This document shows, piece after piece, positions 1 through 64,000 of a stretch of 64,000 nucleotides of DNA. Source of the stretch: an uncultured virus (IMG/VR IMGVR_UViG_3300005193_000001) (taxonomy: Duplodnaviria; Heunggongvirae; Uroviricota; Caudoviricetes); the IMG/VR virus record IMGVR_UViG_3300005193_000001, positions 1 through 64,000 of that record; one strand, written 5' to 3'. The stretch's first letter is position 1; every line of letters begins with the position of its first letter. The notes below the pieces were generated by a model that was not told the origin of the DNA, searched no databases, and was given only the letters and a program-made list of their open reading frames with translations. The translations under genes were made by a program, and so were the position numbers.

Positions 1-2615
1 AAGTTTATGTCGTCTGAGTTGGTGACGACCTGCGAACCGTCATCAGAAACGTTGGTGCCCCCTGACGCGTCGATGGTGAAAGCGCCACCTCCATCGTCCG
101 TTACAGAAAGATTAGAACCGAAGTTAAGATCGAATCCGGAACCAACACTGGTTCCACCGTCGTTTACGGGAAGAGCTACATTTAGCGTTTGTCCGGTTTT
201 TACGAGTCCACTACCTGCATCGATTTGACCTGCGGCGGAGAATTGAGACCAGTTAATAGCCGTAGAATCAACGGTTATCGGGTCGGAAGTAGTAATAATG
301 TAGGAAGTATTGATGTTGGCCGTGCCCTCTTCTACAAAGGTAAACGTGCCGCTAGTAACTTCATCGTCTTCGTCGGCGTCCTCAGACCGGGTCCATGTGG
401 TGGGGTCGGTGGCCGTGTTCGCCACGTAAATGCCGTTCTCTGCAGTAGCGTTTTGATCTTTAAGAAGCACTCGGTCTCCATCAGAAAGCACAACCCCGTC
501 GATGGGATTTGGGTCGGCGTTAGCCGTTAAATCAATGTTCGTTTCATCTGTAGCCGCACGTACGCTTTCTTTTAGATCCAATCCTTGCGCCACGCCATCG
601 ACGTAAACCTTAGTTGCAAGGTCCGAATCTTTCGAAGGAGAAGTAGACGTGGAAATGGAAGGAAGGTCAGAAAATTGCAGCCTGTTGTCCCCGTCGAGCC
701 CAACATCCGAAAGGTCGGTGATAGCTATGGTAGCAGAACCTCCGAGAGAAGCCGTATTTCCGGCTACAGTCACGGTGTTGTTTTCAAGTTCTACGGTAAC
801 GGAACCGTCTCCATCGCTCGTAGCTTGTACATCTCCGGTAAAGTTAATGTCGTCCGTGTTGGACACCACTTCACTACCATCGTCCGAAACGTCGGTTCTT
901 GTGTCCGAAGATCCAGACCCGGAAACCGTTACACTACCATCTCCATCGTCTGTAACGGAAAGGTTCGCGTCAAAGTTTATATCCGTTACGTTCGTAAGAA
1001 CCTGAGAACCGCCATCGGAAATGTTAGCTCTGGTGTCGGTTCCACCCGTTCCATTTATCGTTATCGTACCCCCGCCGTCGTCCGTAACTGTGAGATTCGA
1101 GCCAAAGTTAAGGTTAGTAATGGCCGTGTTAACGTCCACTCCGCTGTCGTCAACGTTAAGCCCCGTTATAAAGTCCGAATTCGAATTGTCGTACAACGAG
1201 AGGTCGTCGTTAACCGACACGTCAACCTGCCCGGTAGTCGGGCTCGTAACGTCAAGAAGTGAAGCGAAGTTGAAGACCGAAGCACTGGTCTGAATCGTGG
1301 TGGTGCTGTCTTCCACCGTGGAGCCTTCGAGATTTCCGGTAAAGTTAATCGTTACCGTTCCGTCTCCGTCGTCAATGACTTCGAGGTCAGATCCAAAGTT
1401 AACATCCGAAGGCTCCGCCAAAATCTGGCTTCCATTGTCGGAAACGGAAGAACCTTCAACTCCAACAAAATTGAGAGCAAGCTGCTCGTTAGCTACGTCT
1501 TCAACGACATTTATATTGTCGCCGCCAACAATTTGAGATTGGTTAGCGGAAAATACTCTAGAATCCGTAAAGAACAGATTTGTAGAACCCTCGGTTACGT
1601 CATCAGAAGTGTTCGTGGTGGTGTCAAATACGTCGTTGCTAACGGAAATGCTTGCTATTCCGGGACTTCCAGATACGTTAAGCAAACCCGTGAAATTGAA
1701 AACGTCGGTGTTAGGCACGATAGAGGCACCATCGTCCTGCACCTCTGGAGCGACGGCATCGAGGTCTCCGTCGAGTTCTATTGTGATCGTGTTGTTGTTA
1801 TCATCGACACTTAGCGTTATGTCCGTTCCAGATTGAAGAACGCCGCTCGTATTTGGATCTGCGGTATCCGAATTGAAATCCCCGTCTCTCAGGGTTTGGA
1901 AAACACGATCTTGAGTGAAGTAGAGATCGCTCGCGCCTTCAGCTAAGTCGTTCGTAGTCGTTGGAACGGCCCCGTCGATGGCCGACGCAGTTACGAGAGC
2001 CGTGTTGGAACTGTTGTCGGGGTTGCTCGTGACCTCGTCTACGTCGCTTCCCTGAATGGTTATCGTATCGCTAAACGAAACCGGAGACTGGAAATTAGCT
2101 TGATCTTCGAAGGTGGCCGATCCTTTGAACGTTGAAGATTTCTCAACGATAAGCTCTTCGAATATAGAAAACGTAGAAGTCGAGTCATTGAAAAGGACCC
2201 TCGTGAGAGAGTCCATATCTGCTATAACGCTCTCCGAGTCTCCGACGTTGAAGTTGGCGGAGGTGTCATCAATTCGAGCTCCGGGAAGCGCCGTCACAAA
2301 CACGTCATCGTTTCCCGAACTTGAATTCTGGAAGTCGGAAGCGGAAGTCGTGTTTGTAAGAACGTAATTGCCAGGATGGAGCGTAATATGCGCCCTAGCT
2401 AGTTTGCTCTGGTCTTCGACAATGAAGTCGTTCGTACCTGATCTAGCAAAGTCCAGAACTTCTCTGGCTCTGTCAATAGCCCCGTCGAGATTTGAGAAGG
2501 TGGGGGGCGAACCTTGATTATCACTGGCTATATCAGTCTCTATTGTCTTCAGACCACCGATACTCTCGTCGCGGACATTTTGCCACGCTACCGTAATTGA
2601 AGCGACTATGCTCAT
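1..2615 (-). CDS. Tail fibre / long virion structural protein, partial (runs off the left edge; absent from the ORF track)
   Basis: ATG at 2615 (MSIVASITVAWQ...). Segments translated by hand contain TTNDLAEGASDLYFTQDRV, LATKVYVDGVAQGLDLKESVRAAT...GDRVLLKDQ...ENGIY and repeated DDG..VV...DINF..L.VTDDG.G units typical of phage fibre proteins. Confidence 0.75.
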   Translation of the reverse strand, partial: MSIVASITVAWQNVRDESIGGLKTIETDIASDNQGSPPTFSNLDGAIDRAREVLDFARSGTNDFIVEDQSKLARAHITLHPGNYVLTNTTSASDFQNSSSGNDDVFVTALPGARIDDTSANFNVGDSESVIADMDSLTRVLFNDSTSTFSIFEELIVEKSSTFKGSATFEDQANFQSPVSFSDTITIQGSDVDEVTSNPDNSSNTALVTASAIDGAVPTTTNDLAEGASDLYFTQDRVFQTLRDGDFNSDTADPNTSGVLQSGTDITLSVDDNNNTITIELDGDLDAVAPEVQDDGASIVPNTDVFNFTGLLNVSGSPGIASISVSNDVFDTTTNTSDDVTEGSTNLFFTDSRVFSANQSQIVGGDNINVVEDVANEQLALNFVGVEGSSVSDNGSQILAEPSDVNFGSDLEVIDDGDGTVTINFTGNLEGSTVEDSTTTIQTSASVFNFASLLDVTSPTTGQVDVSVNDDLSLYDNSNSDFITGLNVDDSGVDVNTAITNLNFGSNLTVTDDGGGTITINGTGGTDTRANISDGGSQVLTNVTDINFDANLSVTDDGDGSVTVSGSGSSDTRTDVSDDGSEVVSNTDDINFTGDVQATSDGDGSVTVELENNTVTVAGNTASLGGSATIAITDLSDVGLDGDNRLQFSDLPSISTSTSPSKDSDLATKVYVDGVAQGLDLKESVRAATDETNIDLTANADPNPIDGVVLSDGDRVLLKDQNATAENGIYVANTATDPTTWTRSEDADEDDEVTSGTFTFVEEGTANINTSYIITTSDPITVDSTAINWSQFSAAGQIDAGSGLVKTGQTLNVALPVNDGGTSVGSGFDLNFGSNLSVTDDGGGAFTIDASGGTNVSDDGSQVVTNSDDIN

Positions 2616-2652
2616 GCTTGCTTTATGTCATATCACTTTGTATAAACCTTTT

Positions 2653-3024
2653 TCATCTGAAGAACCTGCGCAGGTACTTGCCGTACTCTCTGGAACGAAC
2701 TCGATTTTGAACGTAGTTCGCTGCATAATGAATGGTGGACAGAGCCAATTGTCGCTCCAGTCCCCGGTTCGTGGTTTCGTTGATTAGTTCCGGTTCTAGA
2801 CGACCATCAATAACGAAATTTCTGTTTAAAAGATCGGACGTGGCTCTCTGACAGAACGTGTTTGCGCTTTCGTTGTTTTCCAAAACCACGGCCACGTCGA
2901 AGACCCGAGAAACCACTACGGTGCTTTCTATTCGGCTGTAGGCTTCGGCCCAAAAATTCGAGATTTCCTTTTCGGGGTCCGCGTATTCGTTAACGTATTC
3001 AAAGCACTCGTCATAATTGGACAT
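2653..3024 (-). CDS. hypothetical protein
   Basis: ATG ORF in a tightly packed minus-strand operon, acidic composition. Confidence 0.6.
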   Translation of the reverse strand: MSNYDECFEYVNEYADPEKEISNFWAEAYSRIESTVVVSRVFDVAVVLENNESANTFCQRATSDLLNRNFVIDGRLEPELINETTNRGLERQLALSTIHYAANYVQNRVRSREYGKYLRRFFR

Positions 3025-3036
3025 TCAGTTGTTAGC

Positions 3037-3621
3037 TCATTCATCCTCGATCCGAATAACTTCACCTGGAAGAAGGTTGTGTACCATTTGAGTGTTACCG
3101 TGTTCCGTGTTCACCGAATCCGAAAGCTCGACGGTATACCTGGAACGTTGACTTCCATAACTGAATGGATCTCGAACCCGAACCACCCCTTCTTTTCCGT
3201 CAACTTGCTCTTGATAAGGCGTAAGGTATCCGCGAGAAATCTCGTTGAAGTCAATTTGGACTCTATCTCCCACGTCCGGGGCATTGGCCTCGTCCTTGAG
3301 TCTGGAAATCACCTGTTCGACTTCCTCTCGGCGTTCCTCTCTCACGTCTCCAGCCCTTCTCATCCATTCTCGAATAACGTCTTTTGGATCTCCCTCTTCA
3401 ACGGCACCAGTCATCTTCCTAAGTGCCTCGATGGGAGTCAAATCCGTTTTCTCTGCCACCTTCTCGCTTACTAGCCGAAGCTTCTCCATCGTACTTTCGT
3501 TTTGGCTGTTCTCTTCGACAGATTTCTCGACGTGGCGGAAAAAGTCTCGATAATTTGGACCTTCTTCGATCATGGCTTGCCTGTCATTTAGTTCAAAGTT
3601 AAATATGAGAGAGACCGACAT
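3037..3621 (-). CDS. hypothetical protein with C-terminal SH3/KOW-like domain
   Basis: VGDRVQI...GKEGVV...YTVEL pattern. Confidence 0.55.
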   Translation of the reverse strand: MSVSLIFNFELNDRQAMIEEGPNYRDFFRHVEKSVEENSQNESTMEKLRLVSEKVAEKTDLTPIEALRKMTGAVEEGDPKDVIREWMRRAGDVREERREEVEQVISRLKDEANAPDVGDRVQIDFNEISRGYLTPYQEQVDGKEGVVRVRDPFSYGSQRSRYTVELSDSVNTEHGNTQMVHNLLPGEVIRIEDE

Positions 3622-3633
3622 AAATAGAGTCGA

Positions 3634-3888
3634 TTAAAGAAGGACGGTCCAATCCTCCAGCTTATCGACGAACTCTTCTACAGACAGGTCGTCTCCTTTA
3701 TCGGACTTGATCTCCACCTCTTCCAACTTGTTCGGAAACCTTTCGGCTATATCTTCAAAGAGGTGAAAGCCTTGACTCGGATAGAAGGTGCCGTTAAACG
3801 TCGAGAGTTCTCCAAGCATATAGTTGTCCGAATACAAGTTTTCGGACTCTTTGACCATTTGCTCAGGGAGTAGAATAAAATATTTCAT
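3634..3888 (-). CDS. hypothetical protein
   Basis: ATGA overlap with upstream ORF. Confidence 0.55.
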   Translation of the reverse strand: MKYFILLPEQMVKESENLYSDNYMLGELSTFNGTFYPSQGFHLFEDIAERFPNKLEEVEIKSDKGDDLSVEEFVDKLEDWTVLL

Positions 3889-4085
3889 TGATCTTCGGGA
3901 AAGTTAGGGTTTCGTTCGTCTTCGCCCTTTTCCGGGAAGCCAATATATACAGCACCGCGTTTTTCGCTTACTTGATATTCGACGTCGTAGTGATCACCTA
4001 TCGTGTCTCCTTTCCACTTCTTGTTGGCCGGAAAGGGTTCTGATGTGAAGATTCGAAGAAAAAAGTCTCGAATGCGTTTAAGCAT
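3885..4085 (-). CDS. hypothetical protein
   Basis: Overlaps neighbours on both sides in the operon. Confidence 0.5.
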   Translation of the reverse strand: MLKRIRDFFLRIFTSEPFPANKKWKGDTIGDHYDVEYQVSEKRGAVYIGFPEKGEDERNPNFPEDQ

Positions 4086-5073
4086 GTTGAATAGATTCTA
4101 TTCTTTTGAGAAATTGTCTTTCCTCGTTGCTAACGTCGTCCAAGACTCCGAAAGTCTCGAAGCTCTCGTAGGACGATGCCATAGCAACCACCAGTACAGC
4201 TTTGGTAGCCAAAGAAAAGCCCTCGATTTTGGACAGTTCCGACCTTTTTATCCTAGACAGCTTTTCTTTGACTTCGTCCGATGGTAGATAGATTGAGTGA
4301 TAGCCCTCGCAGATTTCGACACACTTTTCAACGTCTCTGCTGAAAAACACAACACGTGTGCGCGGGAGTTTTAAAAGGTCTCTAGAGGCACTGCGAATGA
4401 ACCTGAAATCCGAGTCCTTCCCGTACCTGCCTTCACCCCAGCGAACCGTAACTTCCGTGTCCGGAGACGAATCTCTCCGGTCTCTTACGACTTCAACCGA
4501 ATCCGCCTCCTGAAACACAGGCTCCGTGAACTTGTTAGAAAAAGCAAGACCTTCAAGGGGCTCAACTCTGTATGGATAGTTCATGGTCTTGTCGTCTTCC
4601 TTTAAGTCAGGTTCGATGTTGTCGCTATTGAGGGCTCGAACGAGATCACTGGAGTGGGTAAAGCTTAGTGGCAAGCCGTAGGCTTCTACGATCTCAGAGA
4701 CTGCGCTGGGAACCAGAGGTGAAGGAGGGGGGAGCTCTCCGACAAAGACGAGCCTTTCGGCTTCCATTTCTCCACAGATCCAAGCGGCCATGACTATCTC
4801 ACTCCCTAAATGAAAAGGCCCACCATCCCAATCAAGGATAGATGAGCCTTTTTCGAAGTACTGCCTTTGTTCGTTAAATTCAGACCTGTCAAGCTCCAAG
4901 TTCCCGCTTTCGGACCTCGCTATCGAAACGTCGGACTTTGGATGAGGTCCAGAAAGAGAAAGTAAGGTGCCTCTTTTGTTTCTCGCCATTCGTCTGGTTC
5001 TTTCCACCAGAGCTTTGTCCGAAAAGTCGGATATGGCGAACACTCGCCTACCTTCAATCTTGCTCTTCTTCAT
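4078..5073 (-). CDS. hypothetical protein
   Basis: 331-aa ORF in the operon. Confidence 0.6.
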   Translation of the reverse strand: MKKSKIEGRRVFAISDFSDKALVERTRRMARNKRGTLLSLSGPHPKSDVSIARSESGNLELDRSEFNEQRQYFEKGSSILDWDGGPFHLGSEIVMAAWICGEMEAERLVFVGELPPPSPLVPSAVSEIVEAYGLPLSFTHSSDLVRALNSDNIEPDLKEDDKTMNYPYRVEPLEGLAFSNKFTEPVFQEADSVEVVRDRRDSSPDTEVTVRWGEGRYGKDSDFRFIRSASRDLLKLPRTRVVFFSRDVEKCVEICEGYHSIYLPSDEVKEKLSRIKRSELSKIEGFSLATKAVLVVAMASSYESFETFGVLDDVSNEERQFLKRIESIQHA

Positions 5074-5725
5074 TTTGATAATCGCTGGAGTCGAATTGTT
5101 CTTTATCCTTGACTCGGTCCACTTCTCCGATAGGAAAGAAAATGGTCCTCTCCTTCCAAAGCCAAGGCGTACAATCTTCGAGGATTCCGACCCTGTGAAT
5201 TCCGACGAAGTGCGAACAAAGGAAAACGTCGGGATAGTCTCCTTCGTTCCATTCGCTGCCCTTGCTTAACACCACGGGACGCCCTCGGTTCTGTCCGGCT
5301 TCGTAAACCATCTTGAACGGGTGATCTTCGGCGGGACGACGGCACAAAAGGCTGTCGGCCTCAGAGTGCTTACGATAGAACTGGATGGCGGACCGAATGT
5401 TTCGGTACGTCCTATTAGGATAATCTACAGGAAGCGTCACGAAATCGTCATCGTCGTTCATGTTCATCTTGTTGCTCACCGGGATCAAAACGTCCCGAAG
5501 AGGTGGCATGTCGAGAGAATGATCTTCGCCCGGTTCAGGATCTACGGCTAATCCTTTGACTCTCGTTTCTCTCACCTGCTCGATTGCCCAATCCTCGTTG
5601 GTAGCTACAATAACTCGCTTCTTGAACTTTCTAGGTATGTTGTCGAGCGTTAAGGGAAGCAGTTCTTCGTTGGCTCCCTCGTAAGGCTCCATGTGAGAAA
5701 AGATAGGAACTATGTAATAAACCAT
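5054..5725 (-). CDS. acylneuraminate cytidylyltransferase (NeuA/CMP-KDO synthetase)-like protein
   Basis: YIVP start, RVIVATNEDW, FVTLPVDYPNRT, HPFKM, DYPDVF motifs resemble CTP_transf_3; nucleotide-binding loop is degenerate. Confidence 0.55.
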   Translation of the reverse strand: MVYYIVPIFSHMEPYEGANEELLPLTLDNIPRKFKKRVIVATNEDWAIEQVRETRVKGLAVDPEPGEDHSLDMPPLRDVLIPVSNKMNMNDDDDFVTLPVDYPNRTYRNIRSAIQFYRKHSEADSLLCRRPAEDHPFKMVYEAGQNRGRPVVLSKGSEWNEGDYPDVFLCSHFVGIHRVGILEDCTPWLWKERTIFFPIGEVDRVKDKEQFDSSDYQNEEEQD

Positions 5726-6514
5726 TTAATCTGTTTCTTTTCTGAGTTCGTCGATTTTAGCGATATTATCGGAGTGATGAATAGCTGGAATGTTGATATC
5801 GAGCTTGACGTAAAAGTCGCCTTGAGGCTTGCCATCAAAGGTCTCGGGACCGCCCATGCCTTGGAATCTGAAAGTAGAATCGAGTTTCGAGCCGGGTTCT
5901 ATTTTGGTGCGTACCGTCTTTCCATCCAAGGTATCGACTTCCACGTTTCCTCCGGTCATGGCGTCCCAGACCGAAACTTCTTTCTTGACGTAAATGTCGT
6001 TCCTGTTTTCTCTCCAAAACTCGGTGTTGTTGGAAACTCGAAATGTGACCTTCGAGCCTATGTCGGGAAAGAACATTTCGGTTCCGTCCTGAGTTCCGGG
6101 AGGAACGCGTATGGTAGTCGGACCGATGTTGAGACTTTCTTGTCCGTACACTGCGCTTTCAAAGCCTACGTTCACTACCTTCCGCTTTTTGCTTCCACCA
6201 CCCACGGTAGAGGAGCGGCCAAATCCGGCCTTGTCGGACCAATCCTTGAAGTCCCGGAGCATGTCTTCTACGCTCTTTTCCTGACCGTAGTTGATATTCG
6301 GGTTACTTCTAAATCCAAAGTCTTCGGATTCGAACCCGCTCCCCACTTCGCCGTTTTCTATACGCTCGTAGGCTGATTTGATCTTTTTGAACTTGTCTTC
6401 GTCTCCTCCACGGTCGGGGTGATGTTTCTTGGCCTTCTCTCTGTAAGCGTCTTTGATCTCTTCTGGAGAAGCGTTTTTGTCAACTCCGAGAACCGCGTAA
6501 GGACTTTGTTTCAT
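5726..6514 (-). CDS. DnaJ-class co-chaperone (J domain plus DnaJ C-terminal domain, no zinc finger)
   Basis: PYAVLGV...[26 protein letters not shown]-terminal G.GGP...GDFYV. Confidence 0.9.
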
Positions 6515-6849
6515 ATCTGTTTTTCAATTGCGTCTATGGCGTAATCGCTGTTGACTTCAATCCAGTCTGGTTCCCACCTGCTGCCGTTGCATCGCGGTCT
6601 TCTGTTTCCGATGTAATATTTCTCTTCGCTCTCGTTGTACTTGACTTGCTTTTCTATCTTGAAGGTGGCAGAATCGCTTACCACGTGAACGAGATCCGCC
6701 GTGGAGTAGCTTCAATCGGTGTCTGCGTGTTTTCTGCGCTGCACTTCTCTTGGGTGGTAAAGATATTCCACCAGCATCGAAAACCAGACAACGGACGAAA
6801 GAGCGACTACCAGAACGACGAAAGCTCCGAGAAGCCGAAAGACTATCAT
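6511..6849 (-). pseudogene. membrane-anchored protein interrupted by a single in-frame TGA at 6712-6714 (or two small genes)
   Basis: 113-codon frame with ATGA overlaps at both ends and an N-terminal hydrophobic helix. Confidence 0.4.
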
Positions 6850-7259
6850 GGAACTTGATATTCGGTAACGAGTTGAGACCTTCTGATTCTGTCTACCTTG
6901 AAGGTTCGGTACGGATAGCCATCGAAGTTGAAGCTATCGAATCTTCTGTCGTACCACCGTTCCACGTCTTGGTAATCGACGTCAAAGAGAAGCGTCTCGT
7001 CGCTCAAGAATTGAGACTCGAAGTCAAGCATATAGTTACCGATCTCGGCCATGCTCTCGGCAACGTCTTGAAGCTGCTCCGGTGACATTTCACCGAGATC
7101 AAGAGCATGCAAGAGGTCGTCTTGGACGCCAAGCACGAGCACCTTTCTGGAACTCAGATTGCCATCCTGATCCTCATAGCCAAACTTCGCTATGTCTCCA
7201 GAACTGAAATTGAAGCTGCTGTAAGATAGCGTCTTTCCAAAGTTGTCGCTGTGGCTCAT
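6846..7259 (-). CDS. WYL-like / gp2-like domain protein
   Basis: F.Y....G..S.R.V.V...LHALDL...YRTFKVDRI; paralog of 44957..45478. Confidence 0.5.
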   Translation of the reverse strand: MSHSDNFGKTLSYSSFNFSSGDIAKFGYEDQDGNLSSRKVLVLGVQDDLLHALDLGEMSPEQLQDVAESMAEIGNYMLDFESQFLSDETLLFDVDYQDVERWYDRRFDSFNFDGYPYRTFKVDRIRRSQLVTEYQVP

Positions 7260-7282
7260 GCGCCTTTTCTTGTCCTAAGAGT

Positions 7283-7534
7283 TCAGATGGGCTGGTCCAT
7301 GAAAATTCCGTCCACGTGATCGTCCCGGACCCCGAACTTCCGGAGCTTTTCTCCGATTTCGGAGCGGTTTATCTGCTCTTCCTCGGGTTGGCAAATCATG
7401 ACTCCCCGAGTGTCTCCAGCCTCAACCAACTCTCCGTTTTCTTCGACGGAATAAAAGTATCCGGGCATCGGCGCGGGATCGTAACCGTATTCGACCAGAT
7501 CTCCGCTTTCAGTAACGTGCGAATAACGAGACAT
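7283..7534 (-). CDS. hypothetical early protein
   Basis: Directly downstream of the GGAAC-type promoter. Confidence 0.55.
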   Translation of the reverse strand: MSRYSHVTESGDLVEYGYDPAPMPGYFYSVEENGELVEAGDTRGVMICQPEEEQINRSEIGEKLRKFGVRDDHVDGIFMDQPI

Positions 7535-7602
7535 AGCCTATTTGAACAGGTGAGAAAGAGAGTAAACGCGTCTCCTGGCTTTTTCGTCGTTAGTGCACCA
7601 GA

Positions 7603-7646
7603 TTAAACGGAACCGTGAACTTCCGGTTCCGTGAAGCACGTGTTAA
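7603..7646 (-). promoter_or_regulatory. putative early promoter TTAACA-N4-CTTCAC-GGAAC-N16-CGTTTAA
   Basis: Repeated motif with fixed 16-nt spacer found upstream of several genes. Confidence 0.65.
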
Positions 7647-8587
7647 GACTCGTTGAGCTCGGGTTGTGGCCCCACGAACTTGCTGTCAACGTAGGGGTCC
7701 ATGCTCTCTGGATAATCGAGGAAGGTGTTGTGATCGCAAAATGGCATCTGACCGTGTTGCTGAGAGAATGGGCAGAACGCGCACTTGAACTTGTCCGGGT
7801 CCTTCTTGAACTCGCCCTCCTTCTTGCTTCCGTCCTCGTTGTAGCAGGAACTTATGAACTCGTTGATCTTGCTTTCGACCCTGCTGAGAGCTTCGTCTCC
7901 ACTCGGGGGCTCGAAGCTCTGGAACCTGCCGAAGTTGCCCTTGTTTCGCTTTAAGATCAAATACTCGATATCCACCATCGAAGGTCTGATCCCAAGTTCT
8001 TGTGCGAAGTAGAGCTTGTAGGCCAGAAGCTGGTCGGTTCTCTTTTTCTCTTTTCTCTTCCATTTGTCCCAACCGTCCTTCGAAGTCTTGAGGTCTATGA
8101 TTTTGTACTTTCCCGTGTCTTCGTTATAAAGCACAATGTCGAGATATCCTCGCCAGTGAATGCCATTCTTTATCTCCTCGAAGACCTTGTGTTCGATCCC
8201 AGAAAGCGTCGTGGACTGAACCGGGAAGTACTTGGATCTGTTTGATTTCAGGTGCCTAAGAATGTCTCCTCCGTCTTTTGCGGCTTTCACCATTTGCTTC
8301 TTCGTGATCGGAAACTCCACGTCTTCGTCCCAATCTTCTCTCTTCTCTTCGAAGCTTTCGAACATCCTGTCTCTCAAGTCATCAACGAGATCAAGTTTGC
8401 TCGCGGCTTGAATAGAGTCCTTGTACAGAACTCGAAGGTACTTCTGGATGGTTTCGTGGACGGCTGTTCCAAATATGAAGTGGATGCTCTCGTCGGTCGG
8501 CCAGTTCTCGTCTCTATACTTCAGTTGCCATTTTCTTGGACAGGAACGCCAAGTCTTGAATTCCGTGTGGGATACGCTTGTGCTCAT
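7643..8587 (-). CDS. PD-(D/E)XK nuclease (RecB/Cas4-like exonuclease)
   Basis: S.....W..CP.KW, FGTAVHETI, GYLDIV, IIDLKTS, QLLAY, C.FCPF. Confidence 0.85.
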   Translation of the reverse strand: MSTSVSHTEFKTWRSCPRKWQLKYRDENWPTDESIHFIFGTAVHETIQKYLRVLYKDSIQAASKLDLVDDLRDRMFESFEEKREDWDEDVEFPITKKQMVKAAKDGGDILRHLKSNRSKYFPVQSTTLSGIEHKVFEEIKNGIHWRGYLDIVLYNEDTGKYKIIDLKTSKDGWDKWKRKEKKRTDQLLAYKLYFAQELGIRPSMVDIEYLILKRNKGNFGRFQSFEPPSGDEALSRVESKINEFISSCYNEDGSKKEGEFKKDPDKFKCAFCPFSQQHGQMPFCDHNTFLDYPESMDPYVDSKFVGPQPELNES

Positions 8588-8817
8588 CTAATAACTTATT
8601 TTTAGTTCTCTAGCCGACACGTAAGCCCTCTTAAACGTCCAGAAGGCGACGAAGGCCGGAACGAACACTGAAATACCGAAATTGAATTTTCGAAATCAAG
8701 AAAGCCGCTCGTTGATGTGGCTGGAAACGAAGTTTTAAAAATCCTTAACAAGCTTCTTGATCTCCGACTCCGAAAATCTTCGGACTCGATGTGGATCGGC
8801 TCCACGTCGGAGGGCTA

Positions 8818-9171
8818 TTACATCATATCGTGCGAATGCTTTATCCAGTTTCCGTACCTTTGCTCAAGTTTGAATCTTTTCTTTTGCATTGATACCTTAG
8901 GTGGTGTCGAGCGTTCGACATGTGGTTCATACCACTCGACCATCACCTCATCAACACCGTCTTGAAGTTGACTTGCTACGTGACGGTACTGATTGTTATT
9001 ATATTCGATCTCGGACCGATCTTCTCCATCGGCTCCCGACGTAACTTCGCGTTCGAATTCGGTAAACACTTCATCGATGCGCTCGTTACGTTGCCGATAG
9101 AACTCGTAAAGAGTTTCGGGGAGATCGTCGTGCTTGACTTGTTGGGGGAAGTTGTTATCCATTATTGTCAC
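8818..9171 (-). CDS. hypothetical protein
   Basis: ORF in the operon. Confidence 0.55.
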   Translation of the reverse strand: MTIMDNNFPQQVKHDDLPETLYEFYRQRNERIDEVFTEFEREVTSGADGEDRSEIEYNNNQYRHVASQLQDGVDEVMVEWYEPHVERSTPPKVSMQKKRFKLEQRYGNWIKHSHDMM

Positions 9172-9592
9172 CAGTTAATTTACTCATCATGTCTTCGTAC
9201 TTGTCCGAAAGGTCGTTTTCAAGCTTATCATGCATGCTCGACACGTTGTCATCGCCGGAATCCAGCATAGTAACAATGTTACCAATCCAGTCAATGCCAT
9301 TGGCGAATGCACGAGCCGCTTCTTCGCGACTTGGTTCAACGACGCCCATGGCCTCTTCCGTGTCACCGTCAAGAATTTCGATGCGATTAGATCGCTGTTG
9401 GGTCTGCTTGTTGGTATCGGTATATCGCCAAAGCACAGTCTTTCCAAGTCTATTGGCTAACTGCTGAGCTACCCAATTGTTGAAGGCTTTTCCTTGAGGA
9501 AGCTCTTGAAGCTTCCGTTGGTACTTTTCCCTCTGCTGGGGAGTAAGCTCGGGACCCTGTTGCTGATTGTTGGGGTTAGGAGGATTCATCAT
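9155..9592 (-). CDS. hypothetical protein
   Basis: ORF in the operon. Confidence 0.55.
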   Translation of the reverse strand: MMNPPNPNNQQQGPELTPQQREKYQRKLQELPQGKAFNNWVAQQLANRLGKTVLWRYTDTNKQTQQRSNRIEILDGDTEEAMGVVEPSREEAARAFANGIDWIGNIVTMLDSGDDNVSSMHDKLENDLSDKYEDMMSKLTGDNNG

Positions 9593-10013
9593 TATCTCTG
9601 TCTCTGGTCTCTAAGTCCAAAGAGTAGCCTATGCGAATGTAGTTCAGGGCGTCGGCAAACCTGCCTTCGATGCCCTCGGCTTGCTCAATATCTGGATCTT
9701 TTGCGTAATTAGCTAGGGCGAGAACGTGTTTCATGAAGTAAACCGCCCAAACCTGCATCGGATCAAGATCAAGCATGTTAGCTATTTCCTTGAAGTTGGC
9801 GTGAACGTCTTCTCCGTACTTGCCACTGTAGGCCGGGTTTTTGCTTTCCTGAATCTCGTTGGCGACGGAAAGGATTTGCTCCATCCTGTCCTGAAACTGT
9901 TCGAGATTGGTGCTAGTACCGTTGACTCCTTCTTCAGAATCTTCGATTCCATTCTCTTTCATTAGTCTTTTCATAATTGGAGGATTAATACCGAAGTTAT
10001 TTTCTCCGTTCAT
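9576..10013 (-). CDS. DUF1599 / nucleotide-modification-associated alpha-helical NTP pyrophosphatase-like protein
   Basis: K.PAY....D..ANF...VWAVYFMKH...GRFADALNY. Confidence 0.55.
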   Translation of the reverse strand: MNGENNFGINPPIMKRLMKENGIEDSEEGVNGTSTNLEQFQDRMEQILSVANEIQESKNPAYSGKYGEDVHANFKEIANMLDLDPMQVWAVYFMKHVLALANYAKDPDIEQAEGIEGRFADALNYIRIGYSLDLETRDRDNDESS

Positions 10014-10255
10014 TTTTTGAATCTTTTAACTTGTTCAGAAAGTTTATCGAGAAATTTGTGATACCCTTGCGGGGTGAAGTCGCTGCGTTCAAAGTCTACT
10101 CTTAACGTACCGTTCTGCATGTTCTCGTCTTTAAAATGAATTTCGCCGGAAAAAGAGTCGGATTCGGTGTCGTATACGAACGCTACCTTGCATTCGGCGT
10201 TAACGTGATCTCCGATTTCTTTCACCCACTCTCTCACTTTTCCTATTCTTGACAT
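10010..10255 (-). CDS. hypothetical protein
   Basis: ORF in the operon. Confidence 0.5.
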   Translation of the reverse strand: MSRIGKVREWVKEIGDHVNAECKVAFVYDTESDSFSGEIHFKDENMQNGTLRVDFERSDFTPQGYHKFLDKLSEQVKRFKK

Positions 10256-10256
10256 A

Positions 10257-10709
10257 TTAAAGCTTTTTAATCTTCTTTAGCTTGTCACGTTCTACACCAT
10301 ACTCGGACAGAATGTCTACAAGTTCCTCTTTTCCATCTTCAGAAGAAAGCCAAATATCAAAGTATTCTCTGACCTCTTCTTCCGAAGCTTTGAACCTTTC
10401 TTTTATGAGATCGATTGCCCAATCCGGTATAGAGCGTTCGCGAGTATTTGACGATGGAGGCGTGTTGTAATAGCCGTCGTCGTAAGGAAGAAGCTCGGCA
10501 TAAAGCTTGTAGACGTGCTTGTCTTCCATTTCCCTAACACAGGGTTGGAGCTCGTTCAGGACGGGAACGTATTCGAGCCTCCCCGACAAGAACCGAGTAA
10601 TCATGAACGAGCTCCAACTTTTCTTGCTTTCACGAGACAAGTTTTCCCAATAGTCGGGGTCTTTTCCCGTTTTCACAGCATCAAGATGGTCGAAAAGGCC
10701 CTGTGCCAT
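10257..10709 (-). CDS. clamp loader small subunit (T4 gp62-like)
   Basis: LFDHL..V...K...W..FMITRFLS...LNELQ pattern; near the gp44/gp45-like genes. Confidence 0.6.
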   Translation of the reverse strand: MAQGLFDHLDAVKTGKDPDYWENLSRESKKSWSSFMITRFLSGRLEYVPVLNELQPCVREMEDKHVYKLYAELLPYDDGYYNTPPSSNTRERSIPDWAIDLIKERFKASEEEVREYFDIWLSSEDGKEELVDILSEYGVERDKLKKIKKL

Positions 10710-10765
10710 AAGTTATTTTGCGTTTATCATTCAGTGTAGTTCAACGACTCTCTTACCGTTTTGTT

Positions 10766-11002
10766 TCAAGAAGCCGGGTTGCTGGAGTCGTCGTAATCGG
10801 TGCTATGAAAGCCGTCGCCTTTGAAGTGGGCGTTGGGCTTTCCAATAACGCGATCAAAAGCGGCAACCGCCGAGTTATAAGGCTCGCCGCACTCTTCTTC
10901 TATGTCCACGGTCTCCGGACATGAAGGTGGATCGTCGTCGTAGCTTTGAATTCTCTCAACAACTGCTCCACACTCTTGGCACTCGTACTGATAAATCGGC
11001 AT
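10766..11002 (-). CDS. FmdB-family zinc-ribbon protein
   Basis: MPIYQYECQECG...CP...FKGDGFHSTDY. Confidence 0.85.
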   Translation of the reverse strand: MPIYQYECQECGAVVERIQSYDDDPPSCPETVDIEEECGEPYNSAVAAFDRVIGKPNAHFKGDGFHSTDYDDSSNPAS

Positions 11003-11005
11003 ACC

Positions 11006-11875
11006 TTATTGGTTCCTTGCATGATCGATAATAGCCTGCTTCTCTTCTTCTTCGAGTTCAAGGACACGGAAAAGAGACTCCACCGTTACGGTCTTGCTCT
11101 TGTTTTCCGCGAAGGAGTGAGAAAGGTCCCCAATAGCTTCGATGGACTCTTCCCACTCTTCTCGCATCGATTGAATCCTCTCGACGGAATCAATGAGAGC
11201 GTCGAAGCTTTCCCTTATGCTTTGAAGGGTAGAAGTGTCGGAAGAATGCGCGTGCTCCCAAATGTCTTCCATTTCGTCAAGGAATAGCTCCTTGTCGTTG
11301 AATCGGTCGAAGCTATCTTCGAAGTTTTGCTTCCCCGTAGCCCAATCAACAAAATTTTGATCGAAAAGTTCTTGCCTATCCTTGACGGGTGGCTCTTCTT
11401 CCGTCGTTTCTTCGACGTTTTGGCTCATGTCTTTGATGGTTTCGAGAATGTTCTCTGGAGCCTCGGTGTTGTCCACCTCATGGGTACCAGAAGCTCGCTG
11501 AATCTCAATGGCTCTGGATTTCAGTTCGTCGATCTCCGCCATAATTTCTTCTCTCACTTCGGGATCAGAAAAATCCCCGGAACGAACAGCTTCATAAAGA
11601 GAAGGTATGGCCCCTTCGCCATCACCTTTCAAATAAGCTACAAAATAATCTTCCTGATCTGCCGGGTAGTCTATAATTTCTCGCTCTAAACTATTTCTAA
11701 AGTAGTTAATGGCAGTTCTAACACCATCGGGGGTCTGCCACCTTGGATTTGTAGAAAGCTCGTTCGAAATATATCGAACGAAAGACCTATCTTCGTTGGT
11801 AGTTTCCGTGCCAGGAGTAAATTCTTGCGTAACACCTTCGTTACCTTTCGCTTTATCGTTTTGAAATTGGTTCAT
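11006..11875 (-). CDS. hypothetical acidic coiled-coil protein
   Basis: 289-aa ORF. Confidence 0.6.
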   Translation of the reverse strand: MNQFQNDKAKGNEGVTQEFTPGTETTNEDRSFVRYISNELSTNPRWQTPDGVRTAINYFRNSLEREIIDYPADQEDYFVAYLKGDGEGAIPSLYEAVRSGDFSDPEVREEIMAEIDELKSRAIEIQRASGTHEVDNTEAPENILETIKDMSQNVEETTEEEPPVKDRQELFDQNFVDWATGKQNFEDSFDRFNDKELFLDEMEDIWEHAHSSDTSTLQSIRESFDALIDSVERIQSMREEWEESIEAIGDLSHSFAENKSKTVTVESLFRVLELEEEEKQAIIDHARNQ

Positions 11876-11899
11876 GTTGTTCTGATTTTAGAATTCAAG

Positions 11900-12184
11900 T
11901 TACTCTGATTCGTCCGTGAGCTTTTCGAGGTCGGCCCTTCTACCACAGCCGAGACAAGCAAAGACCTGCACAGGCTGGATACCGCCTCCTCCGGGTGGAG
12001 CGGTAGGGTGAACGGATGGAATGACCTTCATCTGTAGAGCACTGATGAAAGTCTCGTTTCCGCATTCCTTGCAGCGGACGGAATCGAGCTCTCTGATTTC
12101 TTCTTTGGAGAGATCGGGCTGCTGCGGTCCACCTTGTGGCGGTCCTTGTTGTCCGAGTCCTCCTCCTTGTGGAATATTTTTCAT
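11900..12184 (-). CDS. zinc-ribbon protein
   Basis: CKECGN.TF...PVQVFACLGCG. Confidence 0.65.
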   Translation of the reverse strand: MKNIPQGGGLGQQGPPQGGPQQPDLSKEEIRELDSVRCKECGNETFISALQMKVIPSVHPTAPPGGGGIQPVQVFACLGCGRRADLEKLTDESE

Positions 12185-12192
12185 AATTCGTG

Positions 12193-13149
12193 TTAGGTCG
12201 TTTCTATTAATTCGATGATCAAGTGCATGAAGTTGATTTCCTTATCGACGACCAGAGCGTCTCGGTGCTGAGCTTCGGAGATCGCTATCAGGGCCTCCTC
12301 CGGGTTGTCCGTGAACTCGTCCACATGTTCGTAAAGGTGCCTGAACACTCTCTCGTACTGGTTCACGTCGCTGTCCTGGACGAGTTGCCGAATGTCGTTA
12401 AAGAGACTGTTTCTACTCTTGTTGGAGCCGAGAAATTCGACGAGCTTGGTTTCGAAGTTGGCTTCGGCAATCGTAGCCTCGTCGAGTTCCAACACCCCTT
12501 CCTTCGTCGTGTTCAACTGAGCGGTGTTGATGATCTTGCGAATATCGGGGTGATACTTGTCCACCAGTCGAGCTACGTTCCTCTTCTCGAAATCAACCTG
12601 CTCCTTCTTCAGTATCTTCGCCAAATGTCCAGCCACGTCTTTCCGAGAAGGGGGCCGGACCCGAAAGGATTGGCACCTGCTTCCGATTGGCCCGAGGACC
12701 TTCTCCTTGTAGTTGCAGGTAAGAATGAACCTCGTGGACTCGTGAAAAGTCTCCATCGTGTCTCGAAGAGCAGCTTGAGCATTTCGGCTCATGTAATCGA
12801 ATTCGTCAAGAACGATGATCCTAAGGTCGTGCATCGCAACGATAGATGCAAACCGCTTCACTTCGTCACGGATCGTGTCGATCCCGCTTTCATCCGACGC
12901 ATTAATGTACATGTCGTCGCAGTCGATCTCTCTCGTGATAATGTCCGCCAGCGTGGACTTTCCCGTACCAGCGGGACCGTAGAGGAGAATGTGCGGAATG
13001 TAGTTATCTCCGATCCAGTCCGAAACAGTCTTCTTGATCTTTTCGTTCCCGATATAATCGTTCAAGGAGCGGGGTCTGTACCTCTCAACCCAAATCGAAG
13101 CTTCGGACGCTTTGTCGTCTTCTGTTTCTGTTTCGAAAAATGCGTTCAT
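12193..13149 (-). CDS. clamp loader large subunit (gp44 / RFC-like AAA+ ATPase)
   Basis: WVERYRP, GPAGTGKS, INASDESGID, LDEFD, SRC motif. Confidence 0.95.
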   Translation of the reverse strand: MNAFFETETEDDKASEASIWVERYRPRSLNDYIGNEKIKKTVSDWIGDNYIPHILLYGPAGTGKSTLADIITREIDCDDMYINASDESGIDTIRDEVKRFASIVAMHDLRIIVLDEFDYMSRNAQAALRDTMETFHESTRFILTCNYKEKVLGPIGSRCQSFRVRPPSRKDVAGHLAKILKKEQVDFEKRNVARLVDKYHPDIRKIINTAQLNTTKEGVLELDEATIAEANFETKLVEFLGSNKSRNSLFNDIRQLVQDSDVNQYERVFRHLYEHVDEFTDNPEEALIAISEAQHRDALVVDKEINFMHLIIELIETT

Positions 13150-13926
13150 TTAAGTGTGATCAAGTTGTTCAGACAGAATGTAATAAGTGGTTTCCCAACC
13201 TTCGCCCTCGAAAGAAACTCGACCGAGTCCTTCTTCGGAAATCTCCCAATATCCGGTCACGTTGTCTTGGTTAGCCTTAAGAATCTCAGCGAAGAGATCG
13301 GCTCTGAACACGACGGAATCGGACATAGGCTCGAAGTCATCGACTGGAACGGGAATGTTAACCTTATTGCTGCTTCTACCATCGCTGGTTTCTCCTACAA
13401 CAACGTTGACCCCGTCCGCAGTAGTCTTAACTCCGAACTGGTCTTGATTGATGGCTCCTTCAGCAGAACGAAAATCGTCGATGAAGTCTTCCGTGATTTC
13501 CGTTTCTACTTGCCAATCGGGAAGATGCTTAAGTTGAGGAGTGTTGGGAATAACGTCTAGACTGGCAAGCTCGAAGTGGATAGTTTTCTCGCCATCGTCA
13601 AGGACCATGAGTCTGAATTCTCCGCCACGCTTCTTCAAAGATACCGAGAAGTCGTCTTTGAGAATTCGGACCAAAGCCTTGAGACGCTTGGTATCAAAGA
13701 TCCCGATAGTGGAGTCCTCGATAGGAAAGTCTTGTACTTTTAGGACTCCGAAGACAGAGTTATCGGGAGAGACGAATCCTGTGAATAGTCCACCTTCTTC
13801 GATCTTCCATTTGACACGCTTGATTTCGTTGCCGAGGCTGTACCTGTTGATTGTGGACAGCATCCGGCTCTTACTGAGCGTATCAACCTCGTCGTCGGTT
13901 TGTTGCTCCAAAGTTTGTGTAGCCAT
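13150..13926 (-). CDS. sliding clamp (gp45-like)
   Basis: Size, IGIFD..RL motif, C-terminal ISEEGL..V.F....TTYY; adjacent to the clamp loader. Confidence 0.75.
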   Translation of the reverse strand: MATQTLEQQTDDEVDTLSKSRMLSTINRYSLGNEIKRVKWKIEEGGLFTGFVSPDNSVFGVLKVQDFPIEDSTIGIFDTKRLKALVRILKDDFSVSLKKRGGEFRLMVLDDGEKTIHFELASLDVIPNTPQLKHLPDWQVETEITEDFIDDFRSAEGAINQDQFGVKTTADGVNVVVGETSDGRSSNKVNIPVPVDDFEPMSDSVVFRADLFAEILKANQDNVTGYWEISEEGLGRVSFEGEGWETTYYILSEQLDHT

Positions 13927-14025
13927 ATGGTTTTGTAACGATTTGTTTACATTCGGTGTTCCTTGCTCGCCTTTTAAATAGAGGCTTGATACACCGAGAT
14001 CTGTGAAGAAAAGAAGAAGCTTGTA

Positions 14026-16824
14026 TCAAGAAAAGTCGAAGAAACGACCCGCCGCTTTCTTTTTTGCCGATGGAAATTCCCAATCGATGGCGGCGTAAAT
14101 GTCCTCCAGCTTCGATTTCAGAACCTTTTCATACATCTTTTCGTAATCGGCGTATTCTCTCGCGAATTCCAAGATCTCGTCGGGGTTATCCATGGGACGA
14201 ATTCCAAGCTGTTCAAGCCCCAAAGCGTTCTTTTGGAGGTAAACCCAGCGTATCTTGTCGCCGTTTTCTATCTTTTCGTTTTGTTGCTGAATATCGAAAT
14301 ACTTGAGTAGGTCGTTGTACGCGAGAGCCGACTTGAAGTGCACTTGTGCGCCTTTTTCGTACTTGGCTATCGTATCCGTTTGCCATTTCTCCAACTCTCC
14401 GACTCCCGTAGGGTTAGCGATCCGATCAATAGGCTCTTCTCGGAGCTTGCTTTCGAAATCTAGGATAATGTCGTCAATTTCCTCCTTGTCGGCTCCTCGA
14501 AGGATAGAGTTCACAACGTCCTTCATGACCTCGTTGAAGGCTGGAGGGAAGTCGCTGCGCACGAGCTCGATGCCTTTGGCCTTCAGCTTCGATACGTCTT
14601 TGCCCTCGTCGTTCACGACCCACATCGCGTACCGCTTTTTGACCTCCCACCAAAGCCCACGAGAAGCTACAAGTTCCTGTTTGATCTCGAACCAGTGACC
14701 TTCTCGTGGCACGTTCAAGATCTGTTCTGCATAGTAGTTGTAGGACTTGTTGATGTAGTCCTCGACTTCTTTCGCCTGTTCGATGGAGTCGGAAATGACG
14801 TGGTCCTGATCCGCGTTTCCGGTGTCGTAATCGAGAAGAGGAATCGCGGAGTAGAAAACGCTATCAGTGTCGGAATAGATGCAAGATTGAAGCACGTCTC
14901 CACATTCGGTATTGACGGCGTTCTTGCTGTAGAACTGATCTCCAACCTTTTGCGTGTACTTGATGGTGGAAACTCCGGTGGCTGTGGTAGCCTCAGCGTT
15001 ATCAATGTCGTAAAACCGAAAGACTGGAAGACCGAGAACTCCGTAAATGGAGTTAATAAGAATCTTTCGGTTGTGCTGTTGGCTGTCGTAGTACTCGGCG
15101 TCTTCTTCTCTACCCTCTTCTTCTGCTTTGTTTCTGAGCTTCTTATATTTTTGCCTATTGCTGAACCATTCTTCCAGGATCTCGGGAATAACGCCCCTCT
15201 TGTCTCTTCTATAAACCGCCCCATTCGCTGCGACTTGATAATCGTTGCTCCGAAGCCAACTCTCGATTTCGGACACGGAATCAAACGTCCTGTAAGCATC
15301 AACGTCGAATATCCAGACCTTATAGTCCTTGTCGGGCTTCTCCGCGAGATCGTAGGCGTCCCAACCGTAGATCTTCGCCACTTTGGTCTCCGGGCTGATG
15401 TTCAGGCTCATAATAATGCAGGGGTACATTGACGTTAAGTCGAGATCAAAGATCCAATCGTAAGTCCCCGGCGTTGGTTGCTGGACGTAAGCACCAGAGA
15501 ATTCGAGCCCAACCTCCGCCTCGTCTTCGGCTGCGAAATCGATTGGGTCTTCGAGTATGAAAGTGTCTTTTTCTACATCGACGTACCTGACTTTCCCTTT
15601 CGTGGTCTTGGTAGAAGCTTTCGGAACGCCAATCGTCCCTTTCTTCGGAACGTCGTTGTGAATATCGTCCTTAGCTTTGATCTCGTTGGAGCCCATGGGG
15701 TGGTAGCCATCGACCTCAAACTTCGTTCGCCCCCTCTTTTTGTCCGGGGCTACGACGTCGTTCCGGTGAAGCCTTTTAAGAATAGCTCCCTCAATGAACC
15801 TGCTCGACATGTAAACGTCTTCGTAAGGGATGTAGCCAAGGTGAGAAATGAAACGAGCCATTTCGATAAATCCGAACTTCTCGTCGAGATCGGCTACAAG
15901 CTGAACGTCTTCGAAGTTGTAATCGATGAAGGTATCGATATCGAGCCTCTTGAGATCGTCAAGGTCCCGGACAACCTCGCCATCGACTTTCATGCCTTCA
16001 TAATCGATCTTGCCCCTACCAAGTTCCTCTCTCGCTACGTGGTCTAAGGCATAACTCGGCTGCTCCGAAAACGTGAAGTTCCGATAAATCTTGAGGTAGT
16101 CGAGACTGGATATTCCAGCGAACGTATAATCCTCATACTCGTTGTTTCGTTCGTTGTATCGAACCTTCTCGATGGGAGACAACTTGTTAGCCATCGATTC
16201 TCCCAACACCTTCTTGATGCGTCCGTAAAGGTAAGGCTCGTCAAATTCGGTGTTGTTCCAACCAGAAATGATGGTGGGGTCAGCCTCTCTCCAATGCCTA
16301 ACGATTCCGCGAAGAAGATCGGGTTCGGAATCGAAGGTCTCGATATCAACGTCTTTTCTGTGAGGATCCTCGATTTCGCCCTTCTCGTCCAGGATGAGTA
16401 CGGCTTTCTTGTCTCGTGCCTCGTCGTAATAAGCGACTGAAGTGACCTTCTCTTCTACATCTTCGGGGTCCGGAAAGCCGCCCTCAGAAGCGACCTCAAT
16501 GTCGTAAAATAGCTTTCTGTGGCCCGTCGATGGTTCGTGATCATCGTAGAGATCGGTGAGAACGCGGGTAGTAATGGGAACGTCGGATTCTTGAATCGCG
16601 TCTTCCCCGTAAACGTCCTCCAACTCCTTCTTCTTCGACCAACTCATTTCGGACTTCGGGATCTTCATGACGGGCTCCCCCCACATAGTCTCATGCTCCC
16701 CGAACTCGTTCTTAACGAAAACGTAGTTGGGGAAATCGAATCGCTTATATCCGGCTTCGTCGTCCCAAAGATGAACAGTGGGCTCGTCGCTCCATTTGTC
16801 TTCTACATAGATGTTTTGGTAAAT
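14026..16824 (-). CDS. family B DNA polymerase (T4 gp43-like), probable ATT start at 16824
   Basis: YDIE, ISGWN..FD.PY exonuclease motifs; DLTSMYP, KILINSIYG, YSDTDS, KKRY polymerase motifs; frame extends 46 codons upstream of the annotated Met. Confidence 0.95.
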   Translation of the reverse strand: MYQNIYVEDKWSDEPTVHLWDDEAGYKRFDFPNYVFVKNEFGEHETMWGEPVMKIPKSEMSWSKKKELEDVYGEDAIQESDVPITTRVLTDLYDDHEPSTGHRKLFYDIEVASEGGFPDPEDVEEKVTSVAYYDEARDKKAVLILDEKGEIEDPHRKDVDIETFDSEPDLLRGIVRHWREADPTIISGWNNTEFDEPYLYGRIKKVLGESMANKLSPIEKVRYNERNNEYEDYTFAGISSLDYLKIYRNFTFSEQPSYALDHVAREELGRGKIDYEGMKVDGEVVRDLDDLKRLDIDTFIDYNFEDVQLVADLDEKFGFIEMARFISHLGYIPYEDVYMSSRFIEGAILKRLHRNDVVAPDKKRGRTKFEVDGYHPMGSNEIKAKDDIHNDVPKKGTIGVPKASTKTTKGKVRYVDVEKDTFILEDPIDFAAEDEAEVGLEFSGAYVQQPTPGTYDWIFDLDLTSMYPCIIMSLNISPETKVAKIYGWDAYDLAEKPDKDYKVWIFDVDAYRTFDSVSEIESWLRSNDYQVAANGAVYRRDKRGVIPEILEEWFSNRQKYKKLRNKAEEEGREEDAEYYDSQQHNRKILINSIYGVLGLPVFRFYDIDNAEATTATGVSTIKYTQKVGDQFYSKNAVNTECGDVLQSCIYSDTDSVFYSAIPLLDYDTGNADQDHVISDSIEQAKEVEDYINKSYNYYAEQILNVPREGHWFEIKQELVASRGLWWEVKKRYAMWVVNDEGKDVSKLKAKGIELVRSDFPPAFNEVMKDVVNSILRGADKEEIDDIILDFESKLREEPIDRIANPTGVGELEKWQTDTIAKYEKGAQVHFKSALAYNDLLKYFDIQQQNEKIENGDKIRWVYLQKNALGLEQLGIRPMDNPDEILEFAREYADYEKMYEKVLKSKLEDIYAAIDWEFPSAKKKAAGRFFDFS

Positions 16825-16857
16825 GGTATACCACCTCTCTTTTTTGAAATGCTATTG

Positions 16858-16885
16858 AAAAACGAAGAAAAGACAGCCTCGTTCC
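16858..16885 (-). promoter_or_regulatory. GGAAC-N16-CGTTTTT promoter upstream of the DNA polymerase
   Basis: Same motif and spacing as the other copies. Confidence 0.55.
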
Positions 16886-16893
16886 GGGCTTCA

Positions 16894-17397
16894 CTAAAGC
16901 TTAAAATCGAAGTGTTGCATAGAAGATCCAGAAGGCCGAAACCTGAGACAATCGAAGGTCAATCGCCTTCCGATCTTGTCTCGAATCTGAGAAGTGTAAT
17001 CCTCGCCTCGCCCTCTCTTCAAATACCCGACAGTTAAATGAGGGCTGTAGTCGTCATGCTCGTTCGTGTGTGGAAAAGAAGAAAAGACGCGATTTAACTG
17101 CCTAAGCTTATCGGATTCAATGTCGTATTTCAGAACGTCGTAGTCCGGGTTGTTATCGAAGGTGGAAGCACCTACAATTTTGATCTCGACAGGTTCTCTT
17201 ACTGACTTGCAAATTCGCCCCACGAGATCGGAATGAACCTCGTCGTGAAGGCCGTACAGAACAGTTACGTGCGGGTTGACTTCGAGACCCGAGTTCTCTT
17301 CTTCGCTGTACACGTCTTCCCTGTCGATACAAGAAAGAACGCGACTCCACCCGTCAGGCCATCCACTAGCCATGACGCATCCGTAATCGTAAGCCAT
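16894..17397 (-). CDS. 2H phosphoesterase, T4 57B/Acb1-like
   Basis: Two HxT motifs (PHVTVLYG, PHLTVGY) in a 167-aa protein. Confidence 0.75.
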   Translation of the reverse strand: MAYDYGCVMASGWPDGWSRVLSCIDREDVYSEEENSGLEVNPHVTVLYGLHDEVHSDLVGRICKSVREPVEIKIVGASTFDNNPDYDVLKYDIESDKLRQLNRVFSSFPHTNEHDDYSPHLTVGYLKRGRGEDYTSQIRDKIGRRLTFDCLRFRPSGSSMQHFDFKL

Positions 17398-17400
17398 AGG

Positions 17401-17937
17401 TCATTCTTCGGAGTTGTTGCGATTGGGATAAACCACCTTCATGCCTCCAGAATCAGTGCGAACGTATCGCTTTTCTTCGTCGTCTGGGGAATTGGGTTTG
17501 TTGTTGCTTTTTTGGCGTCGAGGACCGGACTTTGACTTTCCGGTATAAATGCCTTTGTGGTCGCTGTCCGTACTTTTGCGCTGCTGCGCCGCATCGTCGA
17601 AGCCTTCTGGAGTAGGGGGCTGGACGAATCCGTCGTCAGGCTCCGCGCCCTGTTCCGGGTCAAACTCGTCGGTATCCGGAAAATCGGACTCGTCAGGAAG
17701 AAACTCGTCTTCATCAAGCTCGAAGCCTCCTTCGGCATCTGCTTGATCAATTTCGTCCAGAAGGTCGTCGATTTCCTCCGAAGAATCGGTGTCCTGCTCT
17801 CGGAAGTGAGTCTGCGTGTGTTCTTCGCACTTTTCCAAGATGTCCTCTCTTTTAGCGTAGGAAGGTTTAATCCAATTGCCAGTGAGAGGATTAAGTACAC
17901 GTCCGGTGTCGGGATCTCGCTCAGGATATTCGCTCAT
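17401..17937 (-). CDS. hypothetical acidic protein
   Basis: N-terminal RVLNPLTGNWIK followed by a low-complexity acidic region. Confidence 0.55.
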   Translation of the reverse strand: MSEYPERDPDTGRVLNPLTGNWIKPSYAKREDILEKCEEHTQTHFREQDTDSSEEIDDLLDEIDQADAEGGFELDEDEFLPDESDFPDTDEFDPEQGAEPDDGFVQPPTPEGFDDAAQQRKSTDSDHKGIYTGKSKSGPRRQKSNNKPNSPDDEEKRYVRTDSGGMKVVYPNRNNSEE

Positions 17938-18041
17938 AACATAAAGTGCTGTTTTGTTCAGGTTTAAGTAGCTTCATGAGAGAGCCTAAAACGGAGAACG
18001 ATTTTCCCTTGCGCTTGGACACACGCGCACGAATCTTTAAT

Positions 18042-18617
18042 TTAGTCGATGTTAGCCGATTTCTTTACTTCTTCGGGGTCGATATCATCGATGATTTTGG
18101 CAAACTGTTTCTTCGCCAGATACTCCACATGGCCGTCGAAGCCATAATCGGTGTGGCCGTACCGAGTCAGAGTGTCGGTGATAAATTCAAGAACATCGTT
18201 CTCGGTAGACACTTCGGATACGACGGAAACTCCATGGCCCTCCTCCAGATCTATTGTGGCTTCGAAACCTTGTGGAGAGTCCGGTGCTCGTCCTCCGACG
18301 TTCACGTCTCCGTCCACCTCCATTCCGGGAACCGCACCAGAAGAACCAAAATCGTCCATCTTGACCTGTTCATCGAGCTTCTTGGTGGGGTTACTTATGT
18401 CCTCAATGTCGGAGCCTTCGGAAGACTCGACCTCGATGACGACCAAATCCTTCCGTTCGTCTCGGACTTCCGCACTAGCGGCCACCTCGGGTGGATTGAC
18501 CCACATTCTCCGAACGAGCTTCTCGTTCTCGTACCTGAACTTCATGTCTCCGATATACCTGAGGCTCTCGTCTCCTTCTTCTTTATCTCTCGGAAGATCT
18601 CCAGTAAAGTCAGTCAT
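18042..18617 (-). CDS. hypothetical protein (start likely MTDFTG at 18617)
   Basis: AT-rich leader before ATG 18617. Confidence 0.55.
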   Translation of the reverse strand: MTDFTGDLPRDKEEGDESLRYIGDMKFRYENEKLVRRMWVNPPEVAASAEVRDERKDLVVIEVESSEGSDIEDISNPTKKLDEQVKMDDFGSSGAVPGMEVDGDVNVGGRAPDSPQGFEATIDLEEGHGVSVVSEVSTENDVLEFITDTLTRYGHTDYGFDGHVEYLAKKQFAKIIDDIDPEEVKKSANID

Positions 18618-18624
18618 AACTTGT

Positions 18625-18937
18625 TTAAGTTTTGTATTCGTTAACGTACCACACGATAATGCCCACGACCTCTTCAGCAGTGGGAATGCCATCGTAGCCT
18701 GAGTTCCAGCACTCAAGCAAGTCTTCGTCGATGCTTTCTTCCACATCAATTGTCAATTTTTCCGGACCGAGACTATCACCATCACAGAGAACAGTTCCGT
18801 CTTCCGAGACGGATAACGTTCACGTCTAGATCTGTGCGCTTCTGTGCAGCTTCAATAACGTGTTCCCACGCCTCGTCCACAGTCTCGAACTTTTGTTCCT
18901 CTTTACGCTCGACCTTCGATTGCATAGTATCATGCAT
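18625..18937 (-). pseudogene. hypothetical protein with an apparent +1 frameshift near 18820
   Basis: MQSKVERKEEQ...DLDVN in one frame, then LSVSEDGTVLCDG...YVNEYKT* in the +1 frame. Confidence 0.4.
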
Positions 18938-18951
18938 AACATTTTTGCTCT

Positions 18952-19107
18952 TTAGGACTCGCTATCTTCGTTCGAAATACGCTCCAGGATCTGGGCGCGT
19001 TCCTCTTCGGAGTACGAAGTCCAATTCGCTATCTCCTCCAAGGTGCGCCCACATCCCGCGCACTTTCCTTTCTCGATTTCACAAACGTTAATACAGGGTG
19101 TCTCCAT
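18952..19107 (-). CDS. DUF1289-family small Cys-rich protein
   Basis: TPCINVC....CAGCGRTLEEIANW..YS.EER..IL. Confidence 0.8.
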   Translation of the reverse strand: METPCINVCEIEKGKCAGCGRTLEEIANWTSYSEEERAQILERISNEDSES

Positions 19108-21677
19108 TAGCCGCATTTGCTCCATCCACAGTCCTTGCACTTCAAGCATCCTTCGACGAAAGCGAGACCTTCCTCGCTTCCGCACTCGGGGCAAGATTCC
19201 ATCCCGCCATTTCCGTTGGAGTGGTACTTGCGAAGAGCACGGAGAACCGCCTGATTGAAGCTGGCAACGGAACCTTCGCTCTTGCCAAGTTGCTCGATCA
19301 CGTAGTCAATCTTGGCTCCGTGACGTAGAGCAAGGCTTACCATTCTGGACATGGCACGCATGGTACCGCTTGGAGCGAGCTCCGTAATGTCCTCGATGAT
19401 TTCGTTACCATCGTTGGCAAGAAGCTTGTAGTGCCCACTTCCTACCTTGCGAATAACGCCCTCGTCTACTCCTTGACCGTCATCGTCCACGAAGCGAACG
19501 GAAATTCCGGTGTCTCCTCCGGTCTTGAGAGCGAAGATCTCGTAAGGATCGTCTTCGAGGAACCCAACCAGAATCTTCCAGTTCTCTCCACGGAACCTAA
19601 TCTGGTGAATCTCGCAATCAACGTCCTGTGGACGATCCGGGGCGTCGTTGTGGAGAATGCCGTCGTGATCTTCGTTCCCAACGTCGCTTTCTTCGGATAG
19701 TACAGCCTCTCGACTTCCGGCACGATAGAGCGTGCATCCCTTGCAATCCGATTTCCAACTCTGCATGTAGACGTCGTTAAGAACATCTTTGTCAACGTCT
19801 TCTGGAAGATTAACTGTAACGGAGATCGAGTGATCGATGTGCTTCTGGATTCTGCCTTGAAGCTTGACCTTCGACACCCAATCAACGTCTTCCGTCGTAG
19901 CTCCTTCGTAAGGACTCTCGTTCTTTAGTTCTTGGAGCTCTTCTCGGGCTTCGTCGCTGTCGGCTCTACTAAGACGGTCCTTAACGTCTTCAGGATCGTA
20001 GCCTTTCTTCTTCATCCAGAGCTTGAACTTCTCGTGAAAAACGGGAAACTCCAACCACTCCGTATCGTTTTCGTCCACATAATCGGGCTCAACGTCTTCG
20101 TCGTGGTTGATCTTGCGCTTCCTAAAGTGGAAAGGAGCATAAAGGTTCTCGATTCCAGAGGTAGTCTGGGCGAGAAGACTGACCGTTCCGGTAGGAGCGT
20201 TAGTAAGAATAGAGACGTTACGCCTCCCGTGCTCCGCCATTTCCTCCCAAAGCTCGGGGTCTTCCTCTTTGATTCGAAGAAGGAACGGGTTCTCCTTGTC
20301 GTTCTCGTGGTCCCAAATAGGGAAAGGTCCTCGCTCCTTCGCCAGCTTCACGCTTTCTCTGTACGCCGAAAGCTTCAAGGTCTTGTAGATTTTGTCCGCG
20401 ATTTCGAAAGACTCCTCGCTTCCATAACGAACTCCGAGAGCGGCAAGAACGTCACCAAGAGCCGTAGTGCCGAGTCCGGTTCTTCGGGCCTCAACTGCTC
20501 GTTCTTTGATCCTCTCCCATAGGTTACGTTCGATGTTTTTCACGACTTCGGACTCGTCGTCTTGATTGATCTTTCGGATGATAGCGTTCACCTTTTCAAT
20601 CTCGATCTCTACGATATCGTCCATCATGCGCTGCGACTTCCTCACCTCTTCGGCAAACCTGTCGTAGTCAAATCGAGCGTCGTCTTCGAACGGATTCTCG
20701 ACGTAAGGGAACAGGTTAATAGCCAAAAGCCTGCAGGAATCACCGTCTGGAAGAGGAAGCTCCGCGCAAGGATTCGTGCTGACTTCCTTGTAGCCCTCGT
20801 AATGACTAGCTGGACTTTCTTCCCAAATGCGGTCCATCCAAATCATGCCGGGTTCTCCGCCACGAGCATCGCCTTCGCCGTAGTTGCTTTCCACGATTTC
20901 CTGAAAAAGCTCCTGTGGGTTGATGACCTTGGTGAATTCCGCGTCTTCGGGCTCCGCCTCGATAGGGAACCTAAGCACGTACTCTTCATCTCCACGCTCC
21001 ACGGCTTCCATAAACTCGTCACGCATACGCACGCTTATGTTCGCGCCCGTGACGTTGCCGGGTTCTCGCTTCAGCTTCACAAACTCTTCAATATCAGGGT
21101 GCCGAACGTCAAGCGTGATCATCAAGGCACCCCTTCTTCCGGCCTGTCCTACCTCTTCGGTCGTGCGGCTGAACCTCTTGCAGAAGGTCGTGATTCCGGT
21201 GGACTCTCTGGCGGCGTTATTAACCGCTGCGCCCTGTGGCCGTAGGTGAGAAACGTCGGTTCCACAACCGCCCCTGCGCTTGTATACCTGCGCAAGCTCT
21301 TGATCGGTCTTCATGATGTTGCCGTAGGAATCGTCGTCCGTCTCTCTGATCACAAAGCAGTTGCTCGTGCTCATAAGTTGGAAAGGATTCCCAACGGCGG
21401 ACATTGGCGATCCCTGTGGAATCGGTCCTTCGAAATCCCTCAGCAGGGAGAAGAGTTCAGATTCCGGGGTCGGATTCGGAAATTTTCTTTCTACCCTGCC
21501 GAACTCTTTGGTAAGGCGTTTGTGCATGTCGTCGGGGTCCTTCTCAAAAAGGTTCCCCTCAGCGTCTTGGAGTGCGTATTTTTTCAAGAACGTAGAAGCC
21601 TCCATATGGCTCCCGTTGTAGTATTCGAGACTTTCTTGCAAAGCTTCGTCGTAAGAATAAACGTCTTGTAGATCCAT
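19107..21677 (-). CDS. nrdJ: ribonucleotide reductase class II (adenosylcobalamin-dependent)
   Basis: SNCFV, RRGALM, TNPCAE, APTGT, SISVTVNLP; C-terminal zinc ribbon CPEC...EGC..C..CGWSKCG. Confidence 0.92.
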   Translation of the reverse strand: MDLQDVYSYDEALQESLEYYNGSHMEASTFLKKYALQDAEGNLFEKDPDDMHKRLTKEFGRVERKFPNPTPESELFSLLRDFEGPIPQGSPMSAVGNPFQLMSTSNCFVIRETDDDSYGNIMKTDQELAQVYKRRGGCGTDVSHLRPQGAAVNNAARESTGITTFCKRFSRTTEEVGQAGRRGALMITLDVRHPDIEEFVKLKREPGNVTGANISVRMRDEFMEAVERGDEEYVLRFPIEAEPEDAEFTKVINPQELFQEIVESNYGEGDARGGEPGMIWMDRIWEESPASHYEGYKEVSTNPCAELPLPDGDSCRLLAINLFPYVENPFEDDARFDYDRFAEEVRKSQRMMDDIVEIEIEKVNAIIRKINQDDESEVVKNIERNLWERIKERAVEARRTGLGTTALGDVLAALGVRYGSEESFEIADKIYKTLKLSAYRESVKLAKERGPFPIWDHENDKENPFLLRIKEEDPELWEEMAEHGRRNVSILTNAPTGTVSLLAQTTSGIENLYAPFHFRKRKINHDEDVEPDYVDENDTEWLEFPVFHEKFKLWMKKKGYDPEDVKDRLSRADSDEAREELQELKNESPYEGATTEDVDWVSKVKLQGRIQKHIDHSISVTVNLPEDVDKDVLNDVYMQSWKSDCKGCTLYRAGSREAVLSEESDVGNEDHDGILHNDAPDRPQDVDCEIHQIRFRGENWKILVGFLEDDPYEIFALKTGGDTGISVRFVDDDGQGVDEGVIRKVGSGHYKLLANDGNEIIEDITELAPSGTMRAMSRMVSLALRHGAKIDYVIEQLGKSEGSVASFNQAVLRALRKYHSNGNGGMESCPECGSEEGLAFVEGCLKCKDCGWSKCG

Positions 21678-21716
21678 GCTTCTTTAATTCTTTTTTATTT
21701 TGAAATTCTGAAAGAT

Positions 21717-24158
21717 TCAGGACTTCTCTATGAGAGACTGAGAACCCTCGTTCTCGTTCATAGATTTGTCCATCTTGTACTCTTGATAGGCTTTTGAAAT
21801 TTCCTCTCTCTGTGCTTGACCCTCGCTTTTGTTCATCTTCGCCAACAGACGCTTACCCTTGTCGCTTTCGGGGTCGAGAACGTTGATGGTCCCGGTAGAG
21901 GTGGACATGAGAGCGGGATAAGTCTTGCCATCGGGACCGAATCTAGACTTGGCGACGTGAATCCTGGCAGTATCGGTAAGCTTGTTCGTGTCCGTGCGAG
22001 CCAAGGTAGCCATAAAGTCCGCGTTCATAGCCTTCTTCCAACTATCCGCGATTCTATCTTTCTTGACGATCTTGTCCCCAACGGCTGATCTCTGCGTCTG
22101 AGAAACGGTCCATATAGGAACTCCGAGTTCACCTCCGAGACGCCTGAGGTCTTTGTAAATGTTGCCCATCGTCCCATAGGCGTCGTCCTCTCTTTGCGTC
22201 TTCAAAGGCCGAAGAAGGTCGGCATAGTCAAGGATAACGAGATCCGGCTTCCACTTCACAACACCCATTCTTTCAAGATGGGAATAGAGCGTTTGAGTTG
22301 TGGCACCGTTAGCTGGCCAGTGTTGGATGGAGACGTTTCCCGGCACGAATTTAAGTGCCTCCTTCACGTCTTCTTTATTCTCTGTAATCTCGTTCGGTGG
22401 ATGACCGGAGAAGATAGAATCGTATCGAAACCCGGTCTGCTTCTCCGAAAGCTCCAAGGTGTAATGAACGACCTTGAAGTCTTTTTTCATGGCTTCGGAG
22501 CCAATGTGCGAGAGAGCCCAAGTCTTCCCGGAGTTGTGGTGGACCGTGAAGTCGGCGGTCATGTACAGGTGGTCCCGGTCAAGCAGGAACCCGTAGTAGT
22601 CGCCGTGTCCCACGGGCTCGATGCTGAACCCGGTCCTGAGGCAGTTCTTCTCCGATTTCCTCTCCCGTGACTGCTTTCGTTCGAGTCTGCACAGCATGTC
22701 GTCGTCGATCCCGGTCACATATGCCCTGTAATACTCGCCGCCCCGGATATGTTTGGTTCCTCTGGACACCCGGTAGCCAAGGCTCCGTGCTATGAACGTC
22801 ACGTCGTCCGCCAACTTCTCGGACGCGGAGACGTAATCGTATCCGTTCTTGCTCAGGTGGGCGTCGGCGTCGAACAGGCCAGCAAGGAAGGTCCTTCTGA
22901 CTTCGGGGGAACCGTACTTGTACTTGTCCGGCACGAACTTGTCCTCGCTTCCTTTGCCGTAGAGCCCAAGGGTACGCACGCCATCGAGGACGGGGTCGCC
23001 CTTGTGGTCATTGGTGATAGGGACCACGTAGTTGCCATCGTCCCTCGTCTTAAACCCAACGTCCATACCGTGGTCGGCCTCGCAGTGCTCCATTAGATAG
23101 TCTCTAATGGTCTCGTCTCCCGTCGTGACGGAGAAGTTGTGACCCGTGAAGCAACCGTCACCGACCAGAAGGCCAATGAGGTAGGGGTCAAGCTCGTACT
23201 TGTAGTCCTCAGAACCCTCGAAGGTATCGACGGGCTTGCGGCGAAGCTTGTGGACATGCTGGAACTGGTTAGATTTCTCGATGTACTCGCCCACCGTCAC
23301 GTTCACCACACCACCTTTGCCGTGGCTGTATCCGTCGCTGCTGTTGACGAGCGAAAGCACATGGTCCTTGTTCACCACGAACGGCTCTCCACCACGGTTG
23401 GGCGTGATCTCGTACATCTGCTGCTCTCCCCGGCGAAGCTCCTTGACTTCTCTTGGACTGGAATCGGGTCCCATGAGCTTGTCACCGACCGCCACATTCT
23501 CGACCTTTTTGACTGTGCCGTCGTACATCATGATCTCCGTACCAGCGGCGTGACAGCCCGTGGCTCCCATAAGAACTCCGATCTCTCCCGGAGCAAGTCC
23601 TCCATCCAAAGCTTGATCGTCTAAAACTGGCCATCCAGTAGGTATCGTGTCACGGGCAACGCCTTCCATTCTGGAATCAACGTCCTCCATGTAGTCGTGA
23701 CCGACTTCTCGACTGACTCCAGCGGAAAGAGCTTCGTTAAACTTGGAGCGGATAGTTCCGTATTCTCCGGAATCAATCAGGGGGATGCAGTCCTGGACGG
23801 TCTTTCGAACCTTCTGCTGCTTGCAGAATTCGAGAAAATTCTCCTTCACCCAATCGAGGTCTGGAGATTTCTTTTTCTCCCAAGCCTTACGAAGATTCTC
23901 CATAATCGAAGCTTGCATGGAATCGGAAGGCACGGATTGGATTTCGGTCTGAAAATACTCAAGTTCCGGTACCTCCTTGTACTCTTCGTAGAATCGAAGT
24001 ACGCGACCTACAATCCACTGCTTTCCTTTCCCATCAAAATACTGCGGTTCTAAAATGTCAATGATTCGCTCCAGAAAAGCCTTGTCGGAAAGAATGGCTC
24101 CGATGGCCTTTATCTGAAACCGAGTGCCATATTTTTCTGACAGCTTTTGTTCACTCAT
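21717..24158 (-). CDS. replicative DNA helicase (DnaB/gp41-like) containing an intein
   Basis: IPTGW..LD...GGL..GE, Walker A GATG|SGKT split by an insert, HYTLE, ILDYADL, SQTQR, KSRFG. Confidence 0.93.
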   Translation of the reverse strand: MSEQKLSEKYGTRFQIKAIGAILSDKAFLERIIDILEPQYFDGKGKQWIVGRVLRFYEEYKEVPELEYFQTEIQSVPSDSMQASIMENLRKAWEKKKSPDLDWVKENFLEFCKQQKVRKTVQDCIPLIDSGEYGTIRSKFNEALSAGVSREVGHDYMEDVDSRMEGVARDTIPTGWPVLDDQALDGGLAPGEIGVLMGATGCHAAGTEIMMYDGTVKKVENVAVGDKLMGPDSSPREVKELRRGEQQMYEITPNRGGEPFVVNKDHVLSLVNSSDGYSHGKGGVVNVTVGEYIEKSNQFQHVHKLRRKPVDTFEGSEDYKYELDPYLIGLLVGDGCFTGHNFSVTTGDETIRDYLMEHCEADHGMDVGFKTRDDGNYVVPITNDHKGDPVLDGVRTLGLYGKGSEDKFVPDKYKYGSPEVRRTFLAGLFDADAHLSKNGYDYVSASEKLADDVTFIARSLGYRVSRGTKHIRGGEYYRAYVTGIDDDMLCRLERKQSRERKSEKNCLRTGFSIEPVGHGDYYGFLLDRDHLYMTADFTVHHNSGKTWALSHIGSEAMKKDFKVVHYTLELSEKQTGFRYDSIFSGHPPNEITENKEDVKEALKFVPGNVSIQHWPANGATTQTLYSHLERMGVVKWKPDLVILDYADLLRPLKTQREDDAYGTMGNIYKDLRRLGGELGVPIWTVSQTQRSAVGDKIVKKDRIADSWKKAMNADFMATLARTDTNKLTDTARIHVAKSRFGPDGKTYPALMSTSTGTINVLDPESDKGKRLLAKMNKSEGQAQREEISKAYQEYKMDKSMNENEGSQSLIEKS
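22533..23555 (-). mobile_element. intein (341 aa) with LAGLIDADG homing endonuclease, inserted in the helicase P-loop
   Basis: Starts CHAAGT, ends VHHN followed by Ser; LIGLLVGDG and FLAGLFDADA blocks; visibly higher GC than the flanks. Confidence 0.93.
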
Positions 24159-24164
24159 ACACTA

Positions 24165-25214
24165 CTAATTTCGTTTACGCATTCTATTCAAATCAGCGAA
24201 GGTGGTCTTAAGCCAACTGTCCATTCCGTTGATAGCGGCCCACATCTGGTCTTTCATGAACAACTCACGAAAACACTGCTTATCGAGCTTCGGTATGTCT
24301 TCTTCCGCTATGTCGATAATCTGGGCCTTCTTCTCCGCGCCAATATCAACATCGTAGAGTTGCATAAGCTTCCAATTTCGGCGGAGAATATCTTCGTTGT
24401 CCACGACCTTTTCGTAGATTCTGCTTTCATCGAGCCTTTCCTTAGAGAATTCAACAACGTCATCAACGGTCTGTGGCTCTTCGTCATGCACGATCTCTCC
24501 GAGGTGCTTCTGGACCCTCTTTTCACCGATACCGTGAACGCCGGGTATAGAATCGCTCTTGTCTCCGTCTATCATTCTCCAGATCACGAAATTGCGTGGA
24601 GGAACTTGGTACTCTTCCACGACTTCTTCGGGACCGTACACGGTCTTTTTTGTCGGGCTCCACACCTCCGTGCTGTCGTCAACGAGTTGCAGAAAGTCTT
24701 TGTCCGTTGACATGATAGTGACCTCGTGCTCGTCTTCCTCGTAAACCTGCCTGGAAAGATAAGCTATGACGTCGTCCGCTTCGATGTGGTCAATAGACAT
24801 GAGAGTAACGGGAAGGCAGTTGAGGTACTCAACGGTGCGGAAAACCTCTCGCCTCATAGCCTCGTCTTCGTCCTCGTCTTCGAAATCGTAGTACCTGTTG
24901 TAGTCCGTGCCACTACGACCGGACTTGTAGCCACCAAATATCTTTTTCCTACGCTTGCTACCACCTTTTCCGTCGAATACAACAATACATCTGGTGGGGC
25001 TAAACTTGCGAATAGCGCTGCCTATGGACTTCAAGCAACCTCCGATACCACCGATATGAATGCCCTTGTTGTTTCTCGTAGGAGATACGGCGAACGATCT
25101 GATAAAGGTGTTAAGACCGTCTATAGTGAGAATACGGTCGTTTTTCCCTCTATCGGACTTGTTCTCGTGGGCCTCTTCAACCCGATTCAGTATCTTTTGA
25201 TATTCGTCTTTCAT
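24165..25214 (-). CDS. 5'-3' exonuclease / flap endonuclease (T4 RNase H / Pol I 5' nuclease family)
   Basis: IDGLN, VVFDG, YKSGR, EADDVI, STDKDFLQL, GDKSD.IPGV.GIGEK. Confidence 0.93.
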   Translation of the reverse strand: MKDEYQKILNRVEEAHENKSDRGKNDRILTIDGLNTFIRSFAVSPTRNNKGIHIGGIGGCLKSIGSAIRKFSPTRCIVVFDGKGGSKRRKKIFGGYKSGRSGTDYNRYYDFEDEDEDEAMRREVFRTVEYLNCLPVTLMSIDHIEADDVIAYLSRQVYEEDEHEVTIMSTDKDFLQLVDDSTEVWSPTKKTVYGPEEVVEEYQVPPRNFVIWRMIDGDKSDSIPGVHGIGEKRVQKHLGEIVHDEEPQTVDDVVEFSKERLDESRIYEKVVDNEDILRRNWKLMQLYDVDIGAEKKAQIIDIAEEDIPKLDKQCFRELFMKDQMWAAINGMDSWLKTTFADLNRMRKRN

Positions 25215-25240
25215 GAGAAAAGTTAGCTTTGGAGTTGAAT

Positions 25241-25276
25241 AGGAAGGGCCGCCCTAGTATGTAGGACGGCCCATCC
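25241..25276 (-). terminator. GC-rich hairpin after uvsX
   Basis: GGGCCGTCCTA-CATAC-TAGGGCGGCCC followed by TTCCTATT. Confidence 0.55.
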
Positions 25277-25281
25277 GCCGA

Positions 25282-26442
25282 TCAGTCTTGTCCTTCACCT
25301 TGGTATTCGGTGTCTGATCGGTCAACCCATCCCTCTTCGTACTCATGGACTAGGGTATCTTTGAGAAGCCTTTCCATTTCCTCTCGAAGCTCGGGGTCCT
25401 TGTGGAGCTTGTTAGCGAATCCGCCCTCCTTCTGGACCTTGAGAGGCTCGTCGTCGCCGTCTTCGTAGAGATCGGACTTCAAGTAATACTCCTTCTCGTC
25501 CGGGTCTTTGCGAACCTTGTACCAACCACCGCTGTTGTGATCCATGTAGCCAGCATCTTTGAGAGGTTGCCACCAACTACTGTAGTCGTCGATTCCGTTC
25601 GTGAAGTAGAGATCGAACGAGCAACGTCGCTCCGGTGGAGCAAGCCTGTTCTTCACCACCTTCGGTCTGATTTCCGCTCCGACAACTTCTCCGCCGTCCG
25701 TGATGGACTTCGATCCTCTCATGTGAACTTGGACGCTGGCGTGGAAATCAACTGCCTTTCCACCGGGCGTGACGTGAGGATCGCCGTACATGACTTCGGG
25801 ATCGACCCTCACCTGATTAGTGAAGAGAAGAAGAACGTCTTCACGGCTCGTGATGCCCGTTATCTTCCTCATAGCCTGAGAGAGAACGATGGCCTTGTCG
25901 GTGTTGTACCCTTCCTGCTCGAAATTGCTCTCGATTTCGTTTTTCGGAACCGCTCCAGCGAGAGAATCAACGACAACCGTGACTGGCTTATCCTCGTCGT
26001 TTTCCTTCGTCTTTTCAATCACGGTTTCCACCATTTCGAAAATGTCTTCGAGCCTGTTCTCAGCGACGTAGAGAAAGTCGCCCGAAGGATCAATGCCGAT
26101 GGTCTGGAGAAAGTCAAAGTCTGCTGCGTGCTCAGTGTCAATGTAAACCGCTGCACCACCCATCTGCTGACAGTTCGCCATGGCGTGACTCGCGATCAAG
26201 CTTTTACCGCTTCCGCTTTCTCCGAAAATCTCGACGATCTTTCCGCAAGGAAATCCTCCACCGTCGCGCTTGTTAGAAATGATCGTGTCCAGAACGGTAG
26301 ATCCGCTTGGAATCCAATGCTTGATTTCTGATGGGCTCTCTTTATCGTCAAGCCTGTATGCTACCTTTCGTCCTTTGTCTCCTGAACTCTTGCTGTTGAT
26401 TGACTGAGATATTGCGGTTGTAAGGTCTCTTTCATTTGCCAT
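25282..26442 (-). CDS. uvsX: RecA/UvsX recombinase
   Basis: GKIVEIFGESGSGKS, YIDTE, VVDSL, NQVR, TPGGKA..FHAS, VVKNR.APP. Confidence 0.93.
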   Translation of the reverse strand: MANERDLTTAISQSINSKSSGDKGRKVAYRLDDKESPSEIKHWIPSGSTVLDTIISNKRDGGGFPCGKIVEIFGESGSGKSLIASHAMANCQQMGGAAVYIDTEHAADFDFLQTIGIDPSGDFLYVAENRLEDIFEMVETVIEKTKENDEDKPVTVVVDSLAGAVPKNEIESNFEQEGYNTDKAIVLSQAMRKITGITSREDVLLLFTNQVRVDPEVMYGDPHVTPGGKAVDFHASVQVHMRGSKSITDGGEVVGAEIRPKVVKNRLAPPERRCSFDLYFTNGIDDYSSWWQPLKDAGYMDHNSGGWYKVRKDPDEKEYYLKSDLYEDGDDEPLKVQKEGGFANKLHKDPELREEMERLLKDTLVHEYEEGWVDRSDTEYQGEGQD

Positions 26443-26475
26443 ATTGATATGTCGTTTTGATATTGTTGATTCATT

Positions 26476-26510
26476 AAAAAAGGGGACGCGACCACGCGGT
26501 CACGCCCCCC
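26476..26510 (-). terminator. intrinsic terminator after the SSB gene
   Basis: GGGGCGTGACC-GCGT-GGTCGCGTCCCC followed by TTTTTT. Confidence 0.75.
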
Positions 26511-26546
26511 TCTGGACGTTCTTAGGAGGACAAACTACCCGTCTCT

Positions 26547-27383
26547 TTAGTCAAACATGTCGTCGAACTCGTCCTCGAAGTTGGCAGAATCCGTGGACTC
26601 GTCGTCGCTTCCACCACCACTGCTGCTGGAAGAGGAAGAAGCGGTAGGAGACTCTTCCTCTTCTTCATCCTCGTCTTCGCCTCGAAGGTAATCCTCAAGT
26701 GCGCCTTGGAGATCCTCTTCGGTGGGAACGTCGAAGACGTCCGTGATGGGTACCTGACTGTCGAAGAACTCTCGAAGCTTGTCTTCACCCTCAGCGAGAG
26801 GAGAGGTGACGGGCTTCGGGTCAACCCTCGTCTTCGGGAAGTTGGTGTCGGACTGAGCACGGGGAATGTACGTAACCTTAATGTCTCGGCCTTCGTGCGG
26901 ATCCGAAAGGTCTCCCCAATCGTCGTCGTTGAACTTCGTCAAAAGCTCCTCGAAGATGGTCTTGCCAAAGCCCCAGAACCGGACTCCTTGATCCTCTTCG
27001 CCGCGAACCACGACGGGGGCAAATGTCCTGCGCTTCGGGAACAAGGTCTTCCACATTTCGTAACCCTTCTGTCCCTTCTCGCGACGGACCTCGTTCGCGA
27101 AGTCTGCGATGGGATCTTCTCGGTCAACGAACTGGCCAGCCTGCTCGCTCGGGCCGGGGAAGGTCTCTACGTCGTCGAAAGAAATGGGAGACAGGAAGTT
27201 AGGCTGTCCTGGAAGCTCGTAGTGAAAGTAAAGCTCGATGAACGGGAAGTCCTTCTGCCACCTGTAAGGAACGAGACGAACGATTTGGTCTCCCTCGTCA
27301 GGCTTCCAAAGGTTATTAGATTTGCTCCCGCTGCTTCTGAGATTCTGAAGCTTCTTCTTGATACGGTCTTTGTTAATTGCCAT
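26547..27383 (-). CDS. single-stranded DNA-binding protein (gp32-like)
   Basis: LWKP..G...VRLVP, FIELYFHY, PVVVRG, FWGFGKTI, D..EGRDI; acidic tail ending FDDMFD. Confidence 0.85.
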   Translation of the reverse strand: MAINKDRIKKKLQNLRSSGSKSNNLWKPDEGDQIVRLVPYRWQKDFPFIELYFHYELPGQPNFLSPISFDDVETFPGPSEQAGQFVDREDPIADFANEVRREKGQKGYEMWKTLFPKRRTFAPVVVRGEEDQGVRFWGFGKTIFEELLTKFNDDDWGDLSDPHEGRDIKVTYIPRAQSDTNFPKTRVDPKPVTSPLAEGEDKLREFFDSQVPITDVFDVPTEEDLQGALEDYLRGEDEDEEEEESPTASSSSSSSGGGSDDESTDSANFEDEFDDMFD

Positions 27384-27647
27384 AAGGTTATAGCTGAGTT
27401 ATTTGTAATTCGGTATCTGTAATTAGTTATTAGTAATTGGTAAATGCGCATCGAGAAAAGGACCCTCTCGAATGCGCTTTTAAATATAAGGACGACACAA
27501 CCGAATTCGGGGGGGTCGTCGGACCTTTCCGAAGGCTTCAACTCGCCTTCAAGAGTTCTTCACGAGAGTCCGTTTACAGACATTTGGTCATGTAGCGAGA
27601 AATGGTGCCACACACCAGCTTCTTGATAGGGCGCTCTCGCTTAAGAT

Positions 27648-27905
27648 TTAGTCTCCGCTCCGCCCAGACGTGGGTGGAACGGGGGTGCCATCGCTTTTGG
27701 GAAGTGAATCCGGCTTTTTGGGCTTATGTCCACCACGGTTAGTCGGATAGGCCCTCGTCGTGCGGTATTCAATGTGGCCGCACTTTACACAAGTTCTAAA
27801 CTGACAGCCCTTGTTTTCTTTGGGAGAAAGACCTTCCCAAACCGTGTACTGATGCCAACAGCCGTCAAATACCCAACCAGCGAAAGAAGAAAAGAAACTA
27901 CCCAT
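27648..27905 (-). CDS. hypothetical protein (C.H...RTC.KCG)
   Basis: Overlaps the IF1 stop codon. Confidence 0.5.
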   Translation of the reverse strand: MGSFFSSFAGWVFDGCWHQYTVWEGLSPKENKGCQFRTCVKCGHIEYRTTRAYPTNRGGHKPKKPDSLPKSDGTPVPPTSGRSGD

Positions 27906-28123
27906 TATGAATGTCGATAGGTGACGTACGCTTTGTCAAGGTCGTAAGGAGAGAATTCGAGAGTGACTTCGTCTCCGGGAAGAACGTCGATATGATTCCG
28001 TTTCATCTTTCCTGACAAAATTCCCAGGACCTCCTTACCATTAGAATTGACTTCAACCCTAAACTGCTGATTTGGAAGCTTTTTGAGGACTGTTCCTCGT
28101 TTTTCTATCTTGTCTTCTGACAT
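27905..28123 (-). CDS. infA: translation initiation factor IF-1
   Basis: 72 aa; G.V...LPN..FRV...SGKM..N.I.VLPGD.V..E.SPYDL. Confidence 0.92.
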   Translation of the reverse strand: MSEDKIEKRGTVLKKLPNQQFRVEVNSNGKEVLGILSGKMKRNHIDVLPGDEVTLEFSPYDLDKAYVTYRHS

Positions 28124-28130
28124 ATTTCGT

Positions 28131-28487
28131 TTATGCTTTTAATTCAGATGCCTCGACTCTGTAGGCAGAGACGATTCGTGCGATTTTGTTGACGTGCTTT
28201 TGAAGCTGGTCCACGTTTCGTACCACATCGTCGGCTTCGTCAAGCTCTATAAGTTCTCGTCTAATCTCAGAGACGCTTCCGTCGATCCTCTTAATTTCTT
28301 CATCAATCCTGTTCAACTCGCCTCGTCTTTCTTCCACCAGTTCGGTAACTATGGCACAGAGCTTCAGGAAATTTTCTCGATTAAGATCTGGAGGATCGAT
28401 AATATCGTCCGGCTTCAGATCGTCAATCTTTCCCATTATCGGAACATCGATATCGGGAGGTATGTTAGAGATTTCGTTTCTACTCAT
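28131..28487 (-). CDS. hypothetical coiled-coil protein
   Basis: ORF in the operon. Confidence 0.55.
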   Translation of the reverse strand: MSRNEISNIPPDIDVPIMGKIDDLKPDDIIDPPDLNRENFLKLCAIVTELVEERRGELNRIDEEIKRIDGSVSEIRRELIELDEADDVVRNVDQLQKHVNKIARIVSAYRVEASELKA

Positions 28488-28571
28488 AGACCTGACGCTT
28501 TGAGATACAGACGTGTACGTGCTAGAGCGTTCGTGCGCGGACTAAAAGAAAAGAAAAGGGCTTAGTACCGA

Positions 28572-28859
28572 CTATGGTTGAACGTCGAATCCGAAGTTTT
28601 CTTGGAGCTTTTGTACCTTTTGGGCAAGCTCGTAATCCTCTCGGTCGATGGCGTCTCGTTTTAGAGACTGGACGCCTTCTTCTGCCTTGTTGAGCTCGGC
28701 GGTAACTGTGATTTCTTCGCTCTCTATGATGACATAATTCTCTACGTCATTTTCAAGCACATACTCCCAGCTTTTCAGAATGTGTCTTCCAACCTCATCT
28801 GGGTTTTCTTCCAACCACCGTTCCAATGTTTCGACCGATTCGAAAGTTTTCGGATCCAT
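28572..28859 (-). CDS. protein with C-terminal UVR (UvrB/C) motif
   Basis: AIDREDYELAQKV; start likely MDPKT. Confidence 0.55.
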   Translation of the reverse strand: MDPKTFESVETLERWLEENPDEVGRHILKSWEYVLENDVENYVIIESEEITVTAELNKAEEGVQSLKRDAIDREDYELAQKVQKLQENFGFDVQP

Positions 28860-28860
28860 A

Positions 28861-29079
28861 TCAAAAGTGAATACGAGAACGAGCAAATTCCCAGTCTCCT
28901 TCTTCGTTCTGATTTCGATAACAACCAATTTCTCCGCAGATCTTTTCTGTGTACTGCTCTTCGGTTTCCACGAAATCAGCGTCTTCGAGAAGAAGCTGGA
29001 CGGTCTCGGACTTTAATGTAGCTTTGCCTTCCCAACGAATCTCAGACTTGAGATCGTCAATGAGTTCTTCTTGAGTCAT
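28861..29079 (-). CDS. hypothetical protein
   Basis: Start likely MTQEE. Confidence 0.5.
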   Translation of the reverse strand: MTQEELIDDLKSEIRWEGKATLKSETVQLLLEDADFVETEEQYTEKICGEIGCYRNQNEEGDWEFARSRIHF

Positions 29080-29113
29080 AACCTTTTCTATCTTGTGCGA
29101 AAACTGAAACAAA

Positions 29114-29554
29114 TTAGATATCGTCTTGTTCCGAGTTCAAGAAAGCTTCATCGTCGTCAAGATCGATAATATCAAAGAGTTGAGTATCTATCTTCTGAAA
29201 TTCACCGTTGTTCGTGACGAGAAGAGAATTTCTATAATCTTTCCAGGGAACCGGATAAGTCTCGTCCAACTCGCCATCGTTAAGATATTCGATGAGCTTG
29301 TTGAGAGCGTTGATGGTGTACAAAGTGTCCGTTTCTCGTTTACGGTGTATAGAAATGGTCTTGTCCAGGTAGTCTTCGTACCTGTCTCGTTTGATGTTGT
29401 AGGTGCAGAACAACTCGTTAGGCTCCCTCATGTTCTGAAGGACGAAAACTCTACCATGAACGATTTCGTAATGGTCCACGATAGCTCGAATAGTCCTCTT
29501 ATGATCACCCTTACGAGTGAACGTGCATAGCAGTTGTGTATCCTCTTCTGACAC
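29114..29554 (-). CDS. conserved phage hypothetical protein
   Basis: LLCTF...TYNI...HRKRETDTLYTINALN...W.DYRNSLL, recalled from large T4-like phages of Bacteroidota/Rhodothermota. Confidence 0.65.
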   Translation of the reverse strand: MSEEDTQLLCTFTRKGDHKRTIRAIVDHYEIVHGRVFVLQNMREPNELFCTYNIKRDRYEDYLDKTISIHRKRETDTLYTINALNKLIEYLNDGELDETYPVPWKDYRNSLLVTNNGEFQKIDTQLFDIIDLDDDEAFLNSEQDDI

Positions 29555-29613
29555 GATACTTCGGTTGGTTCTTATCGTTCAAAGTTATGTATCGTGACAG
29601 GAAACGGAATGAC

Positions 29614-30930
29614 TCAAACGGCATCGGCCATCGTGGTGCCTCTGGAGGTCTTGACCTTCATTGTGTCGTCACTCATAACGTCGGTGGCTATCGATTTTAC
29701 TTTCTCCACCTCGTCTTCCGGACAATCAAAGAGGATAGAGTCGTAAGTGTAGAGAGAAGGAATCGACCTCATGTCCGAGAGCCGATTGAATATCTCCTTC
29801 ATCCGTTCCGTGTTATACTCGGTTTCGTAAGCCTGTATAGTATAGTTGAAGGCTTTAGCTGGGTTAAACCCATTTATCTTTGTTGCCGTTATTTGTCTTC
29901 TGTAAAGCGGAGTAGAAATCAACCCATATTCCTTGTACACGCTCCAAATATCTTCGGTCAGTTCTTTGACACCACGAAAGAAATCGAGTTCCAAGACTTC
30001 TTCGGGCATACCCCAAGGATTGTAAATCAGTCTGAAAGTAAGTTCTTTAGACTCTTTGTATTCTTCGTCGTTAAGCTTTTGCTTGTCGAAATAAAGGCGT
30101 CCGAGGTGCTTGTGAAAGCTATACTCGGGGGCGTCGTAATCGATAAGATTCGAAACGAGACGAAGATGAAATCCGTCGTAGTCCACGTTCAAGAGAACGC
30201 CGTCGTCAAACCTGCTAACAATCGCTTCCCTCTCTTCCGGGTCCAGAGCAGCGTAGTTCACACCGTGATTAGCGTTAGAGGGACGTCCGGTAGAGGTGTA
30301 GAAATTGTATTTAGAATAAACGAGATCGTCTTCGTCCAGAAGATCAAGTGGACCCAACCTGTCCTCGAAGACTTCGGGGTCCACGCGGGTACCGTGCCGT
30401 TCAAGACGAAAAAAGGTCTCCAGCATATCGCCATTGTATTTTCTGAATGGAGTCTTGTCTAATGCAGACCCGTCTTCGTCTAATATGCGTTCACACCTGT
30501 CTATGCGGTTCTGCGAAATCTCGGCCAACCTCATCAAAGGACGATGAAGATTCTTGGCGTCTCGGGGGAAGAGAGAAGGGGTCGAAAGTTCCGGTGGTTC
30601 GTTGTGCTGGAAGTAATAGAGAAGAGAACAGTCCACGAGATCGCGGAATGGAACTAAGTGAAGGATTCTCTTCTTGTTTAGACAGAACTTGTCGTCCCCG
30701 GTATTAAGTTCCAGCAGAAGCTTGGGATTTATGCAAGTAGCGTCGTTGTGGGCCACTGGTATCAAAGCTTCTCGGTTTCCCGCTCTTACCAACACAAAAC
30801 ACACGCTGGATTTGGCGGGGTCAACGTCACCACGAGTTTGAACGGCATCGAGAAATACTCGGCCATCGAAGCTTTCGTAGTGCTCCAGAAAGTCGTAGAA
30901 TTGCTCTTCTGTTTCAACCGTTTCTTTCAT
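29614..30930 (-). CDS. family A DNA polymerase-like protein (compact)
   Basis: TGRPSN, motif A VDYDGFHLRL, motif B SKELTFRLIY, FNYTIQAYE, motif C YTYDSILFD. Confidence 0.8.
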   Translation of the reverse strand: MKETVETEEQFYDFLEHYESFDGRVFLDAVQTRGDVDPAKSSVCFVLVRAGNREALIPVAHNDATCINPKLLLELNTGDDKFCLNKKRILHLVPFRDLVDCSLLYYFQHNEPPELSTPSLFPRDAKNLHRPLMRLAEISQNRIDRCERILDEDGSALDKTPFRKYNGDMLETFFRLERHGTRVDPEVFEDRLGPLDLLDEDDLVYSKYNFYTSTGRPSNANHGVNYAALDPEEREAIVSRFDDGVLLNVDYDGFHLRLVSNLIDYDAPEYSFHKHLGRLYFDKQKLNDEEYKESKELTFRLIYNPWGMPEEVLELDFFRGVKELTEDIWSVYKEYGLISTPLYRRQITATKINGFNPAKAFNYTIQAYETEYNTERMKEIFNRLSDMRSIPSLYTYDSILFDCPEDEVEKVKSIATDVMSDDTMKVKTSRGTTMADAV

Positions 30931-31309
30931 CCCAGAATTGAAGTGGGTCAGAAAGCTTTTCTTTTATGCCTTGGTTCTCTTTCGAGATTCGATCCAGAGT
31001 CCTGAGATTCGTGTCTTCGACTCCGCTGCGAATTTGAAATCCGGCATCGTTAAAAACGTCATTCCTGGGTCCCGAGATCCGCCACTTCAATGAAAATCTG
31101 ATGAAGAATCGGCTCGTATTGAATCTACCGTAGCTCCCTTCTCCTACCTCCACGATTTTTCGGGTACCTCGACGACGAACGAAGAACCTTTCGAACCAAG
31201 TACGCTCATAGTCGGCCTCCGTAGGCTGTGGTGTAATCTCTTCCGGGAATTCTTCGGTCGTGTTGGTGTAGCGTTCGTTAGAAGAATCTAAGTAGCTATC
31301 GATGGTCAT
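30914..31309 (-). CDS. conserved phage hypothetical protein (baseplate region)
   Basis: PQPT..DY....FERFFV...LKWRISG. Confidence 0.6.
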   Translation of the reverse strand: MTIDSYLDSSNERYTNTTEEFPEEITPQPTEADYERTWFERFFVRRRGTRKIVEVGEGSYGRFNTSRFFIRFSLKWRISGPRNDVFNDAGFQIRSGVEDTNLRTLDRISKENQGIKEKLSDPLQFWDERNG

Positions 31310-31839
31310 TATATTTCTATCGTGTCAACGTTCCGTGGAGGAAGAATTCGTACCCTTTTGAGAAGTGCTTCCTTCCCGTCGTGATTGATGTTCACGAAGT
31401 CTTCGAGGTCCGAAACGTAAGCGTCAAGGAATTCGGAGGGCGACTCTTCCAGAGCGGCTATGGTATCAAAGTCGAGATCTCCAGTAGACCGAACGTCTCT
31501 CCCGATACGATTCAAGGAGTCCTGAGCAACCCCGAAAGCATCCGAAGCCGAGAACAAGATGTGGGTATCAAATATCTTAGCGGCAACGGTTCCGACCTCT
31601 AACCCTGGATAGTTGTGAAACGTCCATTCGCGTTCTCGAAGAATACCTTCCGCTTCCCTTCTGTTCAAGGATTCCAAGTCCACGAAAGGAAATCTAGACT
31701 CTCGAACACCAAATCGGGTCTTTGTTCCATCCCTAACCAGCCGTTCTACGAGCCTTGGCCCTTCGTTCTGAATCATAAATCCGGCAGAATACCGAAATCT
31801 ATCGATCTCCGATATTTGCTCGTCAATTTCCGAAGCCAT
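31309..31839 (-). CDS. GH108 lysozyme-like protein (degenerate)
   Basis: NEG...DG.KTRFGV...L...EA..I...W...VA..IFD layout. Confidence 0.45.
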   Translation of the reverse strand: MASEIDEQISEIDRFRYSAGFMIQNEGPRLVERLVRDGTKTRFGVRESRFPFVDLESLNRREAEGILREREWTFHNYPGLEVGTVAAKIFDTHILFSASDAFGVAQDSLNRIGRDVRSTGDLDFDTIAALEESPSEFLDAYVSDLEDFVNINHDGKEALLKRVRILPPRNVDTIEI

Positions 31840-34075
31840 CTTCCAAGTTTAGTATATTTCTTACAACGAACTTCGCTTTGATTTCGGTGGTCCAATCGTC
31901 CTGAGAAACGTCGTGAGTGACGCTCTCGATGGTATAAATACCAGAAGAATTAAAGAATCTGGGCAGATTCGTAATGTCGAAGACCTGATAACCAGTGAGG
32001 CCCCCTATCCCATCTAAGGTAAGTTGAGCGTTGAAGTTGATCACTTTATTAGCGTTCTGGGCGGAGTGTTCGCTCTCATCAGCCTGTAACTTACGGTTCA
32101 GGTTAGCTGCCGGAACCGTAGCGTTCTCAGCCTCTCCAGGAATTCTGTAGGTCATGAACTTAAAGTTCTGTGACCCTTGACCTCTCGGGGCGGCAATCTC
32201 GGCCTCTCTCGTGTTCTCGCGCAAATCCTCAATGTCGGGAAGAAAAGGACTCAAAAGTATGTTTGCGTTGCTAGCTCTCTGATTTTCGAGATCCAGAAGG
32301 CCAACGGTAGGAGGAGAGCCCCCATGAGAAGAGGTGTCAGAAGTCTCCGTTTGTTCCGTGGGCTCGTTGCCTCTCTGTCGCTTCAAGTTAGACAAAATAA
32401 CATCTCTACCGCTAACGTGCTTCTTAAAGAACTGAGCCGTAGAGTCGTCTCGACTGTTCTGGGCCGCGTTTTCGTCCGCACCAGTTAACTCAGAGTTCGT
32501 CTGGGCTACTACCTGCTGTTCCATCAGATTGTCAAGATTCGTATCAACGTTCCAATCCCTAAGAATGGAGCTCTCTGAGTTCGGTTTGAATTCGAAAAGT
32601 TGGTCGTCATCTAAGAACTGACTCGCGGTCTTGTCGGGAACCGCGTTGTTGTCGATAATTTTTATCAAATTAGAGTCGGCCACCATTTCAAAGTCCCAAA
32701 TTTCGAATGCGGCGGCGGAAACCCTTTCCAGGAGGTATTTCAAAGCATCAAATATGTTTTCGTTAAGACGAAAGGCTTCTATTACGGTTTCGTGGTTCAT
32801 ATAAATGTTATGCATGAATCCCCGCCTAAAGCCTTCGGAACCGCTGTTTATGCTAAAATCATCGCTAAAGTATTCAGATACCGCAGATTTGTCACTAAGT
32901 TGCCTAAATTGGGGATTTTGAGAAGCCGCACGGTTTCCAGCGGCAACGAGGAAGACGAGAGGGTCAAGAGAACGTAGGTTCACCGGGCTTCCATCTTGAA
33001 AGTTTTGGCCTTCTTCGACGTAATTCGATATAACGGAAGAACCGGAGTCAAGCTTAAATGTAGAAACGTTGTTTTCTTCACTTACGAGACTTGCGTGGCG
33101 GTTAACGAGTCGTTCTAGAAGTCCCCAACTGATAAAAAATACCCCCGCAGTATCGGAGTCGTCAGATCTGGAAACACTACCTCCGATCACGCTATCACTG
33201 ACTACCTTAACTATGTCTTTGTCTTTTACGATCTGGTCCGTGTCGGAAGCTTGCCATTGATCACTAAGGAAAAGCTCAAATCGCTGTTGAAGAAACTCAT
33301 AAAAGGTCTTTCGAACCCGAGAACTACTTCCCTCCTGTTCGGTTTCGGATCTTCGGCTCTGTTGCGTTCGAGCCCTCGTGTGTATCATGGTGTTCGAGAC
33401 GTGCTTAATCTCGGTAGTGCAATTGTATTGTCCCCCCTCTGCAGCAGAAATGTTGAAATCAACTATTGAACCGACTATAAAAGAGTATCTACCTTCTCCC
33501 TTTCTAAGCTTTTCATACTTCGGGTGATCGTATCGAGTCAAAAAGTCCAAGTCCCTTTCTCTCTGGTCTCGTTGCGTATTTCCGCCTTCCGTTCTGTCTT
33601 CAGGTTCAAGTTGGGAGAAAATTTCCGTAACTTCGTCAACGTCGGCAACGTTAACGGTAGAATTTTCGGGCATGTCGGACCAGCCCCAATCCACGACTAC
33701 GGTTCTTCCCATATTCAAAAAGTAAGGGAACAGATCCTCGACCTGCTCTATCGAATTGGCGACCCACTCCACCTGACAGTCCAGACTCTCCATCTTTTCC
33801 TCGACGTTTATCGAGTTGATGGTAGGTTCGGCACGAAATAGTTCTCCGGTATCGGACTCCCTGTTGTAGAGATTCTGGAAACCAAACTTCAACTCGTCTT
33901 CAAGATCAAGAGAACCGCCCATTAGAATCTTCCTGTTTCCATTGTCGGGCTTGAAATTGGAAGTCATTCTCATCCACGGGCTCTTCGGTTTCTGAAGCTG
34001 AATACGGTCGTCCCGCCTCGTTTCGAGTTCGTCGGTAACGAATCTCTGGAATGGAGCAAAGAGAAGTTGTGACAT
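31823..34075 (-). CDS. baseplate hub-like structural protein
   Basis: Position in the tail module; C-terminal LTLDGIGG...F.I...P...Y.I..V.H.V...W.T. Confidence 0.6.
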   Translation of the reverse strand: MSQLLFAPFQRFVTDELETRRDDRIQLQKPKSPWMRMTSNFKPDNGNRKILMGGSLDLEDELKFGFQNLYNRESDTGELFRAEPTINSINVEEKMESLDCQVEWVANSIEQVEDLFPYFLNMGRTVVVDWGWSDMPENSTVNVADVDEVTEIFSQLEPEDRTEGGNTQRDQRERDLDFLTRYDHPKYEKLRKGEGRYSFIVGSIVDFNISAAEGGQYNCTTEIKHVSNTMIHTRARTQQSRRSETEQEGSSSRVRKTFYEFLQQRFELFLSDQWQASDTDQIVKDKDIVKVVSDSVIGGSVSRSDDSDTAGVFFISWGLLERLVNRHASLVSEENNVSTFKLDSGSSVISNYVEEGQNFQDGSPVNLRSLDPLVFLVAAGNRAASQNPQFRQLSDKSAVSEYFSDDFSINSGSEGFRRGFMHNIYMNHETVIEAFRLNENIFDALKYLLERVSAAAFEIWDFEMVADSNLIKIIDNNAVPDKTASQFLDDDQLFEFKPNSESSILRDWNVDTNLDNLMEQQVVAQTNSELTGADENAAQNSRDDSTAQFFKKHVSGRDVILSNLKRQRGNEPTEQTETSDTSSHGGSPPTVGLLDLENQRASNANILLSPFLPDIEDLRENTREAEIAAPRGQGSQNFKFMTYRIPGEAENATVPAANLNRKLQADESEHSAQNANKVINFNAQLTLDGIGGLTGYQVFDITNLPRFFNSSGIYTIESVTHDVSQDDWTTEIKAKFVVRNILNLEDGFGN

Positions 34076-34079
34076 AAAA

Positions 34080-34379
34080 CTATCTGTCGTTTATTCTTCG
34101 AAGTTCATCAAACACCTTGGACTCGTTTCGGGGGATGCGAAGCCTCGTGTTAGCGGGAACCGTGAGATCCCCGCGTCCCAAGTTATTGGCTGCGGCTATG
34201 ATCCACCAAAGAGTAGCATCACCATACTGCCTGAACGCTATACGATCAAGCCTTTGCCCGGACTCGGTGTTTATAACGATATCGTTTTCGCTTCTGTCCA
34301 CGTCCGGTAGAAGGGTAGACTCGAAGAATCGGTCTCCATTCTCTTCTAGAATTTCGGTATCGTCGTATCTTGAAGACAT
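34080..34379 (-). CDS. baseplate wedge / LysM protein (gp53 / P2 X-like)
   Basis: RLDRIAFRQYGDATLWWIIAAAN...LRIP. Confidence 0.85.
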   Translation of the reverse strand: MSSRYDDTEILEENGDRFFESTLLPDVDRSENDIVINTESGQRLDRIAFRQYGDATLWWIIAAANNLGRGDLTVPANTRLRIPRNESKVFDELRRINDR

Positions 34380-34382
34380 ATG

Positions 34383-37300
34383 TTAAGGGGTTCTAAATTC
34401 AGGGTCAGTTCTGCTGCTGTCGGGAGTTCCGGAGCTCTTGTCGAATTCAGGGTACGAACCACCGTCTCCAACGAGTTCATCTGCAGCGGATTCGAGATCG
34501 GGCGGAGCGTCCCTCGGTGGTTCGTCCGTTTCCCCACGACTGACGGGATCAACAGGCTCGGGGGGCTGAGTGGTGGCGTTGGCCCTCGACCTTTCGTCAA
34601 GGAACGGAGCGTCGTAAAACTTCTGACGAGCAACGGGTACGCGCTTCTGAATTACTTGCCAATCAACGTCAACCTCGATGCCTTTGGGCAATCTTCCGAC
34701 CTCGGGATTGATCTCCCAATCCATGTCTTCATTCACGGAAATCGTGAGGCTGTTGAAATACCCGAAAACGTCGTTGAACATGTCTCCGATTGTAAGTCGA
34801 AGGAAAGGCGGAACCATGTAGGAGCCTCCACCACGAGCGGGTTCGTATTGAGCGGGTGTAGTGAGCCCCTTGAGATAGTTGAGCTTTTCCCAAATGACTT
34901 CGAACTCGGTTTCGGAAAAAGGCACCACCTGAAAAGAAAAACTGATGGTGTTCGAGTATCCGCTGTATCTATGTGCTTGTTCGGGTCTCCCGCTATACCC
35001 TTGCTGCGACCACTCTGGAGACAAGTTGTCACTTATGCCCTCCAAGAAAGCCCGAAAGATGATCCTGCCTTCGTTCGGTATATCAATGAATTTGAAAGGG
35101 ATAAGATCACTGTATCTGTTCTCTTCGGGTCCGAATTCTTCGGCTTCAAGGTTAACGTCGGGACCAATGGCGGGGGGCTCAGCATTTACAAGATCGAGAT
35201 ACTTTTGTGGCGTCGATTCGTCCCCGACTCTAGCCCTAACTGAGTAGTTGGGAAGACCTCGGCTTCTGCTGTTGTCCTGAACACCACGATGAAGAGGAGT
35301 GGTGGGTCTATCACCTTCATCGCTCCTCACCACCCTGTTCTCGTAAAATACCTCGGGATCGGTAGATCTATTCTGCATCAAAGTTCTGACTGTTCCGTCT
35401 CCAAAGACCCTTTCCGTCTGATTCAAGGTCCTGTCGGGGTCGTGGAACGGGAACGGGGCTCCATCGTTTTGTATGGTACGAACAAGGTCGATAATAGGGG
35501 TAGCCTGTTCTCCGAGACGAGGAGGTACGAATCCTTCCGGCCCAAAAGAATCTCGATTATGCACCTGCTCCACGTTCAAAACGTAAGGAGCGCTGGGGTG
35601 GTAAGTGTCAACGAGCTTTCTCCCTTCTGAATTCGGACCTCCTTGTGGATCGTAATCCTTAGTGAAGAGATATCCGGTAAGCTGTCGAAGACTAAATGCG
35701 GCACCAAATGCAGCCAAGCTCTCCTTTTCCGCTGTGCTCGTTATGGGAAGAACGTTAGAAGACTGAGCTTCCAGACGCTCCTGCACGCGATCACGAGCCT
35801 CTTCTCCCTTGGCATCGGGGAGCGCTCTCTGTGCTACGGGAGAAAGCCAGAACAGGTTTCCTCTTAGCTCTCCCCATTCAGTTTGAACGGACCTGTCATC
35901 GAGTTCGTCCTCATACCTGCTACTTTCGGGGATATCGAAAAGCGCGGAAGCGGCAGAACCAACCACTCCACCGCCGTCCAAGTGTCGGGTGATGCCAAGT
36001 CCCGGCCTGTCGGTCATACCAACAGCAGCGGTAGCGGGAAGAGAAGAGGGGTCGTAGATTCTAGTTCTTCGACGTGGATTTTGCTGTTGCAAGAACTGCT
36101 GACGGGCGTTGTAAAGCAAACCTCTAGCACTTCCGAGAAAACGCCCAATACGAACCGTGTCTTCTGCCACCGAACCAATCGGAGCTTCACGACTGTCCCC
36201 CTGCTTCAAGTTCTGAGTGAAGCTGTTACCTCCACCAGCTTCAGGGCGACGAAGTACGAAAGGGGCACCCTGATCTTGGGCAATAGTGAAGAACTGATCG
36301 AAGTCCCCTATTCTCTCTTCGCGATTGAGGCGATCAATGTCGTCTTCACCTCTTCCACGTGGTCTAGAACCGGGGAAGCGGTCGGGTTGATTATCGTCGT
36401 TCTGTCCTATGTTCCCTTCGGCTTCAACCCTGCTTGGAGCTCTGTCGTCGTCCGCTTCTACGTTACCATCGGTTTCGGTCTCTTCAGGTCTTGAGTCCTC
36501 GCCCTCGATGTTACCGACGTTCTGGACATTTTCAGGTGGCAAGTCTTCAGCCTCAATGTTACCCGTGTTCTGAACGTCTTCGGGTCCTAGATCCTCGGCA
36601 TCGATATTCCCGACGTTCTGTACATTATCAGGTCTTAGATCGTCGCCTTCGATGTTGCCTTCGGTTTCCGGTTCTTCCGGCCTGTTCTCCTCTTTCGTAT
36701 TAATGTTATCGTCGGGATCAACGTCCTCGGGCCTGTTTTCCTGTCCAGAAGCTATGTTGTCATCAGTGTCGGGTTCCGAAGGACGTTTTTCGTCTCTGGG
36801 ACTTATGTTATCTTCAGTACGAGGTTCAGCGGGGCGCTCTTCATCCCTCGGGCCAATGTTGCCCCCGGTATTCGGAGAATTTGGCCTTTCCTCTTGCCTC
36901 GATTCTATGTTATCTTCGGTTTCGGTCTCTTCCGGACGACGATCCGGGCGCTGTTCAATGTTCTCTTCAGTTTCGGCATCCTCGGGACGACGTTCTTGCC
37001 TGGATTCTATGTTTTCTTCTGTCTCTGCTTCTTCGGGTCGGCGGTCGGGACTCTGTTGTATGTTGCCATCGGTCTCAGCACCTCCAGGGCGCTCGTCTTC
37101 TCGGGTTTCGATGCCGCCCTCCAGTTCCGTGGAATCCGGACGGCGATCAGGCTGTTGATCGATGTTTCCTTCCGTACGGGGATCGTCTGGGCCGCTGTCG
37201 TCGTCAGCTTCTATGTTGCCCTCCCGCTCCACGTTTTCCGGACCGTCTTCGTTGAGATCGATGTTGCCTTCGGCGTTTACGCTTCCGGGACGCTGATCGT

Positions 37301-37955
37301 CCCTTTGATCTACGTTTCCTCTTACGTCGGCGTCGTCTGGTTGTGCATCCCGACGAGCACCTACATTTCCGTCCGCGTCCACGTCCCGTGGACGATTTTC
37401 GTCTCTGGAACTTATGTTGTCCTCAACGGAAGCGTCGTCGGGGCGCTCGAATTCTCTCGCTTCTATGAGCCCATCTCTGTCCGGAATTCCAGGTTGATTC
37501 TCGGTCTTCGGCGTTATCACACCATCGGAGTCCACGTCGTCCGGCTTTCTTTCTCTTCGGCTTTCTATGTTGTCCTCGTTCTGAGGCTCTTGGGGACGTT
37601 TACTGCGGTCAGACTCTATGTTTCCGGATTGCTTGAATTCGCCAGAGGTCTTGTCAAATTCTCTTGGCTGAATGTTTCCTCGGCGTTGTGGGGAATCCGG
37701 GGCTCTGTCGGACTTTTCTATGTTGTCAAATGCAGAACTATCTCTTTCTTCTCTCCCTCTGGACTCAATCGAGGACCTGTCAGGCGGGGAAGGTCTGTTC
37801 TCATCTTCAGGGCTTATATTGTTTCGTTGTTGCGCCCTGTCGGGACGGTTGGAATCCGGAGAGTCGATATTATCTTCGTTTTTAGGCTCGTCGGGAATGT
37901 CCCTTTCGCCTTCTTTGATAAATTCGTCTAGATCTCGAAAAAGTTTTTTGCCCAT
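34383..37955 (-). CDS. baseplate / tail-tube initiator-like protein with a long N-terminal repeat region
   Basis: C-terminal FRAFL..ISD..SP.W...Y.GRPE...Y.G..NTISFSF...KLNYL...P...LTIGD; located between the tape measure and LysM genes. Confidence 0.7.
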   Translation of the reverse strand: MGKKLFRDLDEFIKEGERDIPDEPKNEDNIDSPDSNRPDRAQQRNNISPEDENRPSPPDRSSIESRGREERDSSAFDNIEKSDRAPDSPQRRGNIQPREFDKTSGEFKQSGNIESDRSKRPQEPQNEDNIESRRERKPDDVDSDGVITPKTENQPGIPDRDGLIEAREFERPDDASVEDNISSRDENRPRDVDADGNVGARRDAQPDDADVRGNVDQRDDQRPGSVNAEGNIDLNEDGPENVEREGNIEADDDSGPDDPRTEGNIDQQPDRRPDSTELEGGIETREDERPGGAETDGNIQQSPDRRPEEAETEENIESRQERRPEDAETEENIEQRPDRRPEETETEDNIESRQEERPNSPNTGGNIGPRDEERPAEPRTEDNISPRDEKRPSEPDTDDNIASGQENRPEDVDPDDNINTKEENRPEEPETEGNIEGDDLRPDNVQNVGNIDAEDLGPEDVQNTGNIEAEDLPPENVQNVGNIEGEDSRPEETETDGNVEADDDRAPSRVEAEGNIGQNDDNQPDRFPGSRPRGRGEDDIDRLNREERIGDFDQFFTIAQDQGAPFVLRRPEAGGGNSFTQNLKQGDSREAPIGSVAEDTVRIGRFLGSARGLLYNARQQFLQQQNPRRRTRIYDPSSLPATAAVGMTDRPGLGITRHLDGGGVVGSAASALFDIPESSRYEDELDDRSVQTEWGELRGNLFWLSPVAQRALPDAKGEEARDRVQERLEAQSSNVLPITSTAEKESLAAFGAAFSLRQLTGYLFTKDYDPQGGPNSEGRKLVDTYHPSAPYVLNVEQVHNRDSFGPEGFVPPRLGEQATPIIDLVRTIQNDGAPFPFHDPDRTLNQTERVFGDGTVRTLMQNRSTDPEVFYENRVVRSDEGDRPTTPLHRGVQDNSRSRGLPNYSVRARVGDESTPQKYLDLVNAEPPAIGPDVNLEAEEFGPEENRYSDLIPFKFIDIPNEGRIIFRAFLEGISDNLSPEWSQQGYSGRPEQAHRYSGYSNTISFSFQVVPFSETEFEVIWEKLNYLKGLTTPAQYEPARGGGSYMVPPFLRLTIGDMFNDVFGYFNSLTISVNEDMDWEINPEVGRLPKGIEVDVDWQVIQKRVPVARQKFYDAPFLDERSRANATTQPPEPVDPVSRGETDEPPRDAPPDLESAADELVGDGGSYPEFDKSSGTPDSSRTDPEFRTP
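36384..37874 (-). repeat. about 30 tandem 16-17-aa (48-51-nt) repeats, consensus (G/D/E)NI.....RP....E
   Basis: Counted by eye in the translation, e.g. ENIESRQERRPEDAETE / ENIEQRPDRRPEETETE. Confidence 0.9.
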
Positions 37956-37959
37956 TCGT

Positions 37960-40900
37960 TTATCCGCTTACGAGATTAGAAACGCTGTCTCTCGAAAGTT
38001 CTTTGTTAACCTTTCTGTTGTTAAGATAAATGCCAATGTCTCCTCGGGCCAAAGCTTCGTTAAGCCGTTGCTGGTCATTGAGAATCCGCTTCAATACCGA
38101 CACGACGTCGTTAAGGCCGACTGCTTCTCCGCCACCTGCGCCGCCTTGTCCTGCGGCTCCGCCCTCGGCGGTAGCTCCAGTGTTCACCCCACGGACGTTA
38201 GGAGTAGCAGCGTCCGTATCAACCTGAACCGAAAGATTTCCAAGATCCTGATTGCTTATTTGGGAAAGTTCGTCAGACACCCCAGAAATATCGATTTTGT
38301 CCAACATCGCCATGGAACTGGCGAGAGTACTTACAGCCTTAGCTGTGGATTCAACCCCAGGAGCTATTTCCGCGAGTCCAGAAAGGGAACTAGTCAGAGT
38401 AGCTGCTACCCCCGCTCCAACTAGAGCCAACGGTGCCGCGTATCCTAGAGCAGAAAATGCACCAAGCAAAGCGGTCAACCCACCAGCTATGCTGAACAAG
38501 TTTATTCCTTGAATATCGTTAAGGCCGCTAACAAAAGATTCCCACACAGGCACTAGTCCTTGAAGAGCTTTAGAAAATACCTGAGAGGCCGAAGCAAGAA
38601 TGTAAACACCACTAGCGAATGCTATAAGGAGCCCTGCTCCAGCGGCGATAACGGGGGCAGAAGCGGACATGGCAGAAGAGATCGCTATGATCGCCCCCCC
38701 AGCAATTGTCATAGCCCCCAAAGCACCAGCGGTAGCATAAAGAGCATCTGTTGGAACTTCAGCGAATTGCTGCGCGGCCTCGGAAAGAATGTAGACGCTG
38801 GTAGCAAGAGACAACATCAAAGCAGATATAGCCCCCGCAGTACGGAGGTCGATGGCGTCCGTGAACTTCGACCAGCTTGAAGTCATCTTTCCTGCTCCAT
38901 CGGAGATCGTGTCGGAAGCCTCGGCCACGGCCTCTCCGCCTTCTACCGTGGTAGAAAAGAAGCTTCCCATTCCTGGAATCGCCCCACCAAGGGTGGAAGT
39001 GAGAGAACCTATGGCACTACCAAGTCCTCGAAAGGCAAGCGTGGCGGTTCCTATGGCTGCAGGAACTCCCACTATAAGACCCAAGACGCTTCCGATGCTA
39101 GCTTCAAACCCAGAAACGTCACTCTCGGCTTGTCCAAACAACTCGCTCAAAGTATCGAAGGGCGATATCAAGAGTTTGAATCCCGTCGCCAACCCTTCAA
39201 CGAACGGAGTCAAAAATCGAATGGTGTCCGTGAGAAGAGGCAGTGCGGTTTGCGCAAAATCAAGAAGAGGTGGCCCAAGTTTCTCGATGAAGACCCCACC
39301 AAGCTTGTTGAATTCCCTCGTCACCTGCTCGACTGCATCAGAACTTTCTCTAGCCTTGAGAACATCAGAGAACGTAAGATCTCCAGACTCGATAGCGTCC
39401 ATCATGTCTTGAGTCCTCGTTCCCATTTCACCAAGAGTCTTCTCGGCCACCTGCATTCTCCTAATTTCTGCGGTTGACATACCCAAGGCGTCTTCAAGAG
39501 CTTGTCGTCGAAGAGGCCCCATTTCCATTACGTTGCCAATAGAAGAAACCTGATCTCTAAGTTCGCTAACGGTTTCCTTCGTTCCTTGGTAGGAAGCCTG
39601 AATAAGAGAAGTAGCATTAAGGTGCGTTCCGGCCATAAGATTAGCCTGTTGGAACGCCTGTACCGTTCCCGTTATATCGTTAAGAGCTTGCTCCTGGAAA
39701 TCGACGACAGAATCGAGACTCGTTCCAAGAGCTCTAGCTTCTACTGCTGCTCGGGCGATGGATTCGGCAGAACCACTAGCGAAGGTCGAAAGCTCCTCGC
39801 TGCTGGAAGCCACGTCCTCCATAACGGCCTGAGCGTTAACTCCCACAGCATCAGAAAGGCCAGCGGCAAGAGTCATGGCGTCGTTGGCGGAACCGCCAAC
39901 CGAATGTGCAACCTCGGTGAACGCGGCCTGAAGTTCCGTGGCTCGTTCAGCCGAAATGCCAAGCCTACCAGCCATGTTCGCGCTCCTTCTGGTTATAGCA
40001 TCAATGTCGCCCTCCATAGCCGAAGTAGCGTTCTGTACTCTGCCGAAGCGCTCGTCAAGGGTCGTTATAACGTCGGCTGCGGCGCTGGCTTCAAGTCCCG
40101 CTTGTCGGAAAGCTTGAGACTGCCTGTTTGCAAGAGCTTGTACCTCCTGCATCCTATCTCTGGTAATGCCCATTTCGTCTCTGACGCCACGGGCGGCCTC
40201 CATAGAAGCTCCAAGACCGTCTGCAAGTGTGCCCACCAAAGCTCCGATGGCTACCAGAGCCCCCAAAGTACCTACGTTGAGAGCGGTAACAAGACCAGTA
40301 GGCCCGGATATAACTTCCACGACCTTCTGAAAGCCTTGTCGCATCCGACCAGATTGTTCTACAAGCTGGGTAGCCATGGAACCAGCTTGACCGAACTGTT
40401 GGAGAGCGGCGCTCCACTCTTCTTCCGGCATATCAAGATTGGAAGCACGTTCCAAAGAATTGACAGCTCCGGTCACTTTGTCTGCGGCAGAGCCAGCTAT
40501 GATGTTAAGCTGTTCCGCTATTTCTCCAGCGTTCTCAAGTTCACCGCCGATCTTTTCCCGAATATCCTGACCCAGCGTCTCGGTGAGGTTGTCTATGTTG
40601 TTGGTAGCTTCTTCGATGGAAACTTCACCCTCCACGGCTCCTTGCCTTACTTCTTCCATGGAACCTATGAAGTCCTCGAACAGACTAGATATACCGAGGA
40701 GGCGTTCTTGAGTTATATCCCCCCTCTGAGACAGAGCTTGTAGGGACTCGTTAAGCTGAGACATGACGCCCTGAGCAGGTCCGGCGTCAACGTTGACCTG
40801 AGGAACATTGGAACCAACAAGTTCCACATCCATGGCGGATTGAACAGATCCCGAAAGCTCCTCCATTTGGCTCCGGGTGTTATCAACCAGAGCGGACATG

Positions 40901-41019
40901 GCATCCTCCATTCTGTTGGTGGAGCCTTCTATCGACTCGGCGTTTTCTTCCGCCATTCCTCCCAGAATCTCATCTATCTGATCGGAGAAGGTTTGAAATT
41001 GGTCTTCATCGAAAGCCAT
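37960..41019 (-). CDS. tape measure protein
   Basis: 1019 aa, Ala/Gly-rich helical with hydrophobic C-terminal segments; position in the tail operon. Confidence 0.85.
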   Translation of the reverse strand: MAFDEDQFQTFSDQIDEILGGMAEENAESIEGSTNRMEDAMSALVDNTRSQMEELSGSVQSAMDVELVGSNVPQVNVDAGPAQGVMSQLNESLQALSQRGDITQERLLGISSLFEDFIGSMEEVRQGAVEGEVSIEEATNNIDNLTETLGQDIREKIGGELENAGEIAEQLNIIAGSAADKVTGAVNSLERASNLDMPEEEWSAALQQFGQAGSMATQLVEQSGRMRQGFQKVVEVISGPTGLVTALNVGTLGALVAIGALVGTLADGLGASMEAARGVRDEMGITRDRMQEVQALANRQSQAFRQAGLEASAAADVITTLDERFGRVQNATSAMEGDIDAITRRSANMAGRLGISAERATELQAAFTEVAHSVGGSANDAMTLAAGLSDAVGVNAQAVMEDVASSSEELSTFASGSAESIARAAVEARALGTSLDSVVDFQEQALNDITGTVQAFQQANLMAGTHLNATSLIQASYQGTKETVSELRDQVSSIGNVMEMGPLRRQALEDALGMSTAEIRRMQVAEKTLGEMGTRTQDMMDAIESGDLTFSDVLKARESSDAVEQVTREFNKLGGVFIEKLGPPLLDFAQTALPLLTDTIRFLTPFVEGLATGFKLLISPFDTLSELFGQAESDVSGFEASIGSVLGLIVGVPAAIGTATLAFRGLGSAIGSLTSTLGGAIPGMGSFFSTTVEGGEAVAEASDTISDGAGKMTSSWSKFTDAIDLRTAGAISALMLSLATSVYILSEAAQQFAEVPTDALYATAGALGAMTIAGGAIIAISSAMSASAPVIAAGAGLLIAFASGVYILASASQVFSKALQGLVPVWESFVSGLNDIQGINLFSIAGGLTALLGAFSALGYAAPLALVGAGVAATLTSSLSGLAEIAPGVESTAKAVSTLASSMAMLDKIDISGVSDELSQISNQDLGNLSVQVDTDAATPNVRGVNTGATAEGGAAGQGGAGGGEAVGLNDVVSVLKRILNDQQRLNEALARGDIGIYLNNRKVNKELSRDSVSNLVSG

Positions 41020-41025
41020 TCAATT

Positions 41026-41229
41026 TTAGTCTTTTCTTGCCATCCGCTTCAACCTCTCGGCGGCGTCGGAAGCCCTTTCCCCGGCTTTTTCAGCCTTCTT
41101 GATGCGTCGTAACCTTTCTGCGGCTTTAGGATCTTTCTCGGCAACTCGCTGGATAACGTCTTCTTGTGTGCGTTCGTCCGCACCAAAGAAAGAGCCAACG
41201 AGATCTCGAATAGAATTGAATATTCCCAT
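41026..41229 (-). CDS. hypothetical protein
   Basis: Small ORF before the tape measure gene (MGIFNS). Confidence 0.55.
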   Translation of the reverse strand: MGIFNSIRDLVGSFFGADERTQEDVIQRVAEKDPKAAERLRRIKKAEKAGERASDAAERLKRMARKD

Positions 41230-41240
41230 AAAAAGCATAA

Positions 41241-41570
41241 TTATTGCAAGGCGTCCAGAACGTCTCCCAACTCCTGAGCGTCTGGTGGGCCTTTGCTGGA
41301 TGTAGTCTCGGATGGTGAAGGTGAACCTCCGCCGTCCATTCCCTTCATAGCCTTCGCAACGTCCTGCGGTGGGCCTTGAGGAGAACCACCACCGCTGTTT
41401 CCATCCTTCTGCTTCTCGATCTGTTCCTTTTCTTCCTTCTTGATTTTGTCAAGCTCTTTGACCATGTATTGTCGGATGTAGATCGGCATTTCGGAATAAA
41501 GTTCCTTCCAAGAAAAGCCACCGTCCGTGTGGTATATGAGCTCAAGAATTTGCCGATTAACCTTCGGCAT
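41241..41570 (-). CDS. gp51-like baseplate/tail assembly protein (possibly the frameshift extension of the upstream ORF)
   Basis: QILELIYH..GGFSW.ELY.EMPIYIR.Y.V.EL. Confidence 0.65.
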   Translation of the reverse strand: MPKVNRQILELIYHTDGGFSWKELYSEMPIYIRQYMVKELDKIKKEEKEQIEKQKDGNSGGGSPQGPPQDVAKAMKGMDGGGSPSPSETTSSKGPPDAQELGDVLDALQ

Positions 41571-41574
41571 GTGG

Positions 41575-42363
41575 TCATCGGGTAGGAAAAAAAAAGGTCT
41601 CATCGAGGGGAATCTGAGTCCACTCTCGATGAGCGCAATTGTAACACTCGAAGTCGAATTCAAGGTCAAGATCAGGGTTAATTTCTTGGACTTTCTCTCT
41701 TAAAGCCCTTGAATCTCTGGCTGGCATCTTCTCTACGAACCTTCTGATCTCGGTTTTGCTTTCGTCGCCGTCTATGGCGTCAATCAAGTATCGAAGCCTC
41801 GTAGTCATGTTGGTAGAGACCTGCCTAGAATCGGCTCTCTGTCTACCCCTGTTGTCTCTTTGAGCGCTTCTCTTCACCCGGTCAAGCTCCGTTCGTATCT
41901 GCTTGATATCACCCCGCGTCAAAAGGCTAAAGGTGACGTTGTTTCCCGTTACAGGAAGTTCGAATTCGAACTCGGTCTGGTTCCTTTCATATTCTTCAAA
42001 GGGAACGCTTTTGCTTTCGATATCTCGAAGATTGACCACGTCCTGAGTAGTCTCGGAACAGACGGGGCAGTTGAGTTCAAAGGGATACTCTTCTCCATAA
42101 GCCAGAATTCGAACGGCCATCATAACGCCTCCAACGTCTCCATTGAGCATATCTTCAAGCTCTACTCCCTCTTCAACAATGACGTTTTCGAGAAGCTTGT
42201 CGATGGCTTCGTTACGTTGGAGCAAAGTCTGGTCGGTGAGAATGTCCTCGTCAGCTGCCGTCATGTGACGGATTTCGACCGTACCATCGGACAACGGGTG
42301 ACCCTGAGGGTAAAAGTATCCCTCGCTGGGTATTTCAATAGGCTTCGATTTGATGTGATCCAT
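41575..42363 (-). CDS. gp26-like baseplate hub assembly protein / tail assembly chaperone
   Basis: PS.G.FY...EIRHMTAADEDIL, RI.AYG..Y, CPVC, DSRALR, C.NC, terminal FF. Confidence 0.8.
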   Translation of the reverse strand: MDHIKSKPIEIPSEGYFYPQGHPLSDGTVEIRHMTAADEDILTDQTLLQRNEAIDKLLENVIVEEGVELEDMLNGDVGGVMMAVRILAYGEEYPFELNCPVCSETTQDVVNLRDIESKSVPFEEYERNQTEFEFELPVTGNNVTFSLLTRGDIKQIRTELDRVKRSAQRDNRGRQRADSRQVSTNMTTRLRYLIDAIDGDESKTEIRRFVEKMPARDSRALREKVQEINPDLDLEFDFECYNCAHREWTQIPLDETFFFPTR

Positions 42364-42459
42364 AACTTGATCGTTTGTTGGACTTCTGATTCGCTTTTAA
42401 ATACACGGAAATGGCTCGTCACGTCGAGAACGAGCGAAAAAAGGACTAGTTAACCTTTT

Positions 42460-42687
42460 CTAGAATTGAACGATATCAATTATGTCGATGAGGTCTTCTA
42501 TCGACTTCTGTAGCTTGTGTGGAGAGACGTTAAAGCGAGAGGAAAGCTTCATCAAAGCACTCTCCGCACGCAAGAGTTGTTCGAGCTCCTTTTCCACATC
42601 AAGAAGACTTTCGGGTTCGAGATATTTGAGAACCCGCTTTTGAAGTGAGTTGCTGCTTTCTTCTATAAGATGCTTCTTCTTCATCAA
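42460..42687 (-). CDS. small protein, short leader variant (KKKHLIE)
   Basis: Last gene of the leader-sharing array. Confidence 0.5.
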   Translation of the reverse strand: MMKKKHLIEESSNSLQKRVLKYLEPESLLDVEKELEQLLRAESALMKLSSRFNVSPHKLQKSIEDLIDIIDIVQF

Positions 42688-42690
42688 TTG

Positions 42691-43248
42691 TTAGGCATCG
42701 AGGATTATGTCCACGAGATCCATAAGCTTCGAGATTCTGAGGCTCGTGTTACGCCTCCTAACGTAGCTTTTCATAATGTCCTTCAAGTCGCTTCGAGCTA
42801 CATCCCCGGAAGGAAGGGTCTGGTTGAGTCTGGTCTTCAAGAAGTTCAATGCCTCCTTCTCGTCGTCGGAAAGTTCCCGCGACCAGTCGTCAACGATAAC
42901 TTCTATCGTGTCCTGCACGTACTGCGAATCTGCGCCTTCTGAAATGCGGTTTCCGCTTCTTTCTCGGGACTCGCCCCTCCAATCTGTGGTCTGGAGATAC
43001 TCGTCTTTGAGAGAAGCGCAAAACCGTTCGGGCTCGTCGAACTTATCTTCCATTTCTTCCATACAAGCCGTAAAAAAGCCCTCAGGATCCGACTTCGTTT
43101 TATCTGTGAGACTTCTCGCGAAGCTCATGAGAGAGTCACGGTCCCAACCCGGAGGAAGGTTCTCGAATCCAATGTCGTCTTCAAAAAGTCTATGGATTTC
43201 CTCTCGGACGATTGATCTGAACTCTTGCTCTGTTAGTTGTTTACTCAT
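42691..43248 (-). CDS. leader-bearing putative internal head protein
   Basis: MSKQLTEQEFRSIVREEIHRLFE. Confidence 0.65.
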   Translation of the reverse strand: MSKQLTEQEFRSIVREEIHRLFEDDIGFENLPPGWDRDSLMSFARSLTDKTKSDPEGFFTACMEEMEDKFDEPERFCASLKDEYLQTTDWRGESRERSGNRISEGADSQYVQDTIEVIVDDWSRELSDDEKEALNFLKTRLNQTLPSGDVARSDLKDIMKSYVRRRNTSLRISKLMDLVDIILDA

Positions 43249-43295
43249 AATAGATGATTATCTGTTCCAGACCCAATCGACGAAGTCTCGAAAGT

Positions 43296-43502
43296 TCACG
43301 TTTGCAGCTTGTCTCCGGGACTGAACCTATCTCCAAGCTCGTCGTGAACCTGTCGAAGAAAGACTTCGGGATCTGGAGGCAAATCGAAATTCTCTATGAC
43401 GTTCAAGATACGCTCTTTGACACGACGAACGGACTGAGATCGCCCGTTCAAAGCTTCTCGAACCATGCTTTCAAACTCGTCTTCGGTTAGCCGTTCGGCC
43501 AT
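43296..43502 (-). CDS. leader-bearing putative internal head protein
   Basis: MAERLTEDEFESMVREALN. Confidence 0.6.
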   Translation of the reverse strand: MAERLTEDEFESMVREALNGRSQSVRRVKERILNVIENFDLPPDPEVFLRQVHDELGDRFSPGDKLQT

Positions 43503-43506
43503 AAGA

Positions 43507-43881
43507 CTACTTAAGCTTTCTGATGGCTCTCTTAACTACCCTTTTAATAGTGGCCTCGTCAAGCTGTTCCTTGCCGAACTGATCGGGCTCGAACCACCTG
43601 CTCCTGTCTTCACGCTTGTTCACGTCAAACTCGGAGATTCCGGCCTTGTCTTCCACGTCTTGATCCGAAGTGTCGCGGTATCGAACATACTCCTCGGCAA
43701 TAACGCGCTTCATGGCTTCTTCAAGAGTTTCATCACCCTCGGAGAAGTCTTCCACGGTTTCGTACCAACGGCTACCGCGATTTTCATCGGAGTCGTATGG
43801 AACCATCCGGTCGGGTCTGTCGGAAACACCTTCAACAATTCGCTTCATTTCTTTTTGAAGTACTTGCTTTAGTCTGCTCAT
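43507..43881 (-). CDS. leader-bearing putative internal head protein
   Basis: MSRLKQVLQKEMKRIVE; leader-like helices recur internally and at the C-terminus. Confidence 0.6.
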   Translation of the reverse strand: MSRLKQVLQKEMKRIVEGVSDRPDRMVPYDSDENRGSRWYETVEDFSEGDETLEEAMKRVIAEEYVRYRDTSDQDVEDKAGISEFDVNKREDRSRWFEPDQFGKEQLDEATIKRVVKRAIRKLK

Positions 43882-43908
43882 ATCTTTTTGATATTGAATA
43901 ATGTTCTA

Positions 43909-44586
43909 CTACCGAAGCGTTCTTTCTATCTCTCTTCCGAGATCATCGAGGCTGGAGCTTCTCGCTATGTCATAACCGTCGTTGTGGCTGATTTCGGCTT
44001 TCCAACCACCTGCGGCGCTCTTTTTCAAATTGCTGATGTTGGCGTTCTGCATGTCATTGTCGATTATGATGGAATCGGTAGCGCGATTGTACTCGGCTCT
44101 GCGGACTCCGAGACGGGAAAGGGTCCGAACGAGCTTTTGGTGAACGTCCGACCCCACAGCTTCGGAAATGCTTTCTTCCTGGTATCCTTCGGCGTCAGGA
44201 ACGTCTTCGGTAGGAACGCAGTTCGGTACCTCGTTTCCGTTCTCGTCGGTTTTCATGCCGACCTGAGTATATCCTTCCCAACAGGGGTCCTCCTCGACCT
44301 TCTCTTCTATTTGTACGTCAATTCTCTCCGCATTTCCGCTTCTAACAACGTCGAGTATGGCTTCTTCGTCTTCGGGTGAAACGCCTTTAACGGACTTTCC
44401 ACTTTCGTGACCAGAAACCTCCACGACTTCCATCACACCACCACTGTCCATAACGACGCCAACTTCCAAGTCTTGAGGTTCTGCCGAGATCTTGTAGGTG
44501 GCGTAGACCTCCTTTTCTTGTTCAAACAGGTCGCGAATTTCTTCGGCTACTATCCTTCGAAACTCTGATTCCGTAAGCTTGTTCAT
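43909..44586 (-). CDS. leader-bearing protein with PCW.GY..VG.K....VPNCVP module
   Basis: MNKLTESEFRRIVAEEIRDLFE; DPCWEGYTQVGMKTDENGNEVPNCVP. Confidence 0.65.
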   Translation of the reverse strand: MNKLTESEFRRIVAEEIRDLFEQEKEVYATYKISAEPQDLEVGVVMDSGGVMEVVEVSGHESGKSVKGVSPEDEEAILDVVRSGNAERIDVQIEEKVEEDPCWEGYTQVGMKTDENGNEVPNCVPTEDVPDAEGYQEESISEAVGSDVHQKLVRTLSRLGVRRAEYNRATDSIIIDNDMQNANISNLKKSAAGGWKAEISHNDGYDIARSSSLDDLGREIERTLR

Positions 44587-44611
44587 GTTTGTCTTTGTCC
44601 TTTTGTTTATT

Positions 44612-44893
44612 TTATCCTCCCGCTGGCTGAGGGGACGCTTGGCTATACTTTCGCTTCATTTCCTTATTGCGGGTAATCTCTCTGTGGTAAAGCATCCTGA
44701 GGTCCTCGGTGCTGCCGAGATCGAGATTCTCGTTGTCCACAATCCACTGAAGGCCGGGTTCTCGGCTAACCAGTTCCCTCACTTTTGCTGGCTTAAACGC
44801 TTCTCCTTCGTTAAGGCTTCCCTTGCTCTTCAGAAACTTGGCAAGCTCTTCCCTCACCATGGTTTTAAGTTTGTTAGAATTTAGCTTTTCCAT
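44612..44893 (-). CDS. leader-bearing putative internal head protein
   Basis: MEKLNSNKLKTMVREELAKFLKSKGSLNE. Confidence 0.6.
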   Translation of the reverse strand: MEKLNSNKLKTMVREELAKFLKSKGSLNEGEAFKPAKVRELVSREPGLQWIVDNENLDLGSTEDLRMLYHREITRNKEMKRKYSQASPQPAGG

Positions 44894-44956
44894 GAATCTT
44901 TGTTTAAGTTAAGTTTAGGTTCACACGATTCTCTACTCTCGTTAATAAATATCGTG

Positions 44957-45478
44957 TCAAGCGTAGTCTTGAAGGTCTCCCGACAAAGTAGGGCTGTAAC
45001 TCATCTTGCTAATGAGACCACCTTGAATTCTATCTCGACGAAACGTCCTGTAAGCTTGTTTAGCTTCCGGAATTCCCTTTACAACGTCATAATAGAAGTC
45101 CTCGCTCTTTCCTATCGGACCAGCTTCGAATTCTCTTGGAAACGTGCGGTCAAGCATCTGGGCCGCCATGGGAGACAAGTTGGCGTGAATATTGGCAAAA
45201 AGCTTAGCTATGTCCCTTTCGCTCATGTAACCAATATCGAGACCGTGAATGAGTCCGTTTCTGTTAGGGTCAATGACGAAAAGCTCTCGATCTCTGTCGT
45301 CTCCACTTTCACTCTGGTATGGGAATTGAACGAAAATGCCGGGTTTGATTCCAGAAAGAGAAATGTTCTCTTCGGCTCGCATGTTGGAGCTGTGATCGTA
45401 GTCTCTCGGAGACTCCAAAAGGTTTCGAAGCTCCTGGATTACTATCTTTTTGAATCTTTCTTCGGTGAGTTTCTTCAT
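44957..45478 (-). CDS. leader-bearing WYL/gp2-like protein (start MKKLTEE at 45478)
   Basis: MKKLTEERFKKIVIQELRNLLE; LIHGLDI...AYRTFRRDRI. Confidence 0.65.
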   Translation of the reverse strand: MKKLTEERFKKIVIQELRNLLESPRDYDHSSNMRAEENISLSGIKPGIFVQFPYQSESGDDRDRELFVIDPNRNGLIHGLDIGYMSERDIAKLFANIHANLSPMAAQMLDRTFPREFEAGPIGKSEDFYYDVVKGIPEAKQAYRTFRRDRIQGGLISKMSYSPTLSGDLQDYA

Positions 45479-45491
45479 GATTTTTGTCTTG

Positions 45492-45887
45492 TTATACCGT
45501 GGCGCTAATGTCTTCACCAGAAAATTCGTGGTCGAGAGCATACTGAGCCGGATTCGAGTAAGCCTCTCCGGGCATTCCACTGGCGGTAAGCTCTCCCGTG
45601 GGATCTCGTCTAATCTTGTTGTTGTATTGAAGACCCTTTCCCAAATCGAAATGCACCTCCTCATCGGAACTTCCCCTTTCGTCGGGGTCTATGGGCAAAG
45701 GATCGTCGGCTGCGGGCTTCTCCACCTGCATGTAACCAGCCAAAGCCGGGATTTCAAGGGTCCGCTTCTGTCCAGGTGGGGTATATCTGGTGCTATTACC
45801 ACCAGAACCCGGAGCATCCGGAAGACCAGTAGCCTCCGTTATCCTTTCCCTGATTCTTTCTTTGAGGAGATCTTTCAATTTGCTCAT
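45492..45887 (-). CDS. leader-bearing protein
   Basis: MSKLKDLLKERIRERITE; ATGA overlap with the thioredoxin stop. Confidence 0.6.
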   Translation of the reverse strand: MSKLKDLLKERIRERITEATGLPDAPGSGGNSTRYTPPGQKRTLEIPALAGYMQVEKPAADDPLPIDPDERGSSDEEVHFDLGKGLQYNNKIRRDPTGELTASGMPGEAYSNPAQYALDHEFSGEDISATV

Positions 45888-46174
45888 GCACAAGACTGGT
45901 AAAGAGATTCAATGTCCGACTTAGAAGCGGAACCGACCGTGTGGCTTAAAGCCTCTCCACCCGTAAATGCCATTAAAGTAGGAACGCTGCGAATGCCGTA
46001 CTCTTGGGCTAATCCGGGAAGTTCGTCGACGTTAACCTTAACGATCTCTGCACTAGCCTTTTGAAGAGCGGGTTCCATCTGTTTGCAAGGTCCGCACCAA
46101 TCGGCATAAAAGTCAACGACGACGCATCCCTGGATGGCGTCTTCAAATTCTTGTCTGGAAGTAACTTCTCTCAT
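45884..46174 (-). CDS. trxA: thioredoxin
   Basis: VVVDFYADWCGPCK, KVNVD, YGIRSVPTL. Confidence 0.95.
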   Translation of the reverse strand: MREVTSRQEFEDAIQGCVVVDFYADWCGPCKQMEPALQKASAEIVKVNVDELPGLAQEYGIRSVPTLMAFTGGEALSHTVGSASKSDIESLYQSCA

Positions 46175-46196
46175 ACTATTATTGATTTTTTAATTC

Positions 46197-46766
46197 TTAA
46201 ATGCCCGGTGGATTTCTTCCAGCGGGATCAAAGTAGCTCGCGGACTTGTGGCCCTGCATTTCGGCATCCTCCAACATGTCCGCAAACTGTCCGACGAGCC
46301 GAGACGTGACGTCGGAGGGACCGAGACCACCTCGGTCTTCAATCACGACGTATTCTCTCTGGAAAGCCTCTATTCCATCCGGAGTTCTAGTATCGGCATC
46401 GGCGGAAACTCTGTAACGACCGTCACCAAGCTTTTCAAGTGTGATGAAGGTGGTGTAAGTAAGCCCACCTTCGTCGTATAGGTCGTACTCAATCTGGTCC
46501 CAAGTTCGGGAACGAGCTCCGGGCGAAGGGAGAGAAACCCTCTGCCCAAGCTGACTTGCTACCTCTTGGGCGAGAGAAATGAGAAACTCGCTTTCTTCTC
46601 GCGTAACGTCCTCTGCGCGACTACTTCCGACGCTGGAAGGTCTCCTACCAGAATTACCAGTGGAAACTACTTCCGCCTCGCTGATGGTTCTCTCCCCAAG
46701 CACCTTTTTCACTTCATGGGAAATGAGGCTTTTCAATTGAGATTCTGAAATCGTTACTTTGTTCAT
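46197..46766 (-). CDS. leader-bearing putative internal head protein
   Basis: MNKVTISESQLKSLISHEVKKVLGERTISE. Confidence 0.65.
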   Translation of the reverse strand: MNKVTISESQLKSLISHEVKKVLGERTISEAEVVSTGNSGRRPSSVGSSRAEDVTREESEFLISLAQEVASQLGQRVSLPSPGARSRTWDQIEYDLYDEGGLTYTTFITLEKLGDGRYRVSADADTRTPDGIEAFQREYVVIEDRGGLGPSDVTSRLVGQFADMLEDAEMQGHKSASYFDPAGRNPPGI

Positions 46767-46845
46767 CGTGTTCTTTGATCTTAATTAGATGATTCTCTTC
46801 GAATTCTGTCACGAAGAACGGTTTTTCCGTTCTCTTTCATAATGG

Positions 46846-47154
46846 TTAGTCGCTGATTGTTATGTGAACCAAGTTGCGATCATGCTCTATATCCAAAGCC
46901 CTTATTCCGCGTCTTCCAAGCTTCCGCATCTTGTCTTCGCTGAACTCTGTAGCGGGTATCGTGATCTGATAACCGCCCATTCCTTCTCGCGGAATCTTTT
47001 CTATGTTTTCGATGTTAGCGTCAAGAGTTACCACGGCATCTTGAACGTGCCTTGGATATTCTTCAAAGTCACGCATTTCCTTGATGACCTTTTTGACTTC
47101 TTCTACAACTACGGATCTGAGCCGAGATTCTGGTAGCTTGATCTTGTTTGACAT
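46846..47154 (-). CDS. leader-bearing putative internal head protein
   Basis: MSNKIKLPESRLRSVVVEEVKKVIKE. Confidence 0.65.
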   Translation of the reverse strand: MSNKIKLPESRLRSVVVEEVKKVIKEMRDFEEYPRHVQDAVVTLDANIENIEKIPREGMGGYQITIPATEFSEDKMRKLGRRGIRALDIEHDRNLVHITISD

Positions 47155-47173
47155 AAGATTGTGAATTTTTAGA

Positions 47174-47869
47174 CTACATTAGAGTTCTGAAAGCGGACAC
47201 TATATCAACCTCTTGCGAAGGGTCGTCGGAATACCCGATTGTAGTTTCTAAGAAAGTATCTCCTCTTTCTCCCAACATCCCACCACGAGCTTCGATGTTG
47301 ATTTCGCCGCTTACCTCGTAGATCAAAATCCTACCCTCGTAGAAAACGTCTTGGCGGTCGTTGTAGAACTGATAATCGGTTTGAACGGAAAGTTTAGTTT
47401 CGACCGTATCTTCGAACTCAATATCGTATGCGCCTTTGAGCTCCTTGGCGAAATAGTTGAGAATGTCCCGAACAAACTTCTGAAGATACCCGTTAGCGCT
47501 GAAATCGGGACTTTTAACTCTACCAGTTCTGAATTCCAAGTTTTCTCTGACCACCTCTCGAACGAGAGAACGGATAGGATCCAACTGCTCGCTTACTCGT
47601 CTTACGTGCGATGCGGCTTCGGAAGCAAGTTCTCCAACGGTGTCTCCGGAAAACATGCCGCTTCCCGTTGGGGAAGGCTCCCTTGGAACCTCGGTGTCGG
47701 AGGAAATGTAGGTGATGGAAAGTTCACCGCGACTTTCGTAAAGATCGCGGAAGAACCCGGTGTAATTTGGCATAGTAACGATACTCTGTCTACGGTCATA
47801 CTCCGCGTCGATGCCTTCTCGTTGGAGTGCCTTAACAAAGCGCTTATACATGTCGTCGATCCTACTCAT
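47174..47869 (-). CDS. two-domain protein with an internal leader-like helix
   Basis: RVSEQLDPIRSLVREVVRENLE in mid-protein. Confidence 0.55.
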   Translation of the reverse strand: MSRIDDMYKRFVKALQREGIDAEYDRRQSIVTMPNYTGFFRDLYESRGELSITYISSDTEVPREPSPTGSGMFSGDTVGELASEAASHVRRVSEQLDPIRSLVREVVRENLEFRTGRVKSPDFSANGYLQKFVRDILNYFAKELKGAYDIEFEDTVETKLSVQTDYQFYNDRQDVFYEGRILIYEVSGEINIEARGGMLGERGDTFLETTIGYSDDPSQEVDIVSAFRTLM

Positions 47870-47943
47870 AAGAACGTTTTTAGCTTTTGTCGGTGAAGAA
47901 GATGCTAAGTTCTAAACTCCCGGAAATAGGAGTTTGTTTCGAA

Positions 47944-48432
47944 TTAGAACTGCATCAATGGATAATCGAACGTTAGCTCCATTTCGATCTCGTGGTACTC
48001 GTCGTCTCCCCAATCACTGGTTCCGAGATCAACGTTGGAAATAAACGCACCCTTCAAGGTCCACTCCTCAATAAAGGCCCCGGTTGGGTCCAGAGTGTTG
48101 TAGGTCACGTCTCTCTTGTAGAGGTCAGCGTAACCGTCTCTCCCGGTTACGGCTTCGTGGTGAAGACGAACCCACTCCATCACGATCTGAGAACCGGACG
48201 GCGAAATGGGGTCGTAGAGAGTCAGGTTGATGGGGTCGTACTCTTCAACCTTACCCTTCAGCCTCCTGTTGATGTTGATGTGAGGAAGAGTAAGAGTGTT
48301 GAAGCTAATCGTAGGACGATCCGCGCCCTTGATCAAAAATGTCGGGAAGCCCTCGATGAAGAACACGAATTGGTTCTTTCTCTTGGGCTCAAATTCCGTA
48401 AAGAACAGTTCGTTCTCGGGAAGAACAGCCAT
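47944..48432 (-). CDS. tail tube protein (gp19-like)
   Basis: FEPKRKNQF, RP.I, LTLYDPI.PSG.Q.VMEW.R.H, EEWTLKGAF, LTFDY. Confidence 0.9.
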   Translation of the reverse strand: MAVLPENELFFTEFEPKRKNQFVFFIEGFPTFLIKGADRPTISFNTLTLPHININRRLKGKVEEYDPINLTLYDPISPSGSQIVMEWVRLHHEAVTGRDGYADLYKRDVTYNTLDPTGAFIEEWTLKGAFISNVDLGTSDWGDDEYHEIEMELTFDYPLMQF

Positions 48433-48474
48433 AAGGTTTTCTCAGCTTTAAGGTGTAGATAACCAGTCTGGGTT

Positions 48475-48861
48475 TTATCGATTTTTGAGCTTGTTTCTCA
48501 TACGCTCAATGACGCTCCTCGGAATGAACTCCGCAAGATCACTGTCCTTAGATAGGACAACGCCTCGCTCGTTTCCGAACTCTTCAAGGAGCTTTTCTTC
48601 TCTCGCTGGGCCAATTCCCTTAATATCCTTCAAGTCTTCAGGAACCGAAAAGCCAGTGTCCGCCTCGACCTCTTCTTCAGAGTTTTCGTCCTCTTTCACT
48701 TCTTTTTCCTCACCCTCGACGTCCTCCGTGGTCTTGTCAATATCGGATACAGGTTCAGAGCTTTCAACAGAGGACTCGTCTTCCCCGAAGTACCGGATAT
48801 AACCGAGTACTCCAAAAACAACGAGAATCGCCAAGACAAGCAAGATAATAGGAAAGATCAT
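48475..48861 (-). CDS. membrane-anchored helix-hairpin-helix protein
   Basis: N-terminal TM helix; DLKDIKGIGPAREEKL. Confidence 0.65.
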   Translation of the reverse strand: MIFPIILLVLAILVVFGVLGYIRYFGEDESSVESSEPVSDIDKTTEDVEGEEKEVKEDENSEEEVEADTGFSVPEDLKDIKGIGPAREEKLLEEFGNERGVVLSKDSDLAEFIPRSVIERMRNKLKNR

Positions 48862-48907
48862 AATAACTCTTGAGTTTATTGAGCGTCCTGACGTTATTAA
48901 ATATAGA

Positions 48908-48940
48908 GAAACCAGCCTTCACACCTCGTGAAGGCTGGTC
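48908..48940 (-). terminator. hairpin terminator
   Basis: ACCAGCCTTCAC-GAGGT-GTGAAGGCTGGT followed by TTCTCT. Confidence 0.65.
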
Positions 48941-48972
48941 CCTGAGTAGAGTCCGAAATTTAGGGACGAAAC

Positions 48973-49158
48973 CTAATTCACTTCTTGCACCTCACTCGGA
49001 GCATAAAGATACTCGTCCTCGGTATCGGTGACATAAATCGGCTCCGGGTCGTAGTCCCAAACTTCGGTATTCATGTTCTTCGCCTTTTCAGCTTTCACGA
49101 CTCTTCCTTCGTGCTTTCCTACTAGAATTCTAACTTTGCACTTATGTCCGTATCCCAT
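48973..49158 (-). CDS. small SH3/KOW-like protein
   Basis: KVRILVGKHEG...Y.Y.PSEV. Confidence 0.5.
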   Translation of the reverse strand: MGYGHKCKVRILVGKHEGRVVKAEKAKNMNTEVWDYDPEPIYVTDTEDEYLYAPSEVQEVN

Positions 49159-49269
49159 GGTTCTGATGCCTTAATATGAATCAAATATAAATTATGTGTA
49201 TCTGAAGACTGTGCAAGCTACACAGACTCGAAGACGGAAGGTGGTGGAAGACGTTATCCCAATCGAAGA

Positions 49270-49428
49270 CTACCTCAGGTTATCCACTGTAGAAACCACG
49301 AGAGAAACGGGAGCGCAGATGAAATTAATCAACGCTGCTTCCAGATAATCGGAAGTCTTCGGTCGATTTATACTCGTGGACAAGTAGACAGCCCAAAGAA
49401 AGTGAAAGAACAAGATATAATAAATCAC
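49270..49428 (-). CDS. small membrane protein (52 aa, GTG start)
   Basis: MIYYILFFHFLWAVYLSTSINRPK...; paralog of the frameshifted ORF just upstream. Confidence 0.45.
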   Translation of the reverse strand: MIYYILFFHFLWAVYLSTSINRPKTSDYLEAALINFICAPVSLVVSTVDNLR

Positions 49429-49642
49429 TATCTTACCCGAAGGGACTATCGGTAAAGTAAGAAACGATAATCATGATGAGCGCAAAAATGGAGTTCACAA
49501 CGAAACATCCTACTTGATGCTTCATGTCGGGATCGTTCATCTTCCGATTCCGAGAAGTAGAAAAGCGCCCCAAAGAAGGTGGAGAAGCAGAGCGTAATAA
49601 ATCATAGCTCTACGATTTTCATTGTCAAAAAGTAAAGAGTAG

Positions 49643-50163
49643 TGGAGATGGGGGGAGTCGAACCCCCGTCCGTGAATCCGTCGTTGTTGCCTGATCACAG
49701 CCATAGCACCCCATCTTATTCGCCAGTCATCCTCAGAGTGCAAGAGGTAGGCGCTGGCATAGCTTGTCCTTCCCGTTCTTTACAGGACGCCCGACAAGCA
49801 AGGCGGCGTGATTTATCACGATCCACCGATGTGTGTCACCTGAGCACAACGAGACCTGCGGCGTGTTATGCGAAAGGCCAGCCTGTTTCTCGTTTTCCCT
49901 ATCGGTGTCGGGGCTCAGATGGAGCGGGGACCGACGTTAGGTCCCCTGACTCACCCTACGCGTGGACGAGCTCGCGCTCGGCCCCGTGATAGAGGCTCTC
50001 GCCATCCATCTGGGCAAAGTCCTCTGCCGTGAATCCGGCAGACTCGTAAGCAGTATCAGTGCCAATTGTAATTCGCTCGAATTTGTTGATAGCGCCCGTT
50101 GCGAAGCGCTAAGCTGCTGACAACGCCTTCGGTCGTGCTTCACGTCGAAGCCGTGTCATCCCC
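49643..50163 (-). ncRNA. ssrA: tmRNA, 521 nt, tag (A)GTDTAYESAGFTAEDFAQMDGESLYHGAERELVHA*
   Basis: 5' GGGGATGACACGGCTTCGAC; 3' GGACGGGGGTTCGACTCCCCCCATCTCCA; acceptor stem GGGGATG/CATCTCC with G3-U wobble; tag frame 50063..49956 after ACAATT. Confidence 0.92.
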
Positions 50164-50221
50164 ATTTTCAGAAGCGGTCGGACCTAACCTCAAGGGGTTT
50201 GCCTCCTACTTCCAGTAGTAG

Positions 50222-50305
50222 TGTGGACGCAAGGGCTCGAACCTTGCAACTGAGCTTTCCGACCCTTCCAAGGCTCGATCTCTCAGCGGCCAACCCATCG
50301 ACCAC
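50222..50305 (-). ncRNA. tRNA-like RNA (84 nt) lacking a D-stem and a canonical anticodon arm
   Basis: Acceptor GTGGTCG/CGTCCAC-A, T-arm CAAGG-TTCGAGC-CCTTG, central helix CTGAG...CTCAG; lies between a TATTTA motif and the tmRNA. Confidence 0.5.
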
Positions 50306-50327
50306 TTCTTCCTTTATTGCGCTCCTT

Positions 50328-50333
50328 TAAATA
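50328..50333 (-). promoter_or_regulatory. TATTTA putative late promoter upstream of the RNA genes
   Basis: Motif recurs in intergenic gaps at 13975, 27481, 42398, 44946, 48898 and 62740. Confidence 0.5.
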
Positions 50334-50340
50334 GAAGAAG

Positions 50341-50811
50341 TCATGAGCTTGTTTCATCCTCAGCTATCTTCTCCATGATCTTCACAAGCGCTTCATCGTT
50401 GAGTTCAGAAACAACGTAGCTAGATTGGTACTGAACGAACTTCATCCCCAACCAACCACAAAGAACGGCGAGAGCCGTCACGTGCCAAGAAAGCGCTATC
50501 CAAGCGCATATGGACACGATTGGAGGCACGTTATCGAGAATCTGATCAAACAAACCTCTATTCTCTCCGTATTCCGCTATCTTGACGTAGAACTTGACCA
50601 TGGAGTCAGGTTGAACCACGGAAGCAAGCATCATGAAAGCGAAAAAGATGCCAACACAAGAAAGTCCAAACCAAAAAAAGAGAGCGATTACCCAAACAAT
50701 CCAAGACGGAAGATTGTACACTACAGAAAGACAAAGAATGGTAGCGGACGAAATAGATATCACTCTTTCGCTGGTAAAGTGATCCGAAAATCTTCTTAGA
50801 TAATTCTTCAT
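50341..50811 (-). CDS. membrane protein
   Basis: Several hydrophobic helices; start MKNYL overlaps the CYTH stop. Confidence 0.6.
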   Translation of the reverse strand: MKNYLRRFSDHFTSERVISISSATILCLSVVYNLPSWIVWVIALFFWFGLSCVGIFFAFMMLASVVQPDSMVKFYVKIAEYGENRGLFDQILDNVPPIVSICAWIALSWHVTALAVLCGWLGMKFVQYQSSYVVSELNDEALVKIMEKIAEDETSS

Positions 50812-51299
50812 ACGTCCAGATCCTTGTAAGTCAGGGATGCAAGTTGCTTGTTCTTGAAATGAGGGGTCTTGGTTATCTCTCTTCCAAACCAACCGGGTGG
50901 GTGGAAGTCGTCGGAGTTCATGGACGCCTCTTCGAACTCTACCTCGATGGTTTGAAGACCTTCAAGATCACCCTTGTAAATATCGAGTTCAGCCAAGTAA
51001 GGAAAGTCTTCACGGTCTACGATATCAAAGATATACCGAGTCTTTTCGAGTTCGGCATTCACGGAATCCCACAGGCTTTCGGTTTCCTCCTTTGAAGCAA
51101 AGATGGTCACTTCTTCTCTCAAGATACCTTCACCCTTCTTGATTGTGATCTCGTCGTTGGACTTGTGACCAACTCTACGCAATCGAAGCTCCTTGAGATT
51201 ACCGACGATGATGTAACCCTGACGAATTTCGTGAGTTTCCGAAACTCCGGTCAAATCGGGAAGCGTATCAACTAAGAACTTTCGTTCTAATTCGCGCAT
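50808..51299 (-). CDS. CYTH-domain protein (triphosphate tunnel metalloenzyme)
   Basis: ELERKFLV, IRQGY, LRLRR, EKTRY, ELDIY...EVEF, P.WFG.EIT. Confidence 0.9.
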   Translation of the reverse strand: MRELERKFLVDTLPDLTGVSETHEIRQGYIIVGNLKELRLRRVGHKSNDEITIKKGEGILREEVTIFASKEETESLWDSVNAELEKTRYIFDIVDREDFPYLAELDIYKGDLEGLQTIEVEFEEASMNSDDFHPPGWFGREITKTPHFKNKQLASLTYKDLDV

Positions 51300-51493
51300 C
51301 AGTTAACCTCCGTGATGTGATCGAAATTGGATGAATATTCGTCTTGTGCCGAAGAACGATCAAAGAAAACGTCTTCGACACTTTGCACGTGTAAAGTTCC
51401 GGTGTCGGTATCTACGTATTCTACTTTATCGCCGTCATAAGACCGAAACTCACCGACCTCGAAACCATCGTCAGAAACGATGTATACGGTCAT
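51299..51493 (-). CDS. hypothetical protein
   Basis: Coupled to the CYTH gene. Confidence 0.5.
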   Translation of the reverse strand: MTVYIVSDDGFEVGEFRSYDGDKVEYVDTDTGTLHVQSVEDVFFDRSSAQDEYSSNFDHITEVN

Positions 51494-51696
51494 AAGTAGT
51501 TAGCGTTTGGTTGTTGGAGAACCACCTTGATTGCGTGTTCTGGAATCAGAAGCTGTCTTTCGCTTTTGACGCCGATCAGAATCGTGACCGAGACTGCCTT
51601 CTTTCAGGATTCGCTGAACGACCAGATTCTTCTCTGCGTCTTCATTATCCTGGAAAGCTCTTAAATGTCGTTCTTTAGGTCCCATATCGATGATTG

Positions 51697-52071
51697 CTAA
51701 GTATGAAAAATGTTGATGAAAGATTCAAGTTCTCGCATGTCGATATCCGAGAACATTTCCGGTTTTCCGTTATCGACGGAGTAGTCGTCAAAGTAATAAA
51801 TACGAGCTCTGACTTGATCACTGACCTTAACGTTCGTGCCTCGCTCCACAAGAAAATCGACGGACTTGGAACCGCTAATGGGTTTGATCGTCAAGTCCCT
51901 CTTGACTACCTTCATGTCTCTACGTTCGAACGGGCGTGATCGCCAATGCTGAATGTCTCCGCCGTTAGCCAAATAACCAGCGAGCCACCTCATATAGTGT
52001 TTCTTCGAGGCGTCGGAAGCTGGAAGCCACTCGTGTTCCGGTCTTCGTCTTGCTTTTTTATCGCGATTCAT
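51697..52071 (-). CDS. hypothetical protein
   Basis: ORF in the operon. Confidence 0.55.
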   Translation of the reverse strand: MNRDKKARRRPEHEWLPASDASKKHYMRWLAGYLANGGDIQHWRSRPFERRDMKVVKRDLTIKPISGSKSVDFLVERGTNVKVSDQVRARIYYFDDYSVDNGKPEMFSDIDMRELESFINIFHT

Positions 52072-52462
52072 CCTTCTTTTCTGTCATGATGAAATCGTGA
52101 ATAACGTGACCAGAATAGCCGTAAAGAGTAACCTTGCTTAGCTCGACTTTTGAGGTATCGGAAGCGTGAGAATGAATATAGGGGTCGTCGTCAACCTTGT
52201 CGATCATATCCTCGTACGAAAACACAACCATATCTTCGGTTTTCGTCACTTGATATTCGTCGGAAGGAATGACGCGCTCCGAAGTACCCGTAGGCCAAAA
52301 CGCTAGAAGCAACACTATTACCAGCACGGAGACGAAGAGCCGACCAACAAGGTCCATGCGTGGAGTAACGGGTTCGCGAATACCCGAAACGAAGACCTCG
52401 TAGACCCACTTCACCTGAAAGAACAGAATGACAAAAACAATCGTCCAAAGAGCGGTTTCCAT
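52058..52462 (-). CDS. membrane protein
   Basis: Two N-terminal TM segments. Confidence 0.55.
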   Translation of the reverse strand: METALWTIVFVILFFQVKWVYEVFVSGIREPVTPRMDLVGRLFVSVLVIVLLLAFWPTGTSERVIPSDEYQVTKTEDMVVFSYEDMIDKVDDDPYIHSHASDTSKVELSKVTLYGYSGHVIHDFIMTEKKDESR

Positions 52463-52468
52463 ATCGAG

Positions 52469-53500
52469 TTAGAGCTTAGTTTCAAATCGATTCCTCATCT
52501 GATTGACCTTCGACTCCGGGACGCCATGAACTGACTCGCCCCCGTGCCTGTTCTCTTTGACAATGCTGTGCACCCTGTATCCGTGCTCAGAAGCAAGCGT
52601 GTAGTAGCGAAGGAACTCCCAGACCTGAGTGAAGGTGTTATGGACCACGATGCGGGGAATGCCGTTCTCCATCGAGTCTCGAACCTGCTGTCGGCACCAC
52701 TCGTGCGCCTCTCCAAGTTTCGAAGGATCGAAGTTGAATGCTCCGTCTTCGTAAAAGAAGTCGTCGGTGGCTACGATAGCGCCGTGCGGACCCTGAATCA
52801 TTTCGGCAAACGTAGTCTTGCCCGATCCCGGCACTCCACGGACCAAAATCAGATCCTTGTTGTCGTGTGGGGCTTCCCAATTGTCAACGGTCTGGACGAT
52901 CTGGTCAACGAGATTCTCGAAGCGTCCAATGGCTTCCTCGTGCCGCTCCAGAGGCTCCAAGTGGTCGTCGGACGCTTCGGCGTTCTCCCTGTAGTCCAAG
53001 CCGTTGTTCTCGAAGAACGAGATCATGTCGTCGGCTTGCTTGAAGAGCTTGCCCATCGTCCAAACCCGCTCACCGAGACGCTCCGCCTCCTTCTTCTTGT
53101 TGTGGAGCGTGTTCTCGTTCATGCTGTCCATGAACTTGATGTTCATATGCTCTTGGATGAGCCACCGAATGACGTCGGCACGAAGATTGGTGCCTTCGCA
53201 GAAAGCGTCGGAAACCGAGTCCCAATAGGTCACGGACTTCTTGGCGTGTCCGTAGCTGGTGATGTATCCACCGCTGTCTTCGGACTTCCGGTCCGTCGTC
53301 GGAATCTTGCCGATATCATGGAACGCGGCGACGAGCATAAGCTCGTCCTGCTCCCTGCTTCCGGCCTCAGTCCACTGACGGAGACTGTGTGCCACGTAAG
53401 CTTCGTGACTGTATACGTCCCCCTCGGGGTGGTAATCCTTCCTTTGGGGGGTATCCTTTAGCACGTTAAATTGGTGCTGAATAACCGCGCTGAGGCTCAT
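52469..53500 (-). CDS. HD phosphohydrolase fused to a P-loop kinase (polynucleotide kinase/phosphatase-like)
   Basis: PQ..DYHPEGDVYSH...FHDIGK...GHA...EHM; LVRGVPGSGKTT, TDDFF, VHNTF. Confidence 0.8.
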   Translation of the reverse strand: MSLSAVIQHQFNVLKDTPQRKDYHPEGDVYSHEAYVAHSLRQWTEAGSREQDELMLVAAFHDIGKIPTTDRKSEDSGGYITSYGHAKKSVTYWDSVSDAFCEGTNLRADVIRWLIQEHMNIKFMDSMNENTLHNKKKEAERLGERVWTMGKLFKQADDMISFFENNGLDYRENAEASDDHLEPLERHEEAIGRFENLVDQIVQTVDNWEAPHDNKDLILVRGVPGSGKTTFAEMIQGPHGAIVATDDFFYEDGAFNFDPSKLGEAHEWCRQQVRDSMENGIPRIVVHNTFTQVWEFLRYYTLASEHGYRVHSIVKENRHGGESVHGVPESKVNQMRNRFETKL

Positions 53501-53543
53501 GGCAAAGGTTCCTTCAAATCAATAGAAAACGAAATGTTCCTTT

Positions 53544-54056
53544 TTACCTCGCAGTCTCTTCGACGGCCCAAATCTCGTCATCTACTGCGGGGGTAATGTT
53601 GAACACCGTATCTCCAGCCTTCATCCTGGCTCTCGTGGCATCAGAAAGAACGTCGCGGAATTCCTCGTCTAGCTCCACGACCAGTCGTTCATAAAATGCC
53701 ACCGTAGTTCCCTCAGTCTCCATATCGCTTTCTCCTTGTCCAAGGCGCTTTTCGTACCTTTCTCCATCAACTACGAAATAAGCCTTATCTTCACCAATAA
53801 AGTTCGCACTTTCGGACCTTACGTCAATGAGAAGAGCATAACTGCCCTCGACGTAGACGACGAATCCCACAGCCGCAGATACCTCTTCTCCGGTGTTTTC
53901 TACCACGGAAACTTCCGTGGTCTTGCTGGAAACTACCTGCTTTCCGGTGAATTCATCAACCTCATTCCTATCGATGAAGGACGATGGATCTTGGGCAAAA
54001 GAAGTCCCGACTAAAAGAGAGAGAAGTAAAAAAGCCAAAGTGAATGTACGTCGCAT
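53544..54056 (-). CDS. secreted protein (Sec signal peptide)
   Basis: MRRTFTLAFLLLSLLVGTSFA|Q; DEFTG motif. Confidence 0.6.
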   Translation of the reverse strand: MRRTFTLAFLLLSLLVGTSFAQDPSSFIDRNEVDEFTGKQVVSSKTTEVSVVENTGEEVSAAVGFVVYVEGSYALLIDVRSESANFIGEDKAYFVVDGERYEKRLGQGESDMETEGTTVAFYERLVVELDEEFRDVLSDATRARMKAGDTVFNITPAVDDEIWAVEETAR

Positions 54057-54103
54057 GATAATTGTGTTAAGTTGTTTAAGTGAAAATGTGCAAATCGAAC
54101 ACG

Positions 54104-54553
54104 TTACAGACTTAGACCGATTAGTTGCCACTCGTCACCACCGTCGTACTTCACTTTGCACACGTAATTTTGCCGAACATTCGCTCCGAAAGAATTCTGA
54201 GCATCAACGTATCCCGAAACCGCGTATGTGTGATCGTCGAGACTCTTCACCTTGATCTCGCTCTTCCAAGGAAACTCGGCACTAGATGGCGATTTCAATC
54301 TACTCTCAACGAACTCTTGGCACATAACGTATGCCGTAGACTCTTTGTCGCCCGATTCTTCACCACTTCCATAGACTGCGGTGAAGAGCAAAAGGGCAAC
54401 GGTAGCTCCAGCAGCCGTCTTCACCCCCCACCGCATGTAGACGATAAGAAGCCCAAGAGGAGGAACGAGAAGAAGAGCGGGAATCAGAATCCAATTGTTT
54501 CTCCACCACTCTTCATCTTGCGTGTTCACGGGTTGGGGGGTTGGTGATTTCAA
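54104..54553 (-). CDS. membrane-anchored protein
   Basis: TM helices; LKSPSSAEFP...VSGYVDAQNSFGA. Confidence 0.6.
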   Translation of the reverse strand: MKSPTPQPVNTQDEEWWRNNWILIPALLLVPPLGLLIVYMRWGVKTAAGATVALLLFTAVYGSGEESGDKESTAYVMCQEFVESRLKSPSSAEFPWKSEIKVKSLDDHTYAVSGYVDAQNSFGANVRQNYVCKVKYDGGDEWQLIGLSL

Positions 54554-54567
54554 GCTAATGCGCCCCT

Positions 54568-54595
54568 TTAAACGGAAAACACGTGTATACGTTCC
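54568..54595 (-). promoter_or_regulatory. GGAAC-N16-CGTTTAA promoter
   Basis: Exact match to the repeated motif. Confidence 0.65.
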
Positions 54596-54621
54596 GAAAG
54601 ACCTTCAGCTTCACGCGATCT

Positions 54622-54810
54622 TCACCGAAAGTAATCAATGAGCCGAAACCCAATCTGCTGACATACAATAACGTACACCGCGAAAATGACGACAGACACC
54701 AGACCGGACGAGAACCCCATGACAGGAGGAACCGTCTGCATCAGCCAGCCCATGAAAACGAAGGAAAGCGCGGCCCAGATGAAGAGAGCTACACCGAATT
54801 CATCAAGCAT
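54622..54810 (-). CDS. small membrane protein
   Basis: Two hydrophobic helices. Confidence 0.5.
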   Translation of the reverse strand: MLDEFGVALFIWAALSFVFMGWLMQTVPPVMGFSSGLVSVVIFAVYVIVCQQIGFRLIDYFR

Positions 54811-55003
54811 GGTGGTTAGCTATGTTATTCAATTAACGCGTTCTAGAACCTTTTCTCCGAAAGCTAAAGATTCTCCAACGTCAAGTTCCAAGATTTCGAG
54901 CTTGTCGTCGTACGAAAGGTCGTTGACCTCGAACACTTTGTCGAGATTCACGGGATTTTCGTTGATCTCGTAGTCTTTCTTCTGGCTCATAGGTAGAGGG
55001 TGG

Positions 55004-55639
55004 TTAAGCATCGTGGTCTGTGTATGTTTCGGAAATCCAGGCGATGTGTGTAGCGTCCTGTGCTATCTCGTCGTCTTCATAACTCGGCATGACCTTATAG
55101 TCCGTGGACATCTTCCCGTCTTTGACAAGGAGTCCGAAGCCGTCGTCGTCGGTAACAATACCGTCTTCCACATGACTTTGAAACTTCCAACGCTCTATTA
55201 CTTGCGCCCAAGGCGGGATCTCGGAGCTATATTCAACAACGTTCCACCACGGCTCCGCCTTTTCCTGCAAGCTGTCCAGCAGTTCCTTTTGCTTCCGGTC
55301 GATGTAGGAGCAGCGAATCGCCGTGCTCAACAGAGACAGGAGTTCGTTGCCATCGTTTTCATAGAATCCGCCTCTCCAATCGCCGTCTCTCTTCCAGAAC
55401 GAAACGTGACAGGGTTCGGTGTCCGTCCAGTAGTGAAAACGCCCGTCGTCGGTTTCGATATAACAGACTTTGCCTTCGAGATCTTGGGACTCGATCCAAT
55501 CAAAGACGGAAAGGACATTGGACCCAACCAGCCAAGCCCCCCACCTCGTGTCTTCGACCTTTCCGAAAGTGAAAAGGTTCAAAAGCATGTAGACGAGCAT
55601 GGGAAGGGAGTGCTTCAATTCCTGAAAGAATGTCATCAT
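55004..55639 (-). CDS. hypothetical protein
   Basis: ATGA coupling with the upstream ORF. Confidence 0.55.
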   Translation of the reverse strand: MMTFFQELKHSLPMLVYMLLNLFTFGKVEDTRWGAWLVGSNVLSVFDWIESQDLEGKVCYIETDDGRFHYWTDTEPCHVSFWKRDGDWRGGFYENDGNELLSLLSTAIRCSYIDRKQKELLDSLQEKAEPWWNVVEYSSEIPPWAQVIERWKFQSHVEDGIVTDDDGFGLLVKDGKMSTDYKVMPSYEDDEIAQDATHIAWISETYTDHDA

Positions 55640-56136
55640 GGTCTGGGATTCGCTGGATGATCGGGGTTCCAGTAAACGTTCATCAAGTCTTCTTTGGAAA
55701 GGATAGGAACGATGAAATACCGTTCTTGCTCCTGTAACCCCACGACTCGTTTAATGGCATCGTCAGGCTCCGACATGTCGGTTCTACCATCGTGAGAATG
55801 CGTTTCAACCCCTACCTTATGGGCAACTTCGTTTGCAAAATAGAACCGGGGTTCCAACACCCTGAAAGAAAAGAAATCGTCGAGGTCGTAGAGTTGCAAA
55901 CGAACCAGTTGATCGCTTTCAGAATCGGGAGACAAGACGTCGGCCCAAAAATCTACGAGATTCGAAATCTCCTCTATTCGCTTAGAGCCTTCTACGTCCT
56001 TCTCCAGCAGAGTTTCTATCTGCTCCGAAATAGACTCAACAGCGTGATGGGAGGTCCGGTAGATATCCCGGACCTCCCCCACGGTGTCCCAAAATTCGGA
56101 CTTCTCGACTTTGTAACCTTGATAGACTAAAGACAT
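55636..56136 (-). CDS. hypothetical protein
   Basis: ORF in the operon. Confidence 0.55.
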   Translation of the reverse strand: MSLVYQGYKVEKSEFWDTVGEVRDIYRTSHHAVESISEQIETLLEKDVEGSKRIEEISNLVDFWADVLSPDSESDQLVRLQLYDLDDFFSFRVLEPRFYFANEVAHKVGVETHSHDGRTDMSEPDDAIKRVVGLQEQERYFIVPILSKEDLMNVYWNPDHPANPRP

Positions 56137-56139
56137 AGC

Positions 56140-56430
56140 CTACCCGTTGATGAGCCGGAACTGGTCGCAACCCGCGCTCTTCGGTCCGTTGTCAATCCGC
56201 TCAAAGACGGTATTGGTTTCTGGAGACGAAGGATAAGGCTTGTCCGACTTAGCAGCCAGCGTCGTGTTCAACGACTGGTACTTCTGATCTGTGTTGAACT
56301 CCGCCAGATCGGTGTCGATCATTTCCGACAGAATCTGTCCCGTCGTCATGGGACGATTCCCGTGGAGGACGAGAACCTCCTCGGCAGCTTCGGCGTGTGT
56401 CATGGTGTCGCTAGAAACGGCAGTACTCAC
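56140..56430 (-). CDS. HARE-HTH-like winged-helix protein
   Basis: MT.AEAA.EVL....RPMT..QI...I...L..F.T...SL...L pattern. Confidence 0.55.
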   Translation of the reverse strand: MSTAVSSDTMTHAEAAEEVLVLHGNRPMTTGQILSEMIDTDLAEFNTDQKYQSLNTTLAAKSDKPYPSSPETNTVFERIDNGPKSAGCDQFRLING

Positions 56431-56469
56431 GGTACTAGTGATGGTTTGTTAAAAAGAATGAACATCCTG

Positions 56470-56497
56470 TTAAACGTAAAGGGAACGGTCTTGTTCC
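56470..56497 (-). promoter_or_regulatory. GGAAC-N16-CGTTTAA promoter
   Basis: Exact match to the repeated motif. Confidence 0.65.
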
Positions 56498-56501
56498 ACC
56501 T

Positions 56502-57071
56502 TTACAAAAGCTTCACATCGCTGGATGAAGGAACGATGTAGTACCCTTCGCCTTCAATCCCTCGGATAAGAGACCCGTATTCACCAAGCTTTTTTCGGAT
56601 CCCCTCGATATGAACGTCAAGGTGATTGTCTTCAAAGCCACTAATATAGTTCACCTTTTCTTCCACGAACTCAGCGTCGATTGGCTCCGGAGAATCGTCA
56701 ACAAGAGCACGGAGAATGTCGAACTCGACGTCCAAGAATCCCAAATCTTCTCCATCAACGTGAACAGTCTTGGCACCGTCAAAAATGTTGAACGGAAAAT
56801 CCTTCTCGCCGGGATCGATGATGAAAACCACGTCATTCACAACGTCGTTAGCTTCGGAAACGTACTCCAGAAGCTCGTCCATGTTGCGTGCTCGGGAGAC
56901 GAATTGGCCACCCTTTAGACGCAACATTGTCTTGATCTTTCGCAACACGTCGCCTCTGTCTTCATAGTCTACGGTGGAAACCATGGTCTCGGCTTTCCCG
57001 GACTTCATGTAGGCGACAAGAAAGACGAGGTCCTTCTTGCTAAGAGAATGCGTAACTGTGAGTTCGTGCAT
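56502..57071 (-). CDS. protein with C-terminal OmpR/PhoB-type winged-helix domain
   Basis: EFDILRALV...LDVHI.GIRKKLG....I..I.GEGY. Confidence 0.75.
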   Translation of the reverse strand: MHELTVTHSLSKKDLVFLVAYMKSGKAETMVSTVDYEDRGDVLRKIKTMLRLKGGQFVSRARNMDELLEYVSEANDVVNDVVFIIDPGEKDFPFNIFDGAKTVHVDGEDLGFLDVEFDILRALVDDSPEPIDAEFVEEKVNYISGFEDNHLDVHIEGIRKKLGEYGSLIRGIEGEGYYIVPSSSDVKLL

Positions 57072-57082
57072 TAAAAAGGTCT

Positions 57083-57526
57083 TTATTCCATAGAGTAAAG
57101 TTGCTTCTTGATGCTTCTCGCCCCCATCTTCACCTTGTAGACGGGTTTAGTTTTAGTGATCGTTTCCGTTTCGGGACGCAGAAATTCGGGAAGATCCGCC
57201 GTCACAGCCTCCAAAAACAGCAATCTTTCTTCGGTGAAGTCGGTTTCTTCGGTTCTCGAACCTTGATGAAGAACCATATCGACCCTGTAAGTACCGCCAT
57301 CCACATGGAAGCAATTCTCTTGCATCAACACCCGGCGAACTCGGGCTTCCGGAACTACCAGCCTCTGGAAGCCCTCGTTCCATCTGGAATAGGTGAAAGT
57401 GTCCCGGACCTCGAAGGTCTGCTCAGTTAGGACTCCATTTGGGTCGTTGTCGAGCAAGCACCTGAACTTCTGAACCTTCAAGGTCCGATCTTCCGGGACT
57501 AAAACTTCGGGCATACTGCTATACAA
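57083..57526 (-). CDS. hypothetical protein
   Basis: ORF in the operon. Confidence 0.5.
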   Translation of the reverse strand: MYSSMPEVLVPEDRTLKVQKFRCLLDNDPNGVLTEQTFEVRDTFTYSRWNEGFQRLVVPEARVRRVLMQENCFHVDGGTYRVDMVLHQGSRTEETDFTEERLLFLEAVTADLPEFLRPETETITKTKPVYKVKMGARSIKKQLYSME

Positions 57527-57539
57527 AAATTAAAGGGTT

Positions 57540-57878
57540 TTATCGATCACCGTTAGCGATATCCGCAAGCTGCTGCGAATACTTCATCATCGCATCACGA
57601 GCCGCACTGATCTGGTTGTCAGTGAGGTAGTGCTTACCGTACTTGTCTCGGTTCTCCACCACCTGCTCCGCGATGCTCGTCAAGAAGTTGGCATCGCTGC
57701 TGCTAAAGCCGACGTTGTTACGATTCGTAGTGGACTTGGTGCGCTTCTCGGACTCGGTCTGCTTGTCGTAAATCGTGGTCAGACCACCGATCAACCAACG
57801 GTCGCTCTCCTGCATACGCTCTTCGATATCTTCGCGTGTCCACTCTTCGATCTCGTCTTGACTGCGAGAATAGCTCAT
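57540..57878 (-). CDS. conserved phage early protein
   Basis: IY.KQT..E.....T...N.VGF...DA.FLTSIA...KY..QL; downstream of a promoter motif. Confidence 0.65.
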   Translation of the reverse strand: MSYSRSQDEIEEWTREDIEERMQESDRWLIGGLTTIYDKQTESEKRTKSTTNRNNVGFSSSDANFLTSIAEQVVENRDKYGKHYLTDNQISAARDAMMKYSQQLADIANGDR

Positions 57879-57917
57879 GGGCTTCGGGTTGGTTGGTGAA
57901 AAAGCCTCTTCACCCAA

Positions 57918-57945
57918 TTAAACCAAACCGAAGCCGGGGGGTTCC
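57918..57945 (-). promoter_or_regulatory. GGAAC-N16-GGTTTAA promoter
   Basis: Match to the repeated motif. Confidence 0.6.
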
Positions 57946-57960
57946 AGAAGTCTACAATCT

Positions 57961-58920
57961 TCATACGCGCTTCACAGGATCTTCGTACATTGAAGATGCA
58001 CGTGAGCATCGAAGAGAAGATCCTCCGATCTCTAGACTAATATCCTCGGAATCGGAAGGTTGTTCCTCCAATAGCTCCCTAACGTGGGAGCCGTGGGGCC
58101 TCTGGACTTCACAGTCGATCATATCGAACCTGTCGTCGTTCAAAACTTCCCTCTTGTTGACTGTGCTTTCGTCGTACTCTTCGTAAAGCGCCATGACTTG
58201 ATCTCGAAGACGAATCTCGGCATCTACGAAGTTTCTAAGCCTTCGTGAAGCCATGAACCATTCGCTAATAAACCTACCTTCACTCTCACGACCGTCACCT
58301 ATTCCAGGATTCTTGATTTGCCTGAGACCCCTGAACATGCAGTGAAGCTTGCTCTCCATATGCCGAGACATAGGCACGGTATGTTTTAGCCTCACCGTAT
58401 TTCGAAAGTCTCTGAGTCTATCGTCGGGGGTTCTTCCCCTGTTGCTAACTTCACCGATCTTCGCTTGATGTTCCGAGTTCTTGTGGTCTTCCATGAAGTA
58501 AACGTAACCCCAAGGATCGTCTTTAACAATCTCGAAATAGGTACCTCGGTCAAACACCATGATTTCGGCCCAATCTTCCTTCCGGCTAGTAGCGGAAGCA
58601 ACGAGATCTTCATGGGGCTCGTGCTTCAAGTCCGGTTTTTCGTCTCTGTTACGGAGGTTATACTTGCCCGGATTTGGCCCTTGGGTATTGGGTTGGGGAA
58701 CTTCTCCGATCTTCACCAACGTTCCCTCTCCTTCAAGGTTTTGAACCCCGGAAGCAACTGGGTCCGTCATGTCGTGCTTATTAGTTTCATACCAATTATT
58801 TTCTAAGACAACGTTGGCGACTTCTTCGTAACTGTAGCTTTCTTTTCCTTTAGTTCTGTTAAGATGCTTGAACGCTAGAATAATAGCTTGATCCTTCTTC
58901 ATAGACTCCTGTGTTCTCAT
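57961..58920 (-). CDS. GIY-YIG-like (T5orf172/MUG113) nuclease-domain protein
   Basis: GYVYFM....KIG...R...E.KLH..F...R...EWF. Confidence 0.65.
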   Translation of the reverse strand: MRTQESMKKDQAIILAFKHLNRTKGKESYSYEEVANVVLENNWYETNKHDMTDPVASGVQNLEGEGTLVKIGEVPQPNTQGPNPGKYNLRNRDEKPDLKHEPHEDLVASATSRKEDWAEIMVFDRGTYFEIVKDDPWGYVYFMEDHKNSEHQAKIGEVSNRGRTPDDRLRDFRNTVRLKHTVPMSRHMESKLHCMFRGLRQIKNPGIGDGRESEGRFISEWFMASRRLRNFVDAEIRLRDQVMALYEEYDESTVNKREVLNDDRFDMIDCEVQRPHGSHVRELLEEQPSDSEDISLEIGGSSLRCSRASSMYEDPVKRV

Positions 58921-59312
58921 CGTTAAACAATATATTAATTAATAATATGACTGAAATATACGAGCACGTGACGTGCACGAAGCAAGGAGTCAAAGCAAGA
59001 TAGATCTGAGCTTCGCTTTGAGCTCTCTCGCGTTAGAGACTTCGGAATCGCGAATTATGCCCAAGTGGGTGTCGTCTTCGAAATCTTGAATCTCCACCCA
59101 AGCGGGATAAAATATGGCGTCAAAAACGACATTCGCGTCCCCGGTGTACCACATTTGCATGATCTCATCGGGGTCCGTCGAATCAGCGGGTTCCATCTGG
59201 GCGCTTTCGAGAATACTGAAATCGTCGTCTGCACCCACTAGACTCGTGAAATGTAGTTGCATTCGTTGAATATAAGTCCACTGAAAAGAAACTACTCTTG
59301 TTGGTGGTGGAC

Positions 59313-59585
59313 TTATGTTCGGACACGCTTCGGAGCCCGGTCCCACTTGTCCTTAGATCGCATCCACGTAGAGGCTCGCTTGCGGTTGCCCGTTGCTACG
59401 TTAACCACAGACTCGTGACGCTCGACGAGCCCCAAGACTTCTTCCTCGTCTCCGACAACGTGGAACGGGTAACTGTCGGACATGAAGCCGTCGTTTTCCT
59501 CGACTTCGGAATCGTAGCCCTTGAAGTCCAAAAATTCGACGATACGATCAGCTTCGCGGCGACTTTTGGCTTTCTTGTAAACCAT
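59313..59585 (-). CDS. hypothetical early protein
   Basis: AGGAG just before ATG; promoter motif at 59626-59667. Confidence 0.55.
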   Translation of the reverse strand: MVYKKAKSRREADRIVEFLDFKGYDSEVEENDGFMSDSYPFHVVGDEEEVLGLVERHESVVNVATGNRKRASTWMRSKDKWDRAPKRVRT

Positions 59586-59625
59586 GAGCTCCTGTGGTTG
59601 GTGGAAAAGCTATCGTCTCACCAAC

Positions 59626-59667
59626 TTGAACAAAAGAAACACACGGATGTTCCCGAAGGCTTGTTAA
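59626..59667 (-). promoter_or_regulatory. TTAACA-AGCCTTCG-GGAAC-N16-TGTTCAA promoter
   Basis: Extended motif match. Confidence 0.6.
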
Positions 59668-59682
59668 GCCTCTATGAAGAAA

Positions 59683-60387
59683 CTACCAATCGTGCACCTG
59701 AACTCCGGGAGACGGGTCATCGACGTTCCTCCACTTGTCTATGTCTTCGGAGTCTTCCCATTCGGAAAACAAGTCTTCGAGAAAGGTGTCGATATCGTTG
59801 GTAATATCAATCCTGGAGGGCACGTTGCCGGGTCTTGCGGAACTGCCAACATCAACGTAGTCTGAAATGTTCTCTTGGAGCCTGTCCATAAGATCCGTGC
59901 TCATCCCTTCGAACTCGGAACCCCCGAGAAGAAGAGCAGCATCGGAAGTCCAGTAGTAGCCCTTCACAAGCTGACCTCCGAAAGTGTCCCAGATCTTCTC
60001 TTTACAGCTTCCGCCACCGTCTTGATTCTTAATCTCCCACAGACCGTTATAGAAAGGCTCTCCTTGCGATCCCGGAAGATAAAGGTGGCCGTCGTGTCGG
60101 CAATAAGAGTCCGTGATCTCGTTCTTAGCGTGAACGAAAGGCTCCTGTTCCACATAGACCGGGCAACCCCATTTTCTCGTCTTCAAGTCTTCGAAGGGGA
60201 TAAGTTCTCCGCCGTAGGTCTCAATCGCTCTTTCGTTCAGAGGATTGCTCTTCGTGGGAGCTTCTTTCGCAGTTCGGTGATCAATCTTGATAAAGCTAAC
60301 ACCGAGACGCCGAAGATGATGAGTAACAAGGTCTCCTACTTCCTGCTCCTTCTTCTCTCCGTTCTCGTTCTTGCAATGTACTGGCAT
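59683..60387 (-). CDS. hypothetical protein
   Basis: Promoter motif at 60415-60458. Confidence 0.55.
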   Translation of the reverse strand: MPVHCKNENGEKKEQEVGDLVTHHLRRLGVSFIKIDHRTAKEAPTKSNPLNERAIETYGGELIPFEDLKTRKWGCPVYVEQEPFVHAKNEITDSYCRHDGHLYLPGSQGEPFYNGLWEIKNQDGGGSCKEKIWDTFGGQLVKGYYWTSDAALLLGGSEFEGMSTDLMDRLQENISDYVDVGSSARPGNVPSRIDITNDIDTFLEDLFSEWEDSEDIDKWRNVDDPSPGVQVHDW

Positions 60388-60454
60388 ATATAACTGAATC
60401 TTGGTTCGCCCCCACTAACAATCACGGCGGACTTCAGGTTCCACGAAGCTTCTG

Positions 60455-60631
60455 TTAAGACGAAGCTTCCCTGTAGGCGTTCCAGAGCTTCATGTTCCGG
60501 TCTCTAACCTTATCGGCAAGCCTCTGAAACTCTTCATCAGACCCGGAATCGTCGAGGAAGAGGAGAGTCTCTACTACAATTCTTTCTTCTGAGTCTAACT
60601 CACTGTCTGTCTTGGATCGCTTACTTAACAT
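60455..60631 (-). CDS. hypothetical protein
   Basis: Small ORF. Confidence 0.4.
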   Translation of the reverse strand: MLSKRSKTDSELDSEERIVVETLLFLDDSGSDEEFQRLADKVRDRNMKLWNAYREASS

Positions 60632-60734
60632 GTTAATCAATTGCTTTCGGAGTTCAAAATAACGTTTTTGTTATGTACACTTCGAAAACAAACCACGAAA
60701 GCAAATCGTTCCGACCTACACAGAGTCTTGACGT

Positions 60735-60779
60735 TTAACAGAGTCTTCATGGAACGGCGGGGATAAAAGACGAGTTGAA
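60735..60779 (+). promoter_or_regulatory. TTAACAGAGTCTTCAT-GGAAC-N17-AGTTGAA promoter
   Basis: Extended motif on the plus strand upstream of the sole plus-strand gene. Confidence 0.6.
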
Positions 60780-60817
60780 CTAAAGCGCATTAGCTCAAAA
60801 CCACCGACCCCAAACTC

Positions 60818-61315
60818 ATGCATTCAGAAACGCAAAGAGCCCTCGATCTTATCAAGGATAAAGCGGCGGAAGACGAAGAGCCGATAGCCTTGTACGAGAA
60901 CTTCAAGTCAGGCATCGACTACGAGTACACGATGCGCCCGGACGAGTGGCAAGAACTCACTTCTCCTTCAGGACTTGAGGCCATGTACGACAAGTTGGCG
61001 GTAGCAGAGCCGAACGGGGATCTTCACATGAGCCTCAACGATCCCATTGAAGAAGTTGACGAGCGTGCGGACACCAACGTGTTTGCGCTTCAAACGCAGG
61101 TAAGAGACGATATGGAGTACAAAGACGTGGAGTCCGCAAAAGACATAGAAGAGGGAGAAAAGGTGCACATAAAGCACGAAGATGACACCGTGACAAAAGA
61201 AGAGGTGAAAGAAGTCCGAGAATTGACCTTAGAGACAGACAGCGGGTCTTATTCTCGCAAGACAGGAGGCGGTTGGGGGCCGATCAAATCAAAGATAGTG
61301 GTCCCGGAGAACTGA
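60818..61315 (+). CDS. hypothetical acidic protein (only credible plus-strand gene)
   Basis: Acidic composition like the true genes; own promoter; no competing minus-strand gene. Confidence 0.7.
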   Translation: MHSETQRALDLIKDKAAEDEEPIALYENFKSGIDYEYTMRPDEWQELTSPSGLEAMYDKLAVAEPNGDLHMSLNDPIEEVDERADTNVFALQTQVRDDMEYKDVESAKDIEEGEKVHIKHEDDTVTKEEVKEVRELTLETDSGSYSRKTGGGWGPIKSKIVVPEN

Positions 61316-61738
61316 CTTGACGTTCTCTCGAATTACCTCCCTCAATTCAGTAATGGAATCAAAATACGTGTTCGCCGCCCGACGAACCCTTTCTACCGTG
61401 TCTTCTCCGTTCTGGTGAGTTATGTCTTCAACTTCATCGCGGTTCGAAGACAGGTAGGGGAATTCGTCGGTGGCGGACCACGTTACTGAAATATCTTCAT
61501 CTACGGGCACCGGACGGGGTGTAACGTTGATGGAGAAAAAGCCGTTGTTAAGGTTGAACTTTATTCTCCAACTTAGCTGTTCAGTCTTTCCGTACCAGCG
61601 CTTTAGTGCTCCAGAATATCCTCTTCTCGCTTCTTCAAGAGCATCCTGGATTTCGATAGCTGCCCGTTTTTTGGCATCGTCGCTGGCGTCTTCGGTCCAG
61701 ACTCCTTTTCTACCGACCGGGATATAATCGAGTGACAT
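61289..61738 (-). CDS. hypothetical protein with a C-terminal leader-like helix
   Basis: Ends ITELREVIRENVKSVLRD. Confidence 0.55.
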   Translation of the reverse strand: MSLDYIPVGRKGVWTEDASDDAKKRAAIEIQDALEEARRGYSGALKRWYGKTEQLSWRIKFNLNNGFFSINVTPRPVPVDEDISVTWSATDEFPYLSSNRDEVEDITHQNGEDTVERVRRAANTYFDSITELREVIRENVKSVLRDHYL

Positions 61739-61752
61739 TTAATTATCCGTTA

Positions 61753-62250
61753 TTAAGTGGCGGGCTGAGCGGACTGCACGTCACCATTAACGAGTACCTC
61801 CTTGTCTCCGGTAGACTCGTTAACTCCAATGGCTTCAACCCTTGCCTCGTTGTATCCGCCGTCTTCAATGTAGGGCGAAGATCCTCCTTGCCCGACAACG
61901 GCAACGGCAGGCTCGTCCTGATCGGTCTTGGAACCTTCAGCCTCAAGCTGAACGTCGTTGGAGCCGATCCTGACTACCTTTACTTCAAATCGCTTTTCGC
62001 GACCGTTGGGATCCGGGTAATCGTTCTGAATTGTGAGGGTTACGTTTCCGCCAGCGGCATCCGTGTCAACGAGAAGGATAGACCCCACGTCGCTGCACGC
62101 AACGTTGTAACTGGTGCTCTCAACGCGAGTTACACCGTAACTGGCTCTGTTCTGATCGACTGTAATACCAAGCTCGGGACTCTGAGAAAAAGAGAACTTC
62201 TGGTCAGTCGTAGCAGAGTTTCCGTGAATAGGGCTAGAATTAGTGGACAT
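61753..62250 (-). CDS. virion structural/decoration protein, paralog of 62309..62710
   Basis: IHGNS.TTD, LLVDTD.AGG.V, terminal VL..GD. Confidence 0.6.
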   Translation of the reverse strand: MSTNSSPIHGNSATTDQKFSFSQSPELGITVDQNRASYGVTRVESTSYNVACSDVGSILLVDTDAAGGNVTLTIQNDYPDPNGREKRFEVKVVRIGSNDVQLEAEGSKTDQDEPAVAVVGQGGSSPYIEDGGYNEARVEAIGVNESTGDKEVLVNGDVQSAQPAT

Positions 62251-62308
62251 AAAGTGTTAAGTTATTCGTAAATTACGAGTAACGGTTGGCTATTGGTGAA
62301 AAGTTCCT

Positions 62309-62710
62309 TTAATCGAGATCTCCGAAAATAAGAACTTCACCGTCCACAAGGTGGCGAACGGTGGCGTGACCATTTGCTTGAGAAACCTGTTGCTGGGAAC
62401 CATCGACGACGAAAATCGAAGCGCCGTTAATTCCGGAAAAAGTAACGGTTCCACTTCCGTTGTTCACAACTTGAACCTTGAAGTGCTCGGGAAGTGGGAA
62501 GTTCTCGGCATCCACAGACACGTCAACGTCTCCACCATCGGTGTCAACGAGAAAGGTGGAAAGCTTGTCCTCCGGGGTGATAGTAAAACCACTAGAAACC
62601 TGCACCACGCCATCGGTAGGGGTGGCTGGCGTAGAAGAGACGCCGCCTTGATCACTTCTAGTAATGTTTCTGCGTACGTCCGTGGTAGAAGAATTTCCGT
62701 GAATGAACAT
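62309..62710 (-). CDS. virion structural/decoration protein
   Basis: IHGNSSTTD, FLVDTDGGDV, VVNNGSGTVTF, VLIFGDL. Confidence 0.6.
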   Translation of the reverse strand: MFIHGNSSTTDVRRNITRSDQGGVSSTPATPTDGVVQVSSGFTITPEDKLSTFLVDTDGGDVDVSVDAENFPLPEHFKVQVVNNGSGTVTFSGINGASIFVVDGSQQQVSQANGHATVRHLVDGEVLIFGDLD

Positions 62711-62759
62711 AATAGTTGTTTCTGGTTACGTTTGTTTTGTAAATATCAGTCAGAGCGCT

Positions 62760-62957
62760 TTATTCGTCGTTAACTTGTTCCCACTGGCCGTCGTAGTTTT
62801 TTCCGCCCCACTTTTCTTCGTCTCCCTTGTCAAGGGCCTCCTTGGGGCTCGTGGACTCTGCGTCTTCGTCCACCCAATCTACAAGCTCGTGACTGAGAAA
62901 GCTAACTCCCTTCTGTTGATTCAAATACTTGTGAAAGTCACTCGGTTCACGACTCAT
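62760..62957 (-). CDS. hypothetical protein
   Basis: Small ORF after the sheath gene. Confidence 0.45.
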   Translation of the reverse strand: MSREPSDFHKYLNQQKGVSFLSHELVDWVDEDAESTSPKEALDKGDEEKWGGKNYDGQWEQVNDE

Positions 62958-63028
62958 GATAATAGGATAATTTTATCTGAGGCTATGTCGATCCAGTTGC
63001 CTTTTATCACTCATTAGTAATTATTGGA

Positions 63029-64000
63029 TTAAATGTTTTCAAATTCCGCACCAGTCGGTAGAAGGTTGAACTGGATGCTAACGAATTCCGCCGTACGTGT
63101 GGGCTGGAGGAAAATCTGTCCTCGGAGTTCGTTTCTGTCAATAACCTCTGGTGGGTTATTGTCCGCGTTCATTTCTACCCTAAAGGCAAAGAGACCCTGC
63201 TGCTGCTGAATGTTTTCGAGGAAGGGGTTCACGATGTTCTTGAACCTGTTCCTCGTAGCGGGTACGTTCTGCTCGAATACCAAGAATCGACTGGTGGAAG
63301 CAACGAACTTCTTAACGTTAATGAGCAACCTCCTGACGTTCACCCTGTCGAGAGCGGAAGGAGCGACTTGAAGCGTCTTCTGCCCGAAGACCACAGTACC
63401 CTGTCCTTGGAACTCCGCAATTGGGTTCACGCGGTTGCTGTAAAGCTCGTCGCGCTCGTCCTTGCGGAGCCTAAGAACGGGCTCAATGACCTCGGGGATT
63501 CCTCCACGCTCAAGACCAGCGGGTGCGAACCACTCTGCCGAATTCCTGTCGCTGAACGCGTACACTCTCGGAATTACGGCGCTGGGTGGAACTTCTCTCT
63601 GCCTTCCCGTATCCCGGTCTCTAACTCGGACCCAAGGGAAGTAAGATGCAGCGTAGTTGGTATCGAGAGTCTGAATGGAATTCGTAGCCTCCTGAATCGT
63701 AGCATCCGGCCCAACGGGATCGAAGACGTAAAATACGTCGCCTCGGGCTTCCACCATATCGATACCGCTCTGAACAACGGTCTGGTGCTTGTCGTAAATT
63801 ACCCCAGGAGTAGCAAGCAAGTTAATGTCGAACCTGTCGTCGTTGGAGAGAATCCGGAAGGCGTCCCTGTAGGACTCGGCTCCGGGAGCGTTGTATCCGG
63901 AAAGATCGAGTCCCTGAGAGTTGCCCGAAGTGATGTCCTCGCCAAGAGCAACGGGAGTCGTTGGGTCCTGACCATCGAATCCGCCCTGGAAAGCTACTGC
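63029..64000 (-). CDS. contractile tail sheath protein (gp18-like), 3' part; runs off the right edge
   Basis: FQGGFDG, YFPWV, VPPS, WFAPAG..RG, RVNPI, FGQKTLQ...SALDRVNVRRLL, FEQN...TR..F, P.RTAEF. Confidence 0.95.
   Translation of the reverse strand, partial: AVAFQGGFDGQDPTTPVALGEDITSGNSQGLDLSGYNAPGAESYRDAFRILSNDDRFDINLLATPGVIYDKHQTVVQSGIDMVEARGDVFYVFDPVGPDATIQEATNSIQTLDTNYAASYFPWVRVRDRDTGRQREVPPSAVIPRVYAFSDRNSAEWFAPAGLERGGIPEVIEPVLRLRKDERDELYSNRVNPIAEFQGQGTVVFGQKTLQVAPSALDRVNVRRLLINVKKFVASTSRFLVFEQNVPATRNRFKNIVNPFLENIQQQQGLFAFRVEMNADNNPPEVIDRNELRGQIFLQPTRTAEFVSIQFNLLPTGAEFENI

Follow-up and report, generated by a model that had tools for sequence, protein, structure and literature searches.

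A phage family-B DNA polymerase gene probably starts at an AUU codon behind the only clear Shine-Dalgarno site of its genome

Introduction

The classic AUU-initiated genes are infC, encoding IF3, and pcnB of E. coli, and such starts render expression sensitive to discrimination by IF3. The gp43 polymerase of phages T4 and RB69 starts at AUG and is subject to an autogenous translational operator, an RNA hairpin bound by the polymerase. T4-like phages also carry free-standing homing endonucleases, the seg and mob genes. In the available part of one report, infC and pcnB are cited as AUU starts, and S. aureus AUU and AUA starts behind extended sites are given an output of ~10% of that of AUG (PMC13009471).

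In this study, we examined the start of the DNA polymerase gene (polB) in a stretch of phage DNA of 64,000 nucleotides, here called the window; the phage with this polB is a large brine phage. A sequence-only reading of the window had proposed that polB initiates at AUU behind a strong Shine-Dalgarno sequence and that polymerase dosage is set translationally. No description of an AUU (ATT) start with such a layout in phages was found in the open-access literature.

Results

The polymerase frame and its start codon

The features of the reading frame are as follows.

14026..16824, minus strand: family-B (T4 gp43-like) DNA polymerase gene at full length, read from the probable ATT start, 932 codons plus stop
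16822..16824, minus strand: ATT, the probable initiation codon, aligned with the Met1 codon of relatives
16684..16686, minus strand: internal ATG (Met47), the start chosen by gene callers; the database copy P0001 begins MWGEP
16687..16821, minus strand: polB codons 2-46, missed by gene callers (YQNIYVEDKWSDEPTVHLWDDEAGYKRFDFPNYVFVKNEFGEHET), conserved and with third-position bias
16852..16854, minus strand: in-frame TAG closing the polB frame, 10 codons above the ATT

The called ORF (14026..16686, minus strand) encodes 886 aa from an ATG. The sequence-only reading was correct that the frame stays open above this Met, on the minus strand, to an ATT at 16824 and is closed by a TAG 10 codons higher. 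The 46 codons from the ATT (16824-16822) to the called ATG at 16686 contain no ATG, GTG or TTG, and all three are likewise absent from the nine codons between the TAG and the ATT (HFKKERWYT). Read from the ATT, polB gives a 100% match across residues 1-932 with no internal stop. It begins IYQNIYVED where relatives have MYQNIF or MYKNIY, and its homologues align from residue 1.

The product is a family-B polymerase by its matches to PF00136 DNA_pol_B (140.5 bits, E 9e-41) and PF03104 DNA_pol_B_exo1 (81.8 bits, E 6e-23; Pfam cut-off 23 for both). RB69 gp43 chains match it at E 1e-66 (phmmer), in an alignment that starts at query residue 62. FYDIEV, DLDLTSMYPC, KILINSIYG and YSDTDSVF, which we take to be Exo I (DIE), motif A (DxxSxYP), motif B (KxxxNSxYG) and motif C (DTDS), are all present in the translation and invariant across the alignment of relatives.

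The codons that gene callers leave out look like coding sequence. Compared with relatives, codons 2-46 differ at 25-27 third positions, against 7-11 first and 9-14 second positions. Their coding score of 0.306 is the highest among 60 ORF leaders in the genome, where the gene-body mean is 0.183. Judged from these differences, the first 46 residues are evidently under purifying selection. The proteins P0002 (85% identical), P0010 and P0015 have likewise been called from an internal MWG, and P0013 from MWDDEE, as would be expected from the protein records if these genes too are without a canonical start. Gene callers thus drop 46 conserved residues from this polymerase and from its database relatives P0001, P0002, P0010 and P0015, and the same truncation must affect phylogenies and structure models built on this marker gene.

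Start codons in relatives

Loci of relatives were found in IMG/VR by an alignment-based search; a single-protein locus search there returned no loci, and blastn with 16400-17400 against phage records returned no close DNA relatives. The ATT lines up precisely with Met1 (MYQNI/MYKNI) of the homologues, including the ATG of Mel-JY01 and LR756508.1 and the Met1 of MYQNIF/MYKNVF database proteins. The homologue N-terminus given in the earlier reading (MYQNIY...HLWDD..GY) agrees with both the proteins in databases and the loci.

The start codon of 67 distinct N-termini of relatives is ATG in 56, ATT in 7, GTG in 3 and TTG in 1; ATT is therefore recurrent, not universal. All seven ATT rows have an in-frame stop 2-15 codons upstream and no canonical start before the ATT. 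Their ORFs are complete to the stop in five cases (842-1303 codons) and run off the end of the locus in the other two (L003 and L016). A pattern scan of IMG/VR added 5 distinct ATT N-termini from 9 of 119 loci, so that ATT stands at the polB start codon in twelve distinct relatives overall. On the tree of the relatives, the number of ATT/ATG switches lies between 5 (starred branches) and 7. In this widespread family of phage polymerases, roughly a tenth of the distinct members use ATT. In the brine clade, all basal branches (the window, L003 and L016) have ATT.

A Shine-Dalgarno site in a site-poor genome

Two features lie just ahead of the ATT.

16831..16840, minus strand: Shine-Dalgarno sequence AGAGAGGTGG, core GAGGTG, 7-nt spacer to the ATT
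16825..16832, minus strand: perfect palindrome GGTATACC between the Shine-Dalgarno sequence and the ATT

The strong Shine-Dalgarno sequence claimed by the earlier reading is present at 16840-16831, where AGAGAGGTGG is followed by TATACC and then by the ATT, i.e., the site ends 6 nt ahead of the codon. Its duplex with a generic anti-Shine-Dalgarno sequence (-12.3 kcal/mol) is the strongest among the 67 loci. The palindrome occurs at two sites genome-wide (~4 expected).

Most genes here indeed lack such a site: a Shine-Dalgarno 5-mer or longer precedes the first canonical start in 21 of 407 ORFs (5.2%), compared with 5.5% of 20,000 random places, i.e., without enrichment, and a 6-mer or longer is found at 1.6% of random places in the genome. 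Gene starts of the phage are A-rich and without Shine-Dalgarno sites, as in Bacteroidia. In this otherwise site-poor genome, polB carries the only clear site. The combination of a Shine-Dalgarno sequence with ATT, ATC, ATA or CTG occurs at 105 places, 14 of them without an upstream canonical start, and among these non-canonical candidates polB alone has a coding-like leader. ATT starts are therefore not routine in this genome.

Across the family, a 6-mer or longer is found in 5 of 7 ATT rows and in 0 of 56 ATG rows, and the median duplex energy is -9.9 kcal/mol for ATT versus -3.6 kcal/mol for ATG (Mann-Whitney p 5e-5, uncorrected for kinship). Of 5 independent pairs, 4 associate the site with ATT and none shows the reverse, which is not significant (sign test p 0.125). 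L091 (only a 4-mer) and L034 (a 5-mer) are ATT lineages with weaker sites. In this family, ATT nearly always comes with a strong ribosome-binding site, and does so in genomes otherwise devoid of them.

The locus has the anatomy described, and its ATT, homologous to Met1, recurs in relatives in association with a Shine-Dalgarno site. Because the codon is aligned to the Met1 of homologues, recurs at that position and is paired with a strong Shine-Dalgarno sequence, it is very likely the true start of polB, and the protein would have 932 residues, not 886. Initiation at AUU behind the site, the central claim of the sequence-only reading, is thus well supported by comparison with relatives.

The upstream region

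Two further features lie above the in-frame TAG.

16861..16885, minus strand: GGAAC-N16-CGTT, candidate phage promoter, ending 36 nt before the ATT
16894..17397, minus strand: upstream gene, 2H phosphoesterase (2'-5' RNA ligase superfamily; Pfam PF13563, E 5e-8)

The motif GGAAC-N16-CGTT had been reported just upstream and is present at 16885-16861. It occurs 15 times in the genome and its N17 form 12 times, as against 1-9 times for each of the other spacings between 8 and 27. Of the 27 sites with N16 or N17, ten fall in non-coding DNA, several of them 17-44 nt ahead of gene starts. From this spacing-specific excess, the promoter call is plausible. In a search for a phage sigma factor for GGAAC...CGTT, Sigma70_r2 gave no match and r4_2 only a sub-threshold one (20.2 bits).

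The 2H phosphoesterase gene lies in the polB frame, 69 nt upstream, in a spacer that holds the promoter-like motif. A frameshift or read-through from this gene into polB was considered on account of the shared frame and rejected, since TAG, TGA and TAG stand between the two. An out-of-frame ATG-TAG at 16808-16803 was set aside as well; relatives do not conserve it. An operator-like hairpin in the leader was also rejected: the 121-nt leader folds at -22.7 kcal/mol compared with a shuffle mean of -23.0 kcal/mol (z 0.09), and its centroid fold leaves the Shine-Dalgarno site largely open. There is therefore no operator-like structure in the leader in support of regulation.

Leaderless initiation at ATG was considered for the freshwater clade and rejected, as the conserved sequence before that ATG is the 3′ end of a 75-77-aa gene. 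This gene stops 2-7 nt before polB, which points to coupling rather than to a promoter.

Initiation factor and ribosomal protein genes of the phage

One distant feature may bear on start-codon discrimination.

27905..28123, minus strand: phage IF-1 homologue, 72 aa (Pfam PF01176, E 2e-18)

The phage genome also encodes bS21 (43.6 bits, cut-off 27), and a search of the genome for IF3 found none. The ATT records G000, G001 and G002 contain IF1, and so does the ATG relative LR756508.1, which has bS21 as well; the ATG phage Mel-JY01 has bS21 and lacks IF1. A tie between ATT and the phage IF1 is thus unsupported by co-occurrence, with one ATG phage on either side. A look-up of IF1 homologues gave mostly viral clusters, one of them with 6291 members, 56% of them viral.

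Discussion

Taken as a whole, the explanation that we favor, with a probability of roughly 0.8, is that a Shine-Dalgarno-placed AUU yields a 932-residue product and that the weak codon limits dosage. The message probably begins at GGAAC-N16-CGTT, ~30 nt upstream, and carries the genome's only clear Shine-Dalgarno sequence, which would place the 30S subunit on the AUU at 16824-16822. Initiator tRNA would then decode the AUU and give the 932-residue polymerase, the first 46 residues of which would form part of a conserved N-terminal domain. By analogy with infC, pcnB and cvfC1, the weak AUU may offset the strong site, so that synthesis of the polymerase would be low and sensitive to IF3-type proofreading of the start codon. 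Such an offset is a plausible reason for the ATT, and polymerase dosage would accordingly be set translationally through IF3/IF1 discrimination. Relatives with ATG would reach a comparable end without the site, mostly by abutting the stop of the upstream gene.

One alternative is an artefact or a truncated protein. The ATT could be an assembly error for ATG, or the protein could start at the ATG at 16686, the codon that gene callers picked, with the 46 codons as a dead remnant. The comparison over the ATT is one of assembled contigs, not raw reads, but the region 16000-17500 is identical in contigs of two runs, possibly the source, with depths of 18 and 11.6. A 281-nt contig from another study (~92% identical) has no listed change within 16794-16867, where the ATT lies ~30 nt from the contig end and 3 of the 22 differences are unlisted. 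None of the runs recorded as RNA contains the polB start region; X3 and X4, though labelled metatranscriptomic, probably consist of DNA, and the coverage of X3 is limited to 16397-16569. A sequencing error, which the earlier reading had named as a concern, is unlikely given the identical contigs and the ATT at the same codon in independent relatives, twelve of them distinct. The 46 codons moreover bear the marks of purifying selection and the top coding score, and the ATG at 16686 has neither a preceding Shine-Dalgarno site nor a gap. This alternative is largely refuted and we regard it as very improbable. It is also improbable, though less extremely so, that the phage IF1 (and bS21) remodel ribosomes such that expression of the one gene that combines AUU with a Shine-Dalgarno site is started or stopped at a given moment. 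The genome does encode IF1 and bS21 and no IF3, and its A-rich gene starts without Shine-Dalgarno sites are Bacteroidia-like by the available part of PMC9976891. That part also describes bS21-lacking ribosomes of F. johnsoniae that read strong sites, with IF1 and IF3 affecting formation of the complex on the rpsU message (PMC9976891), and entry of phage bS21 into host ribosomes is proposed in the accessible portion of PMC9723584. Against this, the presence of IF1 and bS21 does not follow ATT, LR756508.1 and Mel-JY01 both being ATG phages, and IF1 homologues are common in viruses. We consider it just as doubtful that, in a Bacteroidota-like host with Shine-Dalgarno-blind ribosomes, the polB site and AUU form a switch for bS21/IF1-remodelled ribosomes only. 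If true, the phage's hold on the 30S platform would set the timing of replication enzyme synthesis, in a viral counterpart of the rpsU autoregulation of Flavobacteria.

A more serious contender, although still unlikely, is that the ATT is mainly a hitch-hiker. Free-standing homing endonucleases would home above the polB start and co-convert the flank, the cassette bringing its own Shine-Dalgarno sequence and an ATG-to-ATT change that perhaps spoils the putative target of the enzyme; the window allele would descend from one whose endonuclease gene has since been lost, its ATT tolerated and not selected for dosage. An endonuclease gene lies directly upstream of polB in the relatives L019, L046, L119, L017 and L052. 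NUMOD3-motif genes stand in this position in two ATT loci (L019 and L046) and two ATG loci (L017 and L052). L019 and L046 belong to different deep clades and their endonucleases have a common C-terminal domain. Homology within the sister pairs L019/L020 and L046/L039 stops exactly at the start codon. L119 shares with L046 195 of 200 nt upstream (the 3′ end of the endonuclease gene and the Shine-Dalgarno sequence) but 143 of 200 nt of polB, and its polB matches that of L036 and L041, two ATG loci with unrelated upstream DNA, at 178 of 200 positions. The first 46 residues of L019 match L017 and not its whole-gene sister L020, in what looks like a conversion tract, and the junction GAGGTGAT(T/C)AAAA-ATT is nearly identical in L003, without an endonuclease gene, and L019, with one. 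From these sequences, the endonuclease cassette evidently carries the Shine-Dalgarno sequence and ATT between subclades of the freshwater relatives. This movement provides a non-regulatory reason for the patchy spread of ATT, and since that spread is at least in part horizontal, the recurrence of ATT cannot be taken to show that a weak start was selected repeatedly. The window itself, however, has no endonuclease gene adjoining polB; its neighbor is the 2H phosphoesterase, with the promoter-like motif in the spacer. ATT without a visible endonuclease gene is found in the window, L003, L016, L034, L091, L129, L131 and L170, some of them with only 172-200 nt upstream, and ATG is kept in two of the four endonuclease-adjacent alleles. 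As the basal branches of the brine clade all have ATT, the codon may predate the endonuclease in L019.

The movement of the cassette between subclades suggests that an essential gene can have its translation start rewritten by a selfish element next to it. To our knowledge, no endonuclease gene has so far been described that alters the start codon of such a neighbor and supplies it with a new ribosome-binding site. The close sisters L019/L020 and L046/L039, which differ only in the layout of the start, are a natural experiment on codon versus ribosome-binding strength.

Comparison with known systems

The seg and mob genes of T4-like phages resemble the polB junction of the relatives in that an endonuclease gene lies between conserved genes and the flank is co-converted; in the window, no endonuclease gene adjoins polB. 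The T4/RB69 gp43 system concerns the same enzyme family and would serve the same end, in that polymerase synthesis is limited at translation initiation, but its operator differs from the leader of this phage, which has no significant structure (z 0.09). In infC and pcnB, as here, an AUU stands behind a Shine-Dalgarno sequence; the weak codon limits output and makes it subject to IF3 discrimination, as it may do here. The gene here differs in that it encodes a phage replicative polymerase, without an autoregulatory logic like that of IF3 sensing its own level, in that the surrounding phage genome has no Shine-Dalgarno sites, and in that relatives toggle between ATT and ATG.

The S. aureus genes cvfC1 (AUU), ccpN and infC (AUA) combine, according to the part of the report available, a conserved non-canonical start with an unusually strong Shine-Dalgarno sequence, as does polB here (PMC13009471). 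They belong to a Firmicute in which, by the same partial source, ~90% of expressed genes use Shine-Dalgarno sequences, whereas here the site is the exception (PMC13009471). The flavobacterial rpsU, whose extended Shine-Dalgarno sequence is read by bS21-lacking ribosomes, has a lone strong site as polB does; unlike polB, its start codon is normal and its own product is the factor sensed (PMC9976891). The site-poor, A-rich gene starts of the phage suggest a possible link between this system and its host.

Results

The virus record (263,015 bases, of which the window is bases 1-64000) is rated complete by CheckV, and DNA of the window occurs in metagenome runs from brine and hypersaline lakes. 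T4-like replication and tail proteins are encoded here, including a family-B polymerase, ribonucleotide reductase, an intein-bearing DnaB helicase, RecA and a gp32-like protein, along with a baseplate protein, a tail sheath, an IF-1 homologue and DnaJ. The polymerase gene, polB, lies on the minus strand, and gene callers and a mechanical ORF list both start it at ATG 16686 (886 aa). Above this internal ATG (Met47 hereafter) the frame is open as far as TAG 16854-16852 (minus strand), running through HFKKERWYT, ATT (16824-16822) and YQNIYVEDKWSDEPTVHLWDDEAGYKRFDFPNYVFVKNEFGEHET to Met47, and no ATG, GTG or TTG occurs in frame between the TAG and Met47. A sequence-only reading had proposed that polB initiates at this ATT; its statements about the sequence were all correct when the frame was re-read. 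The elements ahead of the ATT are as follows.

16894-17397, minus strand: 2H phosphoesterase, the gene preceding polB
16885-16861, minus strand: GGAAC-N16-CGTT, ending 36 nt before the ATT
16840-16831, minus strand: Shine-Dalgarno sequence AGAGAGGTGG, with 6 nt between its end and the ATT

An 8-nt perfect palindrome, GGTATACC (16825-16832, minus strand), occupies the interval from the Shine-Dalgarno site to the ATT; it has just two sites in the genome against about four expected. The phosphoesterase weakly resembles the anti-CBASS protein Acb1 (20.1 bits, under the cut-off); its homologue at the related locus L020 scores 35.5 bits, above the cut-off of 27. Elsewhere in the replication module, the DnaB-type helicase (21717-24158, minus strand) is split by an intein carrying a LAGLIDADG homing endonuclease (Hom_end_hint, LAGLIDADG_3), and inteins also occur in several relatives' polymerases (proteins P0004, P0012, P0014 and P0016; loci L017, 1286 aa, and L019, 1303 aa). 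A 438-aa ORF (29614-30930, minus strand), a would-be second polymerase-like gene of the module, matches a family-A DNA polymerase palm just below the cut-off (33.9 versus 34.3 bits).

The pattern of substitution indicates that codons 2-46 evolve as coding sequence, with 25-27 third-position, 7-11 first-position and 9-14 second-position differences, and 11-18 synonymous codon changes, from six brine-clade relatives. The polB leader also has the top coding score (0.306 per codon; gene-body mean 0.183, sd 0.146) among 60 genome ORF leaders of at least 20 codons. An assembly error at the ATT is unlikely, as identical contigs from two runs, possibly the source, agree over 16000-17500 at depths of 18 and 11.6; a contig from another study spans the site as well, though it counts weakly because the ATT is close to its end.

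The closest GenBank phages are Microcystis phage Mel-JY01 and the uncultured phage LR756508.1; in these two polB opens with ATG TAT AAA AAT ATC and ATG TAT AAA AAC ATC TAT, respectively, and the ATT aligns codon for codon with each ATG. Homologous database proteins (52-64% identity) begin MYQNIF, MYKNVF or MAYQNIF. Annotated starts at an internal MWG (P0002, P0010, P0015 and the window's own entry, P0001) or MWDDEE (P0013) are the pattern expected if these relatives also lack a normal start. A locus search by a 12-protein alignment gave 13 loci from IMG/VR and 79 from metagenome contigs; the tblastn match reached query residue 1 in 80 loci, including the window and the two GenBank phages, and these collapsed on the first 100 residues to 67 distinct N-termini. 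Codon 1 is ATG in 56 of the 67, ATT in seven, GTG in three and TTG in one. All seven ATT N-termini have an in-frame stop 2-15 codons upstream without a canonical start between, and five of the seven ORFs are complete to the stop (842-1303 codons), L003 and L016 extending past the locus ends. When IMG/VR was searched with a degenerate DNA pattern for ATT-Tyr-Gln-Asn-Ile, at least 119 loci matched; among the matches listed, at least nine loci (at least five distinct sequences) are further ATT-started N-termini of this polymerase family, and none of those nine has a canonical start upstream of the ATT. The alignment with Met1, the recurrence of ATT in relatives and the coding behavior of codons 2-46 thus support AUU initiation of polB, to which we assign a probability of roughly nine in ten.

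As the earlier reading had held, most genes here lack a Shine-Dalgarno site. In 407 non-overlapping ORFs of the whole genome, scored for a consensus match lying 3-12 nt upstream of the first canonical start (which sometimes differs from the true one), a 5-mer or longer precedes 21 (5.2%) versus 5.5% of 20,000 random places, and a 6-mer or longer precedes six versus a random rate of 1.6%; such sites are therefore unenriched in this genome. Upstream regions are A-rich instead (34-41% A from -19 to -5), and against this background the polB site (GAGGTG, 7-nt spacer) is exceptional. Across the polymerase family, a strong Shine-Dalgarno site accompanies a weak start codon: a 6-mer or longer is found in 5/7 ATT rows, in the one TTG row and in none of the 56 ATG rows. 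Median duplex energy with a generic anti-Shine-Dalgarno sequence is -9.9 kcal/mol for ATT versus -3.6 for ATG (Mann-Whitney p 5e-5, uncorrected for kinship), and the window's -12.3 kcal/mol is the strongest of all rows. On a quick IQ-TREE tree (67 rows, 838 columns, residue 1 masked), ATT requires five changes on starred branches and seven on the best tree; the site goes with ATT in four of five independent ATT/ATG pairs and the opposite holds in none, too few pairs for the sign test (p 0.125). In the ATG relatives polB mostly abuts the stop of the upstream gene, with many gaps of 0-7 nt, which suggests that coupling to that gene replaces the Shine-Dalgarno site.

In the marine subclade polB comes after a class II ribonucleotide reductase; there, TTG/ATT starts have Shine-Dalgarno-like TAAGGAG or GAGGT (L089/L093 start; L129, L131, L170) and ATG neighbors have no such sites. 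In the ATT locus L034 (region 2931-3030), a 74-nt insert stands where its sister has an ATG junction; the insert contains an upstream ORF, Lys-rich and 31 codons long, which begins where the ancestral ATG stood and terminates, in a different frame, with a TAA within polB codons 5-6.

The promoter that had been placed just upstream is present as a motif, and its function is likely but inferred. GGAAC...CGTT has 15 genome sites with an N16 spacing and 12 with N17, versus 1-9 with every other spacing from 8 to 27, and 10 of the 27 N16/N17 sites are non-coding, several lying 17-44 nt ahead of gene starts. This spacing-specific excess and the enrichment in non-coding DNA ahead of genes make it a credible phage promoter, of ECF-like shape, with further examples in the window.

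54571-54595: GGAAC-N16/17-CGTT
56473-56497: GGAAC-N16/17-CGTT
7606-7630, minus strand: GGAAC-N16/17-CGTT

Transcription from the polB copy would yield a leader of about 30 nt, whose fold is not significant (z 0.09). A search of the phage for a sigma factor gave no Sigma70_r2 match and just a sub-threshold r4_2 match (genome record G000, 177464-177574).

Discussion

The sequence-only reading had also suggested a tie between the ATT start and the phage's own IF1. The phage encodes IF1 and the ribosomal protein bS21, and no IF3 was found in its genome.

27905-28123, minus strand: IF-1 homologue, 72 aa (PF01176, E 2e-18)
G000:C1:99860-100018, outside the window, and locus L102 1444-1686, both minus strand: bS21, 80-aa ORF (PF01165, 43.6 bits, cut-off 27)

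The nearest Atlas cluster of the IF-1 has 6291 members, 56% viral. IF1 is found alongside ATT (the L003 and L004 records) and equally in the ATG relative LR756508.1, and was not found in the ATG phage Mel-JY01; bS21 is in both ATG phages. Co-occurrence therefore shows no specific link to ATT. A functional interplay is possible, if speculative, where the host's ribosomes disregard Shine-Dalgarno sites (PMC9976891, PMC9723584).

The ATT and its Shine-Dalgarno site could have hitch-hiked with an endonuclease gene at the polB junction. In two tight sister pairs, L019 (ATT)/L020 (ATG) and L046 (ATT)/L039 (ATG), homology ends exactly at the start codon, and the gene directly upstream in L019 and L046 carries a NUMOD3 motif and a common C-terminal nuclease-like domain; L017 and L052, however, retain ATG with endonuclease genes of the Vsr/DUF559 type at this junction. 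The 200 nt upstream of polB in L119 (endonuclease 3′ end and Shine-Dalgarno site) are identical to L046 at 195/200 positions versus only 143/200 in polB, which instead matches the ATG loci L036 and L041 at 178/200, and their upstream DNA is unrelated. Endonuclease gene, site and ATT thus travel together as a mobile cassette in this freshwater group, and part of the recurrence of ATT is horizontal spread and not repeated selection. In the window, however, no endonuclease gene adjoins polB, the 2H phosphoesterase being upstream, and the basal brine-clade branches (the window, L003 and L016) are all ATT without one; for this phage hitch-hiking is therefore at most history. Separately, the first 46 polB residues of L019 (3001-3138) match L017 (both VWLWDDEEGMNK) and not the whole-gene sister L020, which looks like a gene-conversion tract beside endonuclease genes.

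An AUU start with a strong Shine-Dalgarno site is already known, and a phage replicative polymerase is a new case, distinguished by an unusually rich comparative record; our searches of the open-access literature turned up no account of a phage polymerase initiated at AUU/ATT. Among established AUU-start cases are infC and pcnB, which are policed by IF3. In S. aureus, according to one study, output from AUU/AUA starts behind extended Shine-Dalgarno sites is about 10% of that from AUG, and IF3 polices these starts (PMC13009471). By analogy, the strong site and weak codon may tune polymerase output in the brine phage, the weak AUU offsetting a strong site in a site-poor genome so that polymerase synthesis would be kept low. 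Synthesis of the T4 polymerase is held down via an RNA operator; the end would be the same in both phages, but the means differ.
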